Assembly: GCA_040218735.1 (NCBI GenBank)
Contig: JAVJQW010000030.1
Location: 1 to 36,901, forward strand
Source of the DNA: Deltaproteobacteria bacterium
GTDB lineage: Bacteria > Myxococcota > Kuafuiibacteriia > Kuafuiibacteriales > Kuafuiibacteriaceae
Reading direction: 5' to 3'
DNA length: 36,901 nt
Shown: in pieces, positions 1 through 36,901 of the stretch
How positions within the stretch are numbered: the first letter of the stretch is position 1
Layout: every line of letters begins with the position of its first letter
The notes under the pieces: generated by a model
The model's input: the letters and a program-made list of their open reading frames with translations, nothing else
What the model was told of the DNA's origin: nothing
Database searches by the model: none
Program-made: the position numbers and the translations under genes

Positions 1-1958
1 GCGGTCGGGCTCCGTTGAAGCTACCATGAGGTGTGGGCCGAGGACGTGCCCGAGATCGCTTCCCGACCGCAACGCGGTCGGGCTCCGTTGAAGCATCGCA
101 TCAACTCCTCGTAGGCGGCGATCTGCGTCTTTACTTCCCGACCGCGACGCGGTCGGGCTCCGTTGACGCACTGTGAACTTGCGCTTGTGTCGGTTACGCA
201 CGTTGCCCTTACCGACCGCGACGCGGTCGGGCTCCGTTGAAGCATGTTGTCGCGGATGTTGGTGACCGGCTGGTTGTCGACTTCCCGACCGCGACGCGGT
301 CGGGCTCCGTTGAAGCACGGCGGTACCTCGTCGCGAGCACGCGCTTACGCTCGGCGTCCTTCCCGACCGCGACGCGGTCGGGCTCCGTTGAAGCCTCTCG
401 CACGACGACCCCGGGTGGACCGGCGCCGACGCTTCCCGACCGCGACGCGGTCGGGCTCCGTTGAAGCGCGGCCAACATGCGAGGCGTGGACCGCACGCTG
501 ACGCCCCTTCCCGACCGCGACGCGGTCGGGCTCCGTTGAAGCGAACTGATCTCGGGAGCCCTGGAGGGACTGAATGTTTCGGGCTTCCCGACCGCGACGC
601 GGTCGGGCTCCGTTAAAGCGACGACGACGAACCTCATCCTCGACACGGACGTTCTGGCTTCCCGACCGCGACGCGGTCGGGCTCCGTTGAAGCTACGAGG
701 GCGAGAGTGGCGGTTCACAACTCCACATGAACTTCCCGACCGCGACGCGGTCGGGCTCCGTTGAAGCTACGGGACGCACTGGATCGACCACGTTCGTCAC
801 GCCTTCTTCCCGACCGCGACGCGGTCGGGCTCCGTTGAAGCGTAGAGCACCAATTCGGCATCGCGCAGGGCGACCGCTTCTTCCCGACCGCGACGCGGTC
901 GGGCTCCGTTGAAGCACGCTCGCCGCCTACGAGCACCCTTCCCCGACGAATCGTCTTCCCGACCGCGACGCGGTCGGGCTCCGTTGAAGCTACTACCAGA
1001 CGGGCCTCGTCGGGGTGATGAGCTTCAGCCCTTCCCGACCGCGACGCGGTCGGGCTCCGTTGAAGCATCGCGCTCGTGAGGTTCGACGTCGGCGCGCGGT
1101 TCACGCCTTCCCGACCGCGACGCGGTCGGGCTCCGTTGAAGCGTCCTTCATCAGGCGGTGGGCGAGCTCGCGCACGGCAACACTTCCCGACCGCGACGCG
1201 GTCGGGCTCCGTTGAAGCAGGCGCCGGACCTTACCGGACGTCACGGGCCACCACCTTGGTTCTTCCCGACCGCGACGCGGTCGAGCTCCGTTGAAGCGAC
1301 GAAACCAAGCCGCGGGACCCCACGGCCTTCCTAGGCCTTCCCGACCGCGACGCGGTCGGGCTCCGTTGAAGCGCGCAGTCGTGCGTCCCCGCGCCACCCG
1401 GACAAACGACTTCCCGACCGCGACGCGGTCGGGCTCCGTTGAAGCGTAAAGCCGTCCATCCTGTCCCGTGCCCGGGTTCGATTCTTCCCGACCGCGATGC
1501 GGTCGGGCTCCGTTGAAGCACCATGTTGTCCTCGATGACCTTCGTCAGGGGCATTTCGCTTCCCGACCGCGACGCGGTCGGGCTCCGTTGAAGCCGGCAT
1601 CGGCAGGCGACCGACCCAGCGCGGCAGCGCCACTTCCCGACCGCGATGCGGTCGGGCTCCGTTGAAGCTACATCGGCGGGTCGCTGATGACGCCGGGCGG
1701 GGCCGTCCTTCCCGACCGCGGCGCGGTCGGGCTCCGTTGAAGCACGTACCCCTGACCGACGTAGTAGTAGCGCGGCGTGCTCGCCTTCCCGACCGCGACG
1801 CGGTCGGGCTCCGTCAAAGTTTGAAGACCGGGAGGAAGCCCCAGACCCGGCGCGGCCTTCCCAACCGCGACGCGTTTGGGCTCCGTTGAAGGCCCAGCGG
1901 CTCGACGAGCTGCGTGGCCGTCCTTCCCGACCGCGTCGCGGTCGGGCTCCGTTGGATC
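1..1958 (+). CRISPR. CRISPR array (trailer end): 27 repeats (first partial), 26 spacers, consensus CTTCCCGACCGCGACGCGGTCGGGCTCCGTTGAAGC (36 bp), type I-G(I-U)-like
   Basis: After a partial copy at 1-21, repeats start at 59, 134, 208, 281, 359, 432, 507, 584, 658, 732, 806, 880, 955, 1031, 1107, 1183, 1262, 1337, 1410, 1484, 1559, 1633, 1708, 1785, 1857 and 1923. Spacers are unique, 36-43 bp, the last 30 bp. Palindrome CCCGACCGCG-A-CGCGGTCGGG. The 3' GTTGAAGC end and the degenerate last three repeats give + orientation, with the leader off the left edge. Subtype is inferred from repeat style only. Confidence 0.98.
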
Positions 1959-1991
1959 GCGCGCTCGGGGTGAAGCGCGCTGCTCCCGTGA

Positions 1992-2723
1992 TCAACCCTC
2001 GCTCTGGCGCCAGTGCTCTGCGAGCAGCACCGCCGTCGCGACCGACACGTTCAGGCTCTCGACCGCGCCCGTCCCACCGATCTTCAGCGCGACGTCCGCG
2101 AGGCGCCGCACCGGCGGCGAGACGCCCTCGCGCTCCGCGCCCAACACGAGGACGGTGCGTCGCGCGAAGCGGTGCCGGTACAGATCCCGCTCCCCGTCGG
2201 CGGCCGTCGTCACGATCTCGAAGCCCGCCGCGGCGAGCCGCTTCAACCCGACGACGAAGTCCTCGACCCGCACCACCGGCACGATCTCCGCGCCCCCCTC
2301 CGCGACGCGATGCGCGGACGGCGCAGTGCGACCGTCCGCCTCCGCGCGCACCAGCGCGACGACCCCGAAGTGCGCCGCGCTGCGGAGGATGGCACCGAGG
2401 TTGTGCGGGTTGTCGACGCCGTCGAGCGCGACGACCAACGCCGGCGCCTCGCCGACGCGCTGGAACAGCTCCTCCAACGTCGGCGACCACGTCCGCGCGA
2501 GGATGCAGATGCCCTCGTGGTGCTCCGTCGCCGCGACACGCGCGAGTTCCTCGTCGTCCACGACGTGGTACGCGAGGCGCTGCTCGGAGCAGTACGCGAG
2601 CAGGCGCGAAAACGATCGCTTCGCCTTCTTCGTGAGGTACACGCGGATGATGTCACCCGGGCGCACGTCGAACAGCGTGCGGCACGCCGCCACGCCACAG
2701 ACCTTGATCTCGTCGCTGGCCAA
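1992..2723 (-). CDS. TrmH/SpoU (SPOUT) family RNA 2'-O-methyltransferase
   Basis: Motifs LDGVDNPHNLGAILRSA, VLGAEREGVS and ESLNVSVA, plus N-terminal HHEGI substrate-binding segment. Start placed at TTG 2723; the longer ORF-track extension is antisense to the peptidase gene. Confidence 0.9.
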   Translation of the reverse strand: MASDEIKVCGVAACRTLFDVRPGDIIRVYLTKKAKRSFSRLLAYCSEQRLAYHVVDDEELARVAATEHHEGICILARTWSPTLEELFQRVGEAPALVVALDGVDNPHNLGAILRSAAHFGVVALVRAEADGRTAPSAHRVAEGGAEIVPVVRVEDFVVGLKRLAAAGFEIVTTAADGERDLYRHRFARRTVLVLGAEREGVSPPVRRLADVALKIGGTGAVESLNVSVATAVLLAEHWRQSEG

Positions 2724-2753
2724 AACCGCAGAAAGAGCGATACCACGCCCGCG

Positions 2754-4940
2754 ATGAAAATCTACGTCGGACTCGCCGCCCTCGTCGGACTCGCAGCCCT
2801 CGGCGGACTCGTCGCCTGCAAAGCCAGCGAGGAAGCCAGCGCGCCGGACACCGCCACCGCCGCCCTCCCCGTCGCCGAGCAACGGCCGGTCGCGGACACC
2901 TTCCACGGCGTCGAGGTGAAGGAGGACTACCGCTGGCTCGAGGACTGGAGCGACCCCGACGTGAAGGCGTGGAGCGCCGCGCAGAACTTCTACGCGCGCA
3001 ACCACCTGTCGAACCTCGCCGGGCGCGACGCCGTCGAGAAGAACATCCGCGCGATCTTCGAGGACCGCTCCACGTCCTACACGGCGGTGAGCCTCGTGCA
3101 GGGCAAGGTCTTCGCGCTGGTGCACCAACCTCCGAAGCAGCAGCCCTTCCTCGCGATCCTCCCCTCGCTCGACGACGCCACGCCCGACGTCCTCCTCGAC
3201 CCGAACACCCTCGACGCCAACGGCACCACGTCCATCGACTGGTACCGGCCGTCACCGGACGGGAAGCTCGTCGCCGTCTCGATGTCGGTCGGCGGCTCCG
3301 AGTCCGGGGACGTCACGGTCTTCGACGTCGCGACGAAGAAGGCCGTCTTCGAGAAGATCGAGCGCGTCCAGGGCGGCACCGCGGGCGGCGACCTCGCGTG
3401 GACCGCGGACAGCAAGAGCTTCTTCTACACACGCTACCCCGCGCCCGGTGAGCGTCCCGAAGCGGACCTCGCGTTCTACCAGCAGCTCTGGCACCACACC
3501 CTCGGCGACGACGTCGCGAAGGACACCTACGTCCTCGGAAAAGAGCTCCCGAAGATCGCCGAGATCCGCGTGCGCGTACACGCCGCGAGCGGCCGCGCGC
3601 TCGTCACCGTGCAGGAGGGCGACGGCGGGAAGTTCGCGCTCTTCCTGCGCGAGGCCGACGGCAAGATCCGGCAGTTCTCCGAGTTCGGCGACGGCGTCCT
3701 CGCCGCGTCGTTCGGGCGCGCGGACGACCTGTACCTGCTGTCGCGTCAGGGCGCGCCGCGCGGGAAGGTCACCGTGGTCCCGATCGCTTCGCTCGACGTG
3801 AACGCGGCGAAGGTCGTCGTCCCCGAGAGCGAGGACACGATCGTCGAAGACTTCTGGGGCCCGCCGACCGTCGTGGTCACGAAGTCGCGCATCTACGTCG
3901 AGTACCAGACCGGCGGCCCCTCCACGATTCGTGCGTTCGACCACGCCGGCCGCGCGCTGGAGCCGCTGCCCATCCCCGAGGTCTCCGCGGTGCGGCACCT
4001 CGCCCCGCACGGCGCGGACGGGCTGCTCTTCACGCTCACCGGCTTCGTGGAGCCCACCGCGCTGTACCGGTACGACCCGCTCGAAAACGCGCTCACCAAG
4101 ACCGCGCTCGCGTCGAAGGCGCCCGTGGATCTGTCCGGCGTCCGCGTCGTCCGCGAGATGGCGACCTCCAAGGACGGCACGAAGATCCCGGTGAACATCC
4201 TGCTCCCGCCCGGCTTCGAGAAGACCGGCGACACCCCGACCGTCCTGTACGGCTACGGCGGCTACGGCGTGAACGTCACGCCGCGCATGGGCACGTGGTC
4301 CCTCGCGCTCCTGCAGCAGGGCGTCATCTACGCCATCGCCAACATCCGCGGCGGGGGCGAGTACGGCGAGGCGTGGCACCGCCAGGGCAACCTCACGAAC
4401 AAACAGAACGTCTTCGACGACTTCCACGCGGCGGCCCAGCACCTGATCGAAGCGAAGTACACGACCTCCAAGCGGCTCGGCCTCATCGGCGGGAGCAACG
4501 GGGGCCTGCTGATGGGCGCGACGTTCACCCAACACCCGGACCTCGCGAAGGTCGTCGTCTCGCTGGTGGGCATCTACGACATGCTGCGGGTCGAGCTGTC
4601 CCCGAACGGCCAGTTCAACATCACCGAGTTCGGCACCGTGAAGAACGAGGACCACTTCCGCGCGATGTACGCCTACTCGCCGTACCACCGCGTGAAGGAC
4701 GGCACGGCGTACCCGGCGGTCCTGTTCACCACGGGCGAGAACGACCCGCGCGTCGACCCGATGCAGTCGCGGAAGATGACCGCCCGCCTGCAGGCCGCGA
4801 CGGCCTCCGAGGCGCCCATCCTGCTCAGGACCTCCTCGGACTCCGGACACGGCGGCACCACGTCGCTCGACGAGCGGGTCGCGCAGTACACCGACATCGT
4901 CGCATTCCTCTTCCACCACCTCGGGGTCAACCCGAACTGA
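2754..4940 (+). CDS. Prolyl oligopeptidase (S9A), predicted lipoprotein
   Basis: DYRWLED, YGYGG, IRGGGEYGEAWH, nucleophile GGSNGG, ENDPRV and GHG triad residues. ATG 2754 gives signal MKIYVGLAALVGLAALGGLVAC with lipobox LVA-C. Confidence 0.95.
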   Translation: MKIYVGLAALVGLAALGGLVACKASEEASAPDTATAALPVAEQRPVADTFHGVEVKEDYRWLEDWSDPDVKAWSAAQNFYARNHLSNLAGRDAVEKNIRAIFEDRSTSYTAVSLVQGKVFALVHQPPKQQPFLAILPSLDDATPDVLLDPNTLDANGTTSIDWYRPSPDGKLVAVSMSVGGSESGDVTVFDVATKKAVFEKIERVQGGTAGGDLAWTADSKSFFYTRYPAPGERPEADLAFYQQLWHHTLGDDVAKDTYVLGKELPKIAEIRVRVHAASGRALVTVQEGDGGKFALFLREADGKIRQFSEFGDGVLAASFGRADDLYLLSRQGAPRGKVTVVPIASLDVNAAKVVVPESEDTIVEDFWGPPTVVVTKSRIYVEYQTGGPSTIRAFDHAGRALEPLPIPEVSAVRHLAPHGADGLLFTLTGFVEPTALYRYDPLENALTKTALASKAPVDLSGVRVVREMATSKDGTKIPVNILLPPGFEKTGDTPTVLYGYGGYGVNVTPRMGTWSLALLQQGVIYAIANIRGGGEYGEAWHRQGNLTNKQNVFDDFHAAAQHLIEAKYTTSKRLGLIGGSNGGLLMGATFTQHPDLAKVVVSLVGIYDMLRVELSPNGQFNITEFGTVKNEDHFRAMYAYSPYHRVKDGTAYPAVLFTTGENDPRVDPMQSRKMTARLQAATASEAPILLRTSSDSGHGGTTSLDERVAQYTDIVAFLFHHLGVNPN

Positions 4941-5047
4941 CGGTGAGTGGTGTTGGGTGCGCCCGGCACGTCGTCGGGTGTGCACGACACCTTTGTCCCA
5001 CTTCGCGGTGTGCGCGGGTTGGCCCGATCCTTGGAGAAGTGGGTCAC

Positions 5048-5779
5048 ATGCGTCGAACCGAAGCCCTGCTCCGCTCTCACCCCATGTCGTCTCGCCTGTC
5101 GGCCTCCGCCATCGAGCGGATCGCCGACGCTGCCCGCGTCATCTCGACGGGGGCGTCCCGGTTCATCTACCGGGAGAAGAAGCAGGCGAAGTACGTGTAC
5201 GTCCTCTGCGACGGCGGCGTGCAAATGCAGCAAGCCGGCCCGAAGCGTGAGCCGATCGTCACGCAGCTGTTCAAGGCCCCCGCGCTGTTCGGCCACGAGG
5301 ACGTCCTCGCGGGCGAAGAGTGGGCCCACTCCGTGATGACGGTGAACGAGTCGGTCCTCCTGGAGGTCCCGCGCGCGCTGTTCTGCGAGCTGGTCGCCAC
5401 CGAGCCCCAGTTCGGACACGCCATCCTGCGCGACCTCGCCCGCCGGGTGCAGCTCAAGTCGAACCAGGTCCGCGAGACGGTCGCCGACTCGACCGAGCGC
5501 CGCGTCGCGAGCTTCCTCGTCGACCACGCGGAGCTGTTCGGCGTCGAGGTGCCGTCCGAGCCGGGCGCCATCCGGATCGACGCGCCGATCAACCAGTCGT
5601 CGATCGCCCGCAGCCTCGGCCTGTCGCGCAAGACGCTGCAGCGCGTCCTCGGCGCGTGGCTCGAGTTCGGCTGGATCGCGCGCGCCGGGCGCCGCCTGAT
5701 CGTGCTCGACCTGGAGGCGGTCCGCGCCCTGACCTCCGCGCAGCGCGCCGGCCTCGCCTGTCACCAGGAAGCCGCCTGA
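5048..5779 (+). CDS. Crp/Fnr family transcriptional regulator
   Basis: cNMP-binding-like domain (FIYRE...YVLCDGGVQ...LFGHED), ERRVASFL hinge and HTH INQSSIARSLGLSRKTLQRVL. GGAGA lies upstream of ATG 5048. An alternative in-frame GTG exists at 4943. Confidence 0.88.
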   Translation: MRRTEALLRSHPMSSRLSASAIERIADAARVISTGASRFIYREKKQAKYVYVLCDGGVQMQQAGPKREPIVTQLFKAPALFGHEDVLAGEEWAHSVMTVNESVLLEVPRALFCELVATEPQFGHAILRDLARRVQLKSNQVRETVADSTERRVASFLVDHAELFGVEVPSEPGAIRIDAPINQSSIARSLGLSRKTLQRVLGAWLEFGWIARAGRRLIVLDLEAVRALTSAQRAGLACHQEAA

Positions 5780-5809
5780 CACGCTCGGATCTGGGTTAAC
5801 CTTCCGCGG

Positions 5810-8248
5810 GTGCGGGAGGCGACCATCGCGTCGAACGGACGGAGCGCGTCGAGCGGACGCGCGGCGCTCGTCGCCGCCGCCGCGCTGACCGCGTTGGTCG
5901 CCTGCCACGAGCAGCGTCGTGTGTTCCTCCCGGACCTGTCCGGGCGCGCGTCGGCGTTGCTCGTCGCGACCGGCCTCGAAGGGGACCGGCAAGCCGTCTC
6001 GGCGCTCGACCTATCCGGCGACACCGGCGGGTTGAAGGTGTCCATCGGCAGCAACGACCGCCTCTACCTGTTCGCCTACGACGACCCCCTCGACGCCCTG
6101 GGGCTGTCGGCCGGCCCCATCGACCAGCTCGGTGATGGCCTCGAACGCTTCCTCCCCCCGACCGAGCTCACGTACGAAGCCGCCGCCCCCGAGCGTGCGT
6201 TCGAGCCGGTCGCGTCCTCAGAGCTCGCCGACGTGTTCGCCAACGTCCGCCTCCCGTCCCTGTCCCGCGACGCGTGTGCCGCGCTCGGGTGCACCGCGTT
6301 GGTCGGGCCGCAGGCGAAGGCGGTGTGTCGGGCGCCGTGCCCCGTCGAAGCGCCTCAGGTGGACCCGCCCGCGCCGGAGCCCGTGGTGTTCGCGACGTGC
6401 CCCGAGGGCTGGGAGCGTCGGTCACCGGTCATGGCGGGCGACGTCGAGCACTGCGCCCCTGCGGCGCGGGTCACGTGCCCGCGCGGACAGATCCAGCGCG
6501 CCGGGAGCGCCGGGTGTGAGGACCTCGGCGACTGTTCACAGCCGGGCCCCGCGTCGGTCCCGAGCGGGCGGCCGGTCGTCTACGTGGACGACGACGCGGC
6601 GGCCGGCGGCGACGGCAACGCGGCGTCGCCGTATCAGGACCTCGCGACGGCGTACGCGATGGCCCCGACGAACGCGGTGATCGCGGTCTACGCGGGGCAG
6701 TACGCGGCGCCGAACGTCGCGCTGAATCGCAACGTCGACTTCGTCGGCAACTGCGCGGCCGAGACGATCGTAACCGCCTCCCCCGGGCTCGTGGCGTTCG
6801 ACGTGAGCGCCGGGACGGTCGGGCTCGCCGCGATGTCGATCCGCTCCGCGGGCGGCGCGCCGACGGTGCGCGCGACGGGCGGCGCGCTGCGCATGACGGA
6901 CGTCGAGGTCGACGGCGACGCCTTCGCGATCGCGGGCGTCGGCGGCGACGTGCAGCTCGAACGCGTGCGTGTCCTGCCGGGGACGAACATGGGGGTGTAC
7001 TTCGAAGGTGCGAACCGTGCGTTGGCGGCGACGGACCTCGTGGTGGAGGGGCGCCGCTTCGTGGGCATCCGCGTCAACCGATCGGGCTCAGCGACGTTGA
7101 CGAAGACGATCGTGCGCGGCGTCGACGGCAACGACGACGCGGTCATCCAGCGCGGCTTCGGCATCTTCGTCCAGGAGACCGACGCGCAGATCCGCGAGAG
7201 CGCGGTGTACGACACTCGCCACAACGCCATCGCGGTCTGGACCTCGGAGGCGACGCTCGAAGACGTTTGGGTCGAGCTCGACGCGTTGGGTCCGCTCCCG
7301 GCGATGGGCCTCGACGCGTTCGGCGCTTCGACGATGAACGTGGCGCGGATGAGCGTCACCGGCGCGACGAACGGGTTCTGGATCTACGGCGCGAACGAAG
7401 GGCTGACCGGGACGTTCTCGCACCTGCGCGCGTTCGAGACGCGTGAGGTCGGGATCTTCGCCGTGGCGGGATCGACGGTCGACATCGATCACGTGCTCGT
7501 CCTCCGCGCCGCGCGCTCCGGGATCTCGGTCGCCGGCGCGAACGTCGACCTCGCGCAGTTCACGGTGCTCGACACACGCCACACCGACAATCACCGCACC
7601 GACCGCTACCGCGAGATACCGAACGCATCCGGGATTCGCGTGACCGGCGCCTCTCGCCTCGTCGCGGACGCCGGCCTGATCCGGGGCGTCGCGGGCGTGG
7701 GTCACGAGACGGGCGAGGAGGTCGGTGCCACTGACCAGGGCGAGTTCGTGTGGCTGCGCGGCGTGACGATCGAAGACGCGGGCTGGGGCGGCGTCCACGT
7801 CCACCGCGGTGAGACGATGCTCGAGAACGTGCGCGTGCGCGACGTCGGCTTCGCAGGGTTGCTCGCGTACAGCAACGAGCTCCAGGCGATGGACGTCCAA
7901 ATCGACGGCGTCACGACGCGGACGCTCGAGCTCGCGGACGGGTTCGCGCCCGACTTCGTGATGGCGGCGCGCGTCGACGAGGTGCGCCTCGAGTACCGCG
8001 ACCGCAACGGCGCGGGCATCGCGGTGGGTGGGTTCAACAACCTCGCCAACGGCGCCCTGCGCGCGACGCGGGTTCGGGTCGCCAACGCGGAGCGGTTCGG
8101 GATTCACCTCGCGAACAACTCGCGGTCGATGTTCGAGCAGGTGGAGATCGTCGACGCACCGGTCGGCGAGGACGTCGCGTTCGGGGGCGTGGTCGACGTG
8201 GGGTCGGTGTTCTTCACGGGGGTCGAAACCGAGCTCGTCGTCCGCTGA
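5810..8248 (+). CDS. Large Cys-rich lipoprotein with DUF1565-like segment and right-handed beta-helix (pectin-lyase-like) repeats
   Basis: Lipobox LVA-C near residue 26, Cys-rich linker, VYVDDDAAAGGDGNAASPYQDLATA motif, and recurring G-I/V-x-V beta-helix rungs. Strong GC3 bias. Confidence 0.75.
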   Translation: MREATIASNGRSASSGRAALVAAAALTALVACHEQRRVFLPDLSGRASALLVATGLEGDRQAVSALDLSGDTGGLKVSIGSNDRLYLFAYDDPLDALGLSAGPIDQLGDGLERFLPPTELTYEAAAPERAFEPVASSELADVFANVRLPSLSRDACAALGCTALVGPQAKAVCRAPCPVEAPQVDPPAPEPVVFATCPEGWERRSPVMAGDVEHCAPAARVTCPRGQIQRAGSAGCEDLGDCSQPGPASVPSGRPVVYVDDDAAAGGDGNAASPYQDLATAYAMAPTNAVIAVYAGQYAAPNVALNRNVDFVGNCAAETIVTASPGLVAFDVSAGTVGLAAMSIRSAGGAPTVRATGGALRMTDVEVDGDAFAIAGVGGDVQLERVRVLPGTNMGVYFEGANRALAATDLVVEGRRFVGIRVNRSGSATLTKTIVRGVDGNDDAVIQRGFGIFVQETDAQIRESAVYDTRHNAIAVWTSEATLEDVWVELDALGPLPAMGLDAFGASTMNVARMSVTGATNGFWIYGANEGLTGTFSHLRAFETREVGIFAVAGSTVDIDHVLVLRAARSGISVAGANVDLAQFTVLDTRHTDNHRTDRYREIPNASGIRVTGASRLVADAGLIRGVAGVGHETGEEVGATDQGEFVWLRGVTIEDAGWGGVHVHRGETMLENVRVRDVGFAGLLAYSNELQAMDVQIDGVTTRTLELADGFAPDFVMAARVDEVRLEYRDRNGAGIAVGGFNNLANGALRATRVRVANAERFGIHLANNSRSMFEQVEIVDAPVGEDVAFGGVVDVGSVFFTGVETELVVR

Positions 8249-8288
8249 GGGCATCTGCCCCGGCCGATCGTCGTAGTTTCGGGCTCGG

Positions 8289-8345
8289 GTGACACTTTTC
8301 AGACAACATGAGGCGCCTGCCCTCCGAAAAGTGACAGTGCCCACA
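8289..8345. promoter_or_regulatory. Putative regulatory sites upstream of phoX: Pho-box-like 18-mer (8289-8306, minus strand) and CRP-like dyad (8330-8345)
   Basis: The reverse complement of 8289-8306 is TTGTCTGAAAAGTGTCAC, 14/18 to the E. coli-type Pho box CTGTCATAAAACTGTCAC. 8330-8345 is AGTGA-N6-CCACA versus TGTGA-N6-TCACA. There is also an 8-bp inverted repeat CACTTTTC (8293)/GAAAAGTG (8326). Confidence 0.45.
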
Positions 8346-8370
8346 TGGGCTTACATCCGGAGTCGAACCT

Positions 8371-10350
8371 TTGAGCGATCACGAGACCGAACTCGGCCAA
8401 CTCATCGAACGGCGCTTGAGCCGTCGTAGCCTCCTGAAGGGCCTGTCCATGGTCGCGGCGGGGGCTGCGCTCCCGCTACGCGAAGCGGCGGCGGCCGAGC
8501 GTTCGTCGCTCGGGTTCTCGGCGCTGCCGCTCACGTTCGACACGACGCACCACGTGGCGCCCGGCTACCGCGCGGACCGCCTGATCTCCTGGGGCGACCC
8601 GGTCCTCGCGACCGCGCCGAAGTACGACTTCACGGCGCAGTCGGCGGCGCGGCAGGCCGGTCAGTTCGGCTACAACAACGACTTCACGGCGTACCTCCCG
8701 CTCGACGGCTCGCGGCGCGGTCTGCTGTGCGTGAACCACGAGTACACCGACCCGCAGCTGATGTTCCCGGGCATGGACCGGAAGAACGCGGTCGAGAAGG
8801 TCACCGAGGCGCAGGCGCGCACGGAGATGGAGGCGCACGGCCACACGATCGTCGAAGTCGTGAAGACGAAGCGCGGCTGGACGACGAACCCCGAGGGCAA
8901 GCTCAACCGGCGCATCACCGCGACGACCCCGTGCGCGGTGGCGGGCCCGGCGGCGGGGCACCGGCGCATGAAGACCCCCGACGATCCGACCGGGCGACGG
9001 GTGATCGGCACGTTCGCGAACTGCAGCGGCGGGACGACGCCGTGGGGCACGGTGCTCACGGCCGAGGAGAACATCGACTTCTACTTCACCAACACGCCGA
9101 AGACCGAGCAGAAGAACCACGAACGCTACGGCATCGCGAAGCTGACCCTGTTCGCGTGGCACAAGTGGGAGCGCCGGTTCCGCCTCGACGAGGCGCCCAA
9201 CGAGCCGAACCGACACGGGTGGCTGGTGGAGATCGATCCGCGCGACCCGACGGCGGCGCCGGTGAAGCGCACCGCGCTCGGGCGCTTCGCGCACGAGTCG
9301 GGGACGGTGACGCTCAACTACGACAACCGCGTGGTGGTGTACTCGGGCGACGACAAACGCTTCGAGTACCTCTACCGCTACGTGTCGAACCACGCGTACG
9401 ACCCGGCGAAGCCGGAGCGGAACAAGACGCTGCTCAACGAAGGTGTCCTGTCGGTCGCTAAGTTCCACGACGACGGGACCGTCGAGTGGCTCCCCCTCGT
9501 GCACGGGCGCGGGCCGCTCGTGGCGAAGAACGGGTTCTCGGATCAGGGAGACGTGGTCATCGAGGCGCGTCGCGCGGCGGACCTCGTGGGCGCGACGCAG
9601 ATGGACCGTCCGGAGGACGTCGGCGTCGAGGAGACGACCGGGCGTGTGTACGTCGCGCTGACGAACAACGACCGCCGCGAGACGCCGAACGCCGCGAACC
9701 CGCGTAAGAAGAACAACCACGGCCACATCGTGGAGCTGACGGTGCCGCGCCGTAACGGCGGCTTCGATCATGCTTCGCCGATGGTGGGCTGGGGGCTGTT
9801 CCTCCTGGGCCAGGACCCGACGGACAAGGCGACGCCGCGCGCGAAGTACATCGCCGCGGCGGCCCCGCCGTCGACGGCGCTCGGCCTGCTCGCGCTCGGC
9901 GCGAACCGCAACGGCGTCGACAAACTCCTCGACGACGGAGAGCGCTTGCTCGGGAAGAAACGCGGCGAGGTCGGCGGGCACTTCACCGAGGACGGCGTCC
10001 TGTCGTGCCCGGACAACTTCGCGTTCGATCCGTCCGGCCGCCTGTGGATCACGACGGACGGTCAGGACAAGGTCGGCGTCGCGGACTCGATCTACGCGAC
10101 CGACACGTCGGGGCCGGGCCGCGCGAAGGCGCGCCGGTTCTTCAACGCGCCGCGCGGCGCGGAGGTGTCGGGGCCGTCGTTCACGCCGGACGGCAAGACG
10201 CTGTTTTTGTGTGTGCAGCACCCGGCGCAGGAGCGCACGTCGACCTTCGACGCGCCGAGCACCCGCTGGCCCGACTTCGTGGACGGCGCGCCGCCGCGCC
10301 CGAGTGTCATGGCGATCGAGCGCGAGGACGGCGGCGAGGTCGGGAGTTAG
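8371..10350 (+). CDS. phoX: PhoX-type (DUF839) alkaline phosphatase, Tat-exported
   Basis: Twin-arginine SRRSLLK signal; motifs GYNND, VNHEY, NCSGGTTPWGTVLTAEEN, ALGRFAHE, MDRPED, CPDN and VQHP. TTG start with GGAG upstream. Confidence 0.95.
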   Translation: MSDHETELGQLIERRLSRRSLLKGLSMVAAGAALPLREAAAAERSSLGFSALPLTFDTTHHVAPGYRADRLISWGDPVLATAPKYDFTAQSAARQAGQFGYNNDFTAYLPLDGSRRGLLCVNHEYTDPQLMFPGMDRKNAVEKVTEAQARTEMEAHGHTIVEVVKTKRGWTTNPEGKLNRRITATTPCAVAGPAAGHRRMKTPDDPTGRRVIGTFANCSGGTTPWGTVLTAEENIDFYFTNTPKTEQKNHERYGIAKLTLFAWHKWERRFRLDEAPNEPNRHGWLVEIDPRDPTAAPVKRTALGRFAHESGTVTLNYDNRVVVYSGDDKRFEYLYRYVSNHAYDPAKPERNKTLLNEGVLSVAKFHDDGTVEWLPLVHGRGPLVAKNGFSDQGDVVIEARRAADLVGATQMDRPEDVGVEETTGRVYVALTNNDRRETPNAANPRKKNNHGHIVELTVPRRNGGFDHASPMVGWGLFLLGQDPTDKATPRAKYIAAAAPPSTALGLLALGANRNGVDKLLDDGERLLGKKRGEVGGHFTEDGVLSCPDNFAFDPSGRLWITTDGQDKVGVADSIYATDTSGPGRAKARRFFNAPRGAEVSGPSFTPDGKTLFLCVQHPAQERTSTFDAPSTRWPDFVDGAPPRPSVMAIEREDGGEVGS

Positions 10351-10369
10351 GGCCCGTGCGGGACGTTAG

Positions 10370-11977
10370 TCACCCCTCGAACGCGAGACCGAAGAGCACG
10401 GTGACCGGCTCGATCGGGATGATGATCAGGGACGCGGACGTGCTCGAGTACTCGGTCGTCCCCGCGTTGTACGACGGGAACTCCAGGGCGAGGACCGGAC
10501 CGTAGGTCGGCGACACGTCGAGCTCGGCCTCGTCGCTCGTGGCGAGCGAGGTCGTGACGCCCGCGAAGCCGCCGAGCCGAAGCGCGACGCCGGCCTGCTT
10601 GAGATCGCCGGAGTTCATCGCCGAGAAACCTCCGAACGCGAAGGACAGCTCGGCCACCGAGCGCGTCACGAACGACGTCGTCTCGCTGGTGAAGAAGTCC
10701 GTCTCGAAGCTCATGTGGCTCGCGCCGATCGAGAAGTCGGTTGCGAAGTCGATCCCCGCCATCCCGCCGCCGTCCGGGCCGGGCAAAGTTCCGCCGAACA
10801 CGTGCCATCGCCCACCGACCGTGCCCATCAACATCGTGAGGTCGGAGCCGAAGGCGCCTCCGAACGAGAGGCTGAACGCACCGCCCGACACCGCCGACGG
10901 CGGCGCGGGGAGGCGCTCGACCTTCTCCGTCTTCAACGCGAGCGTCGCGCCCCCGCCCGAGAGATCGGCCGAGGACGTGGTGCGCTCGATCGCCGTGACC
11001 GCACCGCTCGCGTCTCGAGTCGTACGAACCTCGCTCTTCTCGAAGGCGACCTCGCCCTCGAGCAGGTCGGGCGACACACTCGAGGTGGTTTGGTGCGAAG
11101 TCGTGGCCGGCGCCGGTTGAGCCGCGGAGGCGGCGAGATCGATGGTCAGCGACATGAGCTTCCCGCTGCGATCCACGTCCACCGTGAGGCGCGTCTGCGT
11201 CCCGATCGCGCGGACGAGGTCCGCACGGGTCGAGACGGGCAGCGCGTCGATCGCGACGATGCGATCCTTCGCGATGAGACCCGCCCGCGCCGCCGGCGAG
11301 CCTTCGACCACGCGCTTGATGACGATCTGGCCCTCGGCGTCCGACACGGCGAGGCCCAACTTCGGCTTGGCGCGGGGCGGCGCGCTCGTCGCCTTCGACA
11401 ACGGAGTGCGCTTCGTCGTCGGTGTCGACTTCGCTGCTTTGGAGGGCGCGCGCTCTCGAGGCGCGATGGGCTCACGCTTCGCGGGGGCTGCGACCGGTTC
11501 GACGGGGACTTCATCGCCGGCCAGCTCGCTCAGCTCGCGCTGCACGAGCTCCGAGAAGAGGCGCATCAGGGCGTCCTCGTCCGCCGCACCGAACAACCGG
11601 GCGACCACACGTTCGGCGCTCGCGAGGCGAACGTGGTAACTCGCCGACGACGCGTCGTCGCCCGCACGGTCGAGCCGCCGGACCACGACCAGCAGGTCGA
11701 CACCCATCCGCGGGAGCGCCGCGATGAGGGCTTCGTTCGGCGCCGACGTCGGGGCGCCTTCGACGAAGGCCGCGACGGCGTCCTCGCTCACCGAGGCCGG
11801 GAGGGCACGTCCGCCGACCCGCGCCACCGCCGCCTCGGCGCCGCGCTGTAGCCCGGCTGCGGCGTCGGGCGTAGCCGACACCACGGCGACGGTGCGCGGA
11901 GCCCCGAGGGCCGTAGCGCCCCAGCAGCACAACGCGAGACCGATGAGGGAGGAATGGAGGGTGTGCCGACTGATCAT
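10370..11977 (-). CDS. Secreted PDZ-domain protein with probable C-terminal beta-barrel-like region
   Basis: Signal peptide MISRHTLHSSLIGLALCCWGATALG. PDZ signature KLGLAV...IKRVVEGSPAARAGLIAKDRIVAID. The Gly/Phe-rich alternating C-terminal strands end ...VLFGLAFEG. Confidence 0.75.
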   Translation of the reverse strand: MISRHTLHSSLIGLALCCWGATALGAPRTVAVVSATPDAAAGLQRGAEAAVARVGGRALPASVSEDAVAAFVEGAPTSAPNEALIAALPRMGVDLLVVVRRLDRAGDDASSASYHVRLASAERVVARLFGAADEDALMRLFSELVQRELSELAGDEVPVEPVAAPAKREPIAPRERAPSKAAKSTPTTKRTPLSKATSAPPRAKPKLGLAVSDAEGQIVIKRVVEGSPAARAGLIAKDRIVAIDALPVSTRADLVRAIGTQTRLTVDVDRSGKLMSLTIDLAASAAQPAPATTSHQTTSSVSPDLLEGEVAFEKSEVRTTRDASGAVTAIERTTSSADLSGGGATLALKTEKVERLPAPPSAVSGGAFSLSFGGAFGSDLTMLMGTVGGRWHVFGGTLPGPDGGGMAGIDFATDFSIGASHMSFETDFFTSETTSFVTRSVAELSFAFGGFSAMNSGDLKQAGVALRLGGFAGVTTSLATSDEAELDVSPTYGPVLALEFPSYNAGTTEYSSTSASLIIIPIEPVTVLFGLAFEG

Positions 11978-12034
11978 CACGCCCCGTCCGTGCGCGGACG
12001 GGGCCGGATCGATCACTGTTTTGCGAGGGGCCCC

Positions 12035-13297
12035 TTACATGAACGAACGGAGCATCGCCTCCAGGCGGGCCGACTGCTTGAAGAGGTCGTGCTCGATGCC
12101 GTTGGCGGAGTCCTGCGGCGACTTGAAGTAGAGCGACAGGCCGTCGACGACGCCGCGCATGTCCTTCTGCTTGCAGAGGTCCATGAACAGCGCGAGGTCG
12201 AGCACCACCGGCGCCGCGAGGATGGAGTCGCGGCACAGGAAGTTCACCTTGATCTGCATCTTGTAGCCCATCCACCCGAGCAGATCGATGTTGTCCCAGC
12301 CTTCCTTCTGGTCGCCGCGCGGCGGGTAGTAGTTGATGCGAACCAGGTGCGACAGGTCGCCGTAGAGCTCGGGGTGCGCCTCCGGCTCGAGGATCTGCTC
12401 GAGCACCGAGAGCTTGCTGACTTCCTTCGTCTTGAAGTTCGCCGGCTCGTCGAGCACGAGGCCGTCGCGGTTGCCGAGGATGTTGGTGGAGAACCACCCC
12501 TCCATCCCGAGCATGCGCGCCTTGAGGCCGGGCGCGAGGATCGTCTTGATCAGCGTCTGCCCCGTCTTGAAGTCCTTGCCGCAGATCGGCGTGCGCGTCT
12601 CGTTCGCGAGCGCGATCGCCGCGGGGGTGTCGACGGTGAGGTTCGGCGAGCCGTTCGCGTACGGCACGCCCTCCTTGAGGCACGCCCAGGCGTAGAGCAT
12701 CGAGCCCGTGATGTTCTCGTCGTCGGCCTTCAGCCCGGCTTCGAACGCGTCGATCGACTGGTGCACCGCGGACGGCTCCACGTAGCGCTCCGTCGAGCCG
12801 CACCACACGGCGACGAGGCGATCGACCCCCATCTTCGCCTTCGCGTCGCGGATGTCCTGGCGGAGCTGATCCACGAGGTCCGCGCGGTTGCCGGTCTTCA
12901 CGAACGACGGCTCGAGGCGCGGGATGTCCTTCTGGAAGAACGCCGCCTTCATCGGGTGCACGGCCGACAGCTCGTCCTTCACCGCTTCGAGGTGATGACG
13001 CTCGAGCACGCCCGCGTTCTGCGCGACCGCGTAGGCGTCGTCCTCACGCACGTCCCAGCCGGCGAACGACAGGTTGTCGAGGTTCGCGATCGGCAGCAGC
13101 TCGGAGATCTTCTTCGGCTTGTCCTCGCCGTCGACCTTCATGGTGCCGAGCTGCGACAGCGATCCGATCGGTACGCCCGCGCCCTTGCGCGCGAGGTGGC
13201 AGCCGGCGATGAACGTCGTCGCGACCGCGCCGAGCCCCGGCAGCAGGACGCCGAGCTTGTCGTTGGAGGTGGAAGGGGGGGTGTTGTCGTTCGCCAA
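12035..13297 (-). CDS. ino1: myo-inositol-1-phosphate synthase
   Basis: GLGAVATT, WCGSTE, YANGSPN, GKDFKTGQT, NILGNRDG, GDQKEGWD and CRDSILAAP motifs. TTG start with GAGAGG SD. Confidence 0.95.
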   Translation of the reverse strand: MANDNTPPSTSNDKLGVLLPGLGAVATTFIAGCHLARKGAGVPIGSLSQLGTMKVDGEDKPKKISELLPIANLDNLSFAGWDVREDDAYAVAQNAGVLERHHLEAVKDELSAVHPMKAAFFQKDIPRLEPSFVKTGNRADLVDQLRQDIRDAKAKMGVDRLVAVWCGSTERYVEPSAVHQSIDAFEAGLKADDENITGSMLYAWACLKEGVPYANGSPNLTVDTPAAIALANETRTPICGKDFKTGQTLIKTILAPGLKARMLGMEGWFSTNILGNRDGLVLDEPANFKTKEVSKLSVLEQILEPEAHPELYGDLSHLVRINYYPPRGDQKEGWDNIDLLGWMGYKMQIKVNFLCRDSILAAPVVLDLALFMDLCKQKDMRGVVDGLSLYFKSPQDSANGIEHDLFKQSARLEAMLRSFM

Positions 13298-13345
13298 ACT
13301 GAACCTCTCTAAGGAGAGGCGAGTACGGCGTCGCCTTACCCCCGG

Positions 13346-15220
13346 TCAAGGAAGATGCGACCCGTTGCCGGCCATCACCAGACGTTCGGACCCATCGAGA
13401 CGGTGACCCCACTTTTTGACCAGCGCGCGGAATTTTTTCCGGGACTTCTTCGGTACACCAAAATGGCGTGCGGCGACCTTCTTGGTCGGGTTGAGGTACT
13501 TCCCGTTCTGCTTCAGCCGGAAGTCGAGGTGCGGCCCGGTGGAGCGCCCCGTCGATCCGACGCGCCCGACGAGCGTGCTCTGCGAGACACGCTGGCCGCG
13601 CTTCACGAGGATCCTCGACAGGTGCAGGTAATAGGACTCGTACCCGCCCGGGTGCCGCACCTTCACCATCTTGCCGTTCGGGCCCTTGCGCGCCGCGAAG
13701 GTCACGACCCCGTCGGCGACCGACTGCACCGGCGTCCCGGTCGGGGCCGCGTAGTCCACGCCGCCGTGGAAGTGTTTGCGCCTCGTGATCGGGTGCGTGC
13801 GGTAGCCGAACGCCGAGCTGATCCGTGTGAACGCGAGGGGTGACTTCAGGAAGGCCTTCTTCGCCGCCTTGCCGTTTTCGTCGTAGTACGCGCCGTCGAG
13901 CTCGAAGAGGCGACGCTCGCCGTACTCCGCCGCGAGGATGCGCCCGTAGCCGACCGTCTCACCTTCGACCTCGTCCTTCTCGACGTACAGGCGGAATCGA
14001 TCGCCCTTGCGGGTCTCGGTGTTGAAGTCGATGTCGTAGCGATAGACGTGCGCGAGCTGCATCGCGAGCGCCGCGCCCTCCCCCGCGTCGATGAACGCCT
14101 GGTACAGCGACGAGCCGACCTCGCCCTCGACGAGCGTCACGACGCGCTCGACCTTCACGTCCTTCTTCTCGGCCACGTACCCGTCGCCGTCGGCGCGCAC
14201 CGTCCACGCGTTCAGCGGCGACGTCTCGTAGACGAACCGCGCGAGCTTCCCGTGGGCCGCCGGCTCGACGACGTAGCGATCGCCGACGCGCGTCTTCGTG
14301 AAGTCGACCTTCCCGGTGAGCGTCGCGAGCGCGCGGTCGATCTCGAGGACGGAGACGCCGGCGCGCTCGAGCACGTCGGCGACGCGCTCACCCGAGCGGA
14401 TCTTGCCGGTGATGGGCGCCGGGGGGCCCTGCACCGCGATCGGGACGACGGGGGGCATCGGGCCGACGTGGGCGTTCGCCGTGAGCGGCTCGAGCGTAGG
14501 CGCGGGCGCCGCGTGAACGGGCGTGAACGGGGCGCCGACGAAGGCGTCCGCGGCGAGCGCGGGGCCGGCGGCGAGGGCCGTGGGGGACGAGGACGAATCC
14601 GTGTCCGTGTCCGTGTCCGAATCCGAATCCGAATCCGAGGCCGTGTCCGAATCCGAATCCGAATCCGAGGCCGTGTCCGAATCCGAATCCGAGGCCGTGT
14701 CCGAATCCGAATCCGAGTCCGAACCCGAGCGCGATACCGATGCGGACGCGAGCTGGAGCGAGGCGGAAGCGGATCGAGCGGCGAATGCGGTCCAGGAATC
14801 GGAGCCTGAGGTGGAATCGGACGCGGCTCGAACGGCGATTGCGGACCCGGAATCGGAGCCCGACGCGGACCCGGATCCGGTCACGGACTCGGTAGCGGAT
14901 CCGGATTCGGTAGCGGATCCGGATCCGGATACGGACTCAGTAACGGAATCGGACTCGGTAACGGATCCGGTCACCGACCCGGATCCGGTCACGGACCCGG
15001 CGCCGGCACGAGCCGCTCGCGCCCCCGTCACCGCCGCCACCGAGGCGCCCCGCTCTACTCCGGATCCATCCCCGGCCGCCGCCTCCGCGGTGCCGTGCGG
15101 GCACGGCGTCGGGTCGTCGCGCATCGCCTTGGTCGCGAGCGTCCCCACCAGGATGCCCGCCAGGAACGGCCACCCCCACTTGCGAGGGCGGCGCGACTCG
15201 GGACGATTCACCAACACCAT
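13346..15220 (-). CDS. MepM-like M23 peptidoglycan endopeptidase with N-terminal TM helix and Ser/Asp/Thr-rich repeat stalk
   Basis: TM WGWPFLAGILVGTLA, followed by OapA/LysM-like and Csd3-like segments. M23 motifs ISSAFGYRTHP, HGGVD, YLHL and STGPHLDF. Confidence 0.92.
   Translation of the reverse strand: MVLVNRPESRRPRKWGWPFLAGILVGTLATKAMRDDPTPCPHGTAEAAAGDGSGVERGASVAAVTGARAARAGAGSVTGSGSVTGSVTESDSVTESVSGSGSATESGSATESVTGSGSASGSDSGSAIAVRAASDSTSGSDSWTAFAARSASASLQLASASVSRSGSDSDSDSDTASDSDSDTASDSDSDSDTASDSDSDSDTDTDTDSSSSPTALAAGPALAADAFVGAPFTPVHAAPAPTLEPLTANAHVGPMPPVVPIAVQGPPAPITGKIRSGERVADVLERAGVSVLEIDRALATLTGKVDFTKTRVGDRYVVEPAAHGKLARFVYETSPLNAWTVRADGDGYVAEKKDVKVERVVTLVEGEVGSSLYQAFIDAGEGAALAMQLAHVYRYDIDFNTETRKGDRFRLYVEKDEVEGETVGYGRILAAEYGERRLFELDGAYYDENGKAAKKAFLKSPLAFTRISSAFGYRTHPITRRKHFHGGVDYAAPTGTPVQSVADGVVTFAARKGPNGKMVKVRHPGGYESYYLHLSRILVKRGQRVSQSTLVGRVGSTGRSTGPHLDFRLKQNGKYLNPTKKVAARHFGVPKKSRKKFRALVKKWGHRLDGSERLVMAGNGSHLP
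14595..14726. repeat. In-frame hexamer tandem repeat (22 units; GAATCC/GTGTCC/GAGGCC) encoding a DS/DT/AS dipeptide tract
   Basis: Counted directly. Encodes GSDSDSDSDTASDSDSDTASDSDSDSDTASDSDSDSDTDTDTDS on the minus strand, with 24-30 bp higher-order units. Confidence 0.95.
14843..14998. repeat. Degenerate 6-bp-period tract encoding 52 aa of (x-S/T)n (GSVT/ESVT/GSAT)
   Basis: Recurring GGATCC/GGACTC/GGTCAC units; every second residue is Ser or Thr. Confidence 0.85.
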
Positions 15221-15315
15221 GTCCTACACGCTCTCACCCCTGGATCGACGGCGCAAAAAATCGGCCGGCGAATGCCTTTGACACCCTGGGCCACCCCTGG
15301 CGATTGGGAGCACCG

Positions 15316-16869
15316 ATGCCCAAGCTGATACCGGTCGAGCGCCTCGCCGACGCCCTCGCCTCCGCGGACTACGACGCCCTCGTCGTCGTCGCGCCTGCCC
15401 CCGAGACCGGGGCGCCGGAGGTCGACCGGGTCCTCGCCGCCGCCGCTGCCGCGGACGCGCAGCTCGCGGGGGGCGTGACCCTGCTCGTCGACGACGCGAT
15501 GCCGAAGAGCCGCCTCGTCTTCAGCGGCACCGGACCCGTCACGCGCGACTACGATGACGTCCGCGCCTTCGGCGACGCCGCGAAGAAGGGCGTGCAGCGC
15601 GCGCGCGACGCCGGTGCGCAGGCGCCGCTGCTGTTCGTGACGGGTGTGCCGAAGGCCCCGGGCTTCGAGCGCACGCTGGACGTCGCGCTCCTCGAGGCCG
15701 CCGGCGGACTGTGGGAGCCGCTCGAAGCACGCGAAGCGCTCGGCTCGCTCGAGACGGAGCCCGTGAGCAAGATCGGGTTCGTCGCTCCGAGCGACGGCGC
15801 CCGCACCGCGGCGCTCGTCACGGCGCTCGAAGCGGGTCGCCGCGCCGCACGCGACGTCACCGGCACGGAGCCCGAGCGCATGACCCCCACGCGCGCCGTC
15901 GAGTACGCGATGGACCTGTTCCGCGGGACGAAGGTGAAGGCCTCGCAGGTCGCCGAGCGGGACAAGCTCCAAGCGGGCTACCCGCTCCTCGACGCCGTCG
16001 CGCGGGCCTCGTACCCCGTCGAGCGGCACCGCCCTCGCGTGCTGCGGCTCGAGTACACCGGCGAAGGTGAAGTCACGCGCAGCTACTTCTTCGCGGGCAA
16101 GGGCGTCGTCTACGACACCGGCGGCGCCGACATCAAAGCCGGCGGCCACATGGCCGGCATGAGCCGCGACAAGGGCGGCGCGGGCGCGGTCGTCGGGTTG
16201 TTCGTCGCGGCGTCGAAGCTCCTCCCCAAGGGGGTGAAGCTCGTCGCCGAGATCGGCTTCGTGCGGAACAGCGTCGGCGCCGACGCGTTTGTCTCCGACG
16301 AGATCATCACCAGCCACGCCGGCGTGCGCGTCCGTATCGGCAACACCGACGCCGAGGGTCGCCTCGTCCTCGCCGACCTCCTCTCGCACCTCCGCGAAGA
16401 GGCGCTCACGGCGAAGGCCCCCGCGCTGTTCTCGGTCGCGACGCTCACCGGCCACGCCGGGCGCGCCGTCGGGCCGTACAGCATCGCGGTCGAGAACGGC
16501 CCCGCGCGCCACGACGGGATCGCGCAGTCGCTCTCGTCGGCGGGCGACACCTGGGCCGACCCCTTCGAGATCACGCGCTCGCGCCGTGAAGACTTCGCGT
16601 TCATCCGTCCGCGGTCGCGCGCCGACGACGTCCTCTCCTGCAACAACGCTGCGTCCAGCGTGACCGCACGCGGGCACCAGTTCCCGATGGCGTTCCTCGC
16701 GATCGCGTCGGGCCTCGACAAACACGGACGCGACGGGCACCCGCCCCTCGCCTACGCGCACCTCGACATCGGCGGCAGCGGCGTCGAAGGCGGCGACTGG
16801 CAGCACGGTCGTCCGACGGCGGCGCCGGTCGTCGCGCTCACCGCCGCGCTCGGGTTGATGGGGGTCTGA
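15316..16869 (+). CDS. M17 leucyl aminopeptidase family protein
   Basis: Metal-binding motifs GKGVVYDTGG-x-DIK, MSRDKGGA, NTDAEGRL, ATLTG and HLDI. GGAG SD before ATG 15316. Confidence 0.93.
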   Translation: MPKLIPVERLADALASADYDALVVVAPAPETGAPEVDRVLAAAAAADAQLAGGVTLLVDDAMPKSRLVFSGTGPVTRDYDDVRAFGDAAKKGVQRARDAGAQAPLLFVTGVPKAPGFERTLDVALLEAAGGLWEPLEAREALGSLETEPVSKIGFVAPSDGARTAALVTALEAGRRAARDVTGTEPERMTPTRAVEYAMDLFRGTKVKASQVAERDKLQAGYPLLDAVARASYPVERHRPRVLRLEYTGEGEVTRSYFFAGKGVVYDTGGADIKAGGHMAGMSRDKGGAGAVVGLFVAASKLLPKGVKLVAEIGFVRNSVGADAFVSDEIITSHAGVRVRIGNTDAEGRLVLADLLSHLREEALTAKAPALFSVATLTGHAGRAVGPYSIAVENGPARHDGIAQSLSSAGDTWADPFEITRSRREDFAFIRPRSRADDVLSCNNAASSVTARGHQFPMAFLAIASGLDKHGRDGHPPLAYAHLDIGGSGVEGGDWQHGRPTAAPVVALTAALGLMGV

Positions 16870-16874
16870 TTCGA

Positions 16875-17894
16875 ATGGCACGTCGTCAGGTCGTATTGGT
16901 CACCGGTGCGGGCGGCGAGATGGGGCACGGCCTCATCGAGCGCCTCGCGAAGATGTCGGGCTACGACGTGCTCGCGCTCGACATCAAACGGCTCTCCCCC
17001 GAAGTCGAAGCGCTCTGTCAGGACACCATCGTCGGCGACATCCTCGACACCCGCCTGCTCAACCGGCTGGTGAGTGAGTTCGAGATTCACGCGATCTTCC
17101 ACCTCGCCGCGCTGCTCTCCACGCGCTCGGAGTTCACGCCCGAGACGGCGCACGAAGTGAACGTCCGCGGAACGCTGAACGTCCTCCGGCTCGGCGTCGA
17201 GCAGTCGCGCTGGCACGGCAAACGGGTGAAGTTCCTGTTCCCCAGCTCGATCGCCGCGTTCGGGCTGCCGGACCTCGAGACCAAGGTCCGCTCCGGTCGT
17301 GTCAACGAGGATGCGTTCAACCTCCCCACCACGATGTACGGCTGCAACAAGCTGTACTGCGAGCACCTCGGGCACTACTACGCGCACCACTACCGGCAGC
17401 TCGCGGTGGACGACCGACCGCAGGGCGTCGACTTCCGCTCGATTCGTTTCCCCGGCCTGGTCTCGGCGTTCACGGTGCCGCACGGCGGGACGAGTGACTA
17501 CGGCCCCGAGATGTTGCACGCGGCGGCCCGCGGCGAGCCCTACGCGTGTTTCGTCCGACCCGACACGCAGATCTCGTTCATGGCGATGCCCGACGCGATC
17601 GACGCGCTCCTCGCGTTGATGGAGGCGCCGACCGAGGAGCTGACCCGGCACGTCTACAACATCACGGCGTTCGCACCGACCGCCGAGGACTTCGCGAAGC
17701 TCGTGCTCGAGCACTTCCCGAACGCGGAGATCACGTTCGCGCCCGACGAGCGCCGGCAGCGCATCGTCGACTCCTGGCCGGCGGACGTGGACGACAGCCT
17801 GGCGCGGCGGGACTGGGGCTTTTCGCCCCAGTACGATCTTCAGCGGGCGTTCGCGGAGTACCTGGTGCCCAACATCCGTAAGCGCTACGAATAG
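16875..17894 (+). CDS. Extended SDR, L-threonine 3-dehydrogenase-like
   Basis: TGAGGEMG Rossmann motif, HLAALLS, PSSIAAFG, catalytic YGCNK and GGTSDY (GGTTDY in SDR-type TDH), plus IVDSWP...DDSLARRDWG. Confidence 0.85.
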   Translation: MARRQVVLVTGAGGEMGHGLIERLAKMSGYDVLALDIKRLSPEVEALCQDTIVGDILDTRLLNRLVSEFEIHAIFHLAALLSTRSEFTPETAHEVNVRGTLNVLRLGVEQSRWHGKRVKFLFPSSIAAFGLPDLETKVRSGRVNEDAFNLPTTMYGCNKLYCEHLGHYYAHHYRQLAVDDRPQGVDFRSIRFPGLVSAFTVPHGGTSDYGPEMLHAAARGEPYACFVRPDTQISFMAMPDAIDALLALMEAPTEELTRHVYNITAFAPTAEDFAKLVLEHFPNAEITFAPDERRQRIVDSWPADVDDSLARRDWGFSPQYDLQRAFAEYLVPNIRKRYE

Positions 17895-17898
17895 CGCC

Positions 17899-19107
17899 GT
17901 GAGCGGCACCCTCGTTCTCGTCCTGATCCTGGGCGTGCTCGTCGTGCTCGGTGCGATAGAGTCGGCGAATCACCGCCGGCGATTGCTTCAGATCCCGATC
18001 CGCGTCCACGTCAACGGGACGCGGGGGAAATCGAGCGTCACGCGCCTGATCGCGGCCGCGCTGCGCAACGGCGGCGTTCGGACCTGCGCAAAGACAACCG
18101 GCACGCTCGCGCGGATGATCCTCCCCGACGGTCAGGAGTATCCGATCTTCCGGCCCGCCGGTGCGAACGTGATCGAGCAACTCCGCATCGTCCGGACCGC
18201 GGCGCAGTACCGCGCGGAGGTGCTCGTCATCGAGTGCATGGCGGTGCAACCTACCTTGCAAGCGCTCTGTGAGATGCGTCTGGTCCGCGGCACCCACGGG
18301 GTGCTGACGAACGCCCGCGCGGACCACCTCGACGTGATGGGCCCGTCTGAGGAGGACGTCGCGCTCGCGCTCGTCGCGACGACGCCCGTCGGCGGCACGA
18401 TGTTCACGGCCGAGCAGCGCCACATCGACATCGTGCGCGAGGCCGTCCAAGACCGCGGGGCGAAGCTCGTGCACGTGAAGCGCGAGGAGTTCGACGAGGT
18501 CACGGCGGCCGACCTCGAGCCGTTCTCGTACCTCGAGCACGCGGAGAACGTCGCGCTGGCGTTGAAGGTCTGCGCGGAGCTCGGTGTGGAGCGTCAGGTC
18601 GCGCTCGAGGGCATGTGGAAGGCGGACCCGGATCCGGGCTGCCTGACAGCGGTGGAGATCGAGTTCTTCGGGCGCAACCTCGTCTTCGTGAACGGCTTCG
18701 CGGCGAACGACCCGGAGTCGACGGAGCGCATCTTCCACATGTCGTACAAGCAGTTCCCGGAGCAGTCGCGGCGCATCGCGCTGATCAACTGTCGCGCGGA
18801 CCGGCCGGACCGATCGCGGCAGCTCGGGGAGGCGGTCGTCGGTTGGGGCGGCGTCGACAGCTACGTGTTGATCGGTTCGGGTACGTACATCTTCGCGCGC
18901 GCGGCGATCTCTCGGGGCTTGGACCCGGGGAAGATCAGCTACGCAGAGGACCGACGCGTCGAAGAGGTGTTCGAGCTGCTCGTGGAGCAGTCGGGGCGGT
19001 CCTCGTTGATCATCGGCATGGCGAACATCGGTGGGATGGGGCTGGAGATTGTTCGGTTCTTCAAGAACCGCAGCACGCTGGAGGGAATGAAGAAGGTGGC
19101 GTCGTGA
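17899..19107 (+). CDS. pgsB: Poly-gamma-glutamate synthase PgsB/CapB
   Basis: N-terminal TM, P-loop HVNGTRGKSSVTRL, AKTTGT, ANVIEQ, ECMA, TNARADHLDVMGP, FAANDPEST and NCRADRPDRS. Confidence 0.96.
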   Translation: MSGTLVLVLILGVLVVLGAIESANHRRRLLQIPIRVHVNGTRGKSSVTRLIAAALRNGGVRTCAKTTGTLARMILPDGQEYPIFRPAGANVIEQLRIVRTAAQYRAEVLVIECMAVQPTLQALCEMRLVRGTHGVLTNARADHLDVMGPSEEDVALALVATTPVGGTMFTAEQRHIDIVREAVQDRGAKLVHVKREEFDEVTAADLEPFSYLEHAENVALALKVCAELGVERQVALEGMWKADPDPGCLTAVEIEFFGRNLVFVNGFAANDPESTERIFHMSYKQFPEQSRRIALINCRADRPDRSRQLGEAVVGWGGVDSYVLIGSGTYIFARAAISRGLDPGKISYAEDRRVEEVFELLVEQSGRSSLIIGMANIGGMGLEIVRFFKNRSTLEGMKKVAS

Positions 19108-19556
19108 TCGAAGACCTTCAATTGGCGATCGGCATCGGGCTCGCGGTGAGCCTGATGTTCTCGGAGCTGTTCGGCCTCGCGGCCGGCGGCATGGTGGTGC
19201 CCGGCTATATCGCGCTGGCGCTCGACAACCCGTTCGACGTGGTGGTGACGCTGCTGACGGGCTTTCTGACGTTTGTGATCGTCACGGCGATCGCCAACGT
19301 GGCCATCGTCTACGGGCGGCGCCGCACGGTGTTGATGATCATCGTGGGTTACATCCTCGGGTCGATCGTCCGGTCGATGAACATCGCATCGCCGACCTCC
19401 GAGGACTACACCGTCATCGGCTACATCATCCCGGGCCTCATCGGGATCTGGATCGATCGGCAGGGTCTCATCGAGACGCTGTCGACGCTCCTCACGGCCT
19501 CTGTCGTCGTCCGCCTGATCATGATCCTGATCGCGGGATTGGAGCTGCTGGCATGA
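19104..19556 (+). CDS. pgsC: Poly-gamma-glutamate biosynthesis membrane protein PgsC/CapC
   Basis: GTGA overlap with the pgsB stop; motifs GLAAGGMVVPGYIAL, YGRRR and IGYIIPGLIG; about 150 aa, hydrophobic. Confidence 0.95.
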   Translation: MIEDLQLAIGIGLAVSLMFSELFGLAAGGMVVPGYIALALDNPFDVVVTLLTGFLTFVIVTAIANVAIVYGRRRTVLMIIVGYILGSIVRSMNIASPTSEDYTVIGYIIPGLIGIWIDRQGLIETLSTLLTASVVVRLIMILIAGLELLA

Positions 19557-20695
19557 AGAAGATGTACTGGCGACCGCGGCGCGTCTCGCGGACCGTGCTC
19601 CTCTTGATCAGCATCATGGCCATCGTCGGGTACATCTCGATCGGCCTGCTGAAGACCGACGTCCGCCAGCCGTACTACGAGCAGAAGCTCGCGGCGGCGC
19701 GCGTCGCGGAGAAGGCGTTCAAAGCGATCCGCACGGAGCGGCTGAAGCGCGGCCTGAAGATCGACGTCGAGAGCGACCCGGCCCAGACCGGGATCATCGG
19801 CGCGCTGATGACGGTCTCGACGACGAACCAGGGGAGCCTGTCGTCGAAGCAGACCTCCGTGAACCCGAACTTCGCGGCGGTGATCGTGCACCTGCTGCGG
19901 AAGGCCGGCGTGCGCCCGGACGACGCGGTGGCGGTCGGTTACTCCGGCTCGTTCCCCGCGGTGAACGTGAACGTGTTGGCGGCGCTCGAGGTGATGAAGG
20001 TGAAGCCGGTCATCGTGGCGAGCGCGGGTGCTTCGCAGTGGGGCGCCAACGAACCGGAGTTCTTGTGGCTCGACATGGAGAAGGTCCTCCTGCAGCAGGG
20101 GATCATCTCCGAGGGCTCGAAGGCGGTCTCGATCGGCGGCATCGAGGACAAGGCGCTCGGCATGAACAAACGCGGGCGCGCGATCCTGCAGAAGTCGATC
20201 GACGACTCCGGCATCTACCAGATCGTCGCCGACGACTTCGCCGACAGCGTCGAGAAGCGCATGAAGTTCTACCGAGAGCAGGCCGGCGGCGCGAAGATCA
20301 CGGCGTACATCAACGTCGGCGGCGGCACGATCAGCGTCGGCAAGAAGGTCGGCAAGCGCCTCTTCAAACCGGGCCTCAACCGCCGCGCCCCGGGGCCGGT
20401 GGTGATCGACTCCGTGATGGCGCGCTTCGTGGACACGGGCGTCCCGGTGGTCCACCTCGTGAAGATCGTCGACCTCGCGGACCGCTACGGCCTCGAGGTA
20501 TCGCCGATCATCACCCCGGCCGTCGGCCGCGGAAACGTCTTCGTCCGCGTCGACTTCAACCGCTGGCTCGTCGCGGGCTTGCTGATCGCCATCCTCGCGA
20601 GCCTGTACCTGTTCGTGCGGAGCGACATCGGGTTCAGGATGCTACAGCGCCCGAAGAAGGGCGGCGACGGCGGTCATCCGGAGCCGATGGTGTAG
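19553..20695 (+). CDS. pgsW: Poly-gamma-glutamate system protein PgsW
   Basis: ATGA overlap with pgsC. N- and C-terminal TM helices; motifs DPAQTGIIG, TTNQGSLSSKQTSVNPNFAA, SGSFPAVN, GASQWGAN and INVGG, typical of the protein following pgsBC in non-Bacillus systems. Confidence 0.88.
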   Translation: MKKMYWRPRRVSRTVLLLISIMAIVGYISIGLLKTDVRQPYYEQKLAAARVAEKAFKAIRTERLKRGLKIDVESDPAQTGIIGALMTVSTTNQGSLSSKQTSVNPNFAAVIVHLLRKAGVRPDDAVAVGYSGSFPAVNVNVLAALEVMKVKPVIVASAGASQWGANEPEFLWLDMEKVLLQQGIISEGSKAVSIGGIEDKALGMNKRGRAILQKSIDDSGIYQIVADDFADSVEKRMKFYREQAGGAKITAYINVGGGTISVGKKVGKRLFKPGLNRRAPGPVVIDSVMARFVDTGVPVVHLVKIVDLADRYGLEVSPIITPAVGRGNVFVRVDFNRWLVAGLLIAILASLYLFVRSDIGFRMLQRPKKGGDGGHPEPMV

Positions 20696-20726
20696 CCCAG
20701 CCGACGCTGACGAAGTCAGCGGCCGG

Positions 20727-21719
20727 CTACGGCAAAGCCCTCCCGATCGCCCGCACCACCCTCCTATACTTCCGCCGCACCGCTTTGCTCTGCTCCACGT
20801 GGAAGAAGCGATCACTCGACGCCGTCGCGGTCCCCACGCACGACTCGCTCAGCCCGTTTGTGTAGCGCCCCTGGATGTTCGTCGTGCCGCACAGGTGCGC
20901 GCTGACCGCGGCGCCCGGGGCTTCGTTGCAGGCGGTGACGAGGTCGAGCTCGAAGGCGTCTTCGAGGGCGAAGAGCAGGCGCGCGACGCGGGAGGTGGAG
21001 CTCGTCGCGATCGTGGTGCCGTCGGAGAGGCTGATGCCGTCGTCGCCCATGCCGTGCAGGCTGATGATCGCGGCCTCGCGGAAGGCGTCGGAGAGGACGC
21101 GGTGGGCGGCGTGGAACATCGCGCGCTCGCTGTGCGCGACGTCGGACTCGCGGTAGCGCTCCAGACGCTCGCTGCACACGCGCGTGAAGCCTTCGCACAG
21201 CGTGAAGCCGGCGTTGGCGCAACGGTGCGTGCCCGAGGCGATCAGCGCCCGCGCCTTCAGCGCGCCGTAGGCGTAGCGGCCCTGGCGCAACGTCCCGCTG
21301 TCGTAGATCGGGTGGGGCACCTCGAAGATCAGCGGCCGGGCGTTGTCCACGCGCAGCGCGACGATCGCCCAGCCGCTCCCCGCGATCGCGGGACGCCACA
21401 ACAACGTGTCCTCGTTCGGGCGCGCGCACAGCAGGTACCCCGCCTCGAACGCCCTGCCCCACGCGTCGCGGTCGCCCGCGACGGCGGCGCGGAGCGAGCG
21501 CTCGAAGGCGTCGAGCTGGTCGTCCGTCGGTGCCGCGTAGCGATCGGAGTCACCGCCCGGCGGGAAGATCGTGTTGCGATCGAACGCGCTCGCGACGGGC
21601 ACCTCACAGCGCGGCAGCGACTTCAGGAGCCGACACGGACCCGTGCACGGCGCCGCCTCGACCGACGACGACCACAACGCGATCGATGCCGCGAACAACC
21701 CGAGGGACGAACGGTCCAA
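20727..21719 (-). CDS. Secreted hypothetical protein; candidate Zn-dependent hydrolase (PghP/N-formylglutamate amidohydrolase-like motif order)
   Basis: Signal peptide ending VEA-A and many Cys. Motifs EVPHPIYDSGT, SDVAH, ISLHG, LCGTTNIQG and FHVEQS-x3-R. The gene is well supported; the function is inference. Confidence 0.65.
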   Translation of the reverse strand: MDRSSLGLFAASIALWSSSVEAAPCTGPCRLLKSLPRCEVPVASAFDRNTIFPPGGDSDRYAAPTDDQLDAFERSLRAAVAGDRDAWGRAFEAGYLLCARPNEDTLLWRPAIAGSGWAIVALRVDNARPLIFEVPHPIYDSGTLRQGRYAYGALKARALIASGTHRCANAGFTLCEGFTRVCSERLERYRESDVAHSERAMFHAAHRVLSDAFREAAIISLHGMGDDGISLSDGTTIATSSTSRVARLLFALEDAFELDLVTACNEAPGAAVSAHLCGTTNIQGRYTNGLSESCVGTATASSDRFFHVEQSKAVRRKYRRVVRAIGRALP

Positions 21720-21780
21720 CCGAAAAGTGATCCTACCCGACGCGCAGCGCCGTCCAAGCCAAAGTGACCGCGCCCGCGTT

Positions 21781-22722
21781 TCAGTTCGCGCGAACCCGCC
21801 GAAGGTTGGCGCGCACGTGGTCCGCGGACGCCGACAGGGGCCCGTAACCCTCCAGCTTCAAGCTCGCCGCCGACGCCGCGAACCCCGCCGCCTCGACCGG
21901 CGTCATGCCCTGCCCTCGCCCGAACGCGTAGGAAGCAACGAACGTATCCCCGCACCCCGTCGCGTCCACGTGCTCGCGCGGCGGGACGGGCGGAATGGGC
22001 GCGACCGTCTCGTCGTGACACACGAGCGCGCCACGATCCGCGAACGTCACCAGCACCTCCGCGACCCCGTGCGCGGCGAGCGCCCGCGCCGCGCTCCGGG
22101 GATCCGCATCACCGACGAGCATCGAAGCCTCGGCGTCGTCGACCTTCAGCGCGGTCACGCCCGACAGCCGCGCCGCGACGTCACGCATGCGCGCCGGCAC
22201 CACGCGCTGATCGTCGACCCGGCGCAAGTCACCCTGCGCGTCGAACGAGACCCGCGCGCCCTTGTCGACCACCGCGCGCAGCACGTCGGTCGGCAGCTCG
22301 TCCGCGGTGAGCGGGCCAAGGTGGAACGCGTCCGCCGACAGCGCCTCGACGTGCGCGACCGCGAACGGATCCGCGATCCCGGTCACCGACTGGATCCGCC
22401 GCGCCAGCGCCTCGTCTTCGTACCGATTCTCGAACGCGGTCGTCGCCGCGCAGGCGTGATTCACGAGGCGAACCCCGCGCGGCTCGAGCTGTTTTCGTAG
22501 CCGCTCAGCGTCGCCTTCGGCCATCCGTGTGACGATTCCTGCACGCCACCCGAGCGCCGCCCACGCGAGCGCCACATAGTACGCGCTGCCCCCGAACTGC
22601 TCTTTTATCGGGCGGTTGGGGGCCACGATCCGGTCGAGCGTCACGTGGCCGACCGCCCACGCATCCGGTTCGAGCTTGGCAGACGACACCCTGACGGCGA
22701 TCGTAGGCACGTGCGCCGTCAA
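21781..22722 (-). CDS. PfkB/ribokinase family carbohydrate kinase
   Basis: VGHVTLD, GGSAYY, FDAQG, LKVDDAEA and the anion-hole motif VDATGCGDTF. Start uncertain. Confidence 0.9.
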   Translation of the reverse strand: MTAHVPTIAVRVSSAKLEPDAWAVGHVTLDRIVAPNRPIKEQFGGSAYYVALAWAALGWRAGIVTRMAEGDAERLRKQLEPRGVRLVNHACAATTAFENRYEDEALARRIQSVTGIADPFAVAHVEALSADAFHLGPLTADELPTDVLRAVVDKGARVSFDAQGDLRRVDDQRVVPARMRDVAARLSGVTALKVDDAEASMLVGDADPRSAARALAAHGVAEVLVTFADRGALVCHDETVAPIPPVPPREHVDATGCGDTFVASYAFGRGQGMTPVEAAGFAASAASLKLEGYGPLSASADHVRANLRRVRAN

Positions 22723-22734
22723 CGCGCTACCGGG

Positions 22735-22752
22735 TCGTCACGACAGCGTCAC
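22735..22752 (+). promoter_or_regulatory. Pho-box-like direct repeat in the pfkB/phoB divergent intergenic region
   Basis: TCGTCACGACAGCGTCAC, with CGTCAC repeated at exact 11-bp spacing, 26 bp upstream of phoB. PhoB-type regulators bind 11-bp direct repeats and commonly autoregulate. Confidence 0.6.
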
Positions 22753-22778
22753 ACGGTGCGAGCAAGAAGGACGCAGAT

Positions 22779-23477
<699 letters not shown>

Positions 23478-23486
23478 AACTACACC

Positions 23487-25286
23487 GTGCGCCTCGGTTT
23501 CCGCGGACGCCTGTTCGTCGTCTCGCTGTGCCTCGTCTCGCTCGTCGGGCTCGTGGCGGGGCTGTGGCTGGAGTCCGTCCTGCGCGACTGGCTCGAGACC
23601 CGGCTCGAAGCCACGCTCGTCTCCCAGGCGCGCACCGTGCGCGAAGCGATCGAGGCGGCGTCCATCCCGTACACGATCGACGCCGCCGAACCGCTCGTCG
23701 ACCGCATCGGCGAGGCGGCGGGCATCCGCGTCACGCTCATCGCGCCCGACGGCCAGGTGCTCGCGGACTCGTCGGTCCCCACCGCCGAGATCGCCCGCCT
23801 GGAGAACCACGGCCGCCGCCCGGAGGTCGTCGCCGCGCAGAAGCTCGGGCGAGGCGTATCGCGCCGCTTCAGCCGAACGCTCGAGACGCACTTCCTCTAC
23901 GTCGCGATCCCCGTCGGCGAAGGCACGCTCCGTGTGTCGATGCCGCTCGAGCAGGTCGACAGCGCCATCGCGAACATGCGCTTCCTGATCTTCCTCGCCG
24001 GGCTCGTCGGGTTGGCCGTCGCGGTGTTGATCAGCTTCGTCGCGTCGAACCTCATGTCGCGCCGACTCCGACGCATGGTCGGCCACGCCCGCGCCCTCGT
24101 CCGCGGCGACGCCGCGCGACTCGACGTCGCCTCCACCGATGAGTTCGGTCGCCTCGCCGGCTCGATCAACCGCATGGCCGAAGAGCTGGAAGCCACACTC
24201 GCCACGCTCGCCCGCGAGCGCGGTCGCTTCGAGACCGTCCTCGACTCCATGAGTGACGCCGTCCTCGCGCTCGACGGCGAACAGCGCATCACGCTGACGA
24301 ACACCGCGGCCAAGCAGCTGTTGAAGTTGGAGTCCGACGTCACCGGGCAGCGCCTCGCCGACGTCGTCGCGATCGAAGCGCTCAACGAGCTCGTCGCCCG
24401 CGAACCCTCCTCCGCCGACTCCGAAGAGTTCTCGATGGGCTCCTACGACGCCAAGGACAAACGCACCGTCCTCGCGCGCGCCCGCCCCCTCACCGCGACC
24501 GGCGGCACCGTGGTGCTGATGCTCGACGTCACCGAGATGCGGCGCCTCGAACGCATCCGCCGCGACTTCGTCGCCAACGTCTCCCACGAGCTCAAGACGC
24601 CGGTCAGCGTCGTCCGCGCCAACGCCGAGACCCTCCTCGACGGCGGGCTCGAGGACGGCAAACGGGCGCGCTCGTTCGTCGACGCGATCTACCGCAACGC
24701 CGAGCGCCTCTCGCGCATCATCACCGACCTCCTCGAGCTGTCGCGCATCGAGGCCGGCCGCTACGACCTCGACCTCCGCGTCGTCGACGTCCGCACCGCC
24801 GCGCACAAGGCCGTCGACGCCATCCGCGAGCGCGCCGAGCGCGCCGGCATCGAGGTCACGCTCCTCGACGGAGAGGAATCGATCGCCCGCGTGGACGAGA
24901 AGGCGCTCGCGCAGGTGCTCAACAACCTCCTCGAAAACGCCGTGAAGTACACCGAGTCCGGCGGCCACGTGCAGGTGCGCACCGTCGTCGCCGACGAAAA
25001 CGTACGCATCACCGTGGAGGACGACGGCCCCGGCATCGCACCGAAGTACCGCACCCGAATCTTCGAGCGCTTCTACCGCATCGACAAGGGCCGCTCCCGC
25101 GCGACGGGCGGCACGGGGCTCGGGCTCTCCATCGTCAAACACTACGTGGAGTCGATGCGCGGCAGCATCGGCGTGGATGCGCGCGAGCCGAACGGCTCGA
25201 TCTTCTGGGTGGAGCTCCCGAGCGCGCGGATGGCGTCGTCACCGCCGATGCCGGCGGCGCAGGTCACTCAGAGCAGCAGGGTCTGA
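23487..25286 (+). CDS. phoR: PhoR-like sensor histidine kinase (2 TM, HAMP, PAS, HisKA, HATPase)
   Basis: RRLERIRRDFVANVSHELKTP, NLLENAVKYT and RIFERFYRIDKGRSRATGGTGLGLSIVKH; periplasmic ENHGRRPEV motif; 9 bp after phoB. Confidence 0.88.
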   Translation: MRLGFRGRLFVVSLCLVSLVGLVAGLWLESVLRDWLETRLEATLVSQARTVREAIEAASIPYTIDAAEPLVDRIGEAAGIRVTLIAPDGQVLADSSVPTAEIARLENHGRRPEVVAAQKLGRGVSRRFSRTLETHFLYVAIPVGEGTLRVSMPLEQVDSAIANMRFLIFLAGLVGLAVAVLISFVASNLMSRRLRRMVGHARALVRGDAARLDVASTDEFGRLAGSINRMAEELEATLATLARERGRFETVLDSMSDAVLALDGEQRITLTNTAAKQLLKLESDVTGQRLADVVAIEALNELVAREPSSADSEEFSMGSYDAKDKRTVLARARPLTATGGTVVLMLDVTEMRRLERIRRDFVANVSHELKTPVSVVRANAETLLDGGLEDGKRARSFVDAIYRNAERLSRIITDLLELSRIEAGRYDLDLRVVDVRTAAHKAVDAIRERAERAGIEVTLLDGEESIARVDEKALAQVLNNLLENAVKYTESGGHVQVRTVVADENVRITVEDDGPGIAPKYRTRIFERFYRIDKGRSRATGGTGLGLSIVKHYVESMRGSIGVDAREPNGSIFWVELPSARMASSPPMPAAQVTQSSRV

Positions 25287-27274
25287 TCGATCTTCAACAG
25301 CGACAGCGACAGCACCTCGCCCGTCTCCAACCGCACCAGCTTCACCAGCATCTCGACCTTCCCGCCGTCCCCCGGCGCGAGCGACGACAGCACCGCGAGC
25401 TTCGCGGGGACGAGGCGGCCGACGTCCGACACACGCGAAGCGTCGTACTTCGCGGAGAGCTGCTCCGCGAGCTGCTCGAGGACGGCGCCGCGGTCCTCGT
25501 GTTCGAGGAGCTGGAACTGCGCGCGCCGCGAGAGACCGACCATCAGCCGGCGCCCGAGTTTGTCGGTGTCCGCCTTCAGCTTCTTCGCGGAGGCGATCGG
25601 CATCAACACCGTCGGCGTGCGCGGCTCGATGCGCTCCACGGAGTAGTCGAGGAGCTGCTTCACCGACTGCGAGAAGAGGTCCTCCAGCACGAGGTCCTTC
25701 GGCACGTCGTCCGAGCGCGACGCCGCGAAGTAGTCCTCGCGCGTCGGCGCGCCGCGCGGCGTGAGGTGCGCGAGCTCGACCTTCACCATGCGCACGACGA
25801 TCGCATCGAGGTTCTCGGCGACCCAGTTCGACCCGACATGGTGGCTCACCAGCGCCGGCGTCCCCGCCCCGCTGTCGCCCTTCTCGCCGTAGGTCAGGAA
25901 GACAAACGGCGCCATCGTGAACTGCGCGAGCTGGCGCCAGACGAGCTCACCGGTCTCGGACAGCCCCGACGCACCGATCGTCGCGATCTTGATCCCGCGC
26001 TCGGCCGCCTCCCGCGCGGCGTCGAGGTACGTGAAGCGCTGGCCGTAGTCGAAGTGCGGCGGCGCGTCGCCGACGAGGAACGCGAGCTTCACACCTTCGG
26101 AGCGCCACTCGAGGTCGTGCAGCGTCGACGCGAGCCCCGCCTGCACGTCCTCCGGGTAGTCGTTACCGCCGCCGGCTTGGACCTTGCCGAGCTCGCGCGT
26201 GAAGCTACCGAGGTCGCGCGTGAAGTCGACGTGCTGCGTGACGTACGCGTCACCGCGGTCGCGGTAGGTGACGAGCCCGAAGCGCACGTCGGGGCGCGGC
26301 GACATGTGCTCGATCTGGAAGTGGATCGTCTCGATCGTCTGCTTCAGCCGGAGCAGCTCGTCGCCCATGCTCCCGGTGGTATCGAGCACAAACGCGACGT
26401 CGAGCGGGACGTTTTCGAAGTCCTTCCGCTCGCGGAGGAGTTTGAACTGGATGCGGTGGGTGCGCTCGTCGGCGAGCTGTACGGTCTTCGTCAGGCCGGC
26501 GTGGGTCATCCGCACCGAGAGGTCCTGGCGGTGGCGTCCGGTGTCGGAGGGGAACAACAGCGTACGCCCGTCGGCGTAGGTGCGGCGGCGCTGTAGCGTG
26601 CCGGGCCCATAGCGAAGCTCGACCTCGACGTCCGGGATCGGCTTGCCGCGCTGGTCCTGGACCTCGACGATGACCCGGTCGGAGAGGTCCGAGTGATAGC
26701 CGTGGTGGCGGTGTTTCTCGAGGAAGTCGAGGTACGCCGCGTAGGATAGGTTGTCGTCGGAGGCGCCGGCCTTCACGCCCGGCGACTTCGGCGGCCCGCG
26801 ACGACGGCGCGGCTCAGGCTCCGCGGGGAGCGTGAGCGAGGCGGTCGTATCGGCGCCGTCGCCGGGGAAGCGGGCGCGGGTGTCGCCCTTCCCCGCGTGT
26901 TTGGCCACGGAGGAGCTGGAGGGGTCGAGGGTCCGCGCGCTCGGCGGCACGTCCTCGTAGGTCCCCGACATCTCGATGACCTCGTCGGGGGACACGCGGC
27001 GGCGCTCGGGGCGCTTCGCGACGACCTCGGGGGCCGGCGGCGGGGGCGCCGGCCGCTTCGCCGCTGGAGCGGGGGCGCTGTCGCCCAGGCCGGTGCGGTG
27101 GGAACGCCGCTCAGACGCCTTGGCGTGGCTCCGGGTCGAATCGCCGGCCGCGCCCGGCTCGTCCTCGTAGCGCTCTTCGGCGATGTCGGTGGGGGCCGCC
27201 TCCTTGTCCTCCGCGCCCAGGGTCGAGGCGCACGCGATCACGGTGGTCAGGAAGAGCGGCGTCATCCGTTTCAT
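25268..27274 (-). CDS. vWA-domain protein, probable lipoprotein, with C-terminal CsgG/FlgO-like domain
   Basis: MKRMTPLFLTTVIA-C lipobox-like N-terminus, Pro/Glu/Lys-rich disordered region and Ig-like segment (VQDQRGKPIP). MIDAS DTTGSM, GGGNDYPE and VGDAPPH motifs. C-terminal FQLLEH...VGRLVPAK...KLVRLETGEVLS. Confidence 0.85.
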   Translation of the reverse strand: MKRMTPLFLTTVIACASTLGAEDKEAAPTDIAEERYEDEPGAAGDSTRSHAKASERRSHRTGLGDSAPAPAAKRPAPPPPAPEVVAKRPERRRVSPDEVIEMSGTYEDVPPSARTLDPSSSSVAKHAGKGDTRARFPGDGADTTASLTLPAEPEPRRRRGPPKSPGVKAGASDDNLSYAAYLDFLEKHRHHGYHSDLSDRVIVEVQDQRGKPIPDVEVELRYGPGTLQRRRTYADGRTLLFPSDTGRHRQDLSVRMTHAGLTKTVQLADERTHRIQFKLLRERKDFENVPLDVAFVLDTTGSMGDELLRLKQTIETIHFQIEHMSPRPDVRFGLVTYRDRGDAYVTQHVDFTRDLGSFTRELGKVQAGGGNDYPEDVQAGLASTLHDLEWRSEGVKLAFLVGDAPPHFDYGQRFTYLDAAREAAERGIKIATIGASGLSETGELVWRQLAQFTMAPFVFLTYGEKGDSGAGTPALVSHHVGSNWVAENLDAIVVRMVKVELAHLTPRGAPTREDYFAASRSDDVPKDLVLEDLFSQSVKQLLDYSVERIEPRTPTVLMPIASAKKLKADTDKLGRRLMVGLSRRAQFQLLEHEDRGAVLEQLAEQLSAKYDASRVSDVGRLVPAKLAVLSSLAPGDGGKVEMLVKLVRLETGEVLSLSLLKIDQTLLL

Positions 27275-27331
27275 TTGAAGGGTGCTCAACGCGCGAGCAT
27301 CCCAAACGATCTACCGCTAAGCTGCTTTTTC

Positions 27332-28201
27332 GTGGCCTCGCTCGATCGCCGCCTCGAAACCAACGCCCCCGGCGACCTGTACGTCGACGACTCGTGCATC
27401 GACTGCGGCGCCTGCCGGTGGATCGCGCCGGCCACCTTCGACGAAGCCGGCCCGTACTCGCGGGTCCGTCGCCAGCCGGATCGCCCCGACGTCCGCCACC
27501 GCGCGCTGATGGCGCTGGTCGCCTGTCCGACGGCGTCGATCGGCTCCGTGGTTCGGGAGGACGTCGCCTCCGCGGCGAAGGCGTATCCGGATCGGCTCCG
27601 GGACAGCGTGTACCACCTCGGCTTCCACGCCGAGTCGAGCTTCGGCGCGGCCTCCTACCTCATCGTGCGTGACGGCGGGAACGTGATGGTGGACGTGCCT
27701 CGGTACAACGGCCCGCTCGCCAAGCGCATCGAGGCGCTCGGCGGCGTCCGCACCATGTTCTTCACCCATCGCGACGACGTCGCGGACCACGTGCGCTGGG
27801 CGGAGCGCTTCGGCGCCGAGCGCATCCTGCACGCGTACGACCGCTCGCGGCGTACGAAGGACGTGGAGCGGTTCATCGAGGGTGAGGACGAGGTCGAGCT
27901 GGCGCCGGACCTGCGGATCGTCCCCACCCCCGGCCACACACGCGGATCGATGTGTCTGCTGTTCGACGGTGTCGCGTTCACGGGCGACCACCTGGCGTAC
28001 CGGCCCGCCGAGGGGCGCGTCGTCGCGTTCCGGCGGACCTGTTGGTACGACTGGAGCGTCCAGATCGCGTCGATGAAGCGCCTCGCGCGCCATTCGTTCG
28101 AATGGATTCTCCCGGGCCACGGCGCGCCCGTGCAGCTGCCCGCGAAAGAGATGGCGGATCAGATGGAAGCCTGCATCGCATGGATGGATGAGGTTTGTTA
28201 G
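27332..28201 (+). CDS. Ferredoxin-fused metallo-beta-lactamase-fold hydrolase
   Basis: CIDCGAC...CPTASIG ferredoxin Cys pattern; FTHRDDVADH, TPGHTRGS, FTGDH and LPGHG motifs. GTG start at 27332. Confidence 0.92.
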   Translation: MASLDRRLETNAPGDLYVDDSCIDCGACRWIAPATFDEAGPYSRVRRQPDRPDVRHRALMALVACPTASIGSVVREDVASAAKAYPDRLRDSVYHLGFHAESSFGAASYLIVRDGGNVMVDVPRYNGPLAKRIEALGGVRTMFFTHRDDVADHVRWAERFGAERILHAYDRSRRTKDVERFIEGEDEVELAPDLRIVPTPGHTRGSMCLLFDGVAFTGDHLAYRPAEGRVVAFRRTCWYDWSVQIASMKRLARHSFEWILPGHGAPVQLPAKEMADQMEACIAWMDEVC

Positions 28202-28225
28202 GGTGCTCGCCCGACCGGAGGAATC

Positions 28226-28900
28226 ATGAGCAAGATGATCGAATTCAATCGCCCCGACGGAACGAAGTGCCCGGCTTACTACGCCACACCCGCCGCGCAG
28301 GACGGCGCCCCCGGGGTCGTGATCATCCAGGAGTGGTGGGGGCTCAACGACCAGATCAAGAAGGTCGCGGACCGCGTCGCCGCCACCGGGTTCCGCGCGA
28401 TGGTGCCCGACCTCTACCGCGGCAAGCTCACGACCGACGGCGACGAAGCCAACCACATGATGAACGACCTCGACTGGGCTGACGCCTGCTCGCAGGACAT
28501 CCGCGGCGCGCTGCAGCACCTCGCGCTCGGCGGCAAGAAGACCGGCGTGATGGGCTTCTGCATGGGTGGTGCGCTCACGATCCTCTCCGCGGTGAACCTC
28601 GAAGAGACGCGCGCTGCGGTCTGCTTCTACGGCATTCCGCCCGCCGAAGCGGCCGACCCGGCCAAGATCCGATGCCCGTTCCTGGGTCACTTCGCGACCG
28701 ACGACGACTGGTGCAACGCCGCCGCCGTCGAAGCGCTGCAAGGCCGCCTGGACGCCGGCGGCGTCGACGCGAAGGTGCACGTCTACGAGAAGACGAAACA
28801 CGCGTTCTTCAACGACGCGCGCCCCGAGGTCTTCGACAAAGAAGCCTCCGCGATGGCGTGGGCGCGCAGCATCGACTTCCTCAAGAAGCACCTCTCCTGA
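28226..28900 (+). CDS. Dienelactone hydrolase family protein
   Basis: QEWWGL, PDLY, nucleophile GFCMGG and HAFFN; GGAGGA SD. Confidence 0.95.
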   Translation: MSKMIEFNRPDGTKCPAYYATPAAQDGAPGVVIIQEWWGLNDQIKKVADRVAATGFRAMVPDLYRGKLTTDGDEANHMMNDLDWADACSQDIRGALQHLALGGKKTGVMGFCMGGALTILSAVNLEETRAAVCFYGIPPAEAADPAKIRCPFLGHFATDDDWCNAAAVEALQGRLDAGGVDAKVHVYEKTKHAFFNDARPEVFDKEASAMAWARSIDFLKKHLS

Positions 28901-28963
28901 CACACGTCGCAAAACGAGGCAGGGGCTTCTACCCCCACGCCGAGGACCCGATGGGTCCTGTGC

Positions 28964-30700
28964 ATGACCTCTGCGTCCCGCGGTGAAGTCTCGACCGAGA
29001 TCCTCGCGTCGAACCCCCGGATGGCCGATCTCCTCGGCGTCTCACTCGAGAAGTTCTACGGCCCCCTGGGCCCCGAGTTAGCCGCGCTCACCGACCGGAT
29101 CCCCTGGGGCCTCTACGTCGCGATGAAGGCGCGCACCGCCGAGCTCGCCGGCTCCGACGAACGCCTGATCGAGCTCGGGGGCGCCATCATGGACACGCCC
29201 GAGACCGCCCAGCGCGGGCTCGGGCTCTTCGTCACGCCCGTGCGCTTCATGCACATGGCGTCGAAGCGCGGGTGGGGCCGCTTCTACGACAACCTCGACG
29301 TCGAGACCCACATCGACGGCGACACGATCACCGTCGAGCTCACCCTCCACCCCGGCTACGCGCCGTGTCGGCCGTTCTTCGTGCAGAACGTCGGAATCCT
29401 CACGCACGCGCCGCGCCTGGTCGGCTGCGACCTCGCGAAGGTGGAGTGGGAGACCGACGGTTACCGCGCCCGCTACGTCGCGCGCGCGCCCGCGTCGCGG
29501 ACGATCTGGGCGCAGATCAAACGCCGCGTCATCGCGATCTTCAACTCGGGCGGCACCTTCGCCGAGCTCGAAGCGCAGCAGAGCAAGCTCGACGAGAAGA
29601 ACAACGCCTTGCGCGTGGCGCTCCACGAAGCGCGCGAGGCGCTCGCGACCCGAGACCGCTTCCTGCAGACGATCGACCACGAGCTACGCACGCCGCTCAA
29701 CGGCATCCGCGGCGGCGTCGACGCGCTCCTCGATCTCGATCTCGGCGAGGACGGTCGCGCGTGGACGGAGCTCCTCGCAAAATCCGAGTCGCGCCTGTCG
29801 GACGTCATACGCGCGATGCTCGAGTACACCCGCCTCGACTCCGAGAAGCTCGTCCCACGCGCGCGCGACTTCCGCCCCACCTGGCTCGCGATGGCGCTGA
29901 CCCGGGAGGTGCTCCGCAAGACCCCAGAGGCGCGCGTCGAGATCGCCGAGGGCACGCCGTCGGCGTGGCTGCGCGCCGATGACGAACGCATCCAGCGCGT
30001 CGTTCAGGAGCTGCTCGACAACGCGGTGGAGCACGGCGGCGGCGGGACGGTCGAGCTGTCGATCACCCACGTCGCGGAGCACCTCCGCATCGCCGTCACC
30101 GACCAAGGCCCCGGGATCGGCCTGCTGGATCAGAAGCGGATCTTCGAGCCCTTCGCCCAGCTCTCCACCCGCGACGCCCGCGATCGCGGCGGCTCCGGGC
30201 TGGGGCTCTCGATCGCAGCGTCGATCGCCCGCGCGCTCGGCGGTGCCGTCGACGTGGACTCCGCCCCCGGCGAAGGGACGCGCTTCGTCGCGACGTTCCC
30301 TGTCGAAGCGTCGCGGCGCGTGGAGCGGGCGGAGCGGCACAGCCTCCCGGCCGTGCTCCTCGTCGACGACGACCGCATCAACCGTATGGTGGGCCGCCGC
30401 CTCCTGGAGCGCCTCGGTTGCGAGGTGGTCGTCGCGGAAGACGGCCTCGAGGCGCTCGCCAAGTACGACGAAGACACGCTCGACCTCGTGCTGATGGACT
30501 GTGAGATGCCGGAGCTCGACGGCTGGTCGGCGACCAAGAAGCTACGCGAGGAGCGTAACGCGTCGACCCCGGTCGTCGCGGTCACGGCGTACACCTCCGA
30601 GGAGGATCGTCGGCGCTGTTACGAGGCGGGCATGGACGACTTCGTTCCGAAGCCGCTGTCCCAGGCGGTGCTCTCCGCCGTGCTCGAGCGGTGGACCTGA
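28964..30700 (+). CDS. Soluble hybrid histidine kinase (N-terminal sensor, HisKA, HATPase, receiver)
   Basis: HELRTPLNGI, LLDNAVEH, DQGPGI and GGSGLGL; receiver VDDDRIN, LMDCEMP and KP. No clear TM helix. Confidence 0.92.
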   Translation: MTSASRGEVSTEILASNPRMADLLGVSLEKFYGPLGPELAALTDRIPWGLYVAMKARTAELAGSDERLIELGGAIMDTPETAQRGLGLFVTPVRFMHMASKRGWGRFYDNLDVETHIDGDTITVELTLHPGYAPCRPFFVQNVGILTHAPRLVGCDLAKVEWETDGYRARYVARAPASRTIWAQIKRRVIAIFNSGGTFAELEAQQSKLDEKNNALRVALHEAREALATRDRFLQTIDHELRTPLNGIRGGVDALLDLDLGEDGRAWTELLAKSESRLSDVIRAMLEYTRLDSEKLVPRARDFRPTWLAMALTREVLRKTPEARVEIAEGTPSAWLRADDERIQRVVQELLDNAVEHGGGGTVELSITHVAEHLRIAVTDQGPGIGLLDQKRIFEPFAQLSTRDARDRGGSGLGLSIAASIARALGGAVDVDSAPGEGTRFVATFPVEASRRVERAERHSLPAVLLVDDDRINRMVGRRLLERLGCEVVVAEDGLEALAKYDEDTLDLVLMDCEMPELDGWSATKKLREERNASTPVVAVTAYTSEEDRRRCYEAGMDDFVPKPLSQAVLSAVLERWT

Positions 30701-30701
30701 G

Positions 30702-31607
30702 TCACTTCGACGTGAGCTTCACGTCGAGCTTCATCGACATCTCCATGTCCTGCGTCTGACCGCGCGCCTCCATCTGCGCCTTCATCAACATGTCGATGTT
30801 CATGTCGCTCTTCGACGGGACGACGCGCATCATGTCGAGCACGAGGGTGCCTCCACCCTTCGACGCCATGGAGCCGATCGACGCCGACATCCCCGGCGGC
30901 AGCCCCGGAAGCGACGACTCCGTGGAGGCGGCGTTCTGCGTGACGTCGACCGCGAGGTCGACCACGGAGCCGCGGATCGCCTTCACCGTGTACGTCATCG
31001 ACTGGTTGATCTTCACGCCCATGTGCTCAGTCAGCGAGTCGACACGCCACTTCGCGCCCTTCCCCACCGCCTCGCTCGGGACGGGCGACGACATCTGCTC
31101 CATCGTCGACTGCATCCCGCTCAGCGTTTGACGTGCCTGCGCCGACGCGGTCGGCGGCAGCTCGAACGTCAGGCCGAGGTTGCTGCCGGTGCTCGACACC
31201 CGCCCCGTCCCCTTGGTGCCGACCAACTCCTTCACGGAGGACTGCACCGTCGCCGTCATCTGCGGGTCGACGCCGGGGGCGTCCATCGCCTTGAAGTCGG
31301 TGAACTCGAAGTCGTAGGTGATGTCGCCGTTCTTCGCGACGTCGGTCACCTTCGTCGTCATCGTCACGGCGGTCGCGGGCGCGGCGTTCGGGGGCAGCGT
31401 CTGGCCGGCGATCTTCATCCCCAGCGTGACCTGCATGTGGAACGTCGCGGTCTGCTTCGCGCCCTTCTTCGGCGCGAAGCGGAGCTTCACCTTCTTGCCG
31501 GAGCCGGCGCCGAGGAGGACGACCTTGGGTTTGTCCGCGGCCCCCGCGACCGAGGACACGGGAGCGGCGAGGACCACGAGCGTCGCGGCGAGCAAGAGTC
31601 GCTTCAT
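30702..31607 (-). CDS. Secreted beta-rich hypothetical protein (DUF6263-like)
   Basis: Signal MKRLLLAATLVVLAAPVSSVAGA; LRFAPKKG and PSEAVGKGAKW segments; Met/Thr-rich. Family assignment is tentative. Confidence 0.7.
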   Translation of the reverse strand: MKRLLLAATLVVLAAPVSSVAGAADKPKVVLLGAGSGKKVKLRFAPKKGAKQTATFHMQVTLGMKIAGQTLPPNAAPATAVTMTTKVTDVAKNGDITYDFEFTDFKAMDAPGVDPQMTATVQSSVKELVGTKGTGRVSSTGSNLGLTFELPPTASAQARQTLSGMQSTMEQMSSPVPSEAVGKGAKWRVDSLTEHMGVKINQSMTYTVKAIRGSVVDLAVDVTQNAASTESSLPGLPPGMSASIGSMASKGGGTLVLDMMRVVPSKSDMNIDMLMKAQMEARGQTQDMEMSMKLDVKLTSK

Positions 31608-31651
31608 CGGGGCTAGGAGTGCCACGACGATTGGACGCCTGGCGAGCGTTT

Positions 31652-32503
31652 CTATTTCGAATCGGCCGCCGCGCCCTTCACGCCCACGATGTAGGCGTTC
31701 CAGGCCGGGTCGCTGTCGCCGTGCGCGGCGCGCTTGAAGATGCCGTTGCCGTCGCCGGTGCGTTTGTCGGTGCCCTCCCAGTAGACGTCGGCGCGATCGA
31801 AGCCGGCCTCCACCAGGACCTCCTGCACTTCGGGGAGGGTCCACAGGCGCCAGTCGTAGACGAAGGCGTCGCGGATCTCGCTCTTGTCGCTGAAGGCGAA
31901 GTGGATCTTGTACTGACCGTGCGCCGTGATCGGGTCGTAGCTCACCTGGTGCCAGATGTAGTCGAACCCGTCGTACGACGTCGTCTCCTCACGGTCCTCC
32001 TCGAGCGACTCGAAGCCGCCGAAGAGGTCGAGGATGAACACCCCCTCGTCGGCGATCGACGCGTGGATGCGCTCGAAGTACTGCCGCAGCAGCGCGCGCT
32101 GCTCGAAGACGCAGTAGCTGAAGTTCTGCGCAGCGACGATGTCGGCCTTCGGTACGTCGGCGTCGAGGACGTTCCCCTCGATCAGGTGCACCCGCTCGCG
32201 CGCGCTATCGGAGAGCCTCGCCAGGTTGTGCTCGGTGCCCCACGCCAGCGGCTCGGGATCCAGATCGACGCCGTACGCGACGCGATCCTTCTTCCGCTTC
32301 ACCCACTCGCAGCACACCGCTGCGGTGCCGCAGAAGTCCTCGCGCAGCACCTTCGCGCCGCGCTTGAAGTTGCTGCGATAGATCTTGTTGAAGAACTTGG
32401 CGTCGACGTCCGGCGCCTGCACGGACTCGAGGTACATCGCGTACCGGTCCGCGCGCTCCGCCTTGGTGGGACGTGACTTCTTACGCTTCTTTTTCTTGGC
32501 CAT
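31652..32503 (-). CDS. Class I SAM-dependent methyltransferase
   Basis: LREDFCGTA motif I, GVDLD, NFSY and GVFILD; Lys-rich N-terminus. Confidence 0.9.
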   Translation of the reverse strand: MAKKKKRKKSRPTKAERADRYAMYLESVQAPDVDAKFFNKIYRSNFKRGAKVLREDFCGTAAVCCEWVKRKKDRVAYGVDLDPEPLAWGTEHNLARLSDSARERVHLIEGNVLDADVPKADIVAAQNFSYCVFEQRALLRQYFERIHASIADEGVFILDLFGGFESLEEDREETTSYDGFDYIWHQVSYDPITAHGQYKIHFAFSDKSEIRDAFVYDWRLWTLPEVQEVLVEAGFDRADVYWEGTDKRTGDGNGIFKRAAHGDSDPAWNAYIVGVKGAAADSK

Positions 32504-32507
32504 TTCT

Positions 32508-33914
32508 CTACTCGTCTTCGACGAAGCCGAGTGCGTCGCCGAGCTTCAGCGCGATCCGATCGTGAATCCAGTGACCGTCCCACCACTCGAGGGGGGTCAC
32601 CGCCAGACCGGCGAGCAACATCGTGAAGTGGAGGTGGTCACCCAGCGCAAGTCCGGTTGCACCGGTGCTCCCGATGGTCTGCGCGCGCGTGACCGTGTCG
32701 CCGACCTTCACGTCGATCGACGACAAGTGACCGTAGAGGCTCATCAGCCCGTAGCCGTGGTCGATGACCACCGCGTTGCCGTAGATGCCGAAGTACTCGG
32801 CGAGCACGACTTTGCCGGCGTTCGCCGCGGGGATGGGCGCCTTCTTCGTCGACGCGAGGTCGAAGCCGAGGTGGTCCTGTTTGTCGACCGCCTTGCCTTC
32901 GTACATGTACGTGCGCCGGTCGGCGAAGGACGAGAACACCTGTGCCTGCATCTGCGCGAAGCTCTGGTTCCAGAAGAACTTCGGCTCCGATTCCTTCGAC
33001 AGCTCGACGAGGCGCTCGGCGTTGTCCTGGCGCATCTCGCTGTTGATCGCGACGTAGTTCTCGAGCAGCGAGCCGCGGTCCTCGAACGACGGCGTCTTCC
33101 CCATGATCTTCGGGACGACGATCTTCATGAAGCGATCCGTCACGTTGATCGTGTCCTCTTTGAAGGGCTTCGCGGTGAAGCGATCCACGAAGTCGATCGC
33201 CATCGTGTTCCCGACGTCGTCCGACGCGACGAGCTTCACCTTCTCCATGTCGTCGAGGTCGTACGGGATCGCGAACAGCGCGAACCGCTCGTTGTCCTTG
33301 CCGTTGGGCAGCGGGTACCCCGGGAAGAACCAGTCGCCCGCCTGCACGCCCGACTTCACCGCCGACTCGCCGACCTCGAAGACGACCGTCTCGCAGCCCC
33401 CCTGCGTCGGGTAGATGAAGCTCGACTTCACCTCCACCGACGGCGGCACCAGCTTGACCGGGAGCGTGACGGACTTCGTGGCCTCCGGCCCGGCGACCGC
33501 CCAGGTCTGCGCCCCCTTCGCCCACACCTCGATCGTCGCGTCCCCGACGCGCAGCTCCTTGGCGTTGCCCTTCTTGTCGATCTTCAGCTCGAAGCGCTTC
33601 TCGGCGACCGGCTCGCCCCACAGCTGATGCCAGGGGCGCGGCGTGAAGGTCTCCTCGAGCAGCGGGACCTGGAGGCCCTCCTGCCTCAGCGTCACCTTCA
33701 ACGCGATCGGGCCGCGCTTGGGCTCCGCGACCGTCACCGTGAGGGGGGTCTCGGGGCCGATCGCCGGGAGGCCGACGTCGATGGTCACCGTGGGCTCGTC
33801 ACCGGTGCGCGTCGTGAAGACGGCCCCGACGGCGCTCGCGCCGATCAAGAGCAGCGCCACGATCCCCTTGAGGGCACCGCTTCCGCGCTTCTTTCTCGGT
33901 GACAGGTCGTACAC
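32508..33914 (-). CDS. M23 family metallopeptidase, membrane anchored
   Basis: N-terminal TM; HLGFDLAS (HxxxD), YGNAVVIDHG, YGHL and GDHLHF (HxH). Start is GTG 33914 or 33950. Confidence 0.92.
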   Translation of the reverse strand: MYDLSPRKKRGSGALKGIVALLLIGASAVGAVFTTRTGDEPTVTIDVGLPAIGPETPLTVTVAEPKRGPIALKVTLRQEGLQVPLLEETFTPRPWHQLWGEPVAEKRFELKIDKKGNAKELRVGDATIEVWAKGAQTWAVAGPEATKSVTLPVKLVPPSVEVKSSFIYPTQGGCETVVFEVGESAVKSGVQAGDWFFPGYPLPNGKDNERFALFAIPYDLDDMEKVKLVASDDVGNTMAIDFVDRFTAKPFKEDTINVTDRFMKIVVPKIMGKTPSFEDRGSLLENYVAINSEMRQDNAERLVELSKESEPKFFWNQSFAQMQAQVFSSFADRRTYMYEGKAVDKQDHLGFDLASTKKAPIPAANAGKVVLAEYFGIYGNAVVIDHGYGLMSLYGHLSSIDVKVGDTVTRAQTIGSTGATGLALGDHLHFTMLLAGLAVTPLEWWDGHWIHDRIALKLGDALGFVEDE

Positions 33915-33944
33915 GGGTGCTTCCAGCCTCGACGCCCGGCTGCA

Positions 33945-33978
33945 TGACACGGGTCACGGCGTGTCACAAGCTTGTCCC
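33945..33978. promoter_or_regulatory. Dyad TGACACG-N8-CGTGTCA plus Pho-box-like GTGTCACAAGCTTGTCCC in a divergent promoter
   Basis: Perfect 7-bp inverted repeat at 33945-33951/33960-33966. TGTC is repeated at 11-bp spacing (33961-33978, 12/18 to the Pho consensus). Confidence 0.4.
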
Positions 33979-34010
33979 GCGCTCGAACGCCGCGATAAGC
34001 GCACCGAGAC

Positions 34011-34895
34011 GTGGGAGCCCTCCTGGTCGTCGTCAACGTCGCCGCGGGGAAGGCGCGCCGCCCTCTGACCGCGCGGATCCGCGAGAAGGTCGGCGCGCGC
34101 GGCACCGTGCTGGAGACCGACTCCCTCGAAGCACTCGACGCGGCCGTCGCCGCGCACGCCAACGCCGAGGACGTCGTGATCTGGGGCGGCGACGGGACGA
34201 TCACCGAGACCGTCAGCGCGTTCGCGCGCCACGCCGAAGTCTTGCCTCGCTTCACGCTGCTGCCCGCCGGCACCATGAACGCCAACGCACGCGGCCTCGG
34301 CTTCAAGGGCGGCCCGTGGCCGAACCTGCTGCGGTTTCTCGACGGGCGCCTGCAGACCGTGGAGCGCACGCTCGTCGAGGCCGACGGACGCGCCGGGTTC
34401 CTCTTCGGCATCGGCCTGATCCCCAACTACCTCGCGGTCTACGAGGAGGCCGAGCGCGGCGGGATGCGCTCGGCGTTCCGCGCGCTGGGGATCTCCGCGA
34501 TGAGCCTCTTCTCGGGGGTCGAGGAGGACAAGTTCTTCCGCGGCTTCGAGGCGCGCGTCACCGCTGACGGCGCGTCCTTCGTGGCCGGGCGCTACACGAA
34601 CCTTTCGGCCGGTGGCACCGAGTTCCTCCCCATGGGCTTCAAGCACTACCACCGCGCGGCCGAGGCGCCGGGGCGCTTCCACTTCGTCGCCCACCGCCTC
34701 TCCGCGCGGCGCGCGGCGAAGGAGCTGTGGCCGATCCGCTCCGGCCGCGGGATGCAGGACTGCGAGCAGGCGCTCTTCGCGCGGGTGCGGATCGAGCTCG
34801 ACGCGCCCGAGGTCTACACGTTCGACGGCGAGCTGTACGCGCCGGTGCAGAACATCGAGCTCACGGGCCGCCGCATCCGCCTCACGGCGCCGTGA
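34011..34895 (+). CDS. Diacylglycerol/lipid kinase family protein
   Basis: VNVAAG, WGGDGT, LPAGTMN and C-terminal FDGE motifs. Confidence 0.88.
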   Translation: MGALLVVVNVAAGKARRPLTARIREKVGARGTVLETDSLEALDAAVAAHANAEDVVIWGGDGTITETVSAFARHAEVLPRFTLLPAGTMNANARGLGFKGGPWPNLLRFLDGRLQTVERTLVEADGRAGFLFGIGLIPNYLAVYEEAERGGMRSAFRALGISAMSLFSGVEEDKFFRGFEARVTADGASFVAGRYTNLSAGGTEFLPMGFKHYHRAAEAPGRFHFVAHRLSARRAAKELWPIRSGRGMQDCEQALFARVRIELDAPEVYTFDGELYAPVQNIELTGRRIRLTAP

Positions 34896-34929
34896 TTCGG
34901 CGCCGTGCGGTCTGGGCGGCAAATCGGTC

Positions 34930-34953
34930 ATAGCCCAGGCCCATAGGAGCTAT
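34930..34953. promoter_or_regulatory. LysR-type T-N11-A box candidate upstream of the 62-aa gene
   Basis: ATAG-N7-CCAT at 34930-34944 and ATAGC...GCTAT dyad (34930/34949) in a locally AT-richer intergenic patch. Confidence 0.3.
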
Positions 34954-35003
34954 CAGACACACCGGCCGAGCCCTCGGCACTTCTTCTGTAGAGGGCGACA
35001 CCG

Positions 35004-35192
35004 ATGACCACGATCTCGAACACCAAGAAACAACTCCTGACCCGCTACGGGGAGGCCACCCGGGGCGAACGGTTCGACCTCTTCCAGACCCACGCCCGGC
35101 TCCGCGAAGCGTTCTTGGGCATCGAGGCCGAGAACATCGCCAAGGCGATGCGCGCCGCGCGGCTCCGTCGTCGGGCGAGCACCGAGGGCTGA
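35004..35192 (+). CDS. Small hypothetical protein (62 aa)
   Basis: ATG with AGAGGG upstream, GC3-biased codons, fills an otherwise empty gap. Confidence 0.65.
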   Translation: MTTISNTKKQLLTRYGEATRGERFDLFQTHARLREAFLGIEAENIAKAMRAARLRRRASTEG

Positions 35193-35263
35193 GCGCCCCA
35201 GGGCGCAGCGCCGACGCTACAGATCGGCGGTCAGGGACCTTTAGCGGCACCAGCCCCCGTGCG

Positions 35264-35279
35264 CGGCACACCACCTGCA
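35264..35279 (+). promoter_or_regulatory. Putative sigma54 (-24/-12) promoter of the EF-hand gene
   Basis: CGGCAC-ACCAC-CTGCA has correct GG-N10-GC spacing. The predicted start near 35290 lies just before AGGAGG (35295) and ATG 35309. Confidence 0.55.
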
Positions 35280-35308
35280 CTCGCAGTCGGCACCAGGAGG
35301 TACTCGCC

Positions 35309-35719
35309 ATGGCACGAACCGCCATCAACACCAACAACCCGCGTCCGATCGCCGACTTCGGCGTACCCGACCAACTCGAGGTCGGACCCGAGCGGCGCGC
35401 GACGGGGTACGCCACGGCCGACGTGTTCGAGCGCGGTGGACCGCGCGTCATGAACGCGGGGCTGTTCCCGCCGACGGAGCGCGAGGTGCGACAGAAGCTC
35501 ACGCGGCTCCTCGGACGCTTCGGGGACGATCCACGGAAGGCTTTCGATCACTACGACCGAAACCGTGACGGGAAGCTCGACGCACGCGAGATCCAGACCG
35601 CGGTGCGCGACGCAGGGATCGGTTGGCCAGAGACGGTGAGCTCGAAGATCCTCGAGCGCTTCGACCGCGACAAGAACGGCGGGCTCGACTTCGAAGAGTT
35701 CCGGTCGCTCGGCCGCTGA
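35309..35719 (+). CDS. EF-hand calcium-binding protein (two canonical loops)
   Basis: Loops DRNRDGKLDARE and DRDKNGGLDFEE; AGGAGG SD. Confidence 0.9.
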   Translation: MARTAINTNNPRPIADFGVPDQLEVGPERRATGYATADVFERGGPRVMNAGLFPPTEREVRQKLTRLLGRFGDDPRKAFDHYDRNRDGKLDAREIQTAVRDAGIGWPETVSSKILERFDRDKNGGLDFEEFRSLGR

Positions 35720-35724
35720 ACGAC

Positions 35725-36396
35725 TCAGACCAAGCTCGGCGCCCGCGCGTCCGCCTGCCCGGCGAGCGTGCGCGGCGTCGAGCCCTGCTCGACGATCTTC
35801 AGCACCTCGTCCAGCGCGGGCCCCGGCTCGCGGAAGTCGAGGTGCGTGGTGTCGATCGTGAGGACCGGACACAGGTCGAAGGTCCTGAAGAAGCGTCCGT
35901 AGGCCTCACCGAGATCGCGGATGTACTCCGGATCCATGTCCATCTCGTAGGAGCGCCCGCGCCGGCGGATCCGCTCCATCACCACGTCGTGATCCGCGCG
36001 CAGGTAGATCACCAGGTCGGGCGTCACGACCTGCGGTCGGAGCACCGAGAACAGGTTCTCGTAGACGGCGAGCTCGTGCTCTTCGAGCGTGAGCACCGCG
36101 AAGATGCGATCCTTGTCGAAGACGTAGTCGGAGATCGTCCGCGCGCGGAACAGGTCCCCCTGCGCCAGGACTTCCTGCTGCTTGAAGCGCGACATCAGGA
36201 AGAACAGCTGCGTCGACAGCGCGTACGCGCGCCGGTCGGTGTAGAAGCGCGCGAGGAACGGGTTCTCTTCGAACTCCTCGAGGACCGTGCGCCCGGTGAG
36301 GTGCTTCGCGAGCTGGTGCACGAGGGTGGTCTTGCCGACGCCGATCACGCCCTCGACCGCCACGTACCGATGCCCCGCCGACCCCGCCCCGCTCAA
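35725..36396 (-). CDS. Deoxynucleoside kinase (dAK/dGK family)
   Basis: P-loop EGVIGVGKTT, ENPFLARFY, QLFFLMSR, DYVFDKDRIFA, PDLVIYL and lid RIRRRGRSYE. Start uncertain. Confidence 0.93.
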   Translation of the reverse strand: MSGAGSAGHRYVAVEGVIGVGKTTLVHQLAKHLTGRTVLEEFEENPFLARFYTDRRAYALSTQLFFLMSRFKQQEVLAQGDLFRARTISDYVFDKDRIFAVLTLEEHELAVYENLFSVLRPQVVTPDLVIYLRADHDVVMERIRRRGRSYEMDMDPEYIRDLGEAYGRFFRTFDLCPVLTIDTTHLDFREPGPALDEVLKIVEQGSTPRTLAGQADARAPSLV

Positions 36397-36433
36397 CGCG
36401 GTAGTTGGCCTATCGGAGGCCCGGCCAGTTTGT

Positions 36434-36901
36434 CTAGGTCGAAGCCCGCCGCGAATGCGGCGGGTCTGAGGCCTAGGAGGCCGTTTCAGATAGCCGGCAG
36501 GGGAGTGCCCAGGATTGGCTTCGCTTTTGGCGTCGGCCGGGGACCTCTCCTCCGGTCAGAAGCCGTTCGTCTCGCCGGGTGGGTCCCCTCGGCTTCGCTG
36601 TTTGCCGAGGCGGGCGAGCCGAACTGATTCCCTACGGAGAGGTCCCCGCCCGCCGCCATCGCTCCGCTTCTCGAGTTGCCTTCGCTCGGCGATCCGATGG
36701 GGTGGGTGACCCGTGGCGCTTCGTTCCATCGTTCGTGGTCGGTCGACGCGCTGCCCAGGTGCCCACTCCGCTCCGACATCGGGCGCGGCGACCTCGGTTC
36801 GGCTTGCTTTGCGACCGTCCGGCGCGGGGATCGCGTTGCGACGCTCGGCAGTACCTGGGCGCGTCGGCGGGGCGGTCCGGCTGTCGGAATCGCCGCGCCC
36901 G
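36434..36901. other. Non-coding, highly structured region (unknown ncRNA, leader or palindromic element), probably continuing off the window
   Basis: Stems at 36434-36476, 36529-36657 (20/22-bp outer stem with nested helices), 36742-36868 and 36780-36901. No credible ORF. Confidence 0.45.

Follow-up and report, generated by a model that had tools for sequence, protein, structure and literature searches.

Does the gene that faces a poly-gamma-glutamate (PGA) synthase cassette in a member of the Myxococcota encode an enzyme acting on the polymer of its neighbours? The locus lies on contig JAVJQW010000030.1 of assembly GCA_040218735.1 (Deltaproteobacteria bacterium); the whole 36,901-nucleotide stretch that was analysed is called the window below. 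A preliminary description had proposed that the gene encodes a new family of secreted, PghP-like PGA hydrolase. The features of the locus are as follows:

17899..19107, forward strand: pgsB, ligase subunit of poly-gamma-glutamate synthase (TIGR04012, 466.3 bits; cut-off 222.7)
19104..19556, forward strand: pgsC, membrane subunit (PF14102, 107 bits; TIGR04011, 133.5 bits)
19553..20695, forward strand: gene of a TIGR04332 'poly-gamma-glutamate system protein' (TIGR04332, 315.9 bits; cut-off 100)
20696..20726, no strand: convergent spacer of 31 bp that folds into a hairpin (probable terminator of both genes)
20727..21719, reverse strand: coding sequence of the putative exported PghP-like hydrolase, 330 aa, TTG start (list of open reading frames)
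21781..22722, reverse strand: PfkB-family sugar kinase gene (PF00294, 84 bits), 61 bp upstream of the hydrolase gene

The pgsC gene starts with a GTG that overlaps the stop codon of pgsB, and the third gene of the cassette had no Pfam match. It had been called pgsW; its place beside pgsB and pgsC stood, but the name pgsW was returned by no search. Because the last base of the TIGR04332 stop codon is 20695 and the stop codon of the hydrolase gene occupies 20727-20729, the gap between the two convergent genes covers 20696-20726, which is the 31 bp originally claimed. The 55 nt from 20686 to 20740 fold into a strong hairpin (-27.9 kcal/mol) that is probably a terminator shared by both genes. A promoter and consensus terminator scan of 20400-23000 found no site, the spacer escaping it because its hairpin has no T-run. 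Contigs of three metagenome runs stop at this 31-bp spacer. On the other side, the kinase gene lies on the same strand as the hydrolase gene, and the spacing suggests that the two are possibly co-transcribed. A PfkB neighbour was also found in the locus of the same genus and in 0 of 31 other pgsBC loci.

All the motifs listed in the preliminary description were found in the translation of 20727-21719, including LCGTTNI at residues 276-282. The segments on which the argument turns are these:

21654..21719, reverse strand: predicted signal peptide, residues 1-22 (translation and hydropathy; putative cleavage after V-E-A)
21291..21320, reverse strand: VPHPIYDSGT, residues 134-143; H136 and D140 are the putative first two zinc ligands
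21132..21146, reverse strand: SDVAH, residues 192-196; H196 is the candidate equivalent of PghP His78
21051..21065, reverse strand: ISLHG, residues 219-223; H222 is the putative third zinc ligand
20775..20801, reverse strand: HVEQSKAVR, residues 307-315; E309 is the putative catalytic base and R315 the putative anchor of substrate carboxylates

The N-terminus combines a charged start with a hydrophobic core (Kyte-Doolittle mean up to 2.0 over 11 residues) and V-E-A before residue 23. Judged by eye and by hydropathy, these features agree with the signal peptide claimed earlier and suggest that the protein carries a Sec-type signal and is exported. Residues 1-20 have a pLDDT of 54-63 in the AF2 model, and in the alignment many relatives begin with a hydrophobic stretch followed by Cys, as in a lipoprotein signal. 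The protein contains ten Cys (25, 29, 38, 98, 167, 175, 182, 264, 277 and 294), six of which are retained in 38-40 of 40 aligned relatives; it is probably stabilised by disulfides, in line with its earlier portrayal as disulfide-rich. In one metatranscriptome run, three short contigs fall within the gene (21004-21600, depth 2.8-3.0); such libraries may contain DNA, and the contigs cannot show transcription, nor are the uncovered parts informative.

Neither the 330-aa protein nor its family matched any Pfam or NCBIfam model in profile searches. We then turned to the fold. The AF2 model (pLDDT 94.6, pTM 0.90) was compared with the PDB using Foldseek, and the best match was PghL with bound PGA (5onj; E 1.8e-4, TM-score 0.54 on the target). 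N-formylglutamate amidohydrolase (FGase, 2q7s) came second with an almost equal E-value, PghP (3a9l) ranked 7 and the PGA hydrolase of phage PM1 (21dc) ranked 11, and M14 carboxypeptidases, desuccinylases, aspartoacylase and DapE were also among the matches. PghP and FGase, the two comparisons proposed in the preliminary description, were thus both among the best matches. At about 1e-4 the E-values are weak and give no means of telling PghL from FGase, DapE or M14; the PF05908-type structures gave TM-scores of 0.52-0.55 on the target. The modelled fold is of the carboxypeptidase-A-like class, which alone does not single out PF05908. Matches in BFVD included a Bacillus-phage carboxypeptidase and a PGA hydrolase.

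Alignment of the family with the single PM1 sequence by hhalign covered 13 columns around the first His only (E 0.16). Because this was too short, an alignment of 38 PF05908 sequences was built, and the family alignment matched it with an E-value of 2e-4. When the family alignment was trimmed to residues 100-330, the score in local mode was 37.7 over 158 columns, spanning PF05908 positions 14-200, and in global mode it was weak (17.3). None of 100 column shuffles reached 37.7 (mean 13.2, sd 2.5, maximum 22.3), the reversed profile scored 11.0, and the unrelated TIGR04332 family scored 13-16. The nearest named cluster in the ESM Atlas was also PF05908 (0.82), a value that serves as a lead only. 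Compared profile to profile, the unnamed family shows remote homology to PF05908 over nearly the whole domain. The claim of a remote PghP-like protein was thereby upheld, and we regard the family as new and as a very distant relative of PghP. The TIGR04332 protein, considered separately as possible kin of the hydrolase, was rejected (hhalign score of 15.7 against the hydrolase family and 13.2 against PF05908).

None of the 40 aligned relatives matched PF05908 even at E<=1, and the target gave no match at E<=0.1; the positive control, PM1 ORF34, scored 195 bits. Across the whole genome no PF05908 match was found at E<=10. The Pfam profiles for Peptidase_M14, FGase and AstE_AspA likewise matched neither the target nor any of the 40 relatives, and a profile search of PDB sequences returned a chance match only (Csx28, E 0.41). 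The family comprises at least 1277 clusters at 50% identity; 106 relatives were retrieved in the relative search, and gene neighbourhoods were viewed in 47 + 55 genomes. Fusions to GH16/SKN1, Big_9, dockerin, cadherin-like or '3D' domains occur in some members, and many hosts belong to predatory groups (Myxococcota, Bradymonadia).

Conservation was counted over 40 aligned relatives with 24-83% identity. H136, its neighbour P135, S192, D193 and R315 were invariant, position 140 was acidic in all 40 (28 Asp, 12 Glu), H196, H222, G223 and E309 were each kept in 38, and T143 in 37; the two relatives without H222 were the same that lacked H196, H307 and E309. Given this conservation, the motifs are not a product of chance. 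In PghL, zinc is held by H41, E46 and H102, Glu165 is catalytic, and His77 and the substrate-anchoring Arg171 have also been assigned roles (PMC6506827). The hhalign alignment pairs H136/D140 with the H38/E43/G45-T46 region of the PM1 enzyme, equivalent to PghL H41/E46, and H222 with the invariant H100-G101 of PF05908, equivalent to PghL H102. E309, S311 and R315 pair with E161, S163 and R167 of PM1/PF05908, of which E161 and R167 correspond to PghL E165 and R171. The zinc triad of PF05908 and its distal Glu-x-Ser-x3-Arg are therefore aligned and conserved in the unnamed family, with two deviations in the triad, Asp for Glu and an H-x3 instead of an H-x4 spacing. Of the motif equivalence that had been proposed, the His, the Asp in place of Glu, the second His and the late Glu all fell into one co-linear alignment, but LCG-x2-NI did not correspond to LxG...NI, a QGR-x2-N segment being paired there instead. 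H196 is matched to the LHITST histidine of PF05908 (PghP His78) in a low-confidence stretch, and an alternative sub-alignment places the motif elsewhere. PghP Thr80/Ser81 form a substrate motif required for activity (PMC6506827); no conserved counterpart was found, the positions after H196 being variable in the 40 relatives. By their correspondence to the PF05908 triad, H136, D140 and H222 are predicted to bind zinc.

We then asked how regularly the family accompanies PGA synthase genes. The hydrolase gene is convergent with pgsB-pgsC-TIGR04332 in the window and in a genome of the same genus; in one other genus a family gene is divergent from pgsB and is followed by a gene for a RimK-like ATP-grasp ligase, another type of glutamate-polymerising enzyme. 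These are the only 3 of 33 genomes with the canonical cassette in the phylum sample that have a member nearby, and among the other pgsB-pgsC-TIGR04332 loci a member lies within about 9 kb in 1 of 31. In two genomes from the same taxonomic family, cassette and member coexist at distances of 154 and 330 kb, and in the genomes G011 and G014 both are present, not within 8-9 kb of each other. The link of the family to canonical pgsBC is thus weak, and as a general account of the canonical cassette the idea that the hydrolase completes a synthase-plus-hydrolase system is not borne out. Neighbour clustering across 47 loci revealed no shared neighbours beyond one myxobacterial clade. A conserved gene of about 200 aa that is convergent with TIGR04332 in 16 other loci was inspected and does not encode a hydrolase; its product has a low-complexity tail and no Pfam match.

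A different picture emerged for a second, non-canonical CapC/PgsB-like cluster, where a member of the family is almost always present. The phylum sample contains 39 genomes with a double-CapC gene, and 37 of them encode a family member no more than about 6 kb away, directly upstream in 32 (gene coordinates compared by hand). The co-occurrence with pgsBC that the preliminary description wished to see tested was thus weak for the canonical cassette and close for the double-CapC cluster. Most of these genomes belong to one taxonomic family, and such kin are not independent. More widely, of the 55 genomes in the phylum sample that carry the family, 40 place a member next to a CapC-type gene, and these CapC-linked members are spread over at least three distinct clades of the family tree and three gene arrangements. 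Across phyla, CapC was found in 12 of 46 family-bearing genomes (adjacent in 10 of the 12) and was absent from 34; the gammaproteobacterial neighbourhoods were uninformative. CapC was counted by HMM searches, as tblastn with the pgsC of the window misses the divergent double-CapC genes. The double-CapC region of G014 (L071) gave no family match. In Pyxidicoccus fallax (Myxococcaceae), the double-CapC/PgsB-like cluster contains two intact family members. In loci of this type the family profile matches copy 1 with about 250-270 bits and copy 2 with about 70-85 bits, and H136, D140, H196, H222, E309 and R315 are present in both. The same cluster type encodes a 1074-aa protein with two CapC domains and family-like segments devoid of the catalytic residues. 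It also encodes a DcaP-like outer-membrane protein and a protein, 1605 aa or longer, whose PgsB-like domain scores 205.8 bits, below the cut-off of 222.7; TIGR04332 is absent.

Together with the fold and the aligned residues, these neighbourhoods lead us to propose that the gene encodes an exported zinc amidohydrolase, a very distant relative of PghP/PghL (PF05908, MEROPS M86), acting on the gamma-glutamyl polymer of the adjacent synthase, a reading that we consider evenly poised between right and wrong. By analogy with PghL, H136, D140 and H222 would hold the zinc, E309 would act as general base or nucleophile, and H196 and R315 would bind carboxylates of an acidic substrate. The gene locations of the relatives make the gamma-glutamyl polymer produced by the PgsB-PgsC-TIGR04332 synthase the most likely candidate substrate, and cleavage would take place in the periplasm or outside the cell. 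The hydrolase probably trims or releases the polymer, since its myxobacterial relatives repeatedly adjoin polyglutamate-synthase-type genes, and the outcome may be trimming of chain length, release of polymer or clearing of stalled polymer, a role comparable to that of BcsZ, AlgL and PslG for exopolysaccharides and of PgdS for Bacillus PGA. For the family as a whole, sequence relationships and gene positions make a role in polyglutamate processing likely.

The same fold could serve an exported zinc amidase of another acidic peptide, cutting the gamma-D-Glu-meso-DAP bond or other parts of the stem peptide in wall turnover or predation, with the adjacency to pgsBC an accident of lineage. M14 enzymes such as MpaA and ENP1 do act on peptidoglycan stem peptides. 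Such an activity would fit the 34 of 46 family-bearing genomes without CapC, the 30 of 31 other canonical loci without a family member, the fusions to domains of the sort found in exported proteins that degrade walls or polymers, the many predatory hosts and the absence of a conserved PGA-specific Thr/Ser motif. However, adjacency to CapC in 40 of 55 genomes, in three or more clades and three arrangements, would hardly arise by chance in genomes of 5-13 Mb, the nearest solved fold is PghL with PGA, and the Arg that anchors PGA carboxylates is invariant; we therefore regard this alternative as unlikely, though it keeps appreciable weight. Fold comparison also brings up small-molecule amidohydrolases of the N-formylglutamate amidohydrolase or succinylglutamate desuccinylase type, FGase being the second-best match and desuccinylases and aspartoacylase appearing in the list. 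These enzymes are cytosolic, whereas the protein studied here has a predicted signal peptide and six near-invariant Cys, its profile alignment spans nearly the whole PF05908 domain, and neither the FGase nor the AstE Pfam profile matched. A purely binding, non-catalytic protein is unlikely in view of the conserved catalytic residues, and a function of either kind, unrelated to the polymer, seems to us quite improbable.

We know of no enzyme of the PghL fold that carries out transpeptidation, which counts against the view that the protein is a CapD-like attaching or transfer enzyme of different fold, joining polyglutamate to a component of the envelope. Its gene does adjoin the synthase, the model includes, at about residues 28-125, an additional N-terminal sub-domain with no equivalent in PghP, and the acyl-enzyme (anhydride) route discussed for the PghL fold could in principle permit transfer (PMC6506827). 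On the other hand, the characterised PF05908 members described in that paper are all endo-hydrolases (PMC6506827), and the whole genome contains four GGT-family genes, all on contigs other than that of the hydrolase, which could fill the role of CapD. We consider a transfer function very improbable, and the earlier suggestion that the hydrolase stands in place of CapD found no support in a genome that carries these four genes.

Returning to the polymer-cleaving hydrolase, a broader reading would make the unnamed family the dedicated periplasmic or extracellular depolymerase of two-membrane polyglutamate-type synthases, with the Myxococcaceae cluster making and exporting an undescribed poly-amino-acid exopolymer; we put this forward as tentative and rather doubtful. 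That cluster would combine the two intact hydrolases with inactive copies fused to the double PgsC, a PgsB-like ligase of very large size and an outer-membrane channel; the hydrolases would belong to the machinery as processing subunits, much as BcsZ or AlgL do in the case of polysaccharides. Our literature searches for 'TIGR04332' or its protein name returned none among the matches listed, which use 'pgsW' in unrelated senses, and no paper pairing pgsB with myxobacteria was found. If our proposal is true, Gram-negative polyglutamate systems, which have been studied little, gain a candidate processing enzyme; the family would also open a way into a widespread Myxococcus gene cluster that is still uncharacterised, and would add new enzymes for breaking down polyglutamate capsules and materials in a controlled manner.

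Among known systems, N-formylglutamate amidohydrolase (2q7s), the M14 enzymes and the succinylglutamate desuccinylases share the alpha/beta fold and the His-acid-His plus distal Glu arrangement. The M14 motif is H-x2-E, compared with H-x3-D here; there is no sequence-family match to FGase or M14, their E-values in Foldseek are on a par with that of PghL or weaker, and enzymes of this type act on chain ends or small molecules. PghL has itself been compared with carboxypeptidase A (PMC6506827). The same source describes only three kinds of PGA-cutting enzyme, CapD/GGT, PgdS and PghP, and sets out the roles of PgdS and CapD, the PGA-processing enzymes that go with Bacillus pgs/cap operons (PMC6506827). 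PgdS (NlpC/P60, a Cys peptidase) and CapD (gamma-glutamyltranspeptidase family, an Ntn-hydrolase) are unrelated to the hydrolase in fold and chemistry, and neither family matched the target; the likeness lies in the proposed role, the processing of polymer next to the synthase. Relative to the Myxococcaceae double-CapC cluster, the protein of the window belongs to another clade of the same family and accompanies a different synthase architecture. The closest comparison is with PghP/PghL (YndL; 3a9l, 5onj, 21dc), which have the same fold, the aligned His/acid/His, late Glu and Ser-x3-Arg and possibly the second-shell His, and in some genomes the unnamed family also lies near PGA synthase genes. 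PghP/PghL are proteins of about 200 aa, whereas the 330-aa protein has an extra N-terminal sub-domain, a Cys-rich insert at about residues 162-195, a predicted signal peptide and conserved Cys, and its putative acidic ligand is one residue nearer to the first His. PghP and PghL come from Bacillus phages and prophages and the hydrolase described here is chromosomal, so that a kind of enzyme known from phages and prophages, where it is a small protein, would have a large, exported, chromosomal sister family for which there is as yet no family model.

The open reading frame that had been put forward as a gene for a secreted poly-gamma-glutamate hydrolase is real. It faces the last gene of a canonical pgsB-pgsC-TIGR04332 cassette, the TIGR04332 gene being the 'pgsW' of the preliminary description, and 31 bp separate the two convergent stop codons. 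The target and the cassette products, with their profile scores, are as follows:

20727-21719, minus strand: target CDS, 330 aa, TTG start (from the ORF list)
plus strand: PgsB, TIGR04012, 466 bits against a cut-off of 222.7
plus strand: PgsC, TIGR04011 at 133.5 bits, and PF14102
plus strand: 'poly-gamma-glutamate system protein', TIGR04332, 315.9 bits

Folding predicted a strong hairpin in the 31-bp spacer. Metagenome contigs from three runs, which elsewhere agree with the locus at 90-100%, all stop at this hairpin (20696-20735), probably because the inverted repeat broke the assembly. On the other side of the cassette, an M17 leucyl-aminopeptidase gene (15304-16869) lies upstream of an SDR/epimerase-family gene (16875-17894) that leads into pgsB; the three genes lie 5 and 4 bp apart, as though they formed one operon. 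Both additional genes are retained in the locus of the same genus and the SDR gene also in L126, another fetched locus; both are absent from the other 30 loci. Further upstream, the minus strand encodes an M23 peptidase with a Csd3-like domain (13346-15220), whose N-terminal half contains a long low-complexity stretch rich in Ser, Asp, Thr and Gly (SDSDSDT-like runs).

The first residues of the target are charged and lead into a hydrophobic core, with V-E-A preceding residue 23, and on this sequence and its hydropathy the protein appears to bear a signal peptide, as had been proposed. The protein has ten cysteines, and every ordered motif quoted in the preliminary description was located in the translation (residues 134-143, 192-196, 219-223, 276-282 and 307-315). 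The target itself matched no Pfam or NCBIfam family. A word-indexed search returned 106 relatives, none of them carrying a family annotation over the target's domain and a few being fusions with GH16/SKN1, Big_9, dockerin or '3D' domains. When 1.84 billion representatives were searched exhaustively with HMMER, 1277 clusters passed E<=1e-3 and 798 passed E<=1e-10; some of these are multi-domain proteins that reach 4292 aa. In such giant proteins the hydrolase domain is terminal or repeated, as in P0207 (4292 aa), P0205 (1777 aa), P0176 (1359 aa, two matched stretches) and P0227 (1295 aa, three stretches). We then aligned 40 members sharing 24-83% identity with the target. Near-invariant positions were P135, H136, S192, D193, H196, H222, G223, E309, Q310, R315 and six cysteines, and position 140 was Asp in 28 members and Glu in 12. 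Two members, P0067 and P0068, have lost H196, H222, H307 and E309 together, the pattern expected if these residues act together, and still have the acid at position 140 as well as H136 and R315; both are probably inactive derivatives.

None of the 40 members matched PF05908 (Gamma_PGA_hydro, the family of PghP and PghL) or any Pfam peptidase family, even at E<=1. For a profile-profile comparison, the PF05908 side was seeded with the annotated PghP-like ORF34 of phage PM1 (195 bits on PF05908), from which 135 relatives were collected and 38 aligned. The family matched this alignment across its C-terminal half with an E value of 2e-4. When the query was cut to residues 100-330, the score was 37.7 over 158 columns (PF05908 positions 14-200); 100 column shuffles of the PF05908 alignment gave a mean of 13.2 (sd 2.5, maximum 22.3), the reversed profile 11.0 and the unrelated TIGR04332 family 13-16. 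A single co-linear alignment paired H136, D140, G142-T143, H222, E309 and R315 with H38, E43, G45-T46, H100, E161 and R167 of the PM1 protein, and H196, with lower confidence, with the His of the LHITST motif. The proposed equivalence of His, Asp in place of Glu, His and a late Glu with PghP was therefore recovered, and the pairing of LCG-x2-NI with LxG...NI was absent from the alignment. According to the paper on the PghL structure (PMC6506827), the aligned PghL positions are H41, E46 and H102, which bind the zinc, Glu165, which is catalytic, His77, and Arg171, which anchors a substrate carboxylate; the paper also reports that alanine changes at the equivalent PghP residues H40, E45, H78, H103 and E165 harm activity.

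An AlphaFold2 model of the target, built from the family alignment, had a mean pLDDT of 94.6 and a pTM of 0.90, with low values only in the signal peptide. Its best match among solved structures was Bacillus PghL with bound poly-gamma-glutamate (5onj; E 1.8e-4, TM 0.54 on the target), followed by N-formylglutamate amidohydrolase 2q7s, DapE, M14 carboxypeptidases, PghP 3a9l and the PM1 PGA hydrolase 21dc. Against viral models, a Bacillus-phage carboxypeptidase and a PGA hydrolase came within the first four matches. The model establishes a predicted carboxypeptidase-like fold. The kinship to PghP suggested earlier was borne out insofar as PghL and PghP were among the best matches, but the fold scores by themselves do not single out PghP. 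Taken together, fold and homology to PghP appear highly probable from the model and the profile alignment.

Association with polyglutamate synthesis was surveyed from both sides. Among 47 loci encoding a relative, taken from one-genome-per-species contigs, tblastn with the window's Pgs proteins found the cassette in two. A MAG of the same genus carries cassette and family gene in the identical convergent layout; in a genome of another genus (G157) the family gene is divergent, about 1.6 kb upstream of pgsB. From the synthase side, TIGR04332 was present in 33 of the 401 genomes sampled from the phylum. We fetched 31 of the 32 non-own loci with about 9 kb on either side, less where the contig ended, and found a family member in one, the other-genus locus. 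A nearby family member thus occurs in 3 of 33 cassette genomes (own, same-genus, other-genus). In two genomes of the same taxonomic family, the family gene and the TIGR04332 gene lie 154 and 330 kb apart, and in G011 and G014 both are present and not adjacent. Cassette flanks are otherwise unrelated across lineages. This rarity and the unrelated flanks indicate that the canonical three-gene cassette does not normally include the family; the synthase-plus-hydrolase pairing anticipated earlier is seen in these three genomes and does not hold in general. In the other-genus locus (L111:2519-5761), next after the family gene, on its own strand, come genes for a C39-like peptidase (Peptidase_C39_2) and a RimK-like ATP-grasp ligase with an RLAN domain, so that a second system, of glutamate-ligase type by its sequence, would adjoin the hydrolase. 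In 16 of the 31 other loci, the gene convergent with TIGR04332 is a conserved one of about 200 aa (for example L108:8267-8869) whose product matches no Pfam family. This product has a conserved N-terminal part of about 100 aa and, beyond a middle rich in Pro and Ala, an acidic C-terminal tail that is also conserved.

The own genome contains one pgsB, one CapC gene (PgsC-type, PF14102) and two family members. The second member, on another contig (G000:C61:472927-473832; 312 bits), has Glu at position 140, is not near any CapC gene and is closest to the second copy of the same-genus MAG. A profile search found no PF05908 gene in this genome. Four GGT-family genes lie elsewhere in it, and the earlier idea that the target stands in place of CapD/PgdS is not supported.

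A different arrangement was found in Pyxidicoccus and Myxococcus, where a family gene directly precedes a gene whose product, 1074 aa long, carries two CapC domains (PF14102, 146 bits). Other genes of the cluster encode a DcaP-like outer-membrane protein, a further family member that is divergent, and a protein of at least 1605 aa whose PgsB-like domain scores 205.8 bits on TIGR04012, just below the cut-off of 222.7. The gene order of this cluster, all on one strand, in Pyxidicoccus fallax (L067, G019:C166:11000-30900), a layout shared by L068, L069 and L070, is:

DcaP-like outer-membrane protein
family copy 1
1074-aa double-CapC protein
877-aa protein
divergent family copy 2
1676-aa protein
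PgsB-like protein of at least 1605 aa

Both free-standing copies retain H136, D140, H196, H222, E309 and R315; family-like segments within the double-CapC protein do not retain the catalytic residues. In the 401-genome sample the family occurs in 55 genomes and CapC in 71, of which 33 have the canonical cassette (one also the double form) and 38 the double form only, giving 39 with the double form. A comparison of coordinates by hand placed a family member no more than about 6 kb away on the same contig in 37 of these 39, directly upstream in 32 and as the divergent copy alone, at 4-5 kb, in five; in the two exceptions the family lies on another contig or CapC at a contig end. A member adjoins a CapC-type gene in 40 of the 55 family-bearing genomes. 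Since most of these genomes come from a single taxonomic family, the counts do not represent independent events; one counted genome (G018, identical to G240) is unpublished.

In a maximum-likelihood tree of 51 members, CapC-linked genes fall in at least three places: a supported 15-member group holding the target, its same-genus relative, the other-genus gene and 12 unlinked genes; the copy-1 clade; and the very divergent copy-2 clade. Across all phyla, 34 of 46 family-bearing genomes lack CapC, so the link is far from universal; three gammaproteobacterial neighbourhoods were uninformative.

The best-supported reading is that the target is a zinc amidohydrolase that is exported and belongs to a new family, a remote relative of PghP. 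By analogy with PghL, zinc would be held by H136, D140 and H222, E309 would serve as catalytic acid-base, and R315 and H196 may contact substrate carboxylates; at this locus the substrate would be polyglutamate from the neighbouring synthase. The chances of such a polyglutamate role seem to us evenly balanced. The main alternative would be an amidase, likewise exported, that acts on a different acidic peptide, for example peptidoglycan stem peptides. In its favour are the broad spread of the family among genomes that have no CapC, the lack of a family member at most canonical cassettes and the fusion of some members to domains that bind wall or polymer. Against it, a member adjoins a CapC-type gene in 40 of the 55 family-bearing genomes of the phylum sample.

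Our literature search found no paper on TIGR04332 among the matches listed, where 'pgsW' turned up in unrelated uses of the letters, and none with both pgsB and 'myxobacteri'. In a 2015 survey of PghP-like genes, such genes occurred together with pgsB in only 13% of cases outside Bacillales (PMC4497714). Compared with PghP itself, the family has no conserved counterpart of the Thr80/Ser81 motif; the acid of the target is Asp and lies one residue nearer the first His, and the target has an additional N-terminal sub-domain and a Cys-rich insert.
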